Below, one piece after another: positions 1 to 64,000 of a stretch of DNA of 64,000 bases (position 1 is the stretch's first letter; every line of letters starts with the position of its first letter). The notes under the pieces were generated by a model that worked only from the letters and a program-made list of their open reading frames with translations, did not search any database and had not been told where the DNA came from. A program made the position numbers and the translations under genes. This DNA is from Candidatus Marinacidobacterales bacterium (lineage in GTDB: Bacteria; Acidobacteriota; Vicinamibacteria; Marinacidobacterales; DATDRI01), in contig CBDCTW010000008.1 of assembly GCA_965222425.1 (NCBI GenBank), positions 178,248 to 242,247 on the forward strand, read 5' to 3'.

Positions 1-267
1 GCGAAGGACGGGTACGAATCTTTTATCTGGACGGGGAGAAGCACGTCCGAGAGACTCCAAATGGGACGAAGCTCGAGACCATCGCTCATTGGAACGGCAG
101 GCAGATTCTCATCGAGCAAGGAGGCGAAGGACGAGGGAACTATCAATGAGGTGTATGAGCTCGGGTCGGACCCCAACGTACTGGTGGTGATGTTCCGGTT
201 GAAAATTAAGCGGCTCAAAGAGCCCATCGTGATTAAGAGTGTCTACGACGCGGTAACAGACGGCTGA
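1..267 (+). other. 3' end of an upstream gene running off the window edge. Frame 3 is open from base 3 to a TGA at 147-149 (...GRQILIEQGGEGRGNYQ) and frame 1 is open from base 1 to 267. Function unknown, possibly frameshifted.
   Basis: Open reading frames start at the window edge with no start codon. Read by hand only. Confidence 0.2.
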
Positions 268-345
268 GGTTCGAAAAAAGACCCGGGAGATGTCCTCCCA
301 TGTCTTTGCTTATTGGCCAATATTGGGCAAATTGTATGCTGGTAT

Positions 346-1038
346 TCAGAATCGAAACTGAGCGGCCACGTTGGCGGTGAACCCTTCCAGCCGATCGTCG
401 AAGCGACCCGCTGCTCCGATGAACCGATAACCTCCGCCGAAACCGAGGCGAAACTTCTCGGTCACGTTCAACGTAACGTTGACCTCCGGCTCCCATCACC
501 AAGAACGCCTCTTTCACTTCGAGGCGGCTATCGAGATCGATGCCCTCGAATGGAAAGCGTCCTCTCAGCCTCTCGACCAAGTTTCCAAGATTGATATTAC
601 CAGGGTCGAGGTTTCCCGAACCGAAGTTCCCCTGACCGGGAAAACGGCCGCCTAGGAATGGGAGTCCCTCGAGTCGAAACCGATTTAGGGTTGCGGTACC
701 GCCGCCGACGAGACCCCTGACGGAAATATTCGCGACGCGCAAAGGATTGAAGAAGTACTCGAGGACTGCGCCCCCGTACTTCATGTCGGACTCGTTGCCC
801 CGTTGGTTTGAAAATAGGCGGCTCCGCCGATCAAGAACTTCTGATTGATCAGCCATCCTCCGTAAAAGCCGGCTAGGCCGGCGAACTCACCGTCCACCTC
901 GGTGAATTTGTAGTCCGGAGCGATGGGGAAATTGCTCCCGATACCGCCCTGGGTCAGCGTCTGCGTGGTTTGGCCCAGAACGGGACTGGTGAACAGGAGC
1001 ATAAATCCTAGGATTGTGAAGTTAGACTTTCTGAACAT
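346..1038 (-). pseudogene. Outer-membrane beta-barrel protein with a signal peptide (MFRKSNFTILGFMLLFTSPVLG). The reading frame changes twice, near 781-800 and near 490-500.
   Basis: The N-terminal segment (ORF 781..1134) and the C-terminal segment (...NVTLNVTEKFRLGFGGGYRFIGAAGRFDDRLEGFTANVAAQFRF, stop at 346-348) are in the same frame. The middle segment is in the 233..856 frame. The C-terminal aromatic ending is typical of a beta-barrel. Confidence 0.45.
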
Positions 1039-1274
1039 CTCTGCCTCAACTTTCTGTGTAGGGCACCTGGCCGCATTGATTGCTAGCACCTTCGTATTTT
1101 GGCGCCAGATGGCTTCACACAAGTACTGGCTCATTAGCCATCAACTGCCAGAGCATTATCGGTGCCACTGGCACTGCTGTGATTCTACTTTTGAATCAAG
1201 GGCTTCGGGACGATGGTCATGCGATTCTGTCCCTTTGCGGCGACAAGGTGTCTACTTTGGCGGATTCTTTCTCG

Positions 1275-2177
1275 CTATTCGGTAGGAGGTTTGGCGGTGG
1301 GAGCGATCGTGACGAGGTCCAGGGGGTTGACGCGGGCCTTGTTGAGCCGGGCGGACCAATGAAGGTGAGGACCGGTAACCCGCCCCGTCGCGCCCACCCG
1401 TCCTATCACCTCGCCGGGTTTCACGACTTGGCCATTCTTGACCGCCATCGATTCGAGATGGCCGTAGAACGTATAAAGTCCGAGGCCATGGTCGAGCACG
1501 ATGGTGTTCCCGGAAAAGAAGAGGTCGCTGGCCATGACGACGCGACCACGTTGCGGGGCACGCACCGGCGTGCCGGCGGGAGCGGGGAAGTCTTCACCAC
1601 TGTGCGGCGAGCGCGGCTGGTCGTTGAGGATTCGTCTCTTGCCGAAGCTTCCCGATCCTTTGACGCCCTTCACGGGTAGTTGGAAGGCTCCTTCCCAGAG
1701 GCGTGCCGCCGTCACCGCTCGAAAGATCCGCAGGAGTTGGTTGGTTTCTCTTCGCGATCTTTCGAGGTCCTCGGCGCTTAAATCGACGAACTTCTTCTGC
1801 ACCGTAATTTTCTGGACCACGAAGTTCCCGTCCCGAATGGTCACCGGAGTGCTGCAGCCTATCTCTTGACCGTTGCTCCGTTTCGATTCAACGGTAAGCG
1901 GAAGTTGGGAGGCCCTACGGCGGAGATCCACACCTAACAAGGCAAGGTGAGAGTCGCCTTCCTGCCAGAAGTGCAGCGACTGGTCGGCCCAGGTAGCTTT
2001 GACCTCCGCGGGGAATGCACTACGGACTTCGAGGAGGATAATGGCGCCTTGGGGCGGTTCTATCGTGCTCAGCGTCAACTCCAAACCGGCCGCACAGTCG
2101 ATCGTCTCCTCGGTCGAGGAGGACGCGACCGGCGAGGTCAATAGGGCAACGGTGAGCACCGCACATGCGGTTCTCAT
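1275..2177 (-). CDS. M23-family (LytM-like) metallopeptidase with an N-terminal signal peptide.
   Basis: Shows the HSGEDF...GTPVRAP...GNTIVLDHGLGLYTFYGHLESMAVKNGQVVKPGEVIGRVGATGRVTGPHLHW motifs that are typical of the M23 family. ATG at 2175-2177. Confidence 0.8.
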   Translation of the reverse strand: MRTACAVLTVALLTSPVASSSTEETIDCAAGLELTLSTIEPPQGAIILLEVRSAFPAEVKATWADQSLHFWQEGDSHLALLGVDLRRRASQLPLTVESKRSNGQEIGCSTPVTIRDGNFVVQKITVQKKFVDLSAEDLERSRRETNQLLRIFRAVTAARLWEGAFQLPVKGVKGSGSFGKRRILNDQPRSPHSGEDFPAPAGTPVRAPQRGRVVMASDLFFSGNTIVLDHGLGLYTFYGHLESMAVKNGQVVKPGEVIGRVGATGRVTGPHLHWSARLNKARVNPLDLVTIAPTAKPPTE

Positions 2178-2397
2178 TACACCCACACTATATCAATAGT
2201 GAGCGGTATCCCTGAACCAGCAAGCTTTGTCTTGGCGTAGCCGATAAAGATCCTCGAAGGTGCTCGGCAGCGCATCCCACATATGGTGGAAACTCGATGA
2301 TGACACGCATTTGGCGCTCCGTCGAACGCCCGACATTGTCAAATTGAAGCGTCGTCCTTGCTCGATGAGCTAGAATAGGAGGGCAGTTGGACTTCGG

Positions 2398-2472
2398 GGG
2401 CGGTTAGCTCAGTGGGAGAGCGCTTGCCTTACAAGCAAGATGTCACAGGTTCAAATCCTGTACCGCCCACCA
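2398..2472 (+). tRNA. tRNA-Val, anticodon TAC.
   Basis: Cloverleaf folded by hand: acceptor GGGCGGT/ACCGCCC, D arm GCTC-AGTGGGA-GAGC, anticodon arm CTTGC-CTTACAA-GCAAG, T arm ACAGG-TTCAAAT-CCTGT, discriminator A, encoded CCA. Confidence 0.85.
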
Positions 2473-4633
2473 GACCCCACGTAGATTGGCCCCCGTCCGG
2501 CTGTTGTACTTTGCCCCAGCGCCAGCTAGGGAGCTTGGGGCCAGCAACTTTACTGTCGGAATTCGACAAATCGAGAGAGCCATTTCAATGCGGCGCAGCT
2601 TGGCCCGACGGGCTCTGTGTGTCCTCTTGACGCTGGCAGCCTGCAGTCCCTTTGTTTGGGCAAAGGACACCGCCATCGCCGCCATTGATGGGCCCGAGCC
2701 GCCCATGCCCCCCGCGGTGCTGAGCCGTGACACCGAGGGCCGTCTCACGCTGCGGGCCACCCGTCTGGCCGAGCCCATCGTCGTCGACGGCCGCCTCGCG
2801 GAGCTCATCTACCGCCAGGTTCCGTCGATGACGGAGTTCATTCAACAGGAGCCCATCGAGGGCGAGCTCGCGACCGAACAGACGGAAGTCTGGGTCTTTT
2901 TCGATGACGACAACATCCATGTCTCTGCCCGCTGCTGGGACAGCCATCCAGAGAGAATGGTGGCCAACGAAATGCGGAGGGACAACCGGAACATACAAAA
3001 CAACGAGAATTTCGCGGTTATCTTCGACACCTTTTACGACCGGCGCAACGGATTCCTCTTCCACACTAATCCGTTGGGGGCGATCTTCGACGCTCAAGTC
3101 ACTGACGAGAGGATTGTCAATTCGGACTGGAACACCGTGTGGGACGTAAAAACCGGCCGTTGGCAACGTGGTTGGCTGGTGGAGATGAAAATCCCATTCC
3201 GGTCGCTTCGCTATAAAGGCGTCGATACCGAGATTTGGGGGATCAACTTCAGGCGCATCGTGAGGTGGAAGAACGAAACGAGCTATCTGACGCCCGTTGC
3301 CGCCGCCTTCCGCCAAGCTGGTATCGCCAAGCTCTCTCAGGGAGCGACAATGGTAGGTCTCGAGACACCCTCGCAGGCCCTCAACCTCGAGCTCAAACCC
3401 TACGCCATCGCCGCGGCCAACACCGATCTGGAAGCCGACCCCCCGCTCGAGAACGACCTCGACGGCGACGTCGGTTTCGATCTCAAGTACGGAGTCCTCG
3501 TGGCTTGACATTCGACTTCACATTGAACACCGACTTCGCCCAAGTGGAGGCCGACGAGCAGCAGGTGAATTTGACGCGGTTCGGTCTCTTCTTCCCCGAG
3601 AAACGTGATTTTTTCCTCGAGGGTAAGGATATTTTTGCTTTCGGTGGAGTCGGCACGAGGCGAGGGTTCGAACGTGCCGATAACACCCCCATCATGTTTT
3701 TCAGTCGGCAGATCGGGCTCTACGATGAAGAGGTGGTGCCCATCAACGCCGGCGCACGGCTCACCGGCCGCGCGGGAGCCTACACGTTGGGCTTACTGGC
3801 GATTCAGACTGATGAGCTCCCGCAACTGGCGATCCCTAAGACGGATTTCGGTGTTGTGCGCGTGAAACGAGACGTGCTTCGCCGCAGCAACATTGGATTC
3901 ATCGGCACGTACCGGTCACCCGTTTTCGAAGCCAACGACACGAACGATTCGAACCAATTGTTTGGCATCGACGGAAACTTCACCTTTTACCAGAACGTGA
4001 ACGTTAGCGCCTACTACGCGCGAAGCGAAACAACCGGTTTGAGTGGGGATAACGCCAGTTATCGCGGCCGCTTCCACTATGGAGGCGATTTATGGGCTTT
4101 CGAGGTCGAGCACTTGGTGGTGGAGGAGAATTTCAACCCTGAGATCGGTTTTTTACGCCGGGAAGACATTGAGCAAAGTTTCGCGGAGCTGCGCTTCAAT
4201 CCCCGCCCACAATGGAGTGACGCGATACGGAAGTTCACTGTCAAAGGGAATTTCGACTACATCAATAATCGCGATGGGCAGCTCGAGTCGCGACGGGCCA
4301 ACTTCTCGTTCGGTATCGATTTCGAGAGCGGTGATCGCTTCTTCAGTTCGTATACCCGGAACTTCGAGTTCTTGGATGAAGAGTTCGACATCACCGATGA
4401 CGTGATCATTCCCTTTGGCGAGTACCGATTCAACCGCTACGAGGCTGGGTACCGATTCGGCCCACAGCGGAGGGTGTCTGGCTTGATCGGCCTAGAGAGG
4501 GGGACCTTCTACAGTGGCGATCGGACCGAGTTGTTCTACTTCGGCCGGTGGGAGCTGACCAAACAGCTGTCCCTCGAGCCTAGTGAACCGCCCCGGGTTT
4601 CCCGGAGACTCCAACTCTTGAGAGGATGGAGTC

Positions 4634-5868
<1,235 letters not shown>

Positions 5869-6203
5869 AACAGTCTCCGGAAAACCCGGGGCGGTTCACT
5901 AGGCTTTCCCTCAATTGGGTCGACTTGCCCGAAGGCAGCTTCACCACCAATCTGGTTCGGTTGTGGGTCAACTACATGATCTCGCCGCGTATCTTCTTGG
6001 GCGCACTGGTGCAGTACAATTCAAGCGACAATCTGGCCGCAACCAACATCCGCTTTCGCTGGGAGTATCAGCCGGGGAGTGACTTCTTTGTCGTGTACAG
6101 CGACGGAAGAGACGCGCTTCTGCTCGATGATAGAGGATTGCCGCGGCTAGAGACACGCTCCTTGGTCATCAAGTTCACACGATTCTTCCGGTTCTAGCCC
6201 GAT

Positions 6204-7041
6204 CTAAAACGTCTGGTAGTAGCCGACGTTAAGTATGGGACCCGCCGGCCAGCTTCGCCCGCGGACGCTGACGGGCACCGTGAACTCGATACTCTGCGTG
6301 GGGGAGATCGCGAAGATCACTCCTGGTTCTACGTAAATTATCTCTCGTCGCAGCGTTGCAATGGAGAGCCCGAGCTCGTGGCGTCGAAGCCGTAGAGCCC
6401 GCGAACGAGTCCCTTGAACATGACGGGATCCATCGATAGCCGCCCTCGAAGCTCCAAAAGATCTCGTCTCCCGGATCGATGCCGTTTTCCTCGTTCTCGG
6501 TTCGGAAACGGTAACTTAATTTGCCGTTGACGTAGCCCGGTCGTGGCCACAGAGAGCGGCCCACCTCGACATCGACTTCGAAGTCGTATCGTCCTTCACC
6601 CACGGGCACGATCTCGGCATCGTTGACGAACTCACCGGTAGGAAATTTGACGGCGGCTCCAACTGTGGCAACGACCGTATCCTGAACGAAGTTCCAGTGC
6701 GCCCCTGCTCTGACATCTCCGATTCCGGTGGAGCTTCGGTCGTCGGCGAGATCATCGAATCGGATGTTGTAGACAGGCAGTGGGGCCAGGGCCTCGAAGC
6801 CGGCACCGAGCCCAAGTCGATACTCGAAAAACGCGGCGGTGACTTCGCTTTGTCCGTCGAAGAAATAGGGGATTCTCTCGCCGTCTAGGAAGTAACGCTC
6901 GTCGGTGTTCTGATAGGCGAAGCCGATGGGGGACCAGCTCACGCCTTTGGGATAGACCCACGCGCCCGCGTAGGCCGGCTGTGCCGCGCCAATGAGTGCT
7001 GCGGCCGCCAGAGCTAACGCGGGCAGGAGACGAGACTTCAT
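6204..7041 (-). pseudogene. Outer-membrane beta-barrel protein with a signal peptide (MKSRLLPALALAAAALIGAAQPAYA). The C-terminal third can only be read through two further frame changes.
   Basis: Frame A reads ...EIFWSFEGGYRW, frame B reads DPVMFKGLVRGLYGFDATSS, and frame C reads ...IIYVEPGVIFAISPTQSIEFTVPVSVRGRSWPAGPILNVGYYQTF ending at stop 6204-6206. The track ORF 6229..7209 ends in an Arg-rich out-of-frame tail. Confidence 0.45.
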
Positions 7042-7334
7042 CTCGAGATGCCCCGATACTTGCCGTCCTGCCTTCTCATTATCAAGAACTACCTCGAGGC
7101 CTGAGAAAAGTGTCGGAAATCTAACAGCCCGGTGAGCCCAACTGCGGCAACTATAGTAGTAGTATCGGAGGAAGGGACCCATAGTACCATGATTCGCAGC
7201 CATCCTCACCGTAACTCTGTGCGGCGCCGGTTTCCTTTCCTCAACGCCAACGACGTACCGTGAATGGCGAGGTCCAGTTTCGAGGTCTCTAAGTAGGCAG
7301 AAATAGTGTACGATCCGACCTATCTCCGAAAATC

Positions 7335-8393
7335 ATGGCCAAGCAGCGCGTCGCGGTTTTGTACGATATCTGGTGGGACGATGACGATGCGCCGCCAGAG
7401 AAGCCGCGCAGCGGCAAACCGCGCAGCGGCAAACCGCGCAAACGTGAGAAGGAAGTTCACGAAGAGGTGTACGCCACTCTCAAGAAGCTAGGCTACCAAC
7501 CTTTCTATTGTGTTCTGGACGGCGAGCCCACATCGCTCGCCAAATTAGCCTCGTCCGAGGCGGCGCTCATTTTCAATCTTACCGAGTCCTACGCCGGCGA
7601 CGACACCAAAGACATGCACATTGCCGCGTTTTTGGACCTGATGAGAAAGAAGTACACCGGAGGGGGTCCTCACGCCTTGCATCTGGCCCAGGACAAGACA
7701 CTAGCGAAAAAGCTTCTTTCGTTTCACGGCATTCGGACTCCTTATTTCGTAGTTTCCTATCGGGGCAAGACCGATTGGGCCGATGATATTTCATTTCCTT
7801 TGATCGTGAAGCCTCAGGCCGAGGACGGCTCCATCGGGATCGACGCCGGTTCGGTGGTCACGAGCGTCAAAGAGCTGATGCAGCGGATCGACTACATTCA
7901 CACCCGCTTCGACAGCCCCGCCTTGATCGAAGAGTACATCGAAGGCCGCGAGATTTATGTAGGCGTGGTAGGGAACGAAAGGCCAGAAGCCCTGCCGTTG
8001 GTCGAGCTGGACCTTTCTCGGGTTCCCGGCGATGTGCCGAAGATCGCGGGTACCGAAGTCAAATGGTTGAAGGAGACCAAACTCTATAAAGTCACCGAGG
8101 CTTTCATGCCCGACGATCTTCCGGTTGAGACGGAGAAGTTTCTAAAGGAGACCGCGGTGGCGGCGTACCAGGCATTGAAGTGTCGTGACTACGGTCGGGT
8201 CGATATTCGACTGGCCAAGGACGGCACGGTGTACGTTCTCGAAGTGAACCCCAACCCATGGCTCGCTTCGTTCACCGAGTTCTCGATGGCCTGGCGAGGC
8301 ACCGGGCGCACGTATCCGCAGCTCATTCAATACATCGTGGATATGGCTTTCGCCCGGTACGCGCAGCCCGCGCCGGTGCAAGCTCCAGAGTGA
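7335..8393 (+). CDS. D-alanine--D-alanine ligase-like ATP-grasp family protein.
   Basis: ATP-grasp motifs: ...FPLIVKPQAEDGSIGI...EEYIEGREIYVGVVG...GRVDIRLAKDGTVYVLEVNPNP.... N-terminal low-complexity region with PRSGKPRSGKPR. Confidence 0.65.
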   Translation: MAKQRVAVLYDIWWDDDDAPPEKPRSGKPRSGKPRKREKEVHEEVYATLKKLGYQPFYCVLDGEPTSLAKLASSEAALIFNLTESYAGDDTKDMHIAAFLDLMRKKYTGGGPHALHLAQDKTLAKKLLSFHGIRTPYFVVSYRGKTDWADDISFPLIVKPQAEDGSIGIDAGSVVTSVKELMQRIDYIHTRFDSPALIEEYIEGREIYVGVVGNERPEALPLVELDLSRVPGDVPKIAGTEVKWLKETKLYKVTEAFMPDDLPVETEKFLKETAVAAYQALKCRDYGRVDIRLAKDGTVYVLEVNPNPWLASFTEFSMAWRGTGRTYPQLIQYIVDMAFARYAQPAPVQAPE

Positions 8394-8415
8394 TCGGTTT
8401 ACTGATACAGGAGCA

Positions 8416-9381
8416 CTAGCTAAGCGACATCGCCGGATCCCCGAACAGGTGATAAATGCTGAGGAGCTCGAGGTAGCCACCGGACTCGGCAAACTTCGAC
8501 TGCGCGGCGAGGATGGCGTCTCCGAGAGTCGTGTGTCCTCCGTGTAAGAGCTCGGTGAGCAAGAGACGGTGATAGAAGTGAGCGGGTCTATCGAGACTCT
8601 CTCCACTGGGGGAAAAAGCAGCGATGATGCCCTTGCCGTCCGCCTTCAAGAGCGTCTCCGATAAGGAATCGTAAGTCGGGAACTGGAAGTAGCCGTTCAA
8701 GCAGTTCATGGTGAGAAGCAAGGGGTATTGCGCGGGATAGTCCAAAGACTCCACGTGGTCGGTGCGCAAGATGTTCTCGGACCACAAATTTATAGCACCG
8801 TGACCGATGTAGCTGACCAACGAAGCCCCCTCGCCGAAAGCATTGAGAATGGCGTCGTGAGTGGCGGCGGTCCCCAGGTCGTCGAGATAGATCTTGTGAA
8901 CGTCGTTGCCTGAGAGAACCGTGGCGGCTAACTCTTCGGCATGGGCCTCGAAGTCCCCGGCTCTTGGGTCGGGCCGGTCGGCAATGAGCACCGCCCGACC
9001 ATGAAGTCCCATACTTTCCGTTTCATAAGCGACGATCTTGTTCACCATGGCCTGGGCTTCTTCGAGATTGGCGGCCGGGAGTCTTCCAATCGTGAGGTCG
9101 GGCAGCAAGTCGTCCCCGTTGACCGCGGCATAGGCGGGGTCGGAAGCGGTCCAGAGGTAGTTGGTGTTCAACGGATACGGGGGTACCTGGTTTTGGACAC
9201 CCCATCCGAAGTAGTCCTTGAAGTCGAACGTTGCGTCCCCGAGGAGCAAGACGTATCGAGGAGGAGTCCTCCAGTGATGGTATGCGTGCTCGAGGAAGCC
9301 CCGTATCGCTTCAGGCCGGGTCTCGCCATGACCGAACTCGGAGTAGATCTGCTCGATGGGAACGGCGAGTGGGGTGAGACC
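8416..9381 (-). pseudogene. Peptidase C25 (gingipain-like) family gene, truncated at its 5' end.
   Basis: ...PLAVPIEQIYSEFGHGETRPEAIRGFLEHAYHHWRTPPRYVLLLGDATFDF...HGAINLW...LLLTMNCLNGYF. The frame is open upstream only to a TAA at 9382-9384, and the sequence beyond that is unrelated. Confidence 0.55.
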
Positions 9382-9467
9382 TTATGGGGAGGGCGGGACG
9401 CCTTTGTCAACCCAACTCCTTCGCAGGTAGGGCCTTGCGGGAGGGGTGGGCGAGAGGCAGGCAGGCA

Positions 9468-9767
9468 CTAGGCCTTCGGACACTCTTCGATGGCGTGGAT
9501 GCTCGAGAGTTGTTCCACGAATTGCGACACGTCAGCCTCGGCCTGCTCGGTGCTCACATCGAACTCGTCGACGATGACCGCGCAGATGTCGCGGACGGAG
9601 CGCTTCCCATCGACGAGCTCGTAGACTCGAGCAGCCACTTCGTTCAACGTATAGAGGTTTTTCATTTCTGCGACGCTATCTCGGAGCGGCACGAGAATCA
9701 CCTCGTCCACAATCTTGCGCGAGGCCACGCGATCTTTGAGGCAGTAGATCTTGTCCAAATCCATCAT
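9468..9767 (-). CDS. PqqD-family protein (RiPP recognition element, peptide chaperone), stand-alone.
   Basis: MMDLDKIYCLKDRVASRKIVDEVILVPLRDSVAEMKNLYTLNEVAARVYELVDGKRSVRDICAVIVDEFDVSTEQAEADVSQFVEQLSSIHAIEE. About 100 aa with the PqqD consensus pattern. The track ORF extends upstream to 9911 with a low-complexity N-terminus. Confidence 0.65.
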   Translation of the reverse strand: MMDLDKIYCLKDRVASRKIVDEVILVPLRDSVAEMKNLYTLNEVAARVYELVDGKRSVRDICAVIVDEFDVSTEQAEADVSQFVEQLSSIHAIEECPKA

Positions 9768-9945
9768 CGTCGAGCCATTTCGATTAGGTGATGAGGAAGG
9801 CCAGGCCGGTAGCGGTGATGGTCGAGAGGCCCACCAGCATCCACAGGCCAAGACACCGCCGACGGTCTTTTTCGCGTGCCTGGCTGGTGTTCGCCCGGCC
9901 AGTTTCTCCATTCATTCGATGCAGGCCCCGCATCCCCATCACGAC

Positions 9946-10155
9946 TCACGTCTCGCTCGAAGCCTGAACCAACCCCGAGAACGCAATCAACAGCGGAACG
10001 GCAAGCACCAGACGGGCGAGCCTTGGAGCGTCCGTCCCCACGAGCGCGAACAGGATGAGAAGGCTTGCCCCCAGGCCAATGGCCCCGAATCGCCAACGCC
10101 GGCGCACTCCGCTCGGGCCGATGTTGCGTCGTCCCGGAACGTAGTTGGCTTCCAT
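9946..10155 (-). CDS. Small membrane protein (69 aa) with a basic N-terminus and two predicted transmembrane helices.
   Basis: MEANYVPGRRNIGPSGVRRRWRFGAIGLGASLLILFALVGTDAPRLARLVLAVPLLIAFSGLVQASSET. ATG at 10153-10155. Confidence 0.4.
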   Translation of the reverse strand: MEANYVPGRRNIGPSGVRRRWRFGAIGLGASLLILFALVGTDAPRLARLVLAVPLLIAFSGLVQASSET

Positions 10156-10347
10156 AGAAGCCTGAGTTTAACGGAATCGAGCCTCGTGTGCTACGGCCGC
10201 CTGGCCAAGTCAAGTTGTGGCACCAGCATATTTTGGCGGCCTAACGGTTCCGTTGATTGGAGCAACCCCATATTGGGGTGCGGCAGGATCTGAGAGCCGC
10301 CTAGCTAGCAGGTCAGTCCCGTAATTCAGGACTGGAGGAGAGTGTCG

Positions 10348-10848
10348 TTACCAAATCCAGACCCTGACCTCCTCGTCGGCGGTGCGGACGTGAACCAAGT
10401 CCGTGTTCGAGATCTGTCCCAACGCCCTTACGACGTCGCAAGCCTCGAAGGCTTCACCGTCGTAGTGGTGAATCAACTCCGCCACCGCTTCCAGGGGCAC
10501 GATGACCGAGACATCTTCGTGCTGGCTGTGTACGGTCACCTCCAGATCACTCCCGAATTTCGAGATGAGGACCGTCTCGTCGCCATCCTGCACGCTAACG
10601 AAGTCTCCATCGGGAGCGATGATGAGCTCCTCGAGAACTCTTTCCGCGGCTTCCTGATACTCTGCGAACTCGGGGCAGGGGATGCGGGTAAACTCTTCTG
10701 GAGCGAAGGCGACCGCTGCTCTCGTGACGACCAAGGGCACTGGAATCACGAAATGGTTTCCATCTGCTGTCACGTCCACGACGATGTAGCTCGCGCTCGC
10801 TAACATGGCGACGAAGGCCAAGGGTAGGACGGCGGCCACTTTGAACAT
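10348..10848 (-). CDS. Secreted or membrane-anchored acidic repeat protein, paralog B.
   Basis: N-terminal hydrophobic segment MFKVAAVLPLAFVAMLASA. The C-terminus ...DLVHVRTADEEVRVWIW parallels paralog A's ...DIVRVDDGKSRVRIWV. Confidence 0.45.
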   Translation of the reverse strand: MFKVAAVLPLAFVAMLASASYIVVDVTADGNHFVIPVPLVVTRAAVAFAPEEFTRIPCPEFAEYQEAAERVLEELIIAPDGDFVSVQDGDETVLISKFGSDLEVTVHSQHEDVSVIVPLEAVAELIHHYDGEAFEACDVVRALGQISNTDLVHVRTADEEVRVWIW

Positions 10849-10850
10849 CT

Positions 10851-11426
10851 TTATCTCCCTTCGTCGACCCAGATGCGAACGCGACTCTTGCCGTCGTCCA
10901 CTCGAACGATATCGCCTCGATGATCCTTGAGCTGAGCGACCGCTTCCCGCAGGTTGAACTGTTCTCCCTCGCCAGAAAGCAAGGCATCCACGACCGCCAC
11001 GGGCACCTCGACATGTACCTCTTCTTTACCCGTCTCGTCGTCAGTCTGATCGACCTCGATGACGATGTGCTCGCCCCGGCGCAGGATGTGGACGCGTTCA
11101 CCTTGTTTCTCCACCGTAACGAACTCTTCCTCGCCTGCGGCACGAAACTCTTGCCACAGTCTTCTCAGATCGCTAATGGAAAGACCGTGGTGATCGAGGT
11201 GGCCTTGGGCCTCCTCGAGCGCCTCGTCAGGAACGATGTCGATGGCGACTTCCACGAGTGATAAAGGCAGGTTGATGTTTACTTTCTCGGCGTCATCACC
11301 CTCGCTGTTCACCTGTATGTGAATCCAGGGAGTCTTCTCCTTCGTGGGTTCCTGGGCGTTCGCGATGGTGCTCAGGACCACGAGAAGGGCCGCTAAGAGG
11401 GCAATACCGTAGGCGGGTCGTTTCAT
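10851..11426 (-). CDS. Secreted acidic protein with internal tandem repeats, paralog A.
   Basis: Signal peptide MKRPAYGIALLAALLVVLSTIANA. Two internal repeats (IHIQVNSEGDDAEKVNINLPLSLVEVAIDIV... and VHILRRGEHIVIEVDQTDDETGKEEVHVEVPVAVVDALL...). Its stop lies 2 nt before the start of paralog B. Confidence 0.45.
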   Translation of the reverse strand: MKRPAYGIALLAALLVVLSTIANAQEPTKEKTPWIHIQVNSEGDDAEKVNINLPLSLVEVAIDIVPDEALEEAQGHLDHHGLSISDLRRLWQEFRAAGEEEFVTVEKQGERVHILRRGEHIVIEVDQTDDETGKEEVHVEVPVAVVDALLSGEGEQFNLREAVAQLKDHRGDIVRVDDGKSRVRIWVDEGR

Positions 11427-11644
11427 GGGCTTCCTCCATACGCCGGCGATTCCGGCGACTCTCATCCCCATATACGGAGGTCCGAGCGCCAATGTTCACG
11501 GTTTTTCGCGGGGCCCCTGAGCGCCGCCTGGCCAGGTCCGGATGAAGCAACATTTCAGTTTGGCGGCCAGAACTAGCTCCGTCGGTGCACCAAGCTCGCT
11601 GCCGGGATCCCGAAGAGAGCCCCCGCCACGATCGTGAATCCTAC

Positions 11645-12225
11645 CTAGAAAACGAGTTGAGGGAAGAACCCCAGCCACATAAAGCTCGCCCACCAACCCA
11701 TCTCCGGGAATCCGGGGGGGATGGCGTCGTAGTGAGTGCCCCACGATCCGTGCATGGCCAGGGCCATAATGAGGACCACCGGAAGACGTGCGCCCAACCC
11801 GTAAGCAAGAACCGTCTTGAAAAACTGCGGCCAACCGAGATATTGGAGGCCCGCGGTCAGTGCAGCGAGCAACCAGATGAACCCCAGCGCCCCAAGGAAA
11901 TTCTTTTGAACGAGAAACGCCTGAACGGGACCACCGGCCAGGAGAAGGAAGAAATCGATCGCGGCGAAGCCGATCGCCCTTCCCCAGCTCGAAGGACCAT
12001 CGCCGTTTTTGGCGAGGTGTAAAGCGAAATAGATTCCGAAGATCGGTGCCAGCCAGGTGATGCCGATAACCGCCCCGACCCCCCCCGCCTCCGGATTAAA
12101 AAAAAGGTCGACCAGCTGAGAAGCTCACCCGTCAAACGCCAAAGCGTGATGACCAGACTGATGAACACGGGGACGATCACGAGCCGGATGGTGGGCGAGC
12201 CGCCGCCCAAGGCCGCCTGGTCCAT
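11645..12225 (-). CDS. Polytopic membrane protein of unknown function, frameshifted within C8 and A8 homopolymer runs.
   Basis: The N-terminal frame MDQAALGGGSPTIRLVIVPVFISLVITLWRLTGELLSWSTFF ends near 12079-12115. The true frame continues as ...GAVIGITWLAPIFGIYFALHLAKNGDGPSSWGRAIGFAAIDFFLLLAGGPVQAFLVQKNFLGALGFIWLLAALTAGLQYLGWPQFF.... Confidence 0.4.
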
Positions 12226-12306
12226 GGTCCCTCCTAGTCCTCCTCAGCCTAGCACGCGGGCTACACCTATCCTGTTAGATGAGACGGGATCGAGTGGAAA
12301 AAGTTC

Positions 12307-14655
12307 CTACTTTCCCTGGGAGAGTGGAATCGTTTTCTCCACCGGAGCTAGGCATCGAGCGTCGTCACACGCTTGGTAAACGAGCCGAAGGCCGGACTCG
12401 CCCGAGTCGACCTCGCCGCGGATCGAGACCGAGCCGCTGTACACGGAAAGCGCCGTATCAGAAAAAGAGAAGTTGAAGATCTCGCCCTCTGGGTAACGAA
12501 CGTTCCGTACTTTTCCTTGGACCTCGGTAGGTATGAGGTACTTGAGTGAGGGCGGATTGGCGTTGATGTGCCAGCCCTCACGGACCGTGAGGCGAAGCTC
12601 GAAGGACCTCCAACCCGCGGCGTTACTCTCCGCTTCATCCAAGACGAGCTTCGTCCTCACCAACTTCTTCGCAAGCTGCGCCGGCGATTCTGGTTCCTGC
12701 TTCTTCGGTGGGTCTTGTTGGAAAGACATGGAAGTCACCGTGGCCGGAGCCTCACCACCACGATGATATCGGTCGAGCGCCAGTGCCATGGTGGGCGCAT
12801 TAGCCCTTTCTTCGAGCTCCGACCCGAAGGCCTTCATCGCGGCCTCTGCGCGTTGCCGGTAAACGGGTTTTCCGGTGTGCTCGGCGAGGCTCAGAAGCGC
12901 GAGAGTGGCGACGCCGTTTCCCGACGGGATGGCACTATCGAAGATCGTCTTCGATTGAAACAGGAGATGGGGATTGCCTTCGCTCAGGAAATAGCCGCCG
13001 CTCGGATCGCGCAGGCGCCGCTCCATCTCCTCCGCGGTGCGCTCCGCCGACTCGAGCCAGCGCGCATCCCCGGTGGCCTCGTAGAGCGCGATCAACCCCT
13101 TCATGAGAAAAGCGTAGTCATCGAGGAAGGCAAAAATCTTGGCCTTGCCTCCACGCCATGCGTGTAAGAGCGTTCCGTCTTCGTCTTTTAGGTTTTCCAG
13201 GAGGAACGTCGCGGCACTTCGGGCCGCTTCCAGATAACGCGGCTCGCGCAAAAGAAGGCCACACCGGGCCATGGCGGCGATCATCATCCCGTTCCAATCG
13301 GTCAGCACCTTGTCGTCCACGAAAGGGAATTTTCTCTCGGCCCGTATTTCCCGGAGGCGATTCAAATGCGGTTCCATCCTGTCGAGGAGCTCCTCGCGGC
13401 TCGACCCGCTCCGCTCCGCGTGTGCGGCGAGCGTGTCGGTGAGGTAAAGCGTGTATTTCTCGCCCTCGAAGTTCGGCTCTCCACCGAAACCGAAAATGGG
13501 AGCGAGCAAATCGTACCCATCTTCTCCGAGCGCTTGTCGAAGTTCTTCACCGGTCCAGACATAATAGGCGCCTTCTTCGGCATCCGTTTCAGCGTCGATC
13601 GCGGACTTGAAACCGCCGCCCTCGAGGTGCATCTCGTGCAGGATGAAATCCATCGTGCCTCGGGCAAGGCGGCCGAGCTCGCGATCGCCGGTTGCGCGGG
13701 CGGTTAACGCGAGGAGCTCTGCTAGGTGGGCGTTGTCATAGAGCATTTTCTCGAAGTGGGGAATTCGCCACTCGGCGTCCAGCGTGTAGCGATGAAAGCC
13801 GCCGTCGAGTTGATCGTAGATGGCACCTTGACCCATCTTGAGGAGGGTCTCGATGACCATGCGACTGGCCTCGGCATCACCGGTTTCGGCCCGGTCCCAC
13901 AACAGAAAGAGGTTGGAAGGAGAAGGGAATTTGGGTGCCCCGCCGAAACCGCCGTTGGTTTCATTGAATCGCTTTTTCAGATTTTCAACAACTCTTTCCG
14001 AGCTATTCACGGAGGGCACAATTGGGGCCGGCTGTCGCTTATCGGCGATGATCGAGCGCATGGCTTCCGAAAGCTTTTCGGCGGATTTTTCGACGTCCTC
14101 GCGTTTAGTTGTCCAAAGTTCTTGAATACGGTTCAGCACCGTCGGGAAGCCCATTAGCCCCCCACGATCCTCCGGAGGGAAATAGGTTCCGGCGAAGAAC
14201 GGCTTCAACTCCGGCGTGAGAAATACCGAATTAGGCCATCCACCGCTCTGACGTATCAACTGGGTGGCCATCATATAGATCTCGTCGAGATCGGGTCGTT
14301 CCTCTCGGTCTACCTTGATGCTGATGAACCATTCATTCATCAACTTGGCGATCTCGGGATTCGAGAATACCTCACGCTCCATCACGTGGCACCAATAGCA
14401 GGTGGAATAGCCGACCGACAGAAAAATGGGCTTGTCTTCTTTTCGCGCCTTCTCGATGGCTTCATCTCCCCACGGATACCAATCGACCGGGTTGTGCGCA
14501 TGGAGCAAGAGGTAGGGGCTGGACTCGTTGGCGAGGCGGTTGGTCGGCCCGTCGGCTTCGTGTGGGAGGGGCGACTCTAGCTCGGACTGCGACTGCGCTT
14601 GGCAGGTGAAAAAGGTCATGGACAGCAAAGCTGTCATGAGTCCGCGTGATCTCAT
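12307..14655 (-). CDS. Thioredoxin-domain protein of the DUF255/YyaL family (about 783 aa) with a signal peptide and an extra C-terminal domain.
   Basis: [74 protein letters not shown] at 14653-14655 ([16 protein letters not shown]...). Confidence 0.75.
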
Positions 14656-14698
14656 TTGGAATCCTTTGTGATCGAAAACGAGAGCGCTCCCTGTCATT

Positions 14699-15151
14699 TT
14701 AACGTACGCCACCCGAGCGAACCAGTGTTCGAGTCGAGATGGCTCCGAGGGCCAGGGCGGCAAGTATCCAGAAAGGCCACAACGGCTGTAGGAACAAGCC
14801 CCAGAGGAGCAAGACGCCAACTGCTACGAGCCCTGCCAATCGGAAGCTGGTGTAAAGAATCATTACCCGCCGCGAGTCGACGATCAACAAGAAGTCGGTC
14901 GGCAGCCACACGAGCAAGAGCTCGTTATAGCGGAGCTCGGCAAGTGGAGAGATGGCCGCTAGCAACACAAGGAGGACACCGACGGTTCCGGAGAGAGCTC
15001 CGAACACGAACCGAAGCGCGCGGGATGCAGCGGGCGTCCCCAACACGATGAGCAATGCGCTCCCCAAGCCGATTCCCAGCGCCAGTCCCCGACGGTGAGT
15101 GACGAGCCATACCACGGGCCATGCCCCAGGCCATGCCCTGCCTTGGTGCAC
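14699..15151 (-). CDS. Hydrophobic membrane protein of unknown function. Its 5' end runs into the left inverted repeat of the IS5-family element, so it is possibly disrupted.
   Basis: Four or five predicted transmembrane segments. The start of the ORF lies inside the IS inverted repeat (15139-15156). Confidence 0.3.
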
Positions 15152-16225
15152 AACTCGCGATCTCGGTCCACAATTGTCCTGTACTCGCGGATACGATGTT
15201 CCCCATGAGCATTTTCAAACGCACTCAGCGGAAGTATGTGAAGAAGGCCTATCGCGTGAGGAATTGGCGTGAATATGAGGCGGGTCTACGCAACCGCGGG
15301 AGCCTGACCGTCTGGGTCTCGCTCACCGCCGGCAAGCTTGTGAACTGGGACGCGCCCCGGCCGAGGAGGAGGAAACCGGGCCGTCAACGCAAGTACTCGA
15401 ACCACGCCATCGAGACGGCTGTCACCCTGGGCATGGTGTTTCATCTGTCGTCTAGGCAGAGCGAGGGATTGCTGCGGTCGTTGTTCGCTCTGATGAAGCT
15501 AGACAATGATGTGCCCGATCACACCACGATCTTGAGGCGCAAGGCGAAGCTGGGTAAGGTCCCCTTCTACCAAGACAAGCAGAAGACGCCGTTGCACATC
15601 TTGATCGACAGCAGCGGTCTCGCTGTCCACGCCGGCCAGCTGCGCAGAGCACAAAAGAGCAGGGACTATCGCAAGCTCCATCTGTGTGTCGACGAGCAGA
15701 GTGGCGAAGTCATCGCCTGCGAGCTGACCAGCAAAAGAGCCCGCGATTCATCGCGGGTTGCATCGCTTGTCGGACCGATCGACACTCCCATCTCATCGGC
15801 CAGAGCTGACACCGCATACGACGCCAGCGGCGTCTATGAGGCAATCGAGAATCACAGCGCTCATCGCTCGCCGAGGGTGCTGATACCGCCGCGCAAGGGC
15901 GCCCAGCTCGCATCGGGGCCGGCGAGCCGCCGACAGCGTAATCGCAACATTGCAGCACAAGCTCGGCTCGGCAAACGAAAGTGGCACACAGAATCGGGCT
16001 ACAGCAAACGGAGCAAAGTCGAGACAACGTTCCATCGCTACAAGGCTATCGTGGGCTCAACAATGCGAGCGAGAGGGTTGGCGGCACAGAGAGTCGAGGC
16101 AAGGATCGGGTGCAAGATTCTCAACACCATGACGGCGCTCGGGATGCCTGATAGCAAGATGATCGGATGATGGGAGTCGGGGCCAAGCGAGCTCTCGGCC
16201 TCTATCGGAGTTGTGCACCAAGGCA
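15139..16225 (+). mobile_element. IS5-family insertion sequence (about 1087 bp).
   Basis: Perfect 18-bp terminal inverted repeats, TGCCTTGGTGCACAACTC at 15139-15156 and GAGTTGTGCACCAAGGCA at 16208-16225. No clear target duplication found. Confidence 0.75.
15196..16170 (+). CDS. IS5-family (DDE_Tnp_1) transposase.
   Basis: MFPMSIFKRTQRKYVKKAYRVRNWREYEAGLRNRGSLTVWVS...HAIETAVTLGMVFHLSSRQ.... Confidence 0.75.
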   Translation: MFPMSIFKRTQRKYVKKAYRVRNWREYEAGLRNRGSLTVWVSLTAGKLVNWDAPRPRRRKPGRQRKYSNHAIETAVTLGMVFHLSSRQSEGLLRSLFALMKLDNDVPDHTTILRRKAKLGKVPFYQDKQKTPLHILIDSSGLAVHAGQLRRAQKSRDYRKLHLCVDEQSGEVIACELTSKRARDSSRVASLVGPIDTPISSARADTAYDASGVYEAIENHSAHRSPRVLIPPRKGAQLASGPASRRQRNRNIAAQARLGKRKWHTESGYSKRSKVETTFHRYKAIVGSTMRARGLAAQRVEARIGCKILNTMTALGMPDSKMIG

Positions 16226-16255
16226 CCGAAGCGTGAGGTTTGGGGCCGTCCCGTC

Positions 16256-17074
16256 CTGTGCCAAAACTCGGCCCTTTTGAAATAGGCCATAAATCAGCAG
16301 CTTAGTGTTTGTGTTTGCGACCGTGCCAAGGGCCGCAGGCTCTACAATCGTCTTGGGCGGACGGGTCGTCACCATGCAGAAGACCACGTAGGCGAGAGCG
16401 AATATCCAAGCGTGTTCCTGAATCTGTCGCAGCGATAGCGCCCCCATGAGCCTTGATGAAGGTGCTCCACGGCATACTCTTGCTCCGCTCCGGGGCAGGC
16501 GCGATACCGTGCTCGGCGAGGGCCCCCTTGATGGTGTTGCGCCCAAGTTCATATCCGAGGTTCTTGAGTGCGCCCTGCAGGCGCGTATATCCGCATGTCG
16601 GGTTCTCCCGTGCCACACGTACCATGAGCTCACGGACGTCTTTCGCCGTGGGAGGTCGGCCTGGACTCCGATTCTTGGTGCCATCGTACTTGGCTGCGAT
16701 GAGGTAGCGGTACCAGCGCAGCAGCGTAGCGGGTGTGGCAACGGACGCAATCTCGGCCAGCACCCAGCGGCCCAAGGCCTGGGCCTTGACGGCGAGCCTA
16801 CGCCGGTCGTCGTCGGAGAGCCTGAGACGTTTGCCCCGAACCCGGCTCGGAGCACACGGTTCTCCTCTCGCAGTTAGTCAATCACGTCCTGCTGCTGGCG
16901 GTTGACATAGCCAGAACGAGCAGTAAGAATTGCACATGGTACGTCATGATGGAGCTGAAGATAACACCCTCGGGCCAGACGATTGTAAAGCCCACGGCCC
17001 TTGACCTAGTCGCAAAACACAGACTCTAAGTGCCTGATTTATGGCCTATTTCAAAAGGGCCGAGTTTTGGCACA
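16256..17074 (-). mobile_element. Internally deleted, non-autonomous derivative of the IS481-like element ISx. Both termini are present and only the N-terminal third of the transposase survives.
   Basis: TGTGCCAAAACTCGGCCC... at 16256 and ...GGGCCGAGTTTTGGCACA at 17074. The interior jumps from near the right end (..GTTCCTGAA) directly into transposase codons (TCTGTCGCAGCGATAGCGCC...). Compared against the intact copy at 50485-51902. Confidence 0.7.
16302..16775 (-). pseudogene. ISx transposase fragment (helix-turn-helix N-terminal region only).
   Basis: [83 protein letters not shown]... matches residues of about 70-210 of the ORF at 50608-51678. Confidence 0.7.
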
Positions 17075-17202
17075 GGACGGGGTGTGGCCTGGGATTACTT
17101 GAACGACGCCCGCTAGGCTTTACTCACCAACTTTCCATTGACGTTTGACAACACACCCTAGTCTGGAACTAATCGGCTACTTGGTTAATACGGGAGGGAT
17201 CT

Positions 17203-18486
17203 ATGCCACCATCGGTCTTCCCCACCGGGGTCACCATCTACCGGCCCGAGGAAGCCTACAACTGTTTCGTGTTGCACGAAGGACGAGACGCGAGGTCGTA
17301 TCTCATCGACATGAACGGGAACGACGTCAAAGTCTTCGATTATCCTGGCTTCCCGGCGGAGATGATAGAGCCCCGACTCGCCAAGGGTGAGCGTGGTCAC
17401 GTACTTCTTCAAAAGGAGCCCGAGAGAAGTAGAAACAAGACGTTGTTGGAAGTGGATTGGGACGGCAACATCGTGTGGGAGTGGGGGAAGAAGGCGCCCG
17501 GGGGGTTGGCTCTCCAGAACCACGACCTGGCCCGACTGCCCAATGGCAACACGCTCGTTCTCTCCTACATTAGCCTGGGCGGACCAGAGGCCGAGCTCGG
17601 CCAGACCCGAATTCGCGGCCAGGCCATCTACGAGGTCAACCCGGACGGAGACGTGGTGTGGCAGTGGCTCCCGTCTGAGCATCCGGATTGGGCGGTGCTT
17701 TCCAATGAGGCGAAAGAACTGGTCCAGAATGGTCGGGTACGGGCGAGATCCTTGTTTCTGGGTTTCAATACGATATCTCCTCTTGGCCAGAACAAATGGT
17801 ACCGGGAGGGCGACGAGCGGTTTCATCCGGACAATATTTTCGTGTGCTCTCCGGGGTGGAATTTCATTGGGATCATCGAGAAAAAAACGGGAGACTTCGT
17901 CTGGAGCATGGGTCCCGACTACCCCGGCGCTCACGATTATTCCCAGAGCAGCTTCAGCGGAAAGCTGCCCCGGCCGGTGGACCAGCTTTCCTTTCAGCAT
18001 GACGTGCACTTGATTCCCGAAGGATCGCCGGGAGCAGGAAACGTGCTCGTCTTCGATAACGAGGGGCCGGGTGGGGTTCCGCCGTTTTATTTAGAGCTCT
18101 TTCAAGGCTCGAGGGTGTTGGAGCTCGATCCCATCACCAAGGAGATCGTCTGGCAGTACGACGCATCGTCTTCCCAACAACCCTACTGGAACTTCTTCAG
18201 CCCCATCATCAGTAGCGCGAGGAGACTACCCAACGGGAACACCCTGATCGACGAGGGCACTCACGGGAGAGTCTTTCAGGTCACTCCTGACGGCGAGATC
18301 GTTTGGGAGTACGTCAACCCTCACTTCGGGAGACACACCGGTATCCGCCATCAAGAGGAAGCGCAGATGATGGTCAACTGGGTCTTCCGGGCCCAGCCCG
18401 TGCCTTATGATTGGGTGCCGGAAGGGACGCCGCACTCGGAAGATCCGGTGATCCCACCCAAAGTGTCAGACTTCCGTATCAAATAG
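17203..18486 (+). CDS. Arylsulfotransferase (ASST) family beta-propeller protein.
   Basis: Repeated LPNGNTL motifs and overall similarity to the ASST family. ATG at 17203. Confidence 0.6.
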   Translation: MPPSVFPTGVTIYRPEEAYNCFVLHEGRDARSYLIDMNGNDVKVFDYPGFPAEMIEPRLAKGERGHVLLQKEPERSRNKTLLEVDWDGNIVWEWGKKAPGGLALQNHDLARLPNGNTLVLSYISLGGPEAELGQTRIRGQAIYEVNPDGDVVWQWLPSEHPDWAVLSNEAKELVQNGRVRARSLFLGFNTISPLGQNKWYREGDERFHPDNIFVCSPGWNFIGIIEKKTGDFVWSMGPDYPGAHDYSQSSFSGKLPRPVDQLSFQHDVHLIPEGSPGAGNVLVFDNEGPGGVPPFYLELFQGSRVLELDPITKEIVWQYDASSSQQPYWNFFSPIISSARRLPNGNTLIDEGTHGRVFQVTPDGEIVWEYVNPHFGRHTGIRHQEEAQMMVNWVFRAQPVPYDWVPEGTPHSEDPVIPPKVSDFRIK

Positions 18487-18500
18487 CGAGAGGCGATCCG

Positions 18501-19442
18501 ATGGACCGAAGGACGTTCTTGAAAGAAGCGGCCGTCTTCTCCACCGCCTTGTCGGCACCGTCAGCTCTCAGTCGCAGCGCGGAGGCTCTTGGATCGTCCA
18601 AAAGCTTGGTGGCGATCGAGCTCGTTGGAGGCTCGGACGGTTTGAATACGGTCGTCCCCTACACGAACCCCGACTATTACGCCGCCCGCCCCAAGCTGGC
18701 TATCCCGGCTAAGAAAGTGCTCAAATTGACAGACATGTTCGGGTTCCACCCTGCTCTGGCACCTCTGCGGGAGCTTTACGACCGGGGCGATGTGGCGATC
18801 GTCCATGGAGTCGGCTACCCCAACCCAAGCCGCTGTCATGTGAGATCGGGATCGATTTGGCACACCGGATGTCTCGACGGCAGTAATGGGAACAGTGACT
18901 GGTTCCAGGACTTTCCGAGTGCGGCGGTCCGCACGAACCAGACGCTAGGAGCCACGTTGAGTCACGTGGTTGGCGCCCTGCGCGCCGACTCGCCGGCAAA
19001 GATCTTCCACGTGAGGATGAAGGGGTTCGATACTCACGCAAACCAGGCGGAGACGGAAAATCCCGAGCGGGGTATACACGCCAATCTTCTCGCTAGACTA
19101 GCCTGGGAAATCAAGGCCTTCTGGGACGACGTTCGAGCGCTCCGGAAACAGAACGAAGTGCTGGTCATGACGCTGAGCGAATTCGGGCGTCGGGTTCGGG
19201 AAAACGCCACCGCCGGAACCGATCACGGAACTGCCAACCAAATGTTCCTCATCGGAGGCTCGGTGAAGCCCGGCTTTCATGGGAAGCATCCCGGGCTGGG
19301 GAAGGATGAAACCGATCTGGTGGGCGATATGGTTCACACCGTGGATTTTCGAAGTGTCTACTCCACGGTGCTTGCCCGTTGGCTGGGTGGGGATCCGATT
19401 GCCACTAGGGGCGAGCCTTTCAGACTCCTCGATTTCGTGTGA
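18501..19442 (+). CDS. DUF1501-family protein with a twin-arginine (Tat) signal.
   Basis: MDRRTFLKEAAVFSTALSA...GYPNPSRCHVRSGSIWHTG...GTDHGTANQMFLIGG. Confidence 0.65.
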   Translation: MDRRTFLKEAAVFSTALSAPSALSRSAEALGSSKSLVAIELVGGSDGLNTVVPYTNPDYYAARPKLAIPAKKVLKLTDMFGFHPALAPLRELYDRGDVAIVHGVGYPNPSRCHVRSGSIWHTGCLDGSNGNSDWFQDFPSAAVRTNQTLGATLSHVVGALRADSPAKIFHVRMKGFDTHANQAETENPERGIHANLLARLAWEIKAFWDDVRALRKQNEVLVMTLSEFGRRVRENATAGTDHGTANQMFLIGGSVKPGFHGKHPGLGKDETDLVGDMVHTVDFRSVYSTVLARWLGGDPIATRGEPFRLLDFV

Positions 19443-19555
19443 GGTCGACGATCTTGCCTCGCATCATCCGCTTCGGTTTGCGGCAACGCGTCCGGCCGAT
19501 ACTCCGGCAGCTCGACATTTTAACTTGAACCGTCATGTCCACCATCACATCGACC

Positions 19556-20211
19556 CCCGTCCTGTGCCAAAACTCGGCCCAGCCGGCATCAATGCAAGAA
19601 CTGCGGCTCTTGAAATCAGGCAAAACTCCAGCATACGAACAGGTTACGCGGCGGCCACCAACACTTGACTGCGGAAGCACACATCGGTGGAGCGGTTGCG
19701 TGTCCTTCATCGTTATTACTAGTGGGCACCCTGAGCATCAGCGGGGGAACCGTCTGGCGCAGTGGGCTTCTGCTCAGGCTTCATCGTCGTCCTGTGCCAA
19801 AACTCAGCCCTTTTGCGTCATCTCCGAAAATGCGAACGGAGCCGAAAGCCCGAATCTTGGAGGTGTTGTCGAAATTCGCGGAGACCCGCCGACGCGCGGA
19901 TGAATAAATAGAAGGCACAACCCCTCTATCACCACTATCCGCCCTATGCTTCCCGTCATCACTCCATTTCGGGCGGTTTCCAACCCTGATCCCGTCTTGT
20001 GCCAAAACTCGGCCCTTTGGAATAGACCGCAAATCAGCAGCTTAGACGCCCTTGGAATCCGCGCAGAATCCAGGGTATTTCGCGCCGCAGGACTGGCTTC
20101 CGACCCCTGGGCTGCGGGTGGCGGGCGACAGGCCCACCGGGGGTGCGCACGGCTGGCTCAAATCGGCTGCGGGGCGAGCTGCAGGCAACGAACTGCGCAC
20201 CCGGAAGAAAT
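19556..20211 (+). repeat. Mosaic of IS-end fragments. It contains a 25-bp ISx left end (19556-19580) and a 126-bp chimeric MITE-like unit (TGTGCC...GGCACA) at 19798-19923. That unit is an ISx-type end fused to a family-D interior and a family-E end. The mosaic also contains a 215-bp F-type repeat at about 19992-20211.
   Basis: Hand alignment of the ends against 50485-51902, 26304-27655, 43947-43975 and 63578-63795. Confidence 0.6.
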
Positions 20212-20556
20212 ACGTATCCGACCGCGATGCCAGATTCAAGCAGCCCTCGGAAAGGTGCAAACTGCTGACCCGCTGGGCGTTCGAGTATTTTGACCAGACG
20301 GCGCGGCGTTCACTCTCTCGAAGCGGCGCCTGGCGCTCGTCCGGTGTGTCGTCGCGGCGGACCAGCCGACCGCCTGGCAGGGCCGGGCCGAGCTCGTGGC
20401 TCAAGGTGCGAGGGTGCCGGAGAAGGTAGAGCTCCCGTGGCTGGCGGCTTGGCTCATACCGGATTTAGGGGACGCGCTTGAGGTCTTGGACTGGCTCGGG
20501 GACGCCGAGAGGTGCATCGCCGTGGGCACTCCTAGGATGGCGGAGTAGGGCCGACG

Positions 20557-20823
20557 ATGAACGATGACTACAAAGCCGACCTAGATCGGTTCTTGGACGA
20601 AAGGCAATCTGATGAGGACTTCGCTAAGGCTGACAAGAGAGAGCGTGAGCACGAGGCGAAGCTGCTGATCGATAAGGCATATAAGGGGTTGTCCAAAATG
20701 TTCCCCGTCGATCAAGTGGTAGAGCTAATACCAACGTGTAACTTCTTTGAAGAATTGGGCTTCACTATCGAAGAGGCGCGGGGGCTCGCTATTTCACATC
20801 TGAACGACAAACGGGATGAGTGA
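20557..20823 (+). CDS. Small acidic hypothetical protein (88 aa) in a local low-GC patch.
   Basis: MNDDYKADLDRFLDERQSDEDFAKADKREREHEAKLLIDKAYKGLSKMFPVDQVVELIPTCNFFEELGFTIEEARGLAISHLNDKRDE. No recognisable family. Confidence 0.3.
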   Translation: MNDDYKADLDRFLDERQSDEDFAKADKREREHEAKLLIDKAYKGLSKMFPVDQVVELIPTCNFFEELGFTIEEARGLAISHLNDKRDE

Positions 20824-21299
20824 ATTGACTGACTGGCACATGATCGGCTTTTGGGCTGGCTCTCTGATCGCGGAAACGGTGCGGATTATAGGTTCGTGTA
20901 TCGCCTGGGCGATCCTCCTCGCTGGATAGACTTTTTGTGGAGCACAACCAGTCGGGCGTATGGCGTGCGGCGGGTCACTGTGTAGTAATCCTCGATGAGC
21001 TCACTCTGGAAAAAACTTCGGTTCGTGAGAGAAAGGTCAGATAGAGTAACGATGACCGGGGCTGCCACCTATCTTCAACTGGCCCCGGGACATCACCGAT
21101 ACCAGGTTTATATCGATGTCTATGAAGACGGCTCTGCTCAGAACGACACTGAAACAATGGAGATATATCGGCCTAATCACGGGAATCACGCTGGGCCTGC
21201 TTTTGGTGGGATTTCTCAACCTTCCTGACAGGCACCGTCCGGCATCCGATTTTCCGTTTTCTCGAGCCGCGGTTTGCCGAAGCGCGGCGGCATATCAGA

Positions 21300-21412
21300 G
21301 TCTACGAATGCATAGCTTGTCACACGGAGCCCCAAGGTGCGCCGCGAGCTGGGCGTTTCCGAGCGCCGTGCGTGCCGGGTGCTGAAGCAGCCTCGCGCGA
21401 CGCAGAGGTATG
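21300..21412 (+). pseudogene. Remnant of an IS3-family OrfB N-terminus, cut off by IS256 copy A.
   Basis: ...VRRELGVSERRACRVLKQPRATQRY is the typical IS3 OrfB helix-turn-helix start. It ends at the IS256 target duplication. Confidence 0.4.
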
Positions 21413-22812
21413 GGTGATGTCTTAAGATTCCTGTCAAAGAAAAACGATGTATGGTTCCCCAAGCCCAAACCCGTCCCCGTCATGGGGACAGAAAAGGAGA
21501 ACCATACATCATGGGAAAGGTACTACCGAGTCAGCGATTGCTCAAGCAGTTCGAGGAACAACTGGTATTTGGGGAGATGAATCTCTCGGAGATCGTCCGG
21601 TCGGGAGCTCAGATGATGCTTCAATATGCGTTGGAGCGCGAGGTGACGGAGGCGTTGGGTCGAAATTACTATGAGAACGCTCCGGCAACGACGAAGGAGA
21701 AGGGACGACGCAACGGGTATGAGTCGCATCGGGTCCTCACGGGCGAGGGAGCGGTAACGGTGCAAGTGCCGCAGGTACGAGAAACAGAGAAGGTGTTTCA
21801 GTCAAAGATTCTCGACGCCTACGTGAGCCGGACCGAGAAACTCGATGAACTGATCGCGCGGATGTACGTCCACGGGATGTCGACGCGTGACATTGAGGCG
21901 ACGTTCGCGGACGTGCTGAGCGGCACGGGTGTCTCGAAGTCGGTGGTGAGCCGGGTCACACGGTGTCTGTCGGAGGATTTCGAGGCGTTTCGAAAACGGG
22001 ATCTCTCGAACGAGAAGCTGTTGTATCTCGAGCTCGACGGCACGTACCTGCGCTACCACCAAGGAGCGGAGAGGAAAGAGCCCATCCTCGTTGCGACCGG
22101 CTATCGCGCTGATGGGACGCGAGTTCTTCTTCATATCGGTGTCGGCAACCGAGAATCCTACGAGAACTGGAAGGGGTTCTTGCAGGAGATGGTGGCCCGA
22201 GGAATGAGGGAGCCGTTGCTCATCGTGACGGACGGGAATCCTGGAGTGCTCAAAGCGATCGCAGAGGTCTTCCCTCGAAGCCTCAAGCAACGTTGCCAGA
22301 AGCACCGCCTCGAGAACATCCTGGGCAAGGCTCCGAAGGAAGTGCGCGACGAACTCAAGGCGGCCATCCTTGAGTCGTTCCATGCGAACAGCTACGAGCA
22401 AGGGCTGAAGAAGGGTCGGGAGGTGATCGCTCGGTACCGCCAACGATTCCCGAGCGCGATGAAGTGCATGGAAGAGACCCTCGAAGCGTGTCTTCAGGCG
22501 CTGCGCCTTCCTGCGGCGCATCACAAAAGGCTTCGCACGTCGAATCTACTTGAGCGCACGTTCGGAGAGCACAAACGTCGCACAAAGGTCATTCCTCACT
22601 TCTTCACCGAGGAGGCCGCGATGAAACTCTCGTTCGCTGTGCTCTTGGCCGTCGCAAACAAATGGCGCGGCGTGAGGATGGATGTCTTCGCCGCTAGGAA
22701 AGTCGAGGAGCTTCGCAACGAGCTTCTCCCGCAAGGCACGTCGGAGGAATCAGCAGCTTAACCGAGCGCGGGGAACCGTACGAAGATTTGACAGGAAAAT
22801 TAAGACTTGACC
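21413..22812 (+). mobile_element. IS256-family insertion sequence, copy A (1400 bp).
   Basis: Inverted repeats GGTGATGTCTTAAGATTCCTGTCAAAG and TTGACAGGAAAATTAAGACTTGACC. Perfect 8-bp target duplication GAGGTATG at 21405-21412 and 22813-22820. Confidence 0.9.
21511..22761 (+). CDS. IS256-family (Mutator-type) transposase.
   Basis: MGKVLPSQRLLKQFEEQ...LYLELDGTYLRYHQG...LIVTDGNPGVLKAI...QRCQKHRLENILGKAP.... Confidence 0.9.
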   Translation: MGKVLPSQRLLKQFEEQLVFGEMNLSEIVRSGAQMMLQYALEREVTEALGRNYYENAPATTKEKGRRNGYESHRVLTGEGAVTVQVPQVRETEKVFQSKILDAYVSRTEKLDELIARMYVHGMSTRDIEATFADVLSGTGVSKSVVSRVTRCLSEDFEAFRKRDLSNEKLLYLELDGTYLRYHQGAERKEPILVATGYRADGTRVLLHIGVGNRESYENWKGFLQEMVARGMREPLLIVTDGNPGVLKAIAEVFPRSLKQRCQKHRLENILGKAPKEVRDELKAAILESFHANSYEQGLKKGREVIARYRQRFPSAMKCMEETLEACLQALRLPAAHHKRLRTSNLLERTFGEHKRRTKVIPHFFTEEAAMKLSFAVLLAVANKWRGVRMDVFAARKVEELRNELLPQGTSEESAA

Positions 22813-22827
22813 GAGGTATGTGCCGAA

Positions 22828-22990
22828 GGGTGCTTGCGCTGTTTGCTGTTGGTGATGTGTACGCATCCCTTTGCAAAAAAGGCGCTTACGCTCCATTTAG
22901 CGCGCAGCGAAGGTCGTGAGCGCTGTTTTGGCTGTAATTTAATGCACCGTAAAGTCCTAGCGTCATTTCACCAATACTTTACAATCTCCT
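22828..22990 (+). repeat. MITE-like repeat of about 170 bp, copy 1. The 3' end has diverged.
   Basis: GGTGCTTGCGCTGTTTGCTGTTGGTGATGTGTACGCATCCCTTTGCAAAAAAGGCGCTTACGCTCCATTTAGCGCGCAGCGAAGGTCGTGAGCGCTGTTTTGGCTGTAATTTAATGCA.... Inverse orientation relative to the copies at 30347 and 31559. Confidence 0.6.
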
Positions 22991-23083
22991 CGGGCACACG
23001 AGACGATTTTGACTCTTGTTCAGGGAGGGTGTTATCTAGCTTAATCGAAAGGAGTGGACATGGATCGCGGCAGTGAATGCACG

Positions 23084-23539
23084 ATGAGGCGACTTGTCAA
23101 GACGACACTGGTCATCACTCTGTGGGCCAGCTTTACCTTGCCATGTTTCGGAATGCCCGAGAGCGGAGCTCAGGGATCTGGGAACGACCTCCTCGGCGTC
23201 TGGAGCATGAAGACATACCATTTCCAGGGCGAAGACTACCCGGCCAAGGGGCTTCTTATATTTACGGAGAAGTACTTTTCTATCAACGTGAGCTTCCAGC
23301 TCGAAGAACGTGAGTTGGCGGATCTGACTGTCGACGTGGGAACATACACCATGGGGCCAGGGAACAAAGTGACGTACAAGGTGATGCTCGCCAGCGCCAT
23401 CCGTCCCGGTGACAAGGCTTCCCCAATTCAGCAACCCCCGACAGGCGAGCCGGAGACCGGAACGTACGCGCTTGACGGGGACAAGTTGACGCTTACCTTC
23501 GTCACGGGCAACTGGTTTGTTGCCGAACGGCTCGAATAG
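23084..23539 (+). CDS. Lipocalin-like domain protein with a signal peptide.
   Basis: MRRLVKTTLVITLWASFTLPCFG...LLGVWSMKTYHFQGEDYP.... Confidence 0.5.
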   Translation: MRRLVKTTLVITLWASFTLPCFGMPESGAQGSGNDLLGVWSMKTYHFQGEDYPAKGLLIFTEKYFSINVSFQLEERELADLTVDVGTYTMGPGNKVTYKVMLASAIRPGDKASPIQQPPTGEPETGTYALDGDKLTLTFVTGNWFVAERLE

Positions 23540-23557
23540 CGTGGAACCGAAGCTTAG

Positions 23558-25351
23558 TTGAGTGGCGCGCGTCCTTTCGTCAGCCTTGATGTGCCAAGCT
23601 TCGCGCTTGTCGAAAAAGGAAAGAGTCCCGTGCGCCAGCAACGTATCACAATGTCTTTCTTGATTTTCGGCCTTGCCGCTTGCGGCAATCCGGGTTTGCC
23701 TGATTCTGGTGCCAAGTGGGATGCATTCACCGACCGCACGCTGGAAGAGTACTTCGAGGCAAATCCACCTTTTGCCGTTCAGGCGGGTCGCCATGATTTC
23801 GATGGGAGGCTGCCCGACTGGAGCGAAGCGGGCCTGCGTTCGGAGATCGAACGGCTTCACGCTGCGCGTGATGAGTGCGAACGTTTCGACACGAAATCGT
23901 TGAATGAAGAACGGCGTTTCGAGCGCGAGAATCTTCTCGCCGCCATCGATCTCAGCCTCTTCTGGATCGAACGCGCCGAATCTCCATGGAAAAATCCGGA
24001 TTTTTACATCGGCTTCGGGTTGCTTGGTCCGGGTCTGTCACCCGACGTCTATCTCACCCGGCCCTACGCGTCCCTTACCGATCGGATGCGCGCCTACGTG
24101 AAGTGGGCACGCGCGGTGCCGCAGGCGGTGGAGCAAGCGCGCACCAATCTCCGAACGCCACTGCCCCGTACCTACATTGACATCGGGCATACGCGTTACG
24201 ATGGGCTGGTCACTTATCTCCGTGACGATGTACCCGGTGTATTCGCCGAGGTCGAGGACGACGCACTGCAACAAGAGTTCACCGACGCCAACGCGGCGGC
24301 CGCATCCGCCTTTGCGGCGCTGGACGAGTGGCTGCTTGCGCAACAGCCAGAGCAGACCGAAGACTTCGCGCTAGGGACCGATCTCTTCCGCGAAATGCTT
24401 TGGGCCACCGAGCGTGTCGACGTGCCGCTCGAAGAGCTGGAAGCAATTGGTCGCCGAGATCTTGAGCGCAATCGGCAGGCGCTCGATGAGGCCTGTGCCG
24501 CGTTTGCACCCGGCAAGAGCATCGCCGAGTGTTTCGATCTAATGGCTGCGAACAAACCGGAAAGTGGGGCGGTGGAAGCAGCCCGACGGCAGCTCAATGA
24601 CTTGGAGGCCTTCGTGCGTGAGCAGAACCTGGCGGGCATACCCGGTACCGAGAAAGCTCACGTAGAAGAGGCGCCCCTTCATCAGCGAGGTAACTTCGCG
24701 TATATCGATATCGCCGGCCCCTTTGAGGAAGGGCTGCCCTCTGTCTATTACATCGCCCCGCCCGACCCCAACTGGCCTTTGGAAGAGCAACGCGCCTATG
24801 TGCCGGGTATAGCAGATCTCCTGTTCACCAGCGTTCACGAGGTGTGGCCCGGTCACTTTTTGCAGTTCCTACATTCAAACAGGGTCGATTCTCTGATAGG
24901 TCGCGTCTTCGTCGGCTACGCGTTTGCCGAAGGATGGGCCCATTATACCGAGGAGCTGATGTGGGAGACTGGTTACGGCGAGGGAAGCCCGGAGACTCAT
25001 ATCGGCCAGCTATCCAATGCCCTCCTACGCAACGTGCGGTTCCTTTCCGCAATTGGGCTTCACACAGGCCGCATGAGCGTCGACGAGTCGGAGGCATTGT
25101 TCCGCGATGCCGCGTTTCAGGACCCCGGGACTGCACGGCAACAGGCGGCTCGAGGGACGTACGATCCTGCGTACCTGAACTACACCATGGGCAAGCTGAT
25201 GATCCGGAATCTGCGCGAGGACTGGACGGCGTCCCGAGGAGGGCGCGCAGGTTGGAACGCTTTCCACAATGCCTTCCTGTCTTTCGGCGGTCCGCCGATC
25301 CCATTGGTGCGGCACGCGATGATGGGCGGGGAGTCCGGCGACCTGTTCTGA
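23558..25351 (+). CDS. DUF885-family protein, probably a lipoprotein. The true start is probably the ATG at about 23651 (MSFLIFGLAACGN).
   Basis: Conserved HEVWPGHFLQ...GYAFAEGWAHY motif of DUF885. Confidence 0.65.
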   Translation: MSGARPFVSLDVPSFALVEKGKSPVRQQRITMSFLIFGLAACGNPGLPDSGAKWDAFTDRTLEEYFEANPPFAVQAGRHDFDGRLPDWSEAGLRSEIERLHAARDECERFDTKSLNEERRFERENLLAAIDLSLFWIERAESPWKNPDFYIGFGLLGPGLSPDVYLTRPYASLTDRMRAYVKWARAVPQAVEQARTNLRTPLPRTYIDIGHTRYDGLVTYLRDDVPGVFAEVEDDALQQEFTDANAAAASAFAALDEWLLAQQPEQTEDFALGTDLFREMLWATERVDVPLEELEAIGRRDLERNRQALDEACAAFAPGKSIAECFDLMAANKPESGAVEAARRQLNDLEAFVREQNLAGIPGTEKAHVEEAPLHQRGNFAYIDIAGPFEEGLPSVYYIAPPDPNWPLEEQRAYVPGIADLLFTSVHEVWPGHFLQFLHSNRVDSLIGRVFVGYAFAEGWAHYTEELMWETGYGEGSPETHIGQLSNALLRNVRFLSAIGLHTGRMSVDESEALFRDAAFQDPGTARQQAARGTYDPAYLNYTMGKLMIRNLREDWTASRGGRAGWNAFHNAFLSFGGPPIPLVRHAMMGGESGDLF

Positions 25352-25544
25352 GTCAGATCCAAGGACTGCCGCGAAGGTCGCTTGTGATCCGCAAAAAAGA
25401 AGATCGCGAATTGACGGGCAGACAGCCATGGGAGTTGAGGTCCTGCGAACTCGTGTTCGCCTCGGTGGAGGTTCTGCACTTTGTCGCTGCCGGGCCACCG
25501 ACGCAATAACGTGCCCGAGAAAGAACGCGTTGTTCCCCGCGGGA

Positions 25545-25620
25545 AGCTCGTCCTGTGCCAAAACTCGGCCCATTTGAAATAGACCATAAATCAGCAGCTT
25601 AGTGTCTGTGTTTCCGACTG
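25545..25620 (+). repeat. Solo ISx left-end fragment.
   Basis: GTCCTGTGCCAAAACTCGGCCCATTTGAAATAGACCATAAATCAGCAGCTTAGTGTCTGTGTTTCCGAC. Confidence 0.7.
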
Positions 25621-25711
25621 GGCAGCGAGTTGCGATCTTCTTTATTGCGGACGACAGCCGGTCTGATCTCCACCTTCGGCCAGCCCGGCGCGGATCGCCT
25701 ATAATCCGGCC

Positions 25712-26203
25712 ATGCGCTCATTGCTGAAGATTGCCCTTGGCATTGCCGCACTAGTCGTGGCGTTCGGGGCCGGGTGGCTCGTCGCGATCACCGGCACCGG
25801 TCAAGCCATCCCCCTGGAGTCACTCTCGGAACTCGAGCGGGGGTTCGCCGAGCGGATGCAGAACGTGGTGCTTACCGGCCACTACACGCTCAAAGGCCGT
25901 AAGCGTCGCGACGACAAGCCGGAACGCTACGAGATCACCAGAGTGGCAAAGGTCGGCGAGCACCGTTGGCGGTTCGACGTTCACATGACCTACGGGAGTG
26001 TCGACATGACGCTGCCGGTCGTCGTGCCCATCCGGTGGGCGGGTGATACCCCCATAGTCACCATTACGGACATGGTCATCCCAGGGCTCGACGGTACCTT
26101 CACGGCGCGGGTCATGTTTTACGCGGAACGGTACGCTGGCAGCTGGCAGCACGTCGAGTACGGTGGGCTCATGTACGGCACGATCGCGCCGCTGAGCGAC
26201 TAA
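25712..26203 (+). CDS. Hypothetical protein with an N-terminal transmembrane anchor.
   Basis: MRSLLKIALGIAALVVAFGAGWLVAITG.... No recognisable family. Confidence 0.35.
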   Translation: MRSLLKIALGIAALVVAFGAGWLVAITGTGQAIPLESLSELERGFAERMQNVVLTGHYTLKGRKRRDDKPERYEITRVAKVGEHRWRFDVHMTYGSVDMTLPVVVPIRWAGDTPIVTITDMVIPGLDGTFTARVMFYAERYAGSWQHVEYGGLMYGTIAPLSD

Positions 26204-26303
26204 GATGAATTTGCTGCTGCATTGAATGGACAGATGCCGCAGTTGATTACTTGCGGGGGCTGTTCGACGTTCCCGACGCGCTGCGTCGTGCTCCGCTGCG
26301 AAG

Positions 26304-27655
26304 CGCGTCCTGTCCGAAAACGCGAACGGAGCGGCAAGGTCGAATCCTAGAGGCGTTCTCAAAATTCGCGGAGACCAGCCGACGCGGTACTGGCTCTGCG
26401 ATAGGCGACCCCGAGCAGACCTCTCCTGCAGACCATCCGTTCCGTCCAACTGGCGCGCCCGAACTCCTATGCGGCGTCGCGGTGGTAATAGCTGAGCAAG
26501 CCGCCCAATCGCTTACGACATCGCACCTTCCCGTGAGGACTGCCGACGCATTCTTCCGCTTCGAGCAACGCGTTCCCGAGCCCTTGATGGTTGCGCTTTC
26601 CGTGATAATGATGGATGAACTCAGCGACGGCACGGCGCAGCGATGGCTCACTGAAGAAGATCATCCGCTCCAAGCACTCGCTCTTGATCGACAAAACAAA
26701 CCTTTCGACGTAAGCGTTCAGATTCGGAGAACGGTGCGGCAGCCGAATGACGTCCGTTCCGGCGTGCTCGAGCAAATCGCGAAACTCCGTGGTGAACTTC
26801 TTGTCGCGGTCCACGACGAGGAATCGCTTGCCGCGCAGAAAGCCGTCGAATGGGTCGGTGAGATTCCGACCGACCTGCATCATGAACGGGCCATCCGGCC
26901 CCGGAGTGATTCCGGCAATGTGTACTTTTCGCGAAGACAGCTCGATGACGACGAGCACATAGTAGGTCACGAGCCTGCGAACTGTGGCGACCTCGACGGT
27001 GAAGAAGTCGGTCGCCGCAACGGTTTCCCAATGGGCGGCGAGAAACGTGCGCCATGGCGTTCGCTCACTTCGCTCCGGCGCAGGCTCGATGCCATGTTCT
27101 CGCAGAATATTGGCGATGGTGCTCCTGGCTACCGCATGGCCGAGATTCAACAGGGCGCCGCGAATGCGTGTATACCCCCACCTCGGATTCGACTTCGCCA
27201 TCCCTACGACGAGCTTGCTAATCTCGGCCATGACCCGGGGCCGTCCGGGCTGTTTCCGCCGCTCGCTGTAGTCCCACTTCCGCGCAATCAGCCTTTGGTG
27301 CCAAGCCAGCAGGGTTTCCGGTGTGACGATACCGGCGACTTCTGCCAAGAGTTTCCGACCAAGCGCCTTACCCTTTACCGCCAGCCGACGTCGCTCGTCG
27401 TCTGTGAGACGAAGCTTCCTCCCGCAAAGCCGAGCTTTGAGGACTTTGTTCTCCTCGAGCAAGTAGACCATAGCGGCCTGTTGGTCACGCTGGAGCCAAC
27501 CAGCGATGGCGACGACCAACAAGGTCAAGGGCTGGACCGGCGTGCTCATGATCGAGAATTCTAGCTCCCATTGGCCAATCAAGCGTAGATACGTCTATTC
27601 CGAAACGTCCCGGCGAGCTGGTCTTGAGTTCGTTTGTATTTTTGGACACGACGCG
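26304..27655 (-). mobile_element. IS481-like insertion sequence, family D (about 1.35 kb).
   Basis: Ends CGCGTCCTGTCCGAAAACGCGAACGGAGC... and ...GTTCGTTTGTATTTTTGGACACGACGCG are imperfect inverted repeats. Single transposase ORF. Confidence 0.65.
26467..27582 (-). CDS. Transposase with helix-turn-helix and rve integrase-core domains (IS481-like).
   Basis: ...VYLLEENKVLKARLCGRKLRLTDDERRRLAVKGKALG...LVVDRDKKFTTEFRDLLEHAGTDVIRLPHRSPNLNAYVERFVLSIKSECL.... Confidence 0.75.
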   Translation of the reverse strand: MIGQWELEFSIMSTPVQPLTLLVVAIAGWLQRDQQAAMVYLLEENKVLKARLCGRKLRLTDDERRRLAVKGKALGRKLLAEVAGIVTPETLLAWHQRLIARKWDYSERRKQPGRPRVMAEISKLVVGMAKSNPRWGYTRIRGALLNLGHAVARSTIANILREHGIEPAPERSERTPWRTFLAAHWETVAATDFFTVEVATVRRLVTYYVLVVIELSSRKVHIAGITPGPDGPFMMQVGRNLTDPFDGFLRGKRFLVVDRDKKFTTEFRDLLEHAGTDVIRLPHRSPNLNAYVERFVLSIKSECLERMIFFSEPSLRRAVAEFIHHYHGKRNHQGLGNALLEAEECVGSPHGKVRCRKRLGGLLSYYHRDAA

Positions 27656-27762
27656 TACGCCGATGTCATCTATGTCTCCAAGAGGACTCCTAAGGAGACG
27701 GAAGCGTGCGGGCCGAAGGCCACAACCCGGACCACCGCATTGATGAGCTAGAGAGACGAGCT

Positions 27763-29493
27763 TCACTCGGGCTCCTTCTTGAACAGACGAGCCGCAGCTT
27801 CAATCGCTTCTCGATCGCCCACCAGCACGACCGCATCTCCGGCACGGAAGCCGAACGCCGGATCGCGTCGGTAGAGGGTTTTTCCCGAGCGCACGACGGC
27901 GATGACGATCGCCCCGGTGACTCTCCGCAAATTCAGCGATGTGGAATTCTCGCCGAGTGCCGCGGCCCCGTCCTCGACTTCGACGACGTCGAGCGCTCCG
28001 TGGATGCCGAGGTGGCGCAGCGCGTCGAGCTTCAGGTCGGCGAGAGAGCCTTCCCGAAGCACCCTATAGTGCTCGTTGCGAACCGCATCCAGCTCACGAT
28101 GGATGGTGTTGGTCGGAATTTCGTAGAACTCCAGAATACGGGCGAACAGCTCGAGCGTTGCCTCGAACTCCTCGACCACGACTTCCGTTGCGCCGAGACG
28201 CATGAGCTCGTCGATCGCCGCCACGTACCGGGTGCGCACCAGGATGCGTGCCGAGGGATTGAGTCGGTGCGCGTTCGCGACGCCCCGGCGCTCCTGCGTC
28301 GGATCGGCGATGGCGAAGACCACCGCCCGCGCGTTGGTGATCCCGACTTTCTCCAGTACGGCCTGTCGCGTTCCATCGCCAAAAAGGACACGATCTCCCT
28401 CCTCTCGCCCTCGGCGTACCGCCTCGCCGTTCTGTTCGAGAACCACGTAGGTGAGACCGGAGGCGCGAAGGACACGGGCCAGGTGCTGTCCGCTCAAGCC
28501 GTAGCCCACGATGATGGCGTGGTCGTGGAGGTTGGCGAACTCCACCTGCTCCGCGGGGTCGAGCGAGACTTCCGGGATACGCAACAACCGGGACAGTCGC
28601 TCCGTCACCGGTCGAGCCCCCGCGACGAGAAAAGGCGTCAGCATCATCGTCAGCACCGACGACGCGATGAACAGTTGATAATGATGGTCGACGAAGAGGT
28701 CCAGCGGGGCGGCGACGCTTGCGAGAATAAAAGAGAACTCTCCCACCTGAGCCAGAGAGATCCCGCTGATCAGACTGGTCCGAAAGCCGCGCCTCAAGGT
28801 GAGCACCGCACCGGTGGTCATCGCGATCTTGAGGAGCAGAATCGCAACGGCCGCACCCAAAACGAGGACCGGCCGAGAGCCCACGAATCCGATATCGAGA
28901 AGCATGCCGACCGAGATGAAGAAAATCCCGCTGAACGTGTCTCGAAAAGGGCGAACGTCCGAAACGGCCTGGAGTCCATACTCCGATTCTGAGATCACCA
29001 GCCCCGCGAGGAAGGTTCCGAGCGCAAGGGATAGACCGAAACTCGCGGTCACGAACGCGGCTCCGACTCCGACGAACGCAACGCATAACGTAAAGAGCTC
29101 CCTGTTCTTCAAGAGGACGACTCGATCCAGGATCCAAGGAACGGCGACCCGTCCCGCCAGCATCAGGACGGCCACCACCAGCAGGCTCGTCGCAACCTCC
29201 GCCCAGAGGCCCACCAGTGGACCCGAGCCCACCTGCGCGAAGACGGGAACGAGGAGCATCAACGGCACCACGCAGATGTCTTGAAAGAGCAGGATCGACA
29301 CCACCACGCGCCCCGGCGGGCTATCCAGCTCGACTCGGTCCGCGTAGAGCTTCAGAACGATCGCCGTCGAGGAAAGAGCAACGAGCGATCCGTAGAACAT
29401 CGCACGATTCCAGGGAGCCTCGAGCCACACGCTCACCGCGATCGCCGCCGCGACGAGGGTGCCCGCCACCTGCAGAACCCCTCCCTGGAGCAC
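27763..29493 (-). pseudogene. CPA2-family cation:proton antiporter (KefB-like) with a C-terminal TrkA/RCK domain, truncated at the 5' end.
   Basis: The ORF begins mid-membrane-domain (...ALSSTAIVLKLYADRVELDSPPGRVVVSILLFQDICVVPLMLL...) and the first helices are missing. An ISx end fragment abuts at 29505. Confidence 0.6.
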
Positions 29494-29504
29494 GAGGCGC
29501 CCCC

Positions 29505-29590
29505 GTCCTGTGCCAAAACTCGGCCTTTTTTAAATAGCCCATAATTCAGCTGCTTAGTGTCTGTGTTTGCGACCGGGCCAAGGGCGGCAA
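29505..29590 (+). repeat. Solo ISx left-end fragment.
   Basis: CCCCGTCCTGTGCCAAAACTCGGCCTTTTTTAAATAGCCCATAATTCAGCTGCTTAGTGTCTGTGTTTGCGACCGGGCCAAGGGCGG. Confidence 0.7.
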
Positions 29591-29800
29591 TGCGCCTTCC
29601 GACCGGACAGGCAAGCGCCGAGCCGCTCCAGGAACGTTGCAGAGTGTATAATATTTAGTATATGCTATATAATGTGGCCGGCTTCGGTACTCACGTTCGG
29701 AAGCTGAGGGAGGCTAAACGAGAGAAGGACTCGCAGTATTCAGTAACTCCTCGCCGTGCCCCACTGGAGCGGGTTGGAACGTCGCGATTCGGAGGAGAAG

Positions 29801-30343
29801 CTACGCAGCGGAGTTGTCGCGTAGGGCGTCGGGGAGTAACACGGTTCCTGGCTGGTTGATGGCGGCGTAGGCCGCTTCGAGCATGTAGGCCCTGGGGTCG
29901 ACGTTCTGAAGCTTCGCGGTCTCGCGCAGGGTGTAGAACAGCGCTGCGACGTCGGTTCCGCGTTTCGATCGACTGCCGTAGTGGTTTTTGCGACCGACGA
30001 CAGGTCCCCTCAGGGCGCGCTCGGCGTGATTGTTGTCAAGCCAGACGAGAGGGTTTTCGGCGAACAGCGTGAGTGTTTCCCATCTCTCCAGCATGTAGCG
30101 GACCGCCTTGTCGAAGTCGCTTCGCGGCAATCCTCTTCGGCTCTCGCCCCATTGCCGAATCGCTTTCGAGATCCGCTGCGAACGTTGCTTGCGTAAACGA
30201 AGTCTCAGTTTCTGAGCTTTTTCATCGCCGGGAAACGGACCCGGGACCTCGCGTTCGACTTCGTACAGCTCTCCGATCAAACGAAGCACTTCGGAGCAAG
30301 CTTGCGGGTAGTGCTCGCTGGCTTCGTCGAACTTTCTTTTCAC
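29801..30343 (-). pseudogene. C-terminal fragment of an IS66-family transposase.
   Basis: ...LVWLDNNHAERALRGPVVGRKNHYGSRSKRGTDVAALFYTLRETAKLQNVDPRAYML.... Confidence 0.6.
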
Positions 30344-30346
30344 GTG

Positions 30347-30624
30347 GGTGCTTCCGCCATCAAGTGTTGGTGAGATAGCGCTAAGACGTTACAGTGCATT
30401 AAATTACAGCCAATATTGCGCTCGCGACCTTCGCTGCGCGCTAAATGGAGCGTAAGCGGGTGCTTCCGCCATTAAGTGTTGGTGAGATGACGCTAAGACG
30501 TTACGCTGCATTAAATTACAGCCAAAATAGCGCTCACGACCTTCGCCGCGCGCTAAATGGAGCGTAAGCGCTTTTTTTGCAAAGAGATACGTACACATCA
30601 CCAACAGCAAACAGCGCAAGCACC
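30347..30624 (+). repeat. MITE-like 170-bp repeat as a tandem of 1.6 units. It ends 13 bp upstream of the GATase ATG.
   Basis: Unit 1 at 30347-30456 is 3'-truncated. Unit 2 at 30457-30624 is full length, GGGTGCTTCCGCCATTAAGTGTTGGTGAGATG...CATCACCAACAGCAAACAGCGCAAGCACC. Confidence 0.65.
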
Positions 30625-30636
30625 GGATGTGACTCA

Positions 30637-31341
30637 ATGAGAGCTCATTACTTGCAGCACGTTCCATTCGAAGGACTCGGCAGCATCGAGTCATGGCTCC
30701 GGTCAGCCCGATATGAGCTAACACACACGCCGTTCTTCGAATCAACCGATCTGCCTGCCGCCCGGGATGTCGACTTCGTGATCGTGATGGGCGGCCTTAT
30801 GAGCGTGAACGATGAGACCAAGCATCCCTGGCTGGTGGACGAAAAACGTTTCATTCGCGATTGCATCCAGACGGGAAAGCCGGTTCTGGGCGTGTGTCTC
30901 GGGGCCCAGCTGATTGCCAGCGCTATGGGTGCGAAGGTTTATCCGAACCCCGCGAAGGAGATTGGCTGGTTCCCCGTCTACGCGGTGTCCGCGGAGAACG
31001 AGTTCGGCTTGCCGTCCTCTATGGATGTGTTCCACTGGCACGGCGAGACGTTCGATTTGCCGCATGGTGCGCGATTGCTGGCCAGGAGCGAAGCCTGTGA
31101 AAACCAGGCGTTCCAGTTTGGAAACCGTGTGCTGGGGCTTCAGTTTCATCTGGAAACCACACCCGAAGCGGCCCGTCAGCTTGTCGAGCACTGTCGAGGA
31201 GAGCTGCTGCCGTCAAAGTACGTTCAGTCCGAAGGGGAAATTCTTGCCGCACCGGCCGAAAGGTATCAGACGATCAACAATCTGATGGGTCAAATACTGT
31301 CCCGACTGCATGGTTCGAACGGTACTGACCTTGCCCCCTAA
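30637..31341 (+). CDS. Class-I (type 1) glutamine amidotransferase-like protein.
   Basis: ...VIVMGGLMSVNDETKHPWLVDEKRFIRDCIQTGKPVLGVCLGAQLIASAMGAKVY...FHWHGETFDLPHGA.... ATG at 30637. Confidence 0.65.
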   Translation: MRAHYLQHVPFEGLGSIESWLRSARYELTHTPFFESTDLPAARDVDFVIVMGGLMSVNDETKHPWLVDEKRFIRDCIQTGKPVLGVCLGAQLIASAMGAKVYPNPAKEIGWFPVYAVSAENEFGLPSSMDVFHWHGETFDLPHGARLLARSEACENQAFQFGNRVLGLQFHLETTPEAARQLVEHCRGELLPSKYVQSEGEILAAPAERYQTINNLMGQILSRLHGSNGTDLAP

Positions 31342-31342
31342 C

Positions 31343-31558
31343 TGAACCGCCCCGGGTTTTCCCGGAGACTGTTTTAGTTGAGTCCGGCCTCAGCGAGGCC
31401 GGACCGTCCACAAAGCCGAGCCTTGGGGACTCTATTCTCCGCGAGCAAGTAAACGATAGCGGCCTGTTGGTCGCGCTGGAGCCAACCAGTGATGGCGACG
31501 ACCAACAAGGTCAAGGGCTGGACCGGCGTCCTCATGACCGGGGATTCTAGCTCCCATT
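31343..31558 (-). repeat. IS debris. An IS3 (family A) right-end fragment lies at about 31343-31385. It is followed by a 5' fragment of a family-D-like transposase gene in reverse orientation at about 31395-31558.
   Basis: TGAACCGCCCCGGGTTTTCCCGGAGACTGTTTTAGTTGAG is the reverse complement of the IS3 right end. The following segment ...GTCAAGGGCTGGACCGGCG...CTAGCTCCCATTGG aligns to 27420-27560. Confidence 0.55.
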
Positions 31559-31725
31559 GGGTGCTTCCGCCATCAAGTGTTGGTGAGATGACGCTAAGAC
31601 TTTACAGTGCATTAAGTTACAGCCAAAATAGCACTCGTGACCTTCGCTGCGCGCTAAATAGAGCGTAAGCGCCTTTTTTGCAAAGGGATGCGTACACATT
31701 ACCAACAGTAAACAGCGCAAGCACC
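31559..31725 (+). repeat. MITE-like 170-bp repeat, complete copy. It is followed by a 13-bp ISx terminus fragment (GCACAGGACGGGG) and then the lgt start.
   Basis: GGTGCTTCCGCCATCAAGTGTTGGTGAGATG...TTACCAACAGTAAACAGCGCAAGCACC. Confidence 0.65.
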
Positions 31726-31748
31726 GCACAGGACGGGGAGCTTAAAAG

Positions 31749-32738
31749 ATGTTCGGACCCTATGTCCATAATGTCGATCCGATCATTGCCGAAGTGGGCG
31801 GCGTCTATCTCTGGTGGTATGGGCTTAGCTATTCGCTGGGATTCCTGCATTTGCATCTGTTTCTGCGCCGCCACAGGCTTCGGCTCGGACTCACTTCCAG
31901 AGACGTATACACCCTCACCCTTTTCATCGTGGTGGGCGTTTTGGTCGGGGCGCGTCTCATCGAAGTCGCATTCGACGAGTGGCCCTTCTACAGCGCGTAC
32001 CCTACCCTCATTCCGGCATACTGGCTTGGGGGCCTGGCGTCTCACGGGGTCCTTCTCGGAGCGACTGTAGCTGTCACCTCCTTCGCCTTGCTCTATCGAA
32101 AGGACCTGCTCGCGCTGTTCGATGCAGTCGTGATCCCCGGTTCGTTTCTGATGGGAATGGGAAGGATCGGGAACTTCATCGACGGCCAGATCGTGGGTGC
32201 TCTCACCGATGTGCCGTGGGGCGTGCGGTTTCCCGACGCAGTTGGAATCCGGCATCCGGTGGTTCTCTATGACGGCATCAAGAATCTTCTGCTGGTGCCT
32301 TTCCTCCTCCGTGTTCGAAAGATGAACCCAACGCCGGGGGCAACCGCAGCTCGTTTCGTCTTCTGGTATGCGTTCTTGCGTGTATTCATTGATCTGTTTC
32401 GCGACTATCCGACTCACCGTCTGGCTCTCGGGACCGGGCAGACCCTGAACCTCATCATGGTGTCGATCGGTGTCGTTTTTTTGATCCGATCGCGCATTCG
32501 GCGTCTGGGTCGGCTGCGAAGTGGTGCCAGAGAGGCACTGGAGGTGGAAGCCCCGCCTGAAAAAGCGCCATTCGTGTTACAGAGAATCGTACTCGTTGTT
32601 TTACTGGTGTGCTGTCTGACGTTGCCCAGCAACTGGACACAGAACATACCGGAACGATACGGGAAGCGACACGCCGGACTCGAACACTCGTGGCTCTACC
32701 CAGACATCAACACGTCGGCGCCGACCGATGAACCCTAG
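31749..32738 (+). CDS. lgt: Prolipoprotein diacylglyceryl transferase.
   Basis: GGVYLWWYGLSYSLGF...GRIGNFIDGQIVG...VPWGVRFP.... Signature motifs and membrane topology of Lgt. Confidence 0.8.
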   Translation: MFGPYVHNVDPIIAEVGGVYLWWYGLSYSLGFLHLHLFLRRHRLRLGLTSRDVYTLTLFIVVGVLVGARLIEVAFDEWPFYSAYPTLIPAYWLGGLASHGVLLGATVAVTSFALLYRKDLLALFDAVVIPGSFLMGMGRIGNFIDGQIVGALTDVPWGVRFPDAVGIRHPVVLYDGIKNLLLVPFLLRVRKMNPTPGATAARFVFWYAFLRVFIDLFRDYPTHRLALGTGQTLNLIMVSIGVVFLIRSRIRRLGRLRSGAREALEVEAPPEKAPFVLQRIVLVVLLVCCLTLPSNWTQNIPERYGKRHAGLEHSWLYPDINTSAPTDEP

Positions 32739-32815
32739 AGGGGAGTCGCCGACAACGACGACTGGTGGTTTTGAGCGAGGTGTGACAGGTTGACTAAGCC
32801 TCGGAGGAAAAGACC

Positions 32816-33406
32816 ATGAGCAATCGAACCGTGACGCAGCTGGGCGCCATCGTGCTGATGGCGTCGTCGATAGTGCCTCTATCGGCGAAAACCCAGACGG
32901 TAAAGGGAAACACATACGCGGACACGGCAGAGGTAGGTGTCCGGACTCTCATGTTGATCGGTGCCGGACTTCGTGAGCGGTGGTGGCTTGACGTCTACAC
33001 GATGGGCGCGTATGCCGAGAACCGCACCTGCGATCCGCAGATGCTGATCTCGATGGATGGGGCAAAATCTCTCCGTATCGATCTGCTCCGCGACGTCGAC
33101 GCGAAGAATATGGCCGACGCGCTCGAAGATGCTCTCGATAAGAACTTGCCGCCCGGCGGCTCCCCCGGTATTCGATCTCAGATCGATACCTTCCTAGGCT
33201 ACTTTGAAAAGGACCTGGAGAAGGGGGACAGCATGGAGTTGACCTACGTTCCCGGCGTGGGTACGGCGCTAATGCAGAACCGGGAGCAGCAGGGAGCCAC
33301 GATGCCGGGCAAGGGGTTTGCCGACATCCTGTGGGCTTCCTATTTCAGTTCCGAAACTTGCTGTTCGGGGCTCAAGAAGCAAATTCTCGACCATTGTTCC
33401 CAGTGA
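32816..33406 (+). CDS. Chalcone-isomerase-like family protein with a signal peptide.
   Basis: ...VRTLMLIGAGLRERWWLDVYTMGAYAE...FADILWASYFSSE.... Confidence 0.55.
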   Translation: MSNRTVTQLGAIVLMASSIVPLSAKTQTVKGNTYADTAEVGVRTLMLIGAGLRERWWLDVYTMGAYAENRTCDPQMLISMDGAKSLRIDLLRDVDAKNMADALEDALDKNLPPGGSPGIRSQIDTFLGYFEKDLEKGDSMELTYVPGVGTALMQNREQQGATMPGKGFADILWASYFSSETCCSGLKKQILDHCSQ

Positions 33407-33421
33407 GAGGTTCGCAGGAGG

Positions 33422-33480
33422 ATGGATGTCTTCACGACCAGGCAAGTCGAGGAGCTTCGCAATGAGCTGTTAGCGGCGGC
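33422..33480 (+). repeat. Remnant of an IS256-family transposase 3' end.
   Basis: MDVFTTRQVEELRNELL matches the C-terminus MDVFAARKVEELRNELL of the IS256 copies. Confidence 0.5.
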
Positions 33481-34058
33481 TGTAAATTGCACATTTGTGG
33501 CGGACGAAAATTGCACACCCGGCACCCCGTTGTGCTCCGCAAAAAGTCGATCCAGCGTTGATTTCGCCCGGGCGTTGCGGTCGGCGATTCGGGTTCCCCG
33601 GTACGCGCGGGGAAACAACGTCCAGAAACGGGATGCCACACTTTCGGGCGAGGACCTGGATCCATGCCTGGGGAAAGATGGACATCAAGGAGGCCCGGGT
33701 TGCACCTGGACCAAAACGTGCTAGGCCTGCTACGCCGCGATAGCCTTGGCCTCGATTCTGGGCCTCTCGGGTGGCCTCTTTTCCGCTGCCGCACGGCCAG
33801 GTCAGCGCCCGTTCTCCTATTTGGGCGCAAACGTGGTGCCTTGGTGCATAAATACAGGTAAGTCATTGATTCCATTGACTCTGCGATTTTTTGCTCAAAA
33901 ACGTAACCTGCTGATTCCTTTAGGGTTGTCCGGAGTTATGCACCAAGGCAGCTCGCCGCCACTATAGGTGATTCTGCACGGTGTATGCAGAACCTGGAAA
34001 AGGTGCTATTCACGGGGCCAAAGACCTCAGACACGGTGACGTTTATTTGCGATTAGGG

Positions 34059-35618
34059 TTAACTGGCCCTGCCCACTGTGCTTGCGCGCAGCCCCTTCCA
34101 GGTGCTGTAGCACATGGCGACCAGCACCAGCGCGAAGGGAAGACCGGTGGCGAGGGTGGCTGCCTGTGCAGCCACGAGGCCGCCGCCGAGCAGCAGCGCG
34201 ATGGCGATGATCCCCTCGAGAACGCACCAGAACACTCGCTGGGCGACTGGCGCATCCAGCTTGCCGCCGGCGGTGATGGTGTCGATGACCAGGGATCCAG
34301 AGTCGGAGGATGTGACGAAGAACACCACAATCAGCACGATGCCGAGGAACGACGTGATGTTCGCAAGCGGCAGCGTCTCCAGCATCGTAAACAGGGCTAT
34401 CTCCGGCTGCTGCGCCTGCACCGCCGCGATCACCTCGGGATGACCGTGGTCAACGTACTGCGATACCGCAGTCCCGCCGAAGGCGTTCATCCAGATCGCG
34501 GCAACCAGCGTCGGGATGATCAGCATGCATGCAGTCAGCTCGCGCACCGTCCGGCCGCGCGAGACCCGCGCGATAAACAAACCGACGAACGGGGACCATG
34601 AGATCCACCAGGCCCAGAAAAAGACAGTCCAGCCGTGCATGAAGTCGAGATCCTCTCGGCCCACCCAGTTGCTGAGGGGGCCGATCGCCGCGAGATACTG
34701 GCCGAGGCTGGTCACGGTGCCGGTGACAATGTCGAGCGTCGGTCCGACCGTCAGCATGAACGCCAGCAGTAGCAGGGCGAGCAGCAGGTTGGCCTCGCTC
34801 AGCCGCTTGACCCCCTTCTCCATCCCGCTAACAACCGACGCCAGCGCCATGCTGGTAATGCCGACGATCAGCAGCACCTGGGTGGTGGTGGTGTTGGTCG
34901 CCGGCGCGCCCAACAGGTGGGCCAGCCCCGCCGCCGCCTGTTGGGCACCCAGGCCGAGCGACGTGGCCAGCCCAAAGAGCGTGGCGAAGACGGCGAGGGT
35001 GTCGATGCCGTGGCCGAACCGGCCCCACACCGCATCCCCCATGAGCGGATAGAACGCCGACCGTAGTGTCATCGGCAGGCCGAGGTTGTACGATGCGAAG
35101 GCAATCCCCAGCGCCACCACTGCGTACATGGCCCACCCATGGATTCCCCAGTGGTAGATGGCGCTGGCCAAGCCGAGGTGGGCTGCCGCCGTGTCGGTCG
35201 CCTTGAGACCGAGCGGCGGTTGCAGGAAGTGCTCCACCGGCTCCGACACCCCGAAGAACATCAGGCCGATGCCTATCCCGGCAGCGAACAGCATGGCGAA
35301 CCAAGCAGAGCGGGAGTAGTCCGGCCGGGCATCCGCACCGCCCAGGCGCACGCGGCCGAGCGGCGTTACCACCAACATCAGGCAGAAGAGCACGCAGAGG
35401 TTGCCCGCGCTCATGAACACCCAGTCGAAGGTCGACATGAGCCATGCGCGCAGCGCCCCGAAGGCGGCCGCCGCACCGGCCTGGAACACTAGCACGCCTG
35501 AAACGAACGCGATGATGGTCAGACTGGAGACGACGAAGACCGGATTGTGGATGTCGAGGCCGAGGGGTTGGACGTTGTCCTGACCCAGCTTGTAGTCGAT
35601 CTTCGAGACCTCAGCCAT
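34059..35618 (-). CDS. BCCT-family (betaine/carnitine/choline) transporter.
   Basis: WTVFFWAWWISWSPFVGLFIARVSRGRTVRE is the BCCT signature. ATG at 35616-35618 (MAEVSKIDYK...). Confidence 0.85.
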   Translation of the reverse strand: MAEVSKIDYKLGQDNVQPLGLDIHNPVFVVSSLTIIAFVSGVLVFQAGAAAAFGALRAWLMSTFDWVFMSAGNLCVLFCLMLVVTPLGRVRLGGADARPDYSRSAWFAMLFAAGIGIGLMFFGVSEPVEHFLQPPLGLKATDTAAAHLGLASAIYHWGIHGWAMYAVVALGIAFASYNLGLPMTLRSAFYPLMGDAVWGRFGHGIDTLAVFATLFGLATSLGLGAQQAAAGLAHLLGAPATNTTTTQVLLIVGITSMALASVVSGMEKGVKRLSEANLLLALLLLAFMLTVGPTLDIVTGTVTSLGQYLAAIGPLSNWVGREDLDFMHGWTVFFWAWWISWSPFVGLFIARVSRGRTVRELTACMLIIPTLVAAIWMNAFGGTAVSQYVDHGHPEVIAAVQAQQPEIALFTMLETLPLANITSFLGIVLIVVFFVTSSDSGSLVIDTITAGGKLDAPVAQRVFWCVLEGIIAIALLLGGGLVAAQAATLATGLPFALVLVAMCYSTWKGLRASTVGRAS

Positions 35619-35895
35619 ATGGTGTTGCAATAGCGTTTTACCATGCGGAGGCTTTTGTTTCTACCCTCGACCGGGCCCTTCGTGAATAGTCCGGGCTAGC
35701 CGGAGCGGAACCGCAAGTGCTTGCTCCGTTTACTGTTGCCGGCTCGTCCACGTCGTCGTGCGAGGACAGCACTTATGCACAGTTTGGCGCAAGCTGAAGT
35801 CCGGTGACGCTAAAATTTGATGTAACCTATTGCACTACAAAGTCTTCCCCTTATGCCCGCAACAGTCAATGACGCAAGCACCAGCGACGGAGCTG

Positions 35896-38800
35896 TCAGC
35901 CTCCGAAGCGATAGGTCAGTGCCACCTTGAACCGGCGCCCCTTCGGGTCGTGCGTGAAGCCGTCGTACGACTGCTCGATGTTGGCCCATGGCGGCAAAGT
36001 GCCGGTCAGGTTCAGCGCATAGAGCGTGATGTCGATCCCGCTGCCTGGGAAGCGCCACAGGAAGCTCGCATCCCACGTGAGGAACGGGTCGATGCGGGGG
36101 ACGGTGGTGTTGCTGCCACGGTCCCCGTAGGACGAGATGTAGCTCACATAGTTCGCGAAAGTGTATGTGTTCCAGGCGTACGAAGCCGACCACCGGCTCT
36201 TCCAGCGGGGTAGCGGCACCGCGATCGGGTGGGCGAAGTTCAGGTAGCCGGCCGTGTTCCGCTTGGCGTAGAGCGTCAGGTCCGTACCCTCCAGCATCAG
36301 GGCCTTTGTCTCGTACTCCACCGTGTAGGTGGAGTCCCAACTGGCCGATAGCTGGCCCGGTCCCGCGTCGAACCGGGTGGCGAAGTGCGTGTCGATCCCG
36401 GAGGTCGTGAGCCCCGGCCAGTTCACGAGGTCAATCTGGACGCGCTCAAGGTTCGCGGCGGCGCACCTGCTCTCAGGCATCAGGTCCGAGGCCCTGCCTC
36501 CCGGACAGATGATGAATGGCGACACGGCCTCCTGGGTCGCCGGATTGTCGCTGTTGTAGAGGCTGGTGATGGCATCGTAGGGCATCGAGCCGATCACGTT
36601 CTCGAAGTCGTAGCTCCAGTAGTCGACCGTCGCTTCGATGCTCCCCTTCAGGAAGAGCACGGCGCCGACGTTGTAGGTGAACGCCTGCTCGGGGAGGAGG
36701 TCAGGGCGCCCGAAACGGTCCACCGCCTGGTAGGCGCCTGTCTCCGAGATCCACTCGAGGGTCGTCAGCGGGCTGGTGTTGAGGTCGTCCAGCGACGGCG
36801 TCCGGAAGGTGGTCTGCACCGAGCCGCGCAGCGCCAGCGAGTAGTGGAGGTTCTCCGCCACCTGCAGGCGCCCGCCGATCTTCGGGTCGAAGCTACTGAC
36901 GTGGCGGTCGGCGACATTGTAGAACTCGTAGTTCGCAGCGATCTGCGTGTCGACCCTGGGCCCAACGCTCAGCGCGAGCTCGCCGAAGAACCGCTGCACC
37001 TGCTGGTCCGCGGCATAGGGGCGGTGGATGTTGGTGAAGAGGTAGGGGCCGAACCGGTCGCCCGCCGCGCAGCCCGCGTCGCCCGCCACCGAGCAAGGGT
37101 TCAGTGTGGCGTCGCCGGCATCGTTTGGATTGCCGTCGGCGCGCATCGCACGGTACTGGTACCCCACGGCGAAGTCGGCCACGTTCTCGACCAGGTTGCC
37201 GCTCAGCGTGGCGTCCGCCACGAACAGATCGGTCGTGCTGACCAAGTTCACTTCTTCGTTGAGCCATAGTCGCAACTGCTCCGGGTTCGCCAGGCCGGCG
37301 ACGTAGTCGGGATTCGGCGTGTTCTCGAACGGCGAGTCCGGTTGGTCGGAGTACTGGACGGCGTTGCTGAACGGGTTGTAATACATACACGGGCCCTGGC
37401 CCGCCACGGCGCCGTTGAGTGCTCCGAGCACCATGCCAGCCGGGGAGGTCTGATCCGCCACGACGCCGACGGCGCAGTCCGGCCCGCCGAAGCCGCGGAA
37501 GGCCCGGAAGATCCGATCGGTGTATACCGCCGGCAGGTTCAGATTGCCCTTGGCCCGGGAGTAGGAGACGCCGACGTCCCAATGAGCATCCCGTCCTCCA
37601 AGCAGGAAGTCGCCATCGACCGACCCCGCGATCCGCTGGGTTCGGGACTCTCGTCTCAGCCTGCGCCCGGGACCTGAGTTCCCAAACGGACGGCCGTTGA
37701 AATACCAGAGGTCGCTGCTGGCGCAGGCGCTGCTGGGGTCGGCCTTCCCGTCACCTGCGTAGCCGGAGCAGAACGCCTGCCGTCCCGGGTGGTCGGGCGC
37801 TACCTCCATGATGGTGGTGCTCGTCAGCGGGAAGGGCGGGTACGATGGCGTCGTGTACCAGTTCGGAATCGTCGCATTGGCCCAGAGACCCTCGACGTGG
37901 TAATTAGTCCGCGCGTTCAGGGGGCCATTGAGCTCGACGAAGGCGCGGGTCTGTTGCTGCTCGTCGATTAGATTGTCGTACGGCGCGTAGCGGAACCGGC
38001 AGGTCCAGCCCTCGTCCTGGCCACCGAATTCCGTGCACCGGGGGTCGAAAACATCGGCCGTCCATGGAACGGGGGCCCCGACAGCGAACGTGCCGGGATT
38101 CCCGAGGCTGGACCATCCGGCGCGGTTTCCCCCGACGTGCGTACTCAGCCGATCGAGAGTCCAGGGACGCTCCGCCATCTGCAGCTCCTGGCGGCCGACC
38201 CGTTCCGCGGCGAGTACCACGCTGGAATTGCCGATCCGTCCGCCCCAGATGCCGGCGACGGTCGTATCACCCGCGCTGTCGAAGTAGTCATGCGAGACGT
38301 TGAGCTCCAACCCCCGGAAATCACTGCGCGTCACGAAGTTGGCGACGCCGCCGACTGCGTCGGAGCCGTAAGTCGCCGCCGCGCCCTCCTTCAGTACCTC
38401 CAGCCTGCCGACCGCGATCGCCGGAATAGTGTTCACATCGACGAAACGCCCGCCGATGAGACGCGCGGGGACCGGCACGTGACGGCGGCCGTTGAACAGC
38501 ACGAGCGTCCGCGAGGCGCCGAGGCCGCGCAGGTTGACGTTGGCCACGTTCTCGGTGAGTGTCGAGGGCTGGTTGGAGTTGTACCAACTGCTCCGCTCGC
38601 CGATCACGCCGTGGCTCACGCTCAGGTTCTTGAAGAGATCGACGAGCTGCGTGGAGCCTTGCTGCTCAATCGTGTCGCGGCTGACCACCACGACCGCGTG
38701 GGGCATGTTGATCGCGGGCGCGTCGATGGCGGTGCCTGTCACCGTCACGGTCACTTCCTCGAACAGGCCGCCGACCCGCAGGCTGACGTCCACCGTCGGC

Positions 38801-39093
38801 GCGGACGCGGCGGCCAGCTCGACGGTACGCGCCAGCTCCTCGAAGCCTGGCAGTGTGAACGTGATGGTGTACGCGCCCGGCGGCAGCGCCTCGAACGCGT
38901 AACTCCCGTCCACATCGGTTACAACTACGCGCGGGACGCCAACCAGCACGGGTCCCGCCGCTGCGACGGTCACGCCAGGCAGCACACCGCCGGTTTCGTC
39001 GGTGACTGTGCCCGCAATCCGGCCATCTTGCGCGCTAGCGGCGCACGGCGCCACCAGCAGGCACGTCACGATTACATTTAGAGCGATCCTCAT
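35896..39093 (-). CDS. TonB-dependent outer-membrane receptor with an N-terminal carboxypeptidase-regulatory-like domain.
   Basis: Signal peptide MRIALNVIVTCLLVAPCAASA, a CarbopepD_reg-like stretch GTVTDETGGVLPGVTVAA...VVTDVDGSYAFEALPPGAYTITFT, and plug and barrel regions. Confidence 0.8.
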   Translation of the reverse strand: MRIALNVIVTCLLVAPCAASAQDGRIAGTVTDETGGVLPGVTVAAAGPVLVGVPRVVVTDVDGSYAFEALPPGAYTITFTLPGFEELARTVELAAASAPTVDVSLRVGGLFEEVTVTVTGTAIDAPAINMPHAVVVVSRDTIEQQGSTQLVDLFKNLSVSHGVIGERSSWYNSNQPSTLTENVANVNLRGLGASRTLVLFNGRRHVPVPARLIGGRFVDVNTIPAIAVGRLEVLKEGAAATYGSDAVGGVANFVTRSDFRGLELNVSHDYFDSAGDTTVAGIWGGRIGNSSVVLAAERVGRQELQMAERPWTLDRLSTHVGGNRAGWSSLGNPGTFAVGAPVPWTADVFDPRCTEFGGQDEGWTCRFRYAPYDNLIDEQQQTRAFVELNGPLNARTNYHVEGLWANATIPNWYTTPSYPPFPLTSTTIMEVAPDHPGRQAFCSGYAGDGKADPSSACASSDLWYFNGRPFGNSGPGRRLRRESRTQRIAGSVDGDFLLGGRDAHWDVGVSYSRAKGNLNLPAVYTDRIFRAFRGFGGPDCAVGVVADQTSPAGMVLGALNGAVAGQGPCMYYNPFSNAVQYSDQPDSPFENTPNPDYVAGLANPEQLRLWLNEEVNLVSTTDLFVADATLSGNLVENVADFAVGYQYRAMRADGNPNDAGDATLNPCSVAGDAGCAAGDRFGPYLFTNIHRPYAADQQVQRFFGELALSVGPRVDTQIAANYEFYNVADRHVSSFDPKIGGRLQVAENLHYSLALRGSVQTTFRTPSLDDLNTSPLTTLEWISETGAYQAVDRFGRPDLLPEQAFTYNVGAVLFLKGSIEATVDYWSYDFENVIGSMPYDAITSLYNSDNPATQEAVSPFIICPGGRASDLMPESRCAAANLERVQIDLVNWPGLTTSGIDTHFATRFDAGPGQLSASWDSTYTVEYETKALMLEGTDLTLYAKRNTAGYLNFAHPIAVPLPRWKSRWSASYAWNTYTFANYVSYISSYGDRGSNTTVPRIDPFLTWDASFLWRFPGSGIDITLYALNLTGTLPPWANIEQSYDGFTHDPKGRRFKVALTYRFGG

Positions 39094-39261
39094 TGCTACC
39101 TCCTCCTCATGTCGCTCGGGCTGCGAATATGACGTGCCGCTCACACGTCGCCATCGAGTCGCGGCCGTGGAGAACGTTTACATGGTTACATCAATTTGAA
39201 TCGGGTACTACCGCACCGTATTGCATCAAGGTTGTCCAACAGTGGTGACTGGGTAGCGAAC

Positions 39262-40661
39262 GGTCAAGTCTTAATTTTCCTGTCAAATCTCCGTACGGTT
39301 CCCCGCGCTCGGTTAAGCTGCTGATTTCTCCGACGTGCCTTGCGGGAGAAGCTCGTTGCGAAGCTCCTCGACTTTCCTAGCGGCGAAGACATCCATCCTC
39401 ACGCCGCGCCATTTGTTTGCGACGGCCAAGAGCACAGCGAACGAGAGTTTCGTCGCGGCCTCCTCGGTGAAGAAGTGAGGAATGACCTTTGTGCGACGTT
39501 TGTGCTCTCCGAACGTGCGCTCAAGTAGATTCGACGTGCGAAGCCTTTTGTGATGCGCCGCAGGAAGGCGTAGCGCCTGAAGACACGCTTCGAGGGTCTC
39601 TTCCATGCACTTCATCGCGCTCGGGAATCGTTGACGGTACCGAGTGATCACCTCCCGACCCTTCTTCAGCCCTTGCTCGTAGCTGTTCGCATGGAACGAC
39701 TCAAGGATGGCCGCCTTGAGTTCGTCGCGCACTTCCTTCGGAGCCTTGCCCAGGATGTTCTCGAGGCGGTGCTTCTGGCAACGTTGCTTGAGGCTTCGAG
39801 GGAAGACCTCTGCGATCGCTTTGAGCACTCCAGGATTCCCGTCCGTCACGATGAGTAACGGCTCCCTCATTCCTCGGGCCACCATCTCCTGCAAGAACCC
39901 CTTCCAGTTCTCGTAGGATTCTCGGTTGCCGACACCGATATGAAGAAGAACTCGCGTCCCATCAGCGCGATAGCCGGTCGCAACGAGGATGGGCTCTTTC
40001 CTCTCCGCTCCTTGGTGGTAGCGCAGGTACGTGCCGTCGAGCTCGAGATACAACAGCTTCTCGTTCGAGAGATCCCGTTTTCGAAACGCCTCGAAATCCT
40101 CCGACAGACACCGTGTGACCCGGCTCACCACCGACTTCGAGACACCCGTGCCGCTCAGCACGTCCGCGAACGTCGCCTCAATGTCACGCGTCGACATCCC
40201 GTGGACGTACATCCGCGCGATCAGTTCATCGAGTTTCTCGGTCCGGCTCACGTAGGCGTCGAGAATCTTTGACTGAAACACCTTCTCTGTTTCTCGTACC
40301 TGCGGCACTTGCACCGTTACCGCTCCCTCGCCCGTGAGGACCCGATGCGACTCATACCCGTTGCGTCGTCCCTTCTCCTTCGTCGTTGCCGGAGCGTTCT
40401 CATAGTAATTTCGACCCAACGCCTCCGTCACCTCGCGCTCCAACGCATATTGAAGCATCATCTGAGCTCCCGACCGGACGATCTCCGAGAGATTCATCTC
40501 CCCAAATACCAGTTGTTCCTCGAACTGCTTGAGCAATCGCTGACTCGGTAGTACCTTTCCCATGATGTATGGTTCTCCTTTTCTGTCCCCATGACGGGGA
40601 CGGGTTTGAGCTTGGGGAACCATACATCGTTTTTCTTTGACAGGAATCTTAAGACATCACC
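39262..40661 (-). mobile_element. IS256-family insertion sequence, copy B (1400 bp). Near-identical to copy A and in inverted orientation.
   Basis: Perfect 8-bp target duplication TAGCGAAC at 39254-39261 and 40662-40669. Same inverted repeats as copy A. Confidence 0.9.
39313..40563 (-). CDS. IS256-family transposase.
   Basis: Near-identical to 21511-22761. The two differ by about 3 aa (for example VIARYRQ versus VITRYRQ). Confidence 0.9.
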   Translation of the reverse strand: MGKVLPSQRLLKQFEEQLVFGEMNLSEIVRSGAQMMLQYALEREVTEALGRNYYENAPATTKEKGRRNGYESHRVLTGEGAVTVQVPQVRETEKVFQSKILDAYVSRTEKLDELIARMYVHGMSTRDIEATFADVLSGTGVSKSVVSRVTRCLSEDFEAFRKRDLSNEKLLYLELDGTYLRYHQGAERKEPILVATGYRADGTRVLLHIGVGNRESYENWKGFLQEMVARGMREPLLIVTDGNPGVLKAIAEVFPRSLKQRCQKHRLENILGKAPKEVRDELKAAILESFHANSYEQGLKKGREVITRYRQRFPSAMKCMEETLEACLQALRLPAAHHKRLRTSNLLERTFGEHKRRTKVIPHFFTEEAATKLSFAVLLAVANKWRGVRMDVFAARKVEELRNELLPQGTSEKSAA

Positions 40662-40711
40662 TAGCGAACCACAACACCCCCAGCGCAAAATATATATATT
40701 AAATTTGTAAG

Positions 40712-40981
40712 TTATTTACAGTAATAGTTTTTTACTGCATCGTACAAGACTACATCCTGCTGTCGACTCGTCCCGCCGTAGCTGTCGATCACGAAGCCTT
40801 CGCCCACTACTATTCCCCTGGGCAGGACCTGTTCCAGTTGATCCCTCACTGGCTGCTCTGCCGCAGCACCCACGGTCGATGGAGTTGTACCTGCTTTGGC
40901 GTCCTTGAATTCGTCGACGAGCCGCTCGCCAATACGGCGGATGAATCCATCCAGATTGAAGTGTTGCCGATTCCCAACCAA
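40712..40981 (-). CDS. Hypothetical protein. Its 3' end lies in an AT-rich patch and it may be a fragment.
   Basis: MVGNRQHFNLDGFIRRIGERLVDEFKD...VVLYDAVKNYYCK. It begins with a non-ATG start in the track. Confidence 0.25.
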   Translation of the reverse strand: MVGNRQHFNLDGFIRRIGERLVDEFKDAKAGTTPSTVGAAAEQPVRDQLEQVLPRGIVVGEGFVIDSYGGTSRQQDVVLYDAVKNYYCK

Positions 40982-41224
40982 CTTTGAGTGTCTTGGCCAG
41001 CTCGATACGCCACATCGCTGGCTCAGGGCATGTCAGCCTGCGCTCGGGGCCTGGCTACAAGCTGCTCGCTCAGCCCTTGAAGAGGGTCGGCCGCTCGATC
41101 TCACACAGCACGCAGACGGCGTCGCTATCAGGCTCGCGGTGGATGAGAACACCCTTCTGATCGACCAGGGAAACATCTGCCGGTACTTCGACTGCGACGA
41201 CGACCGTGGTCCTGTCGGCAGGCT

Positions 41225-41362
41225 TCATGGCGTTTGCCACATCCGGATTCGAGGTCAGCTGGTCGCTCGGGCTCCTGGTGACGATGACGATCCTCCTTGC
41301 GCTTGCCGCGGATTTCCTGCTCCTTCCGACGCTGCTGATTGCCGTCGACCGGAAAGAGTGAG
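41225..41362 (+). pseudogene. C-terminal fragment of an RND/MMPL-type transporter.
   Basis: ...LASGFEVSWSLGLLVTMTILLALAADFLLLPTLLIAVDRKE* resembles the last transmembrane helices of RND/MMPL permeases. The frame is not continuous upstream. Confidence 0.3.
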
Positions 41363-41449
41363 TGAATGCTCCCCTCTTGAGCGCCGTCGCTGACCATCGT
41401 AGCGGGCCTGACGGCCCGGCGGGCAGGTGAGAGATGCGACTCCGTGCCG

Positions 41450-42388
41450 TTATTGGGGCGCGGCGGCGCGGTCCAGGGCAGGCGGCAGGCTGAAGCGGAC
41501 GTTCTCGACGATGCCGTCCATCGTGGAGATTTCCAGGTCGGTGTACTCGCGCAGCTTCTCGATCAGGTCGTGCACCAGTTCCTCGGGGGTCGAGGCGCCG
41601 GCGGTAATGCCGATGCTCTTCTTCCCCCGCAACCATGCAGGATCGAGCTTCGACGGGTCCTCGAGCAGGTAGCTCGGCACGCCGCTGTCGTTGCTGACTT
41701 CGCACAAGCGGTTGGAGTTGGAGCTGTTCTGGGCGCCGACCACCAGCACCAGGTCTACGATGGAGGCCAGCGTGCGCACGGCAGCCTGACGGTTCTGGGT
41801 CGCGTAGCAGATGTCCTTGACGTCCGGACCGACGATTTTCGGGAATCGCCGCCGCAGGGCCGAGATCACGTCCAGGGTATCGTCGACCGACAGGGTCGTC
41901 TGGGTGATGTAGGCGACCTTGTCGGGGTCGCGTACCTGTAGCGCTTCCACCCCGTCCACATCGCCCACCAGAAAAACTGGCCCCGGAATCTGGCCGACGG
42001 TGCCTTCCACCTCGGGGTGGTTCTCGTGGCCGATCAGGATGATGTCGTAGCCGTTGGCTGCGTAGCGCCGGCCCTCTATGTGCACCTTGGAGACCAGCGG
42101 GCAGGTGGCATCCAGCGGACGCAGGCCGCGCACCGACGCATCCTGCTCGACCTTCTCCGACACGCCGTGGGCGCTGAACACCGTGATGGCCCCATTGGGA
42201 ATCTGATCGATCTGTTCGACGAAGCGTACGCCTTTCGCCTTCAGGTTTTCCACGACCCGAAGATTATGGACGATTTCGTGCCGCACATAGATTGGGGGCC
42301 CGTACTGTTGCAGCGCCGCTTCGACGATCTCGATGGCGCGCTCGACACCGGCACAAAACCCGCGCGGTTACGCTAGAATGACTTGCAT
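41450..42388 (-). pseudogene. ispH: 4-hydroxy-3-methylbut-2-enyl diphosphate reductase (IspH/LytB) with an in-frame TAA at codon 7.
   Basis: From the ATG at 42386-42388 the frame reads M-Q-V-I-L-A-TAA(42368-70)[35 protein letters not shown].... The invariant Asn of [15 protein letters not shown] is replaced by a stop. The rest of the protein (track ORF 41450..42286) is intact. Confidence 0.7.
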
Positions 42389-42600
42389 CGTTCTCACTTT
42401 GAATGACCGCTCCCTCTTTGGCTTCGTAGCTGTACAACACCGCGAGCCTCATCGCAGGGAATGCCTGCCTAGCGGACCGATGTCAACCACCCAGGGCCCG
42501 GACGAAGGCCTTGCCGGAAGCGCCCGGCTCCGCTTGACAGCCCCACGGTGAAGTCCATATAACTTCCATTAGGCGAAGAGAAAATGGGACAAGCGTCAGG

Positions 42601-43701
42601 ATGACGGCGTCCTCCTCGAACGTGTCGACGAAGGGCGACCTCGCCTACCAGGCTGCAATCCTGCAAGGCGTGTCCCGCACCTTTGCGCTCACGATTCCGC
42701 AGCTTCCAGGCGCTCTCCGTGACGTGGTGGGCAATGCCTATCTCCTGTGCCGAATCACAGACACCATTGAGGACGAGCCCACGCTGTCCGCCGGGCAGAA
42801 GCAGGCGTTTGCGGAACGCTTCGTCGAGGTCGTGGCCGGTCGAGAAGCAGCGGAGCCGTTCGCGCGCGAGCTCGGCGCGGGGCTGTCGTCGTCGTCGACC
42901 GCCAGCGAGCATGACCTGATCGCCAACACCGCCCGGGTCATCCGCATCACAAACGGGTTTCGTGCTGCCCAACGAGGCGCGCTCGAACGCTGCGTGCGGA
43001 TCATGGCGCACGGCATGGCGGAGTTTCAGCAGCACGTGACAGCCGCCGGCTTGAACGACCTGCCCCACCTCGATCGCTATTGCTACCACGTCGCCGGCGT
43101 GGTCGGCGAGATGCTCACCGAGCTGTTCTGCGACTACTCCGCCGAAATCAACGAACGTCGCAACGAACTGCTCCCGCTGGCAGTCTTCTTCGGCCAAGGG
43201 CTGCAGATGACCAACATCCTCAAGGATGTATGGGACGACCGGCAGCGCGGGGCGTGCTGGCTGCCGCGGGACATCTTCCTTGAAGCCGGGTTCGAGCTGC
43301 GCTCCCTGTCCGCGGGGCAAAATGACCCCCGCTTCACCGACGGGCTGTTCACGCTGGTGGGGATCGCCCGCCAGCATCTGGCGGACGCGTTGCGGTTCAT
43401 CCAGCTCATTCCGGCCCATGAAACCGCCATTCGCCGACACTGCCTGTGGGCCTTGGGGATGGCCGTGCTGACCCTGCGCCGCATTCACGCGACGCCAACG
43501 TTCCGGAACGAGCGGGAGGTCAAGATCTCGCGCCGCAGCGTGCGTGCGGTCACCGTAGTCACCAGCACCCTGGTGCGCTCGAATTTGGCGCTGACGCTCC
43601 TCTTCAAGGCGCTGACCCGCGGCCTCCCCCAAGCCGAAGCAGCACGGGCTCCGGACAAGCGTAAAAGCAAGCCCTTGAAGAGTATCCACCACAAGTCATG
43701 A
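42601..43701 (+). CDS. Squalene/phytoene synthase family protein (CrtB/HpnD-like head-to-head prenyltransferase).
   Basis: [10 protein letters not shown] signature and DTIEDE aspartate-rich motif. Confidence 0.75.
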
Positions 43702-43946
43702 GACCACGACATGGGCGCAGTTTCTTCGGAGTCACTGGGACACCCTTGCCGCTGCCGATTTCTTCACCACCGAAATCTGGACTCCCGCGGTTCTGGTTAC
43801 GTTCTACGTCTTGTTCGCGATTCAGCTGAAGACCCGCCGGGTCCATATCTCGATACCCACACCAAACCCGGACCGAGTCTTCATGAAACAAGTAGCGCTC
43901 GACCTTGCCGCGTTCGACGACAGCTTTCTCCGGGGCTACTCGCACC

Positions 43947-45040
43947 TGTGCCTTCTATTTATTCATCCGCACGCACCAAACTTGATTAATCTCCGGTCTG
44001 CCAGCACCATGCCGGCATGATTTCGTCGTTTGTTCGCGCTCTCATCTCTGCCTTCAAGGCTCGTCGCGAGCTGGCTCTCGAGAATGTCGCTCTTCGGCAG
44101 CAGCTCGCCGTCCTCCGCCGTTCCGTGAAACGGCCGCGGCTCTCGAATGCCGACCGCGGGTTTTGGGTGCTGTTGCGCAGAATCTGGACTGACTGGGAGA
44201 GCGTCCTCGTCATCGTGAAACCTGAGACGGTCATCCGCTGGCACCGTTGTGGGTTCAGACGATATTGGACTTGGAAGAGCCGACGGCGTAGGCCCGGACG
44301 ACCAGGCGTCGCTCCCGAAATACGTGAGCTGATACGGAACATGAGCAGGGCCAACCCTCTCTGGGGAGCTCCCCGCGTGCATGGCGAGCTGGCGAAGCTA
44401 GGCATCTCCATTTCCCAGGCAGCCGTCTCCAAGTATAGGGTTCGCCATCGCATGCCACCGTCCCATACTTGGCGGAGCTTTCTCGATAATCATGTAAAGG
44501 ACTTGGTGTCGCTCGACTTTTTCACTTTGCCGACCGCAACCTTCAGAGTTCTGTTCATCTTCATCGTCCTTCGCCACGACCGTCGCCGTATCGTTCATTT
44601 CAATGTCACCGAACATCCTTCTGCCGAGTGGACGGCGCAGCAAATGGTCGATGCTTTTCCATGGGACACGGCGCCTCGGTACCTGGTACGGGATCGAGAC
44701 CAGACCTACGGAGCGTACTTCGATACTCGCGTCGACGGTCTCGGGATAGAGCAGGTCCTTACCGCACCGCGCTCCCCGTGGCAGAATCCATTTGTCGAAA
44801 GGATAATCGGCTCCATTCGACGTGAGTGTCTCGACCATGTGATTGTCCTCGACGAGCGGCACCTGAGGCGAATCCTACGCAAATACGTCGACTACTATCA
44901 TTCGTGCCGGACTCATTTGTCGCTTGAGAAGGACGCGCCCGAGCCTCGCCGAGTAGAGTCACCGGCGATGGGCAAAGTCAGTGCCATTCCAAAGGTCGGT
45001 GGTCTCCATCATTGTTACACTCGACGCGCTGCTTGAGTCC
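43947..45040 (+). mobile_element. IS481-like insertion sequence, family E. The left end and the transposase are present, but the right end is not recognisable.
   Basis: Left end CCTGTGCCTTCTATTTATTCATCCGC.... The matching right-end motif (...GCGGATGAATAAATAGAAGGCACAGG) is seen only at 19899-19923 and 55438-55462. Confidence 0.55.
44017..45036 (+). CDS. Transposase with helix-turn-helix and rve integrase-core domains (IS481-like).
   Basis: ...[65 protein letters not shown].... Confidence 0.75.
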   Translation: MISSFVRALISAFKARRELALENVALRQQLAVLRRSVKRPRLSNADRGFWVLLRRIWTDWESVLVIVKPETVIRWHRCGFRRYWTWKSRRRRPGRPGVAPEIRELIRNMSRANPLWGAPRVHGELAKLGISISQAAVSKYRVRHRMPPSHTWRSFLDNHVKDLVSLDFFTLPTATFRVLFIFIVLRHDRRRIVHFNVTEHPSAEWTAQQMVDAFPWDTAPRYLVRDRDQTYGAYFDTRVDGLGIEQVLTAPRSPWQNPFVERIIGSIRRECLDHVIVLDERHLRRILRKYVDYYHSCRTHLSLEKDAPEPRRVESPAMGKVSAIPKVGGLHHCYTRRAA

Positions 45041-45248
45041 GATCCGCTCGGAACGGCTGCCGGACTTCGCACCAGCTTACACCTCTACCCCTGAGTAGAG
45101 CCGACGCCGGCTCTTAAAACGTCCTACATGAAGACGACCAAAGCATCCTGGTTGCAGGAAGTTCGCCAATCTCATACAGCTCAAGTTTATGGAAGGGACA
45201 CCTGATGGAGCGGGGCGCCGGTATCGTAACGCCGGGGCGTGTCGCAGC

Positions 45249-45590
45249 TTAGGCGAAAACGTCCAGAGCCGCTTGGCACGACTCCTTGATTACGATGATC
45301 CGGTCGAAACCGCTGATTCGGAAGACCTCCTCGATGTGTTTCCTCATGGCGCAGAGAACGATCCGCCCCTGGCTCGCCTGCAGCGCCCGTGTGGCGAGCA
45401 GAGCGACCCGCAGACCGACGCTGTTGATGAAGTCGAGACGGCTGAAATCGACGATCAGATGCCGCTCACCGCTGTTAATGTGATCCATGACGATCGATTC
45501 GAACGCGCTGGCGTTCCCGCTGTCCAGGCGTCCAATGGGGAACAGCACGAGCACATCGTGATGCCGTTCTTCCGCAACTTCGATATCCAT
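45249..45590 (-). CDS. STAS-domain anti-sigma-factor antagonist (SpoIIAA/RsbV-like).
   Basis: MDIEVAEERHHDVLVLFPIGRLDSGNASAFESIVMDHINSGERHLIVDFSRLDFINSVGLRVALLATRAL.... Confidence 0.75.
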   Translation of the reverse strand: MDIEVAEERHHDVLVLFPIGRLDSGNASAFESIVMDHINSGERHLIVDFSRLDFINSVGLRVALLATRALQASQGRIVLCAMRKHIEEVFRISGFDRIIVIKESCQAALDVFA

Positions 45591-45670
45591 CGGTGACACC
45601 AGCCGGCGTGCGGTGTGGATTCCACCGCATTCCACGCCTGTCGGCGCGGAGCCTCATTGAAGCGAGTCCG

Positions 45671-46489
45671 TCAGAACCGCCAGATCACCAGCAGTTGCGG
45701 CACGTTGTCATCTTCGTCTGCGCCCAGCTTGTTCCGCCAGTACTGGTACTCTATTCCCACCAGCAATTGATTCGCCGCTCCAAACAACGCTCCCAAATCC
45801 CAGGTGAGTTGGGGCTGCGCGAGAATCCAGCCCCTACCTCGATTGCCGAACTCGTCCCTCGTCCCGCCGATGTACTCGGCATGACCGCCAAACAAGAATG
45901 ATTGGCTGCCGAGCTGAAAGGGGAGCGCCCAACTGACATCGAACATGAAGCTGCTGCTGGTTCGGGGAGCGCCACCTCCCTTGACGCCGCTGTTGGCGTC
46001 GATGAAGGCCGTCAAGTCGGTGTTAAGGAACGCGAAGCCCGGCACCTGCCAGGACGCTCGCACGCCGGGCAGGTACTTGAAGACGTCGGCGTCCGCGCCG
46101 AAGTTGATGCCGCCGATGAGCGCGATGTCGCGGATCGGCCCCAGCTGAAACTCCGTGCCTGACAGCTTGCTGAAGCTCAGGGTTGGATACCACTCGCCAT
46201 AGAGGTCCTTGTCGTTGAAACCGTCATGACCGCCATCGTCGAGGATGTCGACAAAAAAGTAGCTGTCTCCCAACCGCCAACTCGTCGCATGCTGGACGGT
46301 GAGTATGGAGGTGTATTCCCGTGCGCCCGAGAACGGGTTCGTGAGCTTGCCATACTGATAGTGGAATTCGGCCTGTGCGGCTGCCGCCGAGGCGGACGCC
46401 AGAACCAGGAACGTACCCAGGACGCATCGCAGCAGGCCCGGTAGATGGGAGTGCACGGTCATGGGGTGTGCCTTCTTCACATCCGTCAT
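45671..46489 (-). CDS. Outer-membrane beta-barrel protein with a signal peptide. An alternative ATG lies at 46462.
   Basis: Signal LLRCVLGTFLVLASASAAAAQA. The C-terminus ...LLVIWRF has the terminal aromatic residue and alternating-hydrophobic strands of a beta-barrel. Confidence 0.5.
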   Translation of the reverse strand: MTDVKKAHPMTVHSHLPGLLRCVLGTFLVLASASAAAAQAEFHYQYGKLTNPFSGAREYTSILTVQHATSWRLGDSYFFVDILDDGGHDGFNDKDLYGEWYPTLSFSKLSGTEFQLGPIRDIALIGGINFGADADVFKYLPGVRASWQVPGFAFLNTDLTAFIDANSGVKGGGAPRTSSSFMFDVSWALPFQLGSQSFLFGGHAEYIGGTRDEFGNRGRGWILAQPQLTWDLGALFGAANQLLVGIEYQYWRNKLGADEDDNVPQLLVIWRF

Positions 46490-46654
46490 TGTCCGAGCCT
46501 GATAATCGACGCTATGGCGCCGGGGTGAACCCGCAACGAATCCAGCTGCAGGCAGTGCTTGGAAAATTCATCGATCCGGTTTCGTTCACACCGTATGACT
46601 GTGTCTCCGCCTTCCTCCGATAAGCCGCCGCACTGTGCAAGGATCGGGGTGCGG

Positions 46655-46993
46655 TCAGAACAAATTCATGGAAGCCTTACGGGAGTTCTGGATCGGGATG
46701 AGCTGATCGAAGCCGCTGATCATGAAAACTTCATGGATGTGCTCATGCATGTCGCACAGGACGAGCTTCCCCTGGGTTGCGCTGAGCTTCTTGGCCGCGA
46801 TGAGAAGCACCCTCAGGCCGGAACTACTGATGAAGTTCAGACGGCTGAAATCGACGATCAAGCGCTGTTCGCCTTTGCTGATGTGATCCATGACGATGGA
46901 TTCGAATGCGCGTGCGTTCGTGCTATCGAGCCGGTCGACCGGCAACAGCACCAAGACGTCGTTGTTTCGTTCTTCAACAACTTCAATGTTCAT
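46655..46993 (-). CDS. STAS-domain anti-sigma-factor antagonist, a paralog of 45249-45590.
   Basis: MNIEVVEERNNDVLVLLPVDRLDSTNARAFESIVMDHISKGEQRLIVDFSRLNFISSSGLRVLLIAAKKL.... Confidence 0.75.
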   Translation of the reverse strand: MNIEVVEERNNDVLVLLPVDRLDSTNARAFESIVMDHISKGEQRLIVDFSRLNFISSSGLRVLLIAAKKLSATQGKLVLCDMHEHIHEVFMISGFDQLIPIQNSRKASMNLF

Positions 46994-47041
46994 CGATACG
47001 CCTCTTCCTCGGGTCGGGAGCGATTCCCGACGGTGTTATTG

Positions 47042-47467
47042 CTATGCGGGCTTGAGATCGTGCTCCAAGGTCAAACGGTTCTTGCCCCCCACGAACTCGT
47101 AGGAGATGCGGCTGACGAAGTTCTTGACCAGATGGAGGCCCAAGCCGCCCACGTTACGAGCTTCCAGCGGCGCCGCGGTGTCCGGGTCTGTGTTGAGGGT
47201 CGGGTCGAACGGACTCCCATTGTCCTCCATCGTTAGAATCAGGATATCGCACTTAACCTTCAAGTGGATATCGATCCTGGGATCGACCCCGGCCTCGAAG
47301 CTGCCGTGAGTCACGGTGTTCGTGATTAACTCGTCCAGTTCCAGGTTGATGGCGAAAACTTTCAGTGCGGGCACGTTATTGGCCTCTCCGAAATCTTCAA
47401 CCATGGCCGCCAGATCGCGGAAGTCGGACAGCTGGACGGGTAGTGTGACACGTAATTCATCAGACAT
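47042..47467 (-). CDS. Anti-sigma regulatory factor of the Ser/Thr kinase type (RsbW/SpoIIAB-like, HATPase_c domain).
   Basis: ...INLELDELITNTVTHGSFEAG...ILTMEDNGSPFDP...GGLGLHLVKNFVSRISYEF.... Confidence 0.7.
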   Translation of the reverse strand: MSDELRVTLPVQLSDFRDLAAMVEDFGEANNVPALKVFAINLELDELITNTVTHGSFEAGVDPRIDIHLKVKCDILILTMEDNGSPFDPTLNTDPDTAAPLEARNVGGLGLHLVKNFVSRISYEFVGGKNRLTLEHDLKPA

Positions 47468-47565
47468 AGTGTTGGTTGCTCGTTGACGATTTAAGCCCGT
47501 TCTAACCTCCACAGCATTCCGCGTGCGATCACGCAGGGAAACGGACCTTCACGATTCCGTGAAGC

Positions 47566-50067
47566 TCAGCGGCGCCGCAGGACGAGGCAGGTCATGTCGT
47601 CGTCGGCCGCGGTGCCGGCCGAGAAGTTTCCGATCCGGTCCCAGACATTGTTCACGATGTGCTCCGGCGATTGCCGCGAAGAACCGTCCAGCGTTCCCTC
47701 CAGCCGCTCCTTGCCGAACAGCTCGCCGTTGCCGTTCGTGGCGTCGGTGAGGCCGTCGGTATACATGAACAGTGTTTCTCCAGGCTGAAGGACCTCATGT
47801 CCGCTCGAGTAGTCAAAGTCCTCCAACAAACCCATCGCGAGTCCGCCGGTCAGGGCGAGCGCCCGCCTGGAGTCGTCGGCGCCTATCACAAACGGGGGCT
47901 CGTGCCCGGCGCAGACGTAGTCGACCGCGCCGTTTTCGAGGTTGACCATGGCGAGCATGCAGGTGACGAACATACCCATCGGGTTCTGGCTGCACAGACG
48001 GCGGTTCGTGTCCTCGGCGATCGCGGCGACCTCGGCGGCAATCGTGGCGATATCGGCGCGCCCGAGGAAAGCGGACTTGACCGCCGACTGGGACGCCGCC
48101 ATGAACAGGGCCGCGGCCACCCCCTTGCCCGATACGTCGCCGATGGTGAAGAACAGCATCCCGTCCGACGGCCCCACGACATCGACGAAATCGCCACCCA
48201 CTTGCTTCGCCGGAGTCATCCGCGCGTAGGCGGAGAAGGGGCCCAACTCGACGCCCCCTTCCCGCACCAAAGCGTGCTGCACGAGCTTCGCCATCGCCAG
48301 ATCCTCTTCCATGGCTTCATGTGCCATGCGCAATTGATGGTTGCTATGTTGCAGCTCCCGGGTCCTTTCCGAAACCAGCGTCTCGAGCTGTTCCTCGCGG
48401 TTGAAGACCTGGACCGTCATGTCGCTGAAGACGCGCGCCAGGCTGCCGATCTCGTCGGATCTGCGCATCACCGGTTCCATGACGCCGGAATCGGGTTGTT
48501 CTCCGGTTTCCACCTGCCGAGCGGCGTCGGCGATGATTTCGATCGGATGCGTCAGCAATCGCGAGCCGAAGAGCGCAGCCACGGCGGTGAGACCGAGCAG
48601 CGCGAACGCGATCAGGGCTGTGTTTCGCGCTTCGCCGCGCACCGCGAGCGCGATGTCGTCTAGACTGACGGCAATGGCCAGGCCGCCGATCAGGATCCCA
48701 CCGGTGTTGACGATCGGGGATGCGACCACGATGCCGCGGTCATCGGGTGAGAACAGACTCAGACTCGCCCTGCTGACCACGCTTTCCTGGGCCAGCGCAT
48801 TTTCCATGATCCCTTCGCCGCGGCGCTCGAAGATCCCCGCCGTGTCGACGATCTCGTCACCGGTTTGCATCTCGGCGCGCGGCGCAACCGCGGCCAGCTC
48901 ACCCTCGAGATTGACGATCCAGAGCGCCTGGAGGTTTCGGGAACGGACCAGGATGTCGGCCTGCTGCTGGTAGACCGAGTAGAGCAGGTTGCCCGCACTG
49001 CTTTCGATGGGCACGCCGACCTGGATCAGGCGCGACGAGTCCCGGCTGGCCCTTGTGACGTACTTGTAGACGGTGCCGTCGGAGGCGCGCGGCGATGTCG
49101 GGTGCTCGGCCACCGGCTCCAACCCGTCCAGCAGGGCGCCGAGGTCCTCGAAATGCGGCGTGTCGGCCAGAGACCGGTCCGCCCCGCCGGGAGGGAAATT
49201 GGAATAGATTGTGCCGCGCCTGGAGTCGACGATGCGAATCTCTCCGATGGTGGTGGTGTCGACGATGCGCCGCAGCCGGAGGTCGATCTCTTCGGTCGTC
49301 CACTCGGCCGCCTCCACGGTGGAAATAAAGTAATCCAGAATCGTGGTCTGCACGGTCATGTGCTGGCCCAGGATACCTTCGATCACGGCCGAGACGTCAG
49401 GTCGCTGCGAGGCATAGACATTCCTCAGGAGCTCTTGATCGCCGAACACCAGAGCATCCCCGACTTGCACGATCCTCGGCTGGTCGACGCCGCCGACGCC
49501 GACGTACTTGAAAACCTGTTGGTTGATCTCCCGCACCTGCGCCGGCTGCGTGATGAAGTCATCGCCGTCGAGGGGCGCCATCAGCAAAGTGTAGAACTTG
49601 GATGCCTGCGGCTGCACCGCGGGATCGGGATCGAACTGGAAGGGCACCAGCGCGCCGGTTTCATCCCGGACATTAGTGAGATAGGAGAAACCCTGATCGT
49701 CGGTGATCCAGAACTCGTCGAGCACCGTGTCCCGGACGATCGCTTCAAGGATCTCGATGATCCGGGGCGGGTCGTATCCGGCGGCTTCGGCGGCGTCGAC
49801 CATGTGAGCGACAATGCGCGCCTGGGCCGTCATCGGCTCGTCGAGCGTGGAATCCAATGTCCGCGCGACATTGGCCAGCGAGATTTCGCCCATTTCGGCA
49901 AAGGTTCCCGAAATCAACTCGGCCAGATGCACGGCCGCGATTTCAGCTTCGTCGCGCAAGGCCGTCCCGGAATTGTAAAGCAGGGTAGCCGAAGTCGTCA
50001 GGATCGCGACCGACAGCAGTCCCGCCAGGGCGATAAACACGCGGACCGCCAGGCGCAGACCCTTCAT
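47566..50067 (-). CDS. Membrane sensor PP2C-type serine phosphatase (RsbU/SpoIIE family) with a large periplasmic domain and a HAMP domain.
   Basis: Two transmembrane segments flank a periplasmic domain of about 480 aa. The C-terminal PP2C domain reads ...GGDFVDVV...FFTIGDVSGKGVAAALFMA...YTDGLTDA.... ATG at 50065-50067. Confidence 0.75.
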   Translation of the reverse strand: MKGLRLAVRVFIALAGLLSVAILTTSATLLYNSGTALRDEAEIAAVHLAELISGTFAEMGEISLANVARTLDSTLDEPMTAQARIVAHMVDAAEAAGYDPPRIIEILEAIVRDTVLDEFWITDDQGFSYLTNVRDETGALVPFQFDPDPAVQPQASKFYTLLMAPLDGDDFITQPAQVREINQQVFKYVGVGGVDQPRIVQVGDALVFGDQELLRNVYASQRPDVSAVIEGILGQHMTVQTTILDYFISTVEAAEWTTEEIDLRLRRIVDTTTIGEIRIVDSRRGTIYSNFPPGGADRSLADTPHFEDLGALLDGLEPVAEHPTSPRASDGTVYKYVTRASRDSSRLIQVGVPIESSAGNLLYSVYQQQADILVRSRNLQALWIVNLEGELAAVAPRAEMQTGDEIVDTAGIFERRGEGIMENALAQESVVSRASLSLFSPDDRGIVVASPIVNTGGILIGGLAIAVSLDDIALAVRGEARNTALIAFALLGLTAVAALFGSRLLTHPIEIIADAARQVETGEQPDSGVMEPVMRRSDEIGSLARVFSDMTVQVFNREEQLETLVSERTRELQHSNHQLRMAHEAMEEDLAMAKLVQHALVREGGVELGPFSAYARMTPAKQVGGDFVDVVGPSDGMLFFTIGDVSGKGVAAALFMAASQSAVKSAFLGRADIATIAAEVAAIAEDTNRRLCSQNPMGMFVTCMLAMVNLENGAVDYVCAGHEPPFVIGADDSRRALALTGGLAMGLLEDFDYSSGHEVLQPGETLFMYTDGLTDATNGNGELFGKERLEGTLDGSSRQSPEHIVNNVWDRIGNFSAGTAADDDMTCLVLRRR

Positions 50068-50090
50068 GGGTGCCGCCGGCCGGATGTGTC

Positions 50091-50476
50091 CCGAGGTTCG
50101 TGGAAAAAGAACGGCACCCTCCACTCCGTCATCAGAGTATCATATCAGGCGGCAACCTCCGCGTGTTCGAGAACCTCGCTCAGACGTTGGTAGCCGTCGA
50201 TGCGTCGTAGTTGAATCTGGCCAGAGGCGATAAGCCCAAACAGCAAAGCGACCGCGGACTCCTCGCTGGAGAACGACGCTTGGGTTTTCGTCCGGCGTCG
50301 AAACTCGCGGTTGAGATTCTCCAGAGCATTGGTCGTTCGAATCGATTTCCACATGGCACGAGGGAATTCATAGAAGGTCAGCAGCTGATTACCGGCCTCC
50401 TCTAGGCTTCGGACGACGGCCGGCGCGAGAGGCGTCCACTTGGCGACGAGCTCGTCATAGGCTTTGCGAGCATCGA
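50091..50476 (-). pseudogene. 3' fragment of a second IS256-family element, family G. It carries the transposase C-terminus and the right inverted repeat and is truncated by the ISx insertion.
   Basis: ...IDARKAYDELVAKWTPLAPAVVRSLEEAGNQLLTFYEFPRAMWKSIRTTNALENLNREFRRRTKTQASF... is near-identical to 57150-57513. It shares the 3' flank GATATGATACTCTGATGACGGAGTGGAGGG.... Confidence 0.65.
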
Positions 50477-50484
50477 TCCAGTCC

Positions 50485-51902
50485 TGTGCCAAAACTCGGC
50501 CCTTTTGAAATAGGCCATAAATCAGCAGCTTAGTGTCTGTGTTTGCGACTGGGCCAAGGGCCGTAGGCTTTACAATCGTCTGGCCCGAGGGTGTTATCTT
50601 CAAATCCATGATGACGTACCATGTGCAATTCCTACTGCTCGTTCTGGCTGGCTGGGTCAACCGCCAGCAGCAGGATGTGATCGACTACCTGCAAGAGGAG
50701 AACCGTGTGCTCCGAGCCGGGCTTCGGGGCAAGCGTCTCAGGCTCTCTGACGACGACCGGCGCAGGCTCGCGGTCAAGGCCCAAGCTTTAGGCCGCGAGG
50801 CGCTGGCCCAGATTGCGTCCGTTGCCACACCCGCTACGCTTGTGCGCTGGTACCGCCACCTCATCGCAGCCAAGTACGATGGCAGCAAGAACCGGAGCCC
50901 AGGCCGACCTCCGACGGCGAAGGACATCCGTGAGCTCATTGTGCGCGTGGCGCGGGAGAACCCGACGTGGGGATATACGCGCCTGCGAGGCGCACTCAAG
51001 AACCTCGGACATGAACTCGGACGCAACACCATCAAGAGGCTCCTCGCCGAGCACGGTATCGCGCCGGCTCCGGAGCGGGGCAAGAGCATGTCGTGGAGCA
51101 CTTTCCTCAAGGCTCATTGGGGCGCCATCGCTGCGACAGACCTGTTCACCGTCGAGGTTGTGAACCCGTTCGGGCTCGTCCGCTACCATGTCCTGTTTGT
51201 CATCGATATCGCCACTCGCTGCGTGTGCATCGGTGGGATGACCTCGGACCCAAACGGGGAGTGGATGAAGCAGGCGGCAAGAAACCTCACGGACGTGTGG
51301 GATGGTTTCCTCCTTGGCAAGCGGTACCTCATCCACGACCGGGACCCGCTATTCACCGAGGCGGTACATGGGCTCTTGAGAGATTCAGGTGTGAAGCCCC
51401 TCCGCCTTCCCGCTAATAGTCCGAATCTGAACGCATACGCGGAAAGATTCGTTCTCTCCATACGTCGAGAGTGTCTCGACCGCTTCGTACCTCTCAATGA
51501 GCGACACCTGCGGACAGCGGTAACCGAATACGTAGTGCACTATCACACAGAACGGAATCACCAAGGTCTCGGCGACGAGCTCCTCACACCTCTGCCGGCA
51601 AGCGCGAATGACGCTGGCCCCATCGTGTCGCGAGAGCGACTTGGGGGCATTCTCAACTACTACTGCCGTGCCGCGTAGATGGTCGCCGGCGACGGTAGCC
51701 CCTCGGCGGGCTCGACCGGCGTAGCGTGGAAACAGCTTCAGGAACATGCTTCGATATTCGCTCTCGACTAGGTGGTCATCTGCATGGTGACGACCCGCCC
51801 GCCCAAGACGATTGTAAAGCCCACGGCCCTTGGCCCGGTCGCAAACACAGACACTAAGTTGCTGATTTATGGCCTATTTCAAAAGGGCCGAGTTTTGGCA
51901 CA
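50485..51902 (+). mobile_element. Intact IS481-like insertion sequence, ISx (about 1.42 kb), with unusually long inverted ends.
   Basis: The ends, matching over about 95 bp, read TGTGCCAAAACTCGGCCCTTTTGAAATAGGCCATAAATCAGCAGCTTAGTGTCTGTGTTTGCGAC...GGGCCAAGGGCCGT.GGCTTTACAATCGTCT and the reverse complement at 51902. Flanked by GTCC/GGAC. Confidence 0.8.
50608..51678 (+). CDS. ISx transposase (helix-turn-helix and rve integrase core).
   Basis: [38 protein letters not shown]...[50 protein letters not shown].... Confidence 0.8.
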
Positions 51903-51905
51903 GGA

Positions 51906-52013
51906 CGGGGTCGCCTATCGCAGAGCCAGTGCCGCGTCGGCTGGTCTCCGCGAATTTCGACAACGCCTCTAGGATTCGAGATTTCGGCTCTGTTCGCATT
52001 TTCGGACACGACG
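51906..52013 (-). repeat. Solo end fragment of a family-D-like IS, directly abutting the ISx right end.
   Basis: The reverse complement aligns to 26304-26410 (...GGTCTCCGCGAATTT.GA.AACGCCTCTAGGATTCGA...). Confidence 0.55.
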
Positions 52014-52107
52014 AGTGCGCCGCAGCGGAAGGAGGCCGCCCGCCCGAGGAGTCGCACGAGCACGACCGTCAACCGGGAACCCACGGGCGCGGTGCAATAC
52101 ATCGCTC

Positions 52108-52428
52108 TTAGACATTGGAGGCAAAATTCTCACCAGTTCTGATTTTTCGTCGGATCTCCCTCTTCGTTGCATTCACCGCGTAGTCTTTATCGCCACCTTC
52201 CACTGTTGCGACAACTCGGCCACGTGATCGGTCAGGAGGACACCGTTCGCATATGAAATCCGTTATTGCACGAAGATAATCTTCACTGTAAACCAGTTCC
52301 GCATCACAGCGTGGGCAGTAACACCAAAGACTGGAGATCTCGCGACCAATCCATGACCAACGCCATTTTGCTCCGTACAGCATATCTTCGGTATAGCTTC
52401 CATATGTTGGTTCATTCCGTGGCCAAAG
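52108..52428 (-). CDS. Small zinc-ribbon-like protein (CxxC...CxxC), possibly the 3' part of a gene split by IS3 copy 2.
   Basis: ...WCYCPRCDAELVYSEDYLRAITDFICERCPPD.... The frame stays open up to the IS boundary at 52428. Confidence 0.3.
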   Translation of the reverse strand, partial: LWPRNEPTYGSYTEDMLYGAKWRWSWIGREISSLWCYCPRCDAELVYSEDYLRAITDFICERCPPDRSRGRVVATVEGGDKDYAVNATKREIRRKIRTGENFASNV

Positions 52429-52478
52429 TGAACCGCCCCGGGTTTCCCGGAGACTCCAACTCTTGAGAGGATGGAGTC

Positions 52479-53713
<1,235 letters not shown>

Positions 53714-53743
53714 AACAGTCTCCGGAAAACCCGGGGCGGTTCA

Positions 53744-53993
53744 AAGACCCACAAAGAGTCTCACAAGACCAACAAGCGCAAACAATCCGATAATTAAGAA
53801 ATACCCAACCAGGTATCGGATAGTGGGAGATCAGTGCTGCCCATATCCAAGAGATACCCGCCCAAACCCAAGACATTGTTTTTACCAAGAAACCGCGGGA
53901 CAGCAGGATAGCAGATAGGATTAGTCCTCCCACTACCGTTACGATAATTCCGTTTCTCACGGGATGCGGATGCTCATTTGCCACCGGTTCCAT
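53744..53993 (-). pseudogene. 5' part of a small membrane-protein gene interrupted by IS3 copy 2.
   Basis: MEPVANEHPHPVRNGIIVTVVGGLILSAILLSRGFLVKTMSWVWAGISWIWAALISHYPIPGWVFLNYRIV.... The track ORF runs on into the IS terminus. Confidence 0.35.
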
Positions 53994-54380
53994 CCTTCAG
54001 CTTTAGCGGAGACCGCGCGGCCTTGCCCTTTGTCCTATTGAGTCCACAAGCGTGAAGAGTCCTCTTTCGACATTGACCGCTCTGACGCCACCGCAGCGAG
54101 AGGCAGGAGCTTCGTTGACCACCTTGAACCGCGCCCGGGTTTTCCGGAGACTGTCTTAGTTGGTTCCCGCCATCTCGAACGAGCTTTATCTGGAACCAAT
54201 AGTAGTTCATCTCGTACTCGACCGGGGGGGATGCTTCCGATTGGTTCCATTACGGGGCGCGCGGAACTTGATTAGTCTCCGGTCTGCTGACAAATGCCTG
54301 AGCTGCTGAACCAACAAGAACTCCGCCGTCGGTTGCCATGCCCGCTGGCTGGGTCTAGACTTCCGCTTTGGGTCGTGACG

Positions 54381-54488
54381 ATTGGAATGGGAGTGTTGTC
54401 ATTGAAGCGAATTGCTAAGTTCCAATTGGTGCTACGAGTTATAGGTGCTTATATTGGAGTGGGAGTGTTGTCAATGAAGCGAATCGCT
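54381..54488 (+). repeat. Two 36-bp direct repeats spaced 72 bp apart, covering the region just upstream of and into the start of the peroxiredoxin gene.
   Basis: ATTGGAATGGGAGTGTTGTCATTGAAGCGAATTGCT at 54381-54416 and ATTGGAGTGGGAGTGTTGTCAATGAAGCGAATCGCT at 54453-54488. The second copy contains the ATG (MKRIAGWAL...). Confidence 0.6.
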
Positions 54489-55001
54489 GGCTGGGCTCTT
54501 GGTGTGATGTTTATCGGAGGCTCCCTGGGTGCTGCCGAACTACAGGTTGGCGACGAGGCACCCGACTTCGAGCTCCAAGGCACCGACGGAAAGTCCTACC
54601 GGCTCTCCGAGCTAAGGGGCAAGGCTGTGGTCCTTGCGTGGTTTCCGAAAGCGTTTACCGGTGGTTGAACGGCCGAATGCAAGTCGCTCCGTGAGAGCGG
54701 CGACGAAATCCGTGCTTTTGCGGTCAACTACTTCGCCGCGAGCTGTGACACGGTCAAGACTAACAAGGAATTCGCCGAATCTCTCTCTCTCGACTATCCG
54801 ATCCTGAGCGATCCCGACAAAGGCGTCGCGAAGTCCTATGGGGTCGTAACGGCGAAGCGTGAATTGCCGCACCGCTGGACTTACTATGTCGACGCCGAAG
54901 GCAAGATCCTCTACATCGACAGAAGCGTCAACACGCACAGCGCGGGAGCGGATGTCGCGGCGCGATTGAAGAGGCTCGGGGTGCCGGCCTTGAGCAAGTA
55001 A
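54474..55001 (+). CDS. Peroxiredoxin (AhpC/TSA, Bcp/PrxQ-like) with an in-frame TGA at the catalytic cysteine codon. Candidate selenocysteine peroxiredoxin, or alternatively a nonsense mutant.
   Basis: [64 protein letters not shown]-[TGA at 54666-54668][86 protein letters not shown]...ALSK*. The frame is continuous on both sides of the TGA. It fits the Pxxx(T/S)xxC motif with the C position occupied by TGA. Confidence 0.6.
54683..54704 (+). promoter_or_regulatory. Hairpin 14 nt downstream of the in-frame TGA. Candidate bacterial SECIS-like element.
   Basis: GTCGCTC-CGTGA-GAGCG(G)CGAC. Stem of 5 plus 4 bp with a one-nucleotide bulge and a 5-nt apical loop. Position and size are compatible with bacterial SECIS elements, which lie about 11-40 nt after UGA. 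Confidence 0.3.
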
Positions 55002-55018
55002 GACCGGCGAGAGCCTCC

Positions 55019-55462
55019 TGTGCCTTCTATTTATTCATCCGCGCGCCCAGAACTTGATTGATCTCCGGTCTGTCGGCACCATGCCTGCATGGTTTCGTCG
55101 TTCGTTCGCGCTCTCATCTCTGCCTTCAAGGTTCGTCGCGAGCTAGCTCTTGAGAATGTCGCTTTTCGGCAGCAGCTCGCCGTCCTCCGTCGTTCGGTGA
55201 AACGGACGCGGCTCTCGAATGTCGACCGCGGGTTTTGGGTGCTGTTGCGCAGAATCTGGACTTACTGGGAGGGATGTGTCCCGAGGTTCGTGGAAAAAGA
55301 ACGACGCGCCCGTCCTGTGCCAAAACTCGGCCCTTTTGAAATAGCCCACAAATCAGCAGCTTAGACGCCCTTGGAATCCGGGCAAAATCCAGGGTATTTC
55401 GCGCCGCAGGGCTGACTTCCGACACCCATGAGCTGGCGGATGAATAAATAGAAGGCACAGGC
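55019..55462 (+). repeat. Nested IS debris. A 5' fragment of a family-E IS lies at 55019 to about 55267 and includes 62 N-terminal transposase codons. The left inverted repeat of IS256-family G lies at 55268-55310. A 145-bp chimeric MITE-like unit lies at 55318-55462, with an ISx-type end at one side and a family-E-type end at the other.
   Basis: CCTGTGCCTTCTATTTATTCATCCGC... at 55019. GGGATGTGTCCCGAGGTTCGTGGAAAAAGAACG is the reverse complement of the flank at 57520-57555. The MITE-like unit reads TGTGCCAAAACTCGGCCCTTTTGAAATAGCCCACAAATCAGCAGCTTAGACGCCC...GGATGAATAAATAGAAGGCACAGG. Confidence 0.55.
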
Positions 55463-55503
55463 ACGAGGATTACGGGGCACTCGCGCTGGACGCCAAGGTA
55501 GAG

Positions 55504-56681
55504 ATGATCCGTTCGTTGGTCCCCCTTGGTCTAATGCACGTTCACGAGTTGCTCGACGACGAAGTGAAGGCGTTGGCGGGAGAGCGATCCTCTCGCAAGG
55601 ACGAGCTGGAGCGCGGTCGCCGTCCCGGAAGCAACCCGGGCACGGTAGGGCTTGGCGGCCAGCGGGTACCGATCCGTGTGCCACGGGTTCGGAGCATCGA
55701 GGGAGGAGAGATTCCGCTTCGCTGCTACGAGGCGTTGAGCCACGGCGGTGAGGTGAATGATCTTCTGCTGAAACGAGTTCTGTACGGAATCTCTTGTTGC
55801 AACTACGAGGCGGCAGCGGAAGCGATTCCGGGCGCCATCGGGCTGTCGAGCTCAACGGTGTCCCGAGGGTTCGTGCAAGCGAGCGCTGCGAAGCTGCGGG
55901 AGATGCAGGAACGGGATCTGACCGGCGAGGATGTGGTGGCGCTGTTTCTGGATGGGAAGACATTCGCCGAGGCAACGATGGTCGTGGCTCTGGGCATCAC
56001 GCTTTGCGGGGAAAAACGCTTCTTGGGCTTCGTGGAGACGGACACGGAGAACGCGCAGGTGTTGACGCCGTTCCTGCGTTCACTGCTCGAGCGGGGACTC
56101 GATATCTCCCAGGGTCTGCTGGTGATCATCGACGGCGGCAAGGGTCTCCAGGCGGCAGTCAAGAAGGCATTCCGTAACGGGCCCTGATACAACGCTGCCA
56201 GTGGCACAAACGTGAAAACGTAGTGAGCTACCTGTCCAAGGGCGAGCAGGCGTCATGGCGCAAGCGGCTCCAGTGGGCCTACAACAGGCCGGAGTACGAA
56301 GAGGCCCTCACTGCGCTCGAGCAACTCCACGGTGAGTTAGAAGAGCGGAACCAATCCGCAGCTGGCAGCCTGGAGGAAGGCCTCGAGGAGACGCTGACGT
56401 TGCATCGACTCGGCGTGCACGCGGTGCTGGGCCGTTCGTTCAAGACGACGAACTGCCTTGAGTCCGTCAATGCTCTCGTCGAGGAACGCTGCGCGAAGGT
56501 CGACCACTGGAAGAACTCGAGCCAACGCCAGCGCTGGTTGGCAACGGCGCTCGTAGACATCGAACCGCGCTTGAGGAAGGTGGTGGGCTACCGCCATCTT
56601 CCCAAGCTTCGCGAAGCTCTCAAGCGGGAACTGAAGATCGAGGCGAAGACATCAACCGTATCGAAGAAGAAGGTCGCTTAA
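55504..56681 (+). pseudogene. IS256-family transposase, family H, with a frameshift between the second and third catalytic regions.
   Basis: Frame 1 ends ...VIIDGGKGLQAAVKKAFRNGP*. The conserved continuation LIQRCQWHKRENVVSYLSKGEQ... is in another frame (ORF 56223..56681). Confidence 0.65.
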
Positions 56682-56730
56682 ACGTGAGCCGTGGAGAGTT
56701 TCAACTAAGAATGGGCTTGACTCGAGCGCG

Positions 56731-57513
56731 GTGTCTCGCGTGGTTAGCTGGCTGAAGGAGCGCTTCGAGGAATGGCAGAACCGTGCTCTCAGCGAGGAGG
56801 TCTACGCGATCGTTTACCTGGACGGCTTCCACCTGAAAGTGCGGATGGCGAAACGTGTGATCAGCGTACCCGTACTGGTCGCGCTCGGGGTCGCGCCAGA
56901 CGGGCACAAACGTCTGTTGTCATTGCGTCTGGCGGTGAGCGAAGCCTCGACGCGTTGGGGCTCCGTGCTGGAGGGACTCCAGGCTCGAGGACTCCGGGCT
57001 CCCAAGCTAGTGATCAGCGACGGCCACAAGGGGCTGACGAAAGTGCTGGAGAAGTGGCCGGGGTGCCGGTTGCAGCGATGTACCGAGCACAAGCGCGCCG
57101 ACTTGCTCGAACATTGCCCGGCGCACGCACGCCGTGAGCTCCGGCGTGACTACAACCGGATCGTCTGCGCCAAGAACGGGATCGATGCTCGCAAAGCCTA
57201 TGACGAGCTCGTCGCCAAGTGGACGCCTCTCGCGCCGGCCGTCGTCCGAAGCCTAGAGGAGGCCGGTAATCAGCTGCTGACCTTCTACGAATTCCCTCGT
57301 GCCATGTGGAAATCGATTCGAACGACCCATGCTCTGGAGAATCTCAACCGCGAGTTTCGACGCCGGACGAAAACCCAAGCGTCGTTCTCCAGCGAGGAGT
57401 CCGCGGTCGCTTTGCTGTTTGGGCTTATCGCCTCTGGCCAGATTCAACTACGACGCATCGACGGCTACCAACGTCTGAGCGAGGTTCTCGAACACGCGAA
57501 GGTTGCCGCCTGA
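56731..57513 (+). pseudogene. IS256-family transposase, family G, with the N-terminus truncated or displaced. It starts about 25 aa before the first catalytic Asp. The right inverted repeat lies at about 57520-57555.
   Basis: ...VYLDGFHLKVRMA...LVISDGHKGLTKVLEKWPGCRLQRCTEHKRADLLEH.... The C-terminus is near-identical to the fragment at 50145-50476. Confidence 0.65.
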
Positions 57514-57577
57514 TATGATACTCTGATGACGGAGTGGAGGGCGCCGCTCTTTTTCCACGGACCTCGGGACACATCCA

Positions 57578-59107
57578 ATGTCGTCGACGAAGAGACTCGG
57601 GCCGTTGTTTGGTGTGATCGCCTTGAGTCTGGCGCTCAATCTGACGGCGGTCTGGTGGGGTTTGCCGTCCCGCTACGGCTGGGCTCCCGACGAGCTGCAC
57701 CCCTCCGTCGTCCTTGAGGGGATCGACGTACGGTTCTCCGGCGACTGGCACCAACCGGCGTACCCGCCGTTCCACTATTACCTCCTCGCCCTTTCCTACC
57801 TTCCAGTGCTCGCTCTCGACCTCGTCGAGCCTCAATCCATCTCCGGTCACACGATGCTCTTCTATCTCGGACGCACCATCTCCCTGGCGATGGGTGTTGG
57901 TATTCTCGTTCTCGTCCATCGAATCGGGCGGGTCGTTTTCGACGAGAAGACGGGACTGTTCTCCGCTCTCGGTGTCGCACTCACGGCACCGTTTATCTAT
58001 TACTCGAAGACCGCCAACCTCGATGTGCCCCTCTCTTTCTGGGTGGTCCTGTCTCTCTACTTCTTCCTTCGTCTGCTCGAAGCGGAGAGTCTACGGGCTC
58101 ATTTGCTCTTCACGCTCGCGGTGGTAGTTGCGATGCTGACGAAGGATCAGGCCTTCGCCTTTTACGTTTTGCCACTCGGTTTCTACGCACTGTGCCGATT
58201 GCGCCTTACGCGCTCGTTTCGTGCGACGTTCCTCGACCGTCGCGTCATCATGTCACTGGCAGTCGGAACTGCGACCTTCCTGACCCTGCACAACGTCGTC
58301 TTCAATTTCCAAGGCTTCGTCAACCACTTCGAGGAGATCTTGTGGGCGCGCGGCCACTACAGCACTTTCGAGCATACGCCATCGCAGCAAGTGGCCCTCC
58401 TCGGCCAGACGCTGCTTCACTTGAAGTTCTCCCTGGGATGGCCGCTCGCTGTCACCTGTGGACTCGGGGTCGTCCTTTCGCTGAAAGCCTGGAGGACGAA
58501 CTCACGACCACTTTGGATTCTGGCTTTCGCGAGCTCCTATTACCTCTTCTTCGTCGCTCCAGTCCTCAGTAGCTGGCTGCGCTACGCGCTACCGCTCGCA
58601 ATACTTCTCGCTCCTTTCACGGGTCACGCTCTGGCGGAGCTGGTTCGGGGTGGGGTTCTCGGAAAGGTAGTTGCCGGTGTCATGCTTTTCTACTCGCTCT
58701 GGTATGCGGCCTCCGTCGACCTGCTGCTACTCGGCGACTCGCGCTACGGCGTCGAACGGTGGCTAGCGCAAAACGTGCCCGAGGACGCCGTGGTGGGCTA
58801 TGTCGGACCTGAGTACTACCTTCCGAGATTGGACGCTTTCGAGGCGAAGCGCTTGCGGCCGACCGAATCCGTGCTCGAGCGGGAGTCGCCGGCGTTTCTA
58901 ATTGTCAACCGAGCCTATAGCGAGCGCTTCGCGCCAGGATCCCGCGAGGGCGAGCTGTTTTCCCGCCTGCGTGCTGGCAAGACGGGCTACGGGCTCGCGT
59001 TGCGTCATCAATCGCGGCCGCGCGGAGTCCTGCTCCATTTCGAAGGAGTCCTGGCCAACTTGGACAAGCTCGACCCCATCATCGAAGTCTATCAGAAGCT
59101 GGATTGA
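57578..59107 (+). CDS. Membrane glycosyltransferase of the GT39/PMT_2 (ArnT-like) family.
   Basis: Multi-pass membrane N-terminal domain with ...IYYSKTANLDVP...LTKDQAFAFYVLPLG.... ATG at 57578, about 20 bp after the IS256-G right end. Confidence 0.65.
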   Translation: MSSTKRLGPLFGVIALSLALNLTAVWWGLPSRYGWAPDELHPSVVLEGIDVRFSGDWHQPAYPPFHYYLLALSYLPVLALDLVEPQSISGHTMLFYLGRTISLAMGVGILVLVHRIGRVVFDEKTGLFSALGVALTAPFIYYSKTANLDVPLSFWVVLSLYFFLRLLEAESLRAHLLFTLAVVVAMLTKDQAFAFYVLPLGFYALCRLRLTRSFRATFLDRRVIMSLAVGTATFLTLHNVVFNFQGFVNHFEEILWARGHYSTFEHTPSQQVALLGQTLLHLKFSLGWPLAVTCGLGVVLSLKAWRTNSRPLWILAFASSYYLFFVAPVLSSWLRYALPLAILLAPFTGHALAELVRGGVLGKVVAGVMLFYSLWYAASVDLLLLGDSRYGVERWLAQNVPEDAVVGYVGPEYYLPRLDAFEAKRLRPTESVLERESPAFLIVNRAYSERFAPGSREGELFSRLRAGKTGYGLALRHQSRPRGVLLHFEGVLANLDKLDPIIEVYQKLD

Positions 59108-59221
59108 TGCTCCTGGAGTAGGGGCAGGTCTTTTCTCCGCCCTCCGATGCCCCGCGATCGCGTGAGGCCAAAATACTCATGTGGCTTCCCGATGGTAGAA
59201 ACGTAGCAGCCCGCCAAGCCC

Positions 59222-59360
59222 GTCCTGTGCCAAAACTCGGCCCTTTTGAAATAGACCATAGATCAGCAGCTTAGTGTCTGTGTTTGCGACCGGGCCAAGG
59301 GCCGTAGGCTTTACAATCGTCTGGCCCGAGGGTGTTATCTTCAGATCCATGATGACGTAC
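59222..59360 (+). repeat. Solo 5' fragment of ISx, about 140 bp, reaching to the transposase start codon region.
   Basis: GTCCTGTGCCAAAACTCGGCCCTTTTGAAATAGACCATAGATCAGCAGCTTAGTGTCTGTGTTTGCGACCGGGCCAAGGGCCGTAGGCTTTACAATCGTCTGGCCCGAGGGTGTTATCTTCAGATCCATGATGACGTACCA. Confidence 0.7.
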
Positions 59361-59416
59361 CACGTGAAGTCTCCTCGGGAAACTTCTAGACCCGGCGAGC
59401 TGGTTCGCACACCGCC

Positions 59417-60482
59417 ATGAGTAGCTTGATGAAAGCCGTCCGCTGTCACCGCTACGTCGGTCTCGACGACCAGGGGCGACCCCTGGCGACTCCGGCTTCG
59501 CTCCGAGAGGCCCTCTCGTTGGACGAGATTCCGCCACCGGCCTGCGAACCGGGGCAAGTGTTGGTTCAAACTCGGTATGCCGGTGTGCAGTATCCGGATG
59601 CCCTGCAGGCGCAGGGCCTTTACCAGCAGCGGCCACGGCTTCCGTATGTGCCAGGGATGGACGTGTCGGGCATGGTCCTGGAGCTAGGCGATGGTGTCGA
59701 CGGGTTGGCGGTGGGCGACGAGGTCTTCGCGCAAATGAGCGTGGGCGGTTTGGCCGAGGTCGCCGCTGCGCCGGCGTCGTCGGTCTGGCCGGCGCCGACC
59801 GGGGTCCCCCTGTCTGCGTGTGCGAATCTGGGGCGAAACTTCTTTCCAGCCTACTACTCCTTGAAGATTCTCGGTGAGGTCACGGCAGGAGATCTGGTGT
59901 TGGTCGATGGAGCGTCCGGGGGGGTGGGGATGGCGGCGGTGGAGCTGGCGAAGGCGATGGGTGCATCAGTGATCGCTGGCGTCAGCGTCCCGGACAAGAA
60001 GGAGTTTGCGACCGCCGCTGGCGCCGACCGAGTGCTCTGCTACGGTCGAGACGGGCGACAGTTACCGCACGTTCAAGACGGAGGTGAAGCAAGCGGCCAC
60101 CGAGCTCGGCCACTCGGAGGGCGTCGACGTCGTGATCGACATGGTGCAGGGAGAGCTCTTCGAGGCGGCGCTCATGTCGGTGATCCGACCGCTCGGACGG
60201 ATCTGTCTCGTCGGCTTCACTGCGGGACAGAAGCCGATCCGCCCTGGGTTGTTACTCATCAAGGAAGCGGCTGTCATCGGGAGTCTCTGGAGTGGATGGG
60301 CTGGTCGCCATCTGCGCGAGCATCAACAGAACGTGGCGGAGATCATCGACTTTCTGGCGACCGGCCGGGTCCAGCCGCGTGTCGACCAGGTGTTTCCGCT
60401 CGAGAGTTTTCTCGAGGCGTTCGAGCTGTTCGAAAACAACCGTGGGCGGGGGAACACGGTCGTCAGCTTCGCTGAATCCTGA
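59417..60482 (+). pseudogene. Zinc-type alcohol dehydrogenase or NADPH:quinone oxidoreductase (MDR family), frameshifted near 60040-60060.
   Basis: ORF 59417.. reads ...GASGGVGMAAVELAKAMGASVIAGV...GADRVLCYGRDG and then an out-of-frame Arg-rich tail. ORF 60006..60482 carries the in-frame C-terminus (...VDVVIDMVQGELFEAALMSVIRPLGRICLVGFTAGQ...NRGRGNTVVSF). Confidence 0.6.
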
Positions 60483-60930
60483 CGCCGCGCGACCCCAGTG
60501 GAGGTGGGATAGCTAGTCGCAGGGCGTCAGCACACGCGGGCGTCGACGCCGAAACGCCGGTAGTTGTGATACATGGCCGTGGCCATCAAGCGGTTGTCGC
60601 CGGTCGCTTAGGCCTCTCTCATCTCGACGGGGACCCACACCCCCCAGCCGCTTGTCGAGCGCATAGCTAATCGCGAAGTTGACATCGATCCTCCGGTTGT
60701 CCCGCTCCAGCTCGGCCCCGCGCCGACATGTGTCCAGTCTCCGCCACCGTATTCCCCTCTCATGGCAGTTCTAAACCGCGCAATCGACGCTGGATCGACT
60801 TCTTGCGGAGCACAGCCGCGCACGCGTCGTGTCCGAAAAAGCGAATGGGACACTTCTCCCTTCATCGTAGGGTGCTCCGAATAAATAGCGGAAAAAAATA
60901 GGTTATAACCTACATAAGACGGATCGGTTA

Positions 60931-61061
60931 GGTGCTTCCGCAGTCAAGTGTTGGCGGTCGCCGCGTAACCTGTTCGCGTGCTAGAGTTTAACCTGATTTC
61001 GAGAGGCGCAGTTCTTTCGTCGATGCCGGCTGGGCCGAGTTTTGGCACAGGACGGGGACCC
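60931..61061 (+). repeat. Diverged partial copy of the 170-bp MITE-like repeat at 60931 to about 60960. It is followed by a solo ISx terminus (GGGCCGAGTTTTGGCACAGGACGGGG) at about 61031-61061.
   Basis: GGTGCTTCCGCAGTCAAGTGTTGGCGGTCG... and CCGAGTTTTGGCACAGGACGGGG. Confidence 0.5.
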
Positions 61062-61099
61062 TCGATATTTGGCGGTTTCAGCTCGCCACCGCCGAGCGG

Positions 61100-63041
61100 A
61101 TGCCGGTGACGTCCGATCGCGGCATCGAGATTCGCCCGCTGCCGCTAGATGAGCAGTCACTGGTGTTCCTCTCTAAGGGTCGGGGGGGGACCGGACCGGC
61201 TCGTCTACTCCAATCGAGAGACAGGCTCGGAGCGCACGCTCCGAACACAGTCGATCATGTCCCAGACCCACCCGGGCCTGAGCCCCGACGGGAAGACACT
61301 TGCGGTGAACTGGCCGAGCCCTGACGGCTACGACCTCTACCTCGTCGACTGGAACGACGATGACGCCATTCGTCTCAACGCGCGCTCGGGTCTTCCGATC
61401 TCCCCGGCGTTCAGCCACGACGGTAAAACGGTGTACTTCGTGGAAGCGAACGATGAGCTCGAGTTTGAGCTATTCGCCGTTCCGGCCACGGGGGGGAAGG
61501 CGAAGCGAGTTCCGATTCGGTCGTGGGACTGGGGCGTGCCCACTGGGCGCGTCGTCATCCGAACGACGCGTGCGGAAAGCGCGTCCCCGTTGCCGGCGCG
61601 CCTTCATGTCACGGACGCCAACGGTCACCCCGCGCTTCCGGCCAGCTCGAGCATGCCTCACTTCGATGGTGTACACGGCAAGGTTTACTTCTACTCGCCC
61701 GGCGTCGTCAGCGTCGAAGTACCGGCGGGCGAGGTGCGTATCGAGGCAAGCCACGGTTTTTCGGCAAAGACCATCACACGGACGGTACAGGTCGAGCCGG
61801 GCTCGATGGCACCGGTGGATTTACCGTTCGAGTTTCTGTGGGAACCGCGCCAGGACGGCTGGTACTCCGCAGACCACCACTACCATATGAACTACGGGGG
61901 GCCATACCGCTTGGCGCCCGAGGACCTCCTGCTTCCTCTCCAAGCCGAGGACGTCGACGTCGGGACGCCGCTCATGGCGAATCTCCACCACCGCTTTAAT
62001 GATCTCGAACACTTCGAGTATCGCCGAATCGAAGTGCTCCCCTTCCTGACTTTCGGGCAGGAAGTGCGCTCTCACCTGCTCGGACATCTCGGGCTCATCG
62101 GCATCGTAGAGCCCCACTGGCCCTGGTACTGGGGCCCGGACTACCCGGTCTACGGACAGGACGATCGACCCAACCATGACGTGCTTCGTTTCGCTCGAAA
62201 ACAGGGAGGTGTCACCAGCTACATGCATCCCGTTTCGCGCTCCGAACCGTTCCATGACGAGGAGGCGATGAGAGCGATTCCCATCAACTTGATTCCGGAC
62301 GCGGTTCTAGGCGATCTCGATACCCTTGAGCTGGCATGTCTCTGGATCAGCGAGCTGGGAACCCACGACGTCTGGTACCGCTTCCTCAACGTGGGTGCTC
62401 CTGTCGCTGCTTCCGCAGGCACGGACATCATGGCGGACTACTACCGAACCATGGCCGTAGGCGCGACGCGAGTGTACGTACGGGTCGATGAGCCGATGAC
62501 GTTCGAGCGCTACCTACACGCGCTCAAGCAGGGACGAAGCTTCGTCAGCACCGGTCCGCTCGTGGACTTTCGCGTCGGCGAAAGTGCGCCTGGCGACGTG
62601 ATCGACGGTGACGGCGGCTTGGGGGCCTGGAGCTTGCGACTTTCGACGCCCATGCCCGTCGAGAAAGTCGAACTCATCGTGAACGGCAAGGTGGTTCACG
62701 CCGAAGCCGGGCCCGAAACACCTAGTGAAAAGCGCTACTCTGGAACCGTGCCGATACCTTCCGGTGGCTGGATCGCGATCCGTGTTCATGGAGGCGCGGA
62801 GCAATGGCCGGGGATGAACGGCTACCCGTTCGCCCACAGCTCTCCGATCTGGATCGGTGAGCGGGGAAGCACCGACCCCTCCGCGGCGCGTCGGTCGGCC
62901 GCGGAGCTTCTCGCGGCGCTCGATGTCGCGGAGCGCCGGCTCGATGAGGGGTATGGTTCGACGCCGATCCCGCGACTGAAAGCGCGTTTTCGCGACGCTC
63001 GCAAGTTTCTAGAAGGCTTGGCCGAAGGTGCGGCGCGGTAA
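61100..63041 (+). pseudogene. TolB-like beta-propeller fused to a CehA/McbA-family (PHP-like) metallohydrolase domain. The N-terminus is truncated by an IS end and there is a frameshift in a G8 run at 61182-61189.
   Basis: Frame a reads ...PLDEQSLVFLSKGRGG. Frame b reads (G)PDRLVYSNRETGSERTL...SPDGKTLAVNW.... The C-terminal domain reads ...WYSADHHYHMNYGGPYR.... Confidence 0.55.
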
Positions 63042-63089
63042 TTTTTAGGACACGACGCGGAAGACAAGCCGTAGCCATGGTAGCTTGGC

Positions 63090-63335
63090 GTGGATCTGAT
63101 CATGGGTTTAGACTGCCAGCGATCGGCTCAAGTGGGCAAGCCCATGGCGATGTTTCTAGCGGGAGTGGCGGCAGGTGTTGTACTCGGCGCAGCGCTGAGG
63201 TGGCGCGGACTGGTGGTGCTGGCAGTGGTCGGAATCGCTCTCCTTCTGGCGACCATGTCTGGGATCGACCTGGCTGTGCTGTGGGCCCAACTCGGCAAGT
63301 ATGGGGCCACACTCACGGACTCTTTGACGCCGTAG
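63090..63335 (+). CDS. Small hydrophobic protein (81 aa) of unknown function.
   Basis: Two predicted transmembrane helices, ...MFLAGVAAGVVLGAALRWRGLVVLAVVGIALLLATMSGIDLAVLWAQL.... No other support. Confidence 0.2.
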   Translation: MDLIMGLDCQRSAQVGKPMAMFLAGVAAGVVLGAALRWRGLVVLAVVGIALLLATMSGIDLAVLWAQLGKYGATLTDSLTP

Positions 63336-63389
63336 GTGAACGAGCCCGCGATGAGCGGCCGTTGCATGTCGGACGGGAGGATTCTAGCT

Positions 63390-63795
63390 TCCATTGGCGA
63401 ACCAAGCGTAGACACATCTAATTCGAAACGTCCCGGCGCGCGTGTCTTGAGTTCGTTTGTGTTTTTGGACACGACGCGGTAGCTCGGACCGGCGCAATGC
63501 GTCGCATCGCTGGGCGACATTCGTGCGGAATCACGCAAAAGCGGTCGTCGCTGCGGATTTCTTCAACGTCGTCCTGTGCCAAAACTCGGCCCTTTTGAAA
63601 TAGACCACAAATCAGCAACTTAGACGCCCTTGGAATCCGCGCAGAATCGAGGGTATTTCGCGCCGCAGGGCTGGCTTCTGACCCCTGGGCTGCGGGTGGC
63701 GAGCGACAGGCCCACCGGGCGTGCGCACGGCTGGCTCAAATCGGCTGCGGGGCGAGCTACGGGCAGTGAATTTCGAACCCGGAAGTCCCTCATTA
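63390..63795 (+). repeat. IS debris at the end of the window. A family-D-like end fragment lies at about 63390-63478 and a 215-bp F-type repeat at 63578-63795.
   Basis: ...GAAACGTCCCGGCGCGCGTGTCTTGAGTTCGTTTGTGTTTTTGGACACGACGCG. The F-type repeat TGTGCCAAAACTCGGCCCTTTTGAAATAGACCACAAATCAGCAACTTAGACGCCCTTGGAATCCGCGCAGAATCGAGGG... aligns to 19992-20211. Confidence 0.55.
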
Positions 63796-64000
63796 GACTG
63801 GACTTTATCGAGCACAAGAGCGAACGTTCGGTGATGCCGCAGGATACAGGGGTTGGCCGGAACGTCGGTTTGGACGGTTTGGACTTCGCCAGCTTACGGC
63901 GGGTCTGGGAGCAGACCTTTGGGGCTACTCCTCCAAGCTCGCTCTCGCGCGTTTTCCTGCGCCGTGTTCTCTTGCACGAACGCCAGTGCCGGACCCATGA

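Follow-up and report, generated by a model that had tools for sequence, protein, structure and literature searches.

An in-frame UGA at the peroxidatic position of a BCP/PrxQ-type peroxiredoxin gene from Candidatus Marinacidobacterales very probably encodes selenocysteine

The window analysed here, a stretch of 64,000 nucleotides (64 kb) from a Candidatus Marinacidobacterales bacterium, contains a gene for a peroxiredoxin of the AhpC/TSA family, set among insertion sequences (IS) and repeats (Table 1). Translation of the plus strand gave a product starting with MKRIAGW and ending with GVPALSK, closed by a TAA stop and interrupted by a single internal stop, TGA. The original prediction of a peroxiredoxin reading frame spanning this TGA was borne out: with the TGA read as cysteine, the product matched the Pfam profile PF00578 (AhpC-TSA) over practically its whole length (positions 1–123 of 124), with an E value of 8e-35 and a score of 119.9 bits against a cut-off of 26. 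The top NCBIfam match was the BCP thiol peroxidase model NF006960, with a score of 81.7 that lies below the equivalog cut-off of 140. The nearest PDB chains were the BCP peroxiredoxins 2ywn and 3drn, whose peroxidatic cysteine aligns with the TGA, and a thioredoxin fold is predicted for the window protein from its homology to these solved BCP structures. Of the 3,798 homologues obtained in a protein search, the best were 55–68% identical, all had cysteine at this position (Cys forms) and most came from Planctomycetota; no full-length selenocysteine (Sec) form was present among the 3,798 matches.

Table 1. Features of the peroxiredoxin locus, in window coordinates
Feature	Position	Strand	Remarks
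Orphan left-end fragment of rve_3-type IS	54257–54300	.	Abuts left edge of cassette; direct repeat D2 with 55043–55072
Conserved cassette	54293–55018	+	181-nt leader, gene and 17-nt tail; 99.2% identical to the copies of two genomes
Sigma-70-like promoter match, TTGCCA-17-TAGACT	54333–54361	+	Within conserved leader; consensus match only, weak evidence
Direct repeat of RBS and start region	54381–54488	+	36-nt copies at 54381–54416 and 54453–54488 (family D1)
CDS, BCP/PrxQ-type peroxiredoxin precursor, very probably Sec-containing	54474–55001	+	175 codons; U at codon 65; stop TAA
Probable N-terminal signal peptide	54474–54536	+	21 residues, followed by ELQVGD; predicted from sequence
Active-site motif P58-K-A-F-T62-G-G-U65 (PxxxTxxU)	54645–54668	+	P58, T62 and C65 invariant in alignment A1
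UGA, very probable Sec codon, peroxidatic residue	54666–54668	+	Aligns with invariant Cys
Cys69 codon (TGC), probable resolving Cys	54678–54680	+	Four residues past Sec; invariant in A1
Putative bacterial SECIS hairpin	54683–54701	+	Stem 54683–54689 with 54695–54701; apical loop 54690–54694 (CGUGA)
Arg134 codon, conserved and presumably catalytic	54873–54875	+	Invariant column R134 in A1
MITE-like, internally deleted derivative of rve_3-type IS	55017–55461	.	Inverted repeat I3; 33-nt terminal inverted repeats

The active site was examined in an alignment (A1) of the window protein with 19 Cys homologues, in which the columns P58, T62, C65, C69 and R134 were invariant. The TGA sits on the invariant Cys65 of WFPKAFTGG[C]TxEC, exactly at the catalytic cysteine, as had been proposed from the sequence. 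Arg134 occupies the position that we take to be the catalytic arginine established for peroxiredoxins. The cysteine four residues past the TGA, which is kept in most Sec forms (TAEC, TKEC and TAQC), is probably the resolving cysteine, judging from BCP/PrxQ chemistry. The U-x-x-x-C spacing remarked on in the original prediction is indeed present; it corresponds to the CP-x3-CR arrangement of the PrxQ clade, with both C65 and C69 invariant, and not to a UxxC redox motif. At its N terminus, the protein probably carries a signal peptide, as suggested by a basic n-region, a hydrophobic stretch and a small-residue site directly before the conserved AELxVGD; a comparable hydrophobic leader was found in 19 of 19 Cys homologues. 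A global reassignment of UGA was considered and rejected, since TGA serves as a normal stop elsewhere in the window, where it terminates 6 of the 13 confident genes.

To see how often the TGA recurs, we scanned 596 Gb, in which each bacterial or archaeal species was represented by a single genome, for the active-site motif carrying a fixed TGA in place of the cysteine codon, using the pattern TGGTTYCCNAARGC-N4-AC-N4-GGNTGAAC. This 33-nt motif specifies 42 bits, for which about 0.3 chance occurrences were calculated in 596 Gb; it turned up in at least 120 species genomes. Wherever a locus was not truncated by its own end or by that of the contig, the frame stayed open for at least 101 codons past the TGA, and these codons encode the remainder of the peroxiredoxin. 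By a tally of record titles, 64 of the 120 listed loci belong to Acidobacteriota, many of them to Vicinamibacterales, the others being distributed over Planctomycetota (12), Verrucomicrobiota (11), Pseudomonadota (11), Myxococcota or “delta” (10), Actinomycetota (7) and further groups (5). The suggestion that a selenoprotein would be notable in this lineage did not survive this count: Acidobacteriota supply the largest share of the listed matches, Acidobacteria were already known to hold selenoproteins, and the family is a long-known one (PMC1088965, PMC13188914). The call was very probably correct, but a Sec-peroxiredoxin is common in the Acidobacteriota lineage and is nothing out of the ordinary there.

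Selection downstream of the TGA was assessed against diverged copies. The locus L059, found in one of two Ca. Marinacidobacterales genomes, is 81% identical to the window gene at the nucleotide level and differs from it after the TGA by 42 synonymous and 17 nonsynonymous changes (dN/dS 0.056), as compared with a dN/dS of 0.068 before the TGA. A similar value was obtained after the TGA against the locus L028 (dN/dS 0.072). These low ratios point to strong purifying selection after the TGA, which argues that the region past the UGA has been translated throughout the divergence from L059. Neither neutral evolution nor frameshifts were seen after the TGA in relatives.

A hairpin starting 14 nt after the UGA had been part of the original prediction, and this placement stood. 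The 22-nt bulged form described there proved to be an alternative register; the minimum free energy (MFE) form is a perfect 7-bp stem with a 5-nt loop (GUCGCUC-CGUGA-GAGCGGC). Its MFE is −9.6 kcal/mol, with z = −2.6 relative to shuffles of the 19-mer. A 60-nt fold around the site was no more stable than shuffles (z = −0.18), a measure that is uninformative in GC-rich coding sequence, and comparative tests were used in its place. No relevant Rfam match was found near the UGA site, which is unsurprising because few bacterial SECIS families are, to our knowledge, curated in Rfam. The hairpin agrees with the bSECIS model (PMC13188914). That model asks for an apical loop of 3–9 nt, a stem of 4–16 bp, 16–37 nt from UGA to loop, an MFE no higher than −7.5 kcal/mol, and a G at loop position 1 or 2, after which G or U is usual; in the window, the distance from UGA to loop is 21 nt, and loop positions 2 and 3 are G and then U.

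For the covariation analysis, the UGA and the following 48 nt of 113 distinct Sec-form sequences were aligned without gaps. Across these 113 sequences, 90.8% of the cells in the helix (columns 18–24 with 30–36) were paired, and sliding the 3′ arm by any offset lowered pairing to 67% or less. Compensatory cells, in which both sides had changed, numbered 68, compared with 12.5 ± 3 in shuffles, and none of 500 shuffles reached 68. Swaps were seen at the loop-closing pair (columns 24–30, from C-G to G-C or U-A), at columns 22–32 (from C-G to U-A) and at columns 19–35 (from U-G to G-C). In some lineages, the register of the hairpin had moved by one codon or the stem was longer; an example of an Actinomycetota stem is GGGGUUC...GAACCCC.

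The control set consisted of 119 metagenomic homologues that have TGY where the Sec forms have TGA; 116 of these sequences were distinct. All seven pairs could form in 72% of the Sec forms and in 2% of the Cys forms, and GU occupied the loop positions in 88% and 3%, respectively. The codon at this place in the loop specified arginine in 108 of 113 Sec forms as compared with 19 of 116 Cys forms; the arginine codon was CGU in 98 of those 108 and in 2 of those 19. The peptide past the active site was usually SLRES or SLRAS in the Sec forms and was varied in the Cys forms (SLAENG and others). The original prediction had called for a check on which residue occupies this column in orthologs and whether the hairpin goes with it: the column holds TGA in at least 120 species genomes, and the hairpin is kept in Sec forms and absent from Cys forms, which indicates that it belongs to the UGA-containing forms and not to the protein family as such. 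The contrast is a clean natural case of an RNA signal constraining both a peptide (SLRES) and a choice of codon (CGU).

The machinery for Sec insertion was searched for in the window and the 120 listed loci by tblastn with E. coli SelA, SelB and SelD, and by ARAGORN. In one locus, L089, from an Acidobacteria metagenome-assembled genome (MAG), selA, selB and selD lie ~1 kb upstream of the Sec-peroxiredoxin gene, and the SelD of this locus has a TGA of its own at the position of E. coli Cys17. L089 was the only one of the 120 listed loci in which tblastn found sel genes. ARAGORN found no tRNA-Sec in the window or the 120 listed loci, and none of selA, selB, selD or tRNA-Sec was detected within the 64-kb window by the two programs. 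No second selenoprotein gene was recognisable in the window either; there were 70 UGA read-through candidates with a Cys or Gly context, of which the ten most protein-like were judged by eye, and none looked real. The source organism would nevertheless be expected to decode Sec, given the evidence from its peroxiredoxin gene.

The gene lies on a conserved cassette of 726 bp, which blastn matched at 99.2% identity to two other Ca. Marinacidobacterales genomes (class Vicinamibacteria, Acidobacteriota), at the loci L027 (OZ250169.1) and L064 (OZ253507.1). The flanks differ, and the window is not identical to these genomes beyond the cassette; L027 and L064 have 1,017 bp in common at 99.8% identity. 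The ends of the cassette are defined from these three copies only. Among the near-identical copies, 2 substitutions fall within the 528 coding nucleotides and 4 within the 181 nt of the leader, and with so few differences selection on the recent cassette cannot be assessed. The TGA and the hairpin are identical in all three independent assemblies. The leader contains a promoter-like site (1 found, compared with 0.3 ± 0.5 in shuffles), and an RBS-like GGAG/GGGAG stands ahead of the gene; no terminator was found after it. The 36-bp direct repeat that had been noted across the start was confirmed, its copies being 92% identical at a spacing of 72 nt, and all three genomes have it within the conserved cassette.

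The placement of the gene between IS elements was likewise confirmed, with a fragment of an rve_3-type IS on the left and a MITE-like element on the right. Homology with L027 and L064 stops at the left fragment, and on both sides the homology among the three copies ends exactly where IS-derived sequence starts. The MITE-like element, whose inverted repeats are 91% complementary, begins 16 nt past the stop codon of the gene; positions 55018–55272 are 93% identical to the left end of an intact IS (43945–44199), which encodes a 339-aa rve_3 transposase at 44017–45036. An IS3 copy is present farther out, as are pieces of a transposase of IS256 type. When ORFs within ~3.5 kb were clustered, no neighbour family occurred in more than 7 of the 120 listed loci, giving no conserved operon partner or reductant.

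For the Sec-peroxiredoxin gene, gene callers report a 64-residue product, and 77 blocks of the assembly collection contained this exact 64-aa N-terminal product. Several large contigs, OZ250169.1 among them, each carry it at two or more sites; it always lay among transposases and often adjoined pairs of DUF2924 and large-serine-recombinase genes. The identical TGA and hairpin were present in 17 contigs that were read for it. Both within and between Ca. Marinacidobacterales genomes, copies of the cassette exceed 99% identity, as compared with 81% for the diverged copy L059, and they occupy two or more sites per genome. That the ~0.7–1-kb unit of leader, gene and SECIS is itself mobile cargo is possible, but we regard it as doubtful; if it were so, this would be a selenoprotein gene amplified and spread by mobile elements.

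Taken together, these results make it very probable that 54474–55001 encodes a Sec-containing BCP/PrxQ peroxiredoxin on a ~0.7–1-kb multi-copy cassette in mobile-element-rich DNA. Four independent lines of evidence support this reading, which is backed by the recurrence of the TGA in many species whose frames stay open behind it, by the strong purifying selection past the TGA, by a hairpin that covaries and is missing from Cys-form homologues, and by the linkage of the gene to selA-selB-selD in one genome (L089). On this basis, the UGA would be recoded as selenocysteine, with the hairpin acting as a bacterial SECIS that recruits SelB-GTP-Sec-tRNA(Sec) to the ribosome, and translation would run for 110 further codons. 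The 175-residue product has a signal-peptide-like leader, so that the mature enzyme of ~154 residues is probably exported. Sec65 in PxxxTxxU, aided by Arg134, would then attack peroxide to give a selenenic acid, which Cys69 would resolve to a selenenylsulfide, and a thioredoxin-type reductant may recycle the enzyme. What the sequences show directly is the anatomy of the gene, the conserved UGA, a hairpin that covaries and is specific to UGA forms, and purifying selection past the UGA; incorporation of selenium, export of the enzyme, its catalytic steps and its reductant are inferred.

The original prediction had named as its competitor a nonsense substitution, TGC to TGA, that killed a Cys-peroxiredoxin in a decaying, IS-ridden region. 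Such a pseudogene would fit a region in which IS fragments and split transposase ORFs abound, would require only one transversion, and would agree with gene callers cutting the gene to 64 aa. It is nevertheless effectively refuted, and we give it extremely little weight: the TGA is shared by at least 120 species in which the frame behind it is intact, dN/dS after it (0.056) is as low as before it, and it is followed by a covarying hairpin specific to TGA forms, whereas independent nonsense mutations would bring neither a shared SECIS nor a bias toward CGU. The prediction's preference for a Sec-peroxiredoxin with a SECIS was therefore upheld by conservation, selection, covariation and the sel linkage of L089. 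A sequencing or assembly error hiding a true C or T (TGC or TGT) might be suspected, as the name of a related contig (ctg751858_4x_l) suggests a low-coverage long-read assembly and the window differs from that contig at ~0.3% of positions. Errors in long reads are mainly indels, however, and not A-for-C substitutions, and the identical TGA and hairpin recur in OZ250169.1 and OZ253507.1, which are assemblies of different genomes, as well as in the 17 contigs read for the 64-aa product; an error is thus improbable to the point of being negligible.

Two further explanations accept translation past the UGA or the family as a whole. The UGA might be read through without Sec, either through a tRNA(Sec)-like tRNA(Cys)UCA (selC*) that is delivered by a SelB-type factor and inserts Cys, or by near-cognate suppression. 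The evidence bears on translation past the UGA and on a SelB-type hairpin and not on the identity of the inserted residue; moreover, both selC* tRNA(Cys) opal suppressors and unusual allo-tRNAs are on record, the latter being frequent in Acidobacteria (PMC5389517). We consider this reading very unlikely all the same, as that study reported selC* from Firmicutes, Thermodesulfobacteria, Nitrospirae and Proteobacteria, not from Acidobacteria, with a full Sec system present in each case (PMC5389517), the gene adjoins canonical selA, selB and selD in L089, where SelD itself uses a UGA, and the family has been described as a Sec family (PMC1088965, PMC13188914). Alternatively, the family may be a true selenoprotein family while the window copy, duplicated recently, rides along on mobile DNA in silence. 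The IS debris on both sides, the MITE-like element just past the stop codon and the failure to find a terminator cast some doubt on expression of the window copy; in keeping with a silent passenger, the cassette is multi-copy and >99% identical in transposase-rich DNA, and IS breakpoints coincide with both of its edges in the window. The ORF, UGA, SECIS, RBS-like GGAG/GGGAG and 181-nt leader with its promoter-like site are all intact, however, the substitutions that separate the copies lie mainly in the leader, not in the CDS, and there are no frameshifts in the three sequenced copies, so that we hold a silent copy to be unlikely.

With the Sec-containing peroxiredoxin as the preferred reading, the question of Sec versus pseudogene is settled for the window gene. 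The result leaves knowledge of how selenoproteins work unchanged. It does reveal a clade that is systematically mis-annotated, with 64-residue stubs in place of the protein and not one full-length Sec form among the 3,798 protein matches, despite an occurrence in at least 120 species. The active-site motif together with the GUCGCUC-CGUGA-GAGCGGC hairpin would let the annotation of Acidobacteriota, Planctomycetota and Verrucomicrobiota MAGs recover a selenoenzyme that is probably exported.

As with the SECIS of E. coli fdhF type and the bSECIS consensus, the window element is a stem-loop within the coding sequence just past the UGA, with a small loop carrying G then U and a spacing within 16–37 nt. 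The fdhF SECIS has a bulged U, whereas the window stem is a simple 7-bp helix with no bulged U, and the two share no sequence similarity. The Prx-like thiol:disulfide oxidoreductase selenoproteins resemble the window protein in having a PF00578-related fold with Sec in the redox site, and are characterized by a thioredoxin-like UxxC or UxxU motif (PMC1088965). Membership of this group was rejected for the window protein, whose motif, T-G-G-U-T-A-E-C, is TxxU with a cysteine at +4 (U-x3-C).

For PrxU of Eubacterium acidaminophilum, the identity as a Sec-peroxiredoxin has been proven by experiment (Sohling et al. 2001, cited in PMC13188914). PrxU (NF040737, peroxi_PrxU) depends on thioredoxin and has a peroxidatic Sec, as is proposed for the window protein, but it represents a different peroxiredoxin subfamily: the window protein is BCP/PrxQ-like, with 175 aa as compared with a model of 233 positions, and it scored 51.1 bits against the NF040737 cut-off of 270, so that it was not assigned to this equivalog. 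The Cys-type BCP/PrxQ proteins (PDB 2ywn/4g2e and 3drn, and the Planctomycetota and Acidobacteriota homologues P0001–P0120) are 55–68% identical to it over the whole length and have the same motifs, leader and invariant arginine. They differ in having TGC or TGT in place of the UGA, no hairpin, only rarely a CGU arginine codon, and a peptide past the active site that is free to vary (SLAENG and others) as compared with SLRESG.

The closest known system is the family of Sec-peroxiredoxins with a TxxU motif (COG1225/PF00578), reported from bacterial genomes and from the Sargasso Sea and GOS metagenomes (PMC1088965, PMC1794560, PMC13188914), for which PxxxTxxU is the defining feature (PMC13188914). 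Members share with the window gene the Pfam family, Sec at the peroxidatic position of PxxxTxxU and a bacterial SECIS directly downstream, and Cys homologues are widespread. Nothing essential sets the window gene apart; this member comes from Ca. Marinacidobacterales-like Acidobacteriota and has a signal-peptide-like leader and a cysteine four residues past the Sec. TxxU Sec-peroxiredoxins of COG1225 have been known since 2001–2005, and the window gene joins this known family.

The Sec-peroxiredoxin gene, together with its leader and a short tail, forms a cassette with over 99% sequence identity among three genomes, namely the one sampled by the window and two other Ca. Marinacidobacterales genomes (L027, OZ250169.1, and L064, OZ253507.1); the sequences flanking it are unrelated. 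On contigs of 8.13, 7.22, 1.52 and 1.40 Mb, the exact 64-amino acid N-terminal product that gene callers report, ending at the UGA, was called at at least two sites per contig. Transposases surrounded this product in every case, and it was often directly adjoined by a pair of genes encoding a DUF2924 protein and a large serine recombinase. Within the cassette, the TTG of the upstream copy of the duplicated start region corresponds to the ATG of the downstream copy. Because this duplication has been kept in all three cassette copies, initiation on the upstream, TTG side may yield an N-terminally extended product.

Features of the Sec-peroxiredoxin locus, its surroundings and related loci
Feature	Position	Remarks
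Cassette with Sec-peroxiredoxin	window 54293-55018; L027 5103-5828 (-); L064 3076-3801	sequence comparison
Duplicated ribosome-binding and start region	window 54381-54488	two copies, 72 nt apart, in frame
Two IS3-family copies	window 52428-53744 and 4582-5898	99% identical
Inverted orphan fragment of IS3 3' end	window 54134-54227	87-89% complementary to 53643-53735
IS256-type (Transposase_mut) gene	window 55504-57513	split into three ORFs
MITE-like element	window 55017-55461	445 bp; 33-nt terminal inverted repeats, 91% complementary
Repeat copies, ~100-150 bp	window 50474-50625, 51806-51913, 59219-59366, 16250-16353, 16926-17088, 29495-29585, 25550-25623	
selA (partial), selB, selD and Sec-peroxiredoxin	L089 1-3655 and 4849-4851	Acidobacteria MAG

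Remains of mobile elements lie on both sides of the gene in the window. The orphan IS3 fragment is located just upstream of it; on the 3' side, the left part of the MITE-like element shares 93% identity with the left terminus of an intact IS of the rve_3 type (~43945-45100). Two inverted copies of the ~100-150-bp repeat flank a 381-amino acid rve_3/HTH transposase ORF (50533-51678), and this bracketing suggests that the repeats are long terminal repeats of an IS, of which solo copies occur at the other sites. The 1,017-bp cassette common to L027 and L064 also has one such copy as its left end. The region of the split IS256-type gene is also spanned by an ENA contig, ctg751858_4x_l (L001), which differs from the window at ~0.3% of positions. 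Given this difference and a contig name that looks like that of a 4x-coverage long-read assembly, part of the window's "indel pseudogenes" could be assembly errors rather than biology.

Among the compared homologues, a metagenome contig (L211) carries a Cys form (TGC) whose active-site region retains a SECIS-like stretch, GUCGCUCCGUGCGAGCGGC, CGU codon included, which fits a recent change from Sec to Cys. The cysteine at +4, the probable resolving residue, is absent from Sec forms of Actinomycetota (L011, L031, L038, L041, L087 and L119) and of Myxococcota or "delta" (L034, L050, L053, L054, L063, L078 and L113), with active-site peptides such as UTEELKGFRDR and UTAELAALRDS. In the Actinomycetota forms the stem is longer (GGGGUUC...GAACCCC) and the loop is still of the CGUGA type. 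As judged from sequence, these Sec forms represent a variant sub-clade that would use a different resolving mechanism.

In the Acidobacteria MAG (L089), the selenocysteine genes selA (partial), selB and selD are located about 1 kb upstream of the Sec-peroxiredoxin. Its selD has a TGA (GCC GGT TGA GCG) at the position of Cys17 in the E. coli protein, which makes this SelD itself a predicted selenoprotein.
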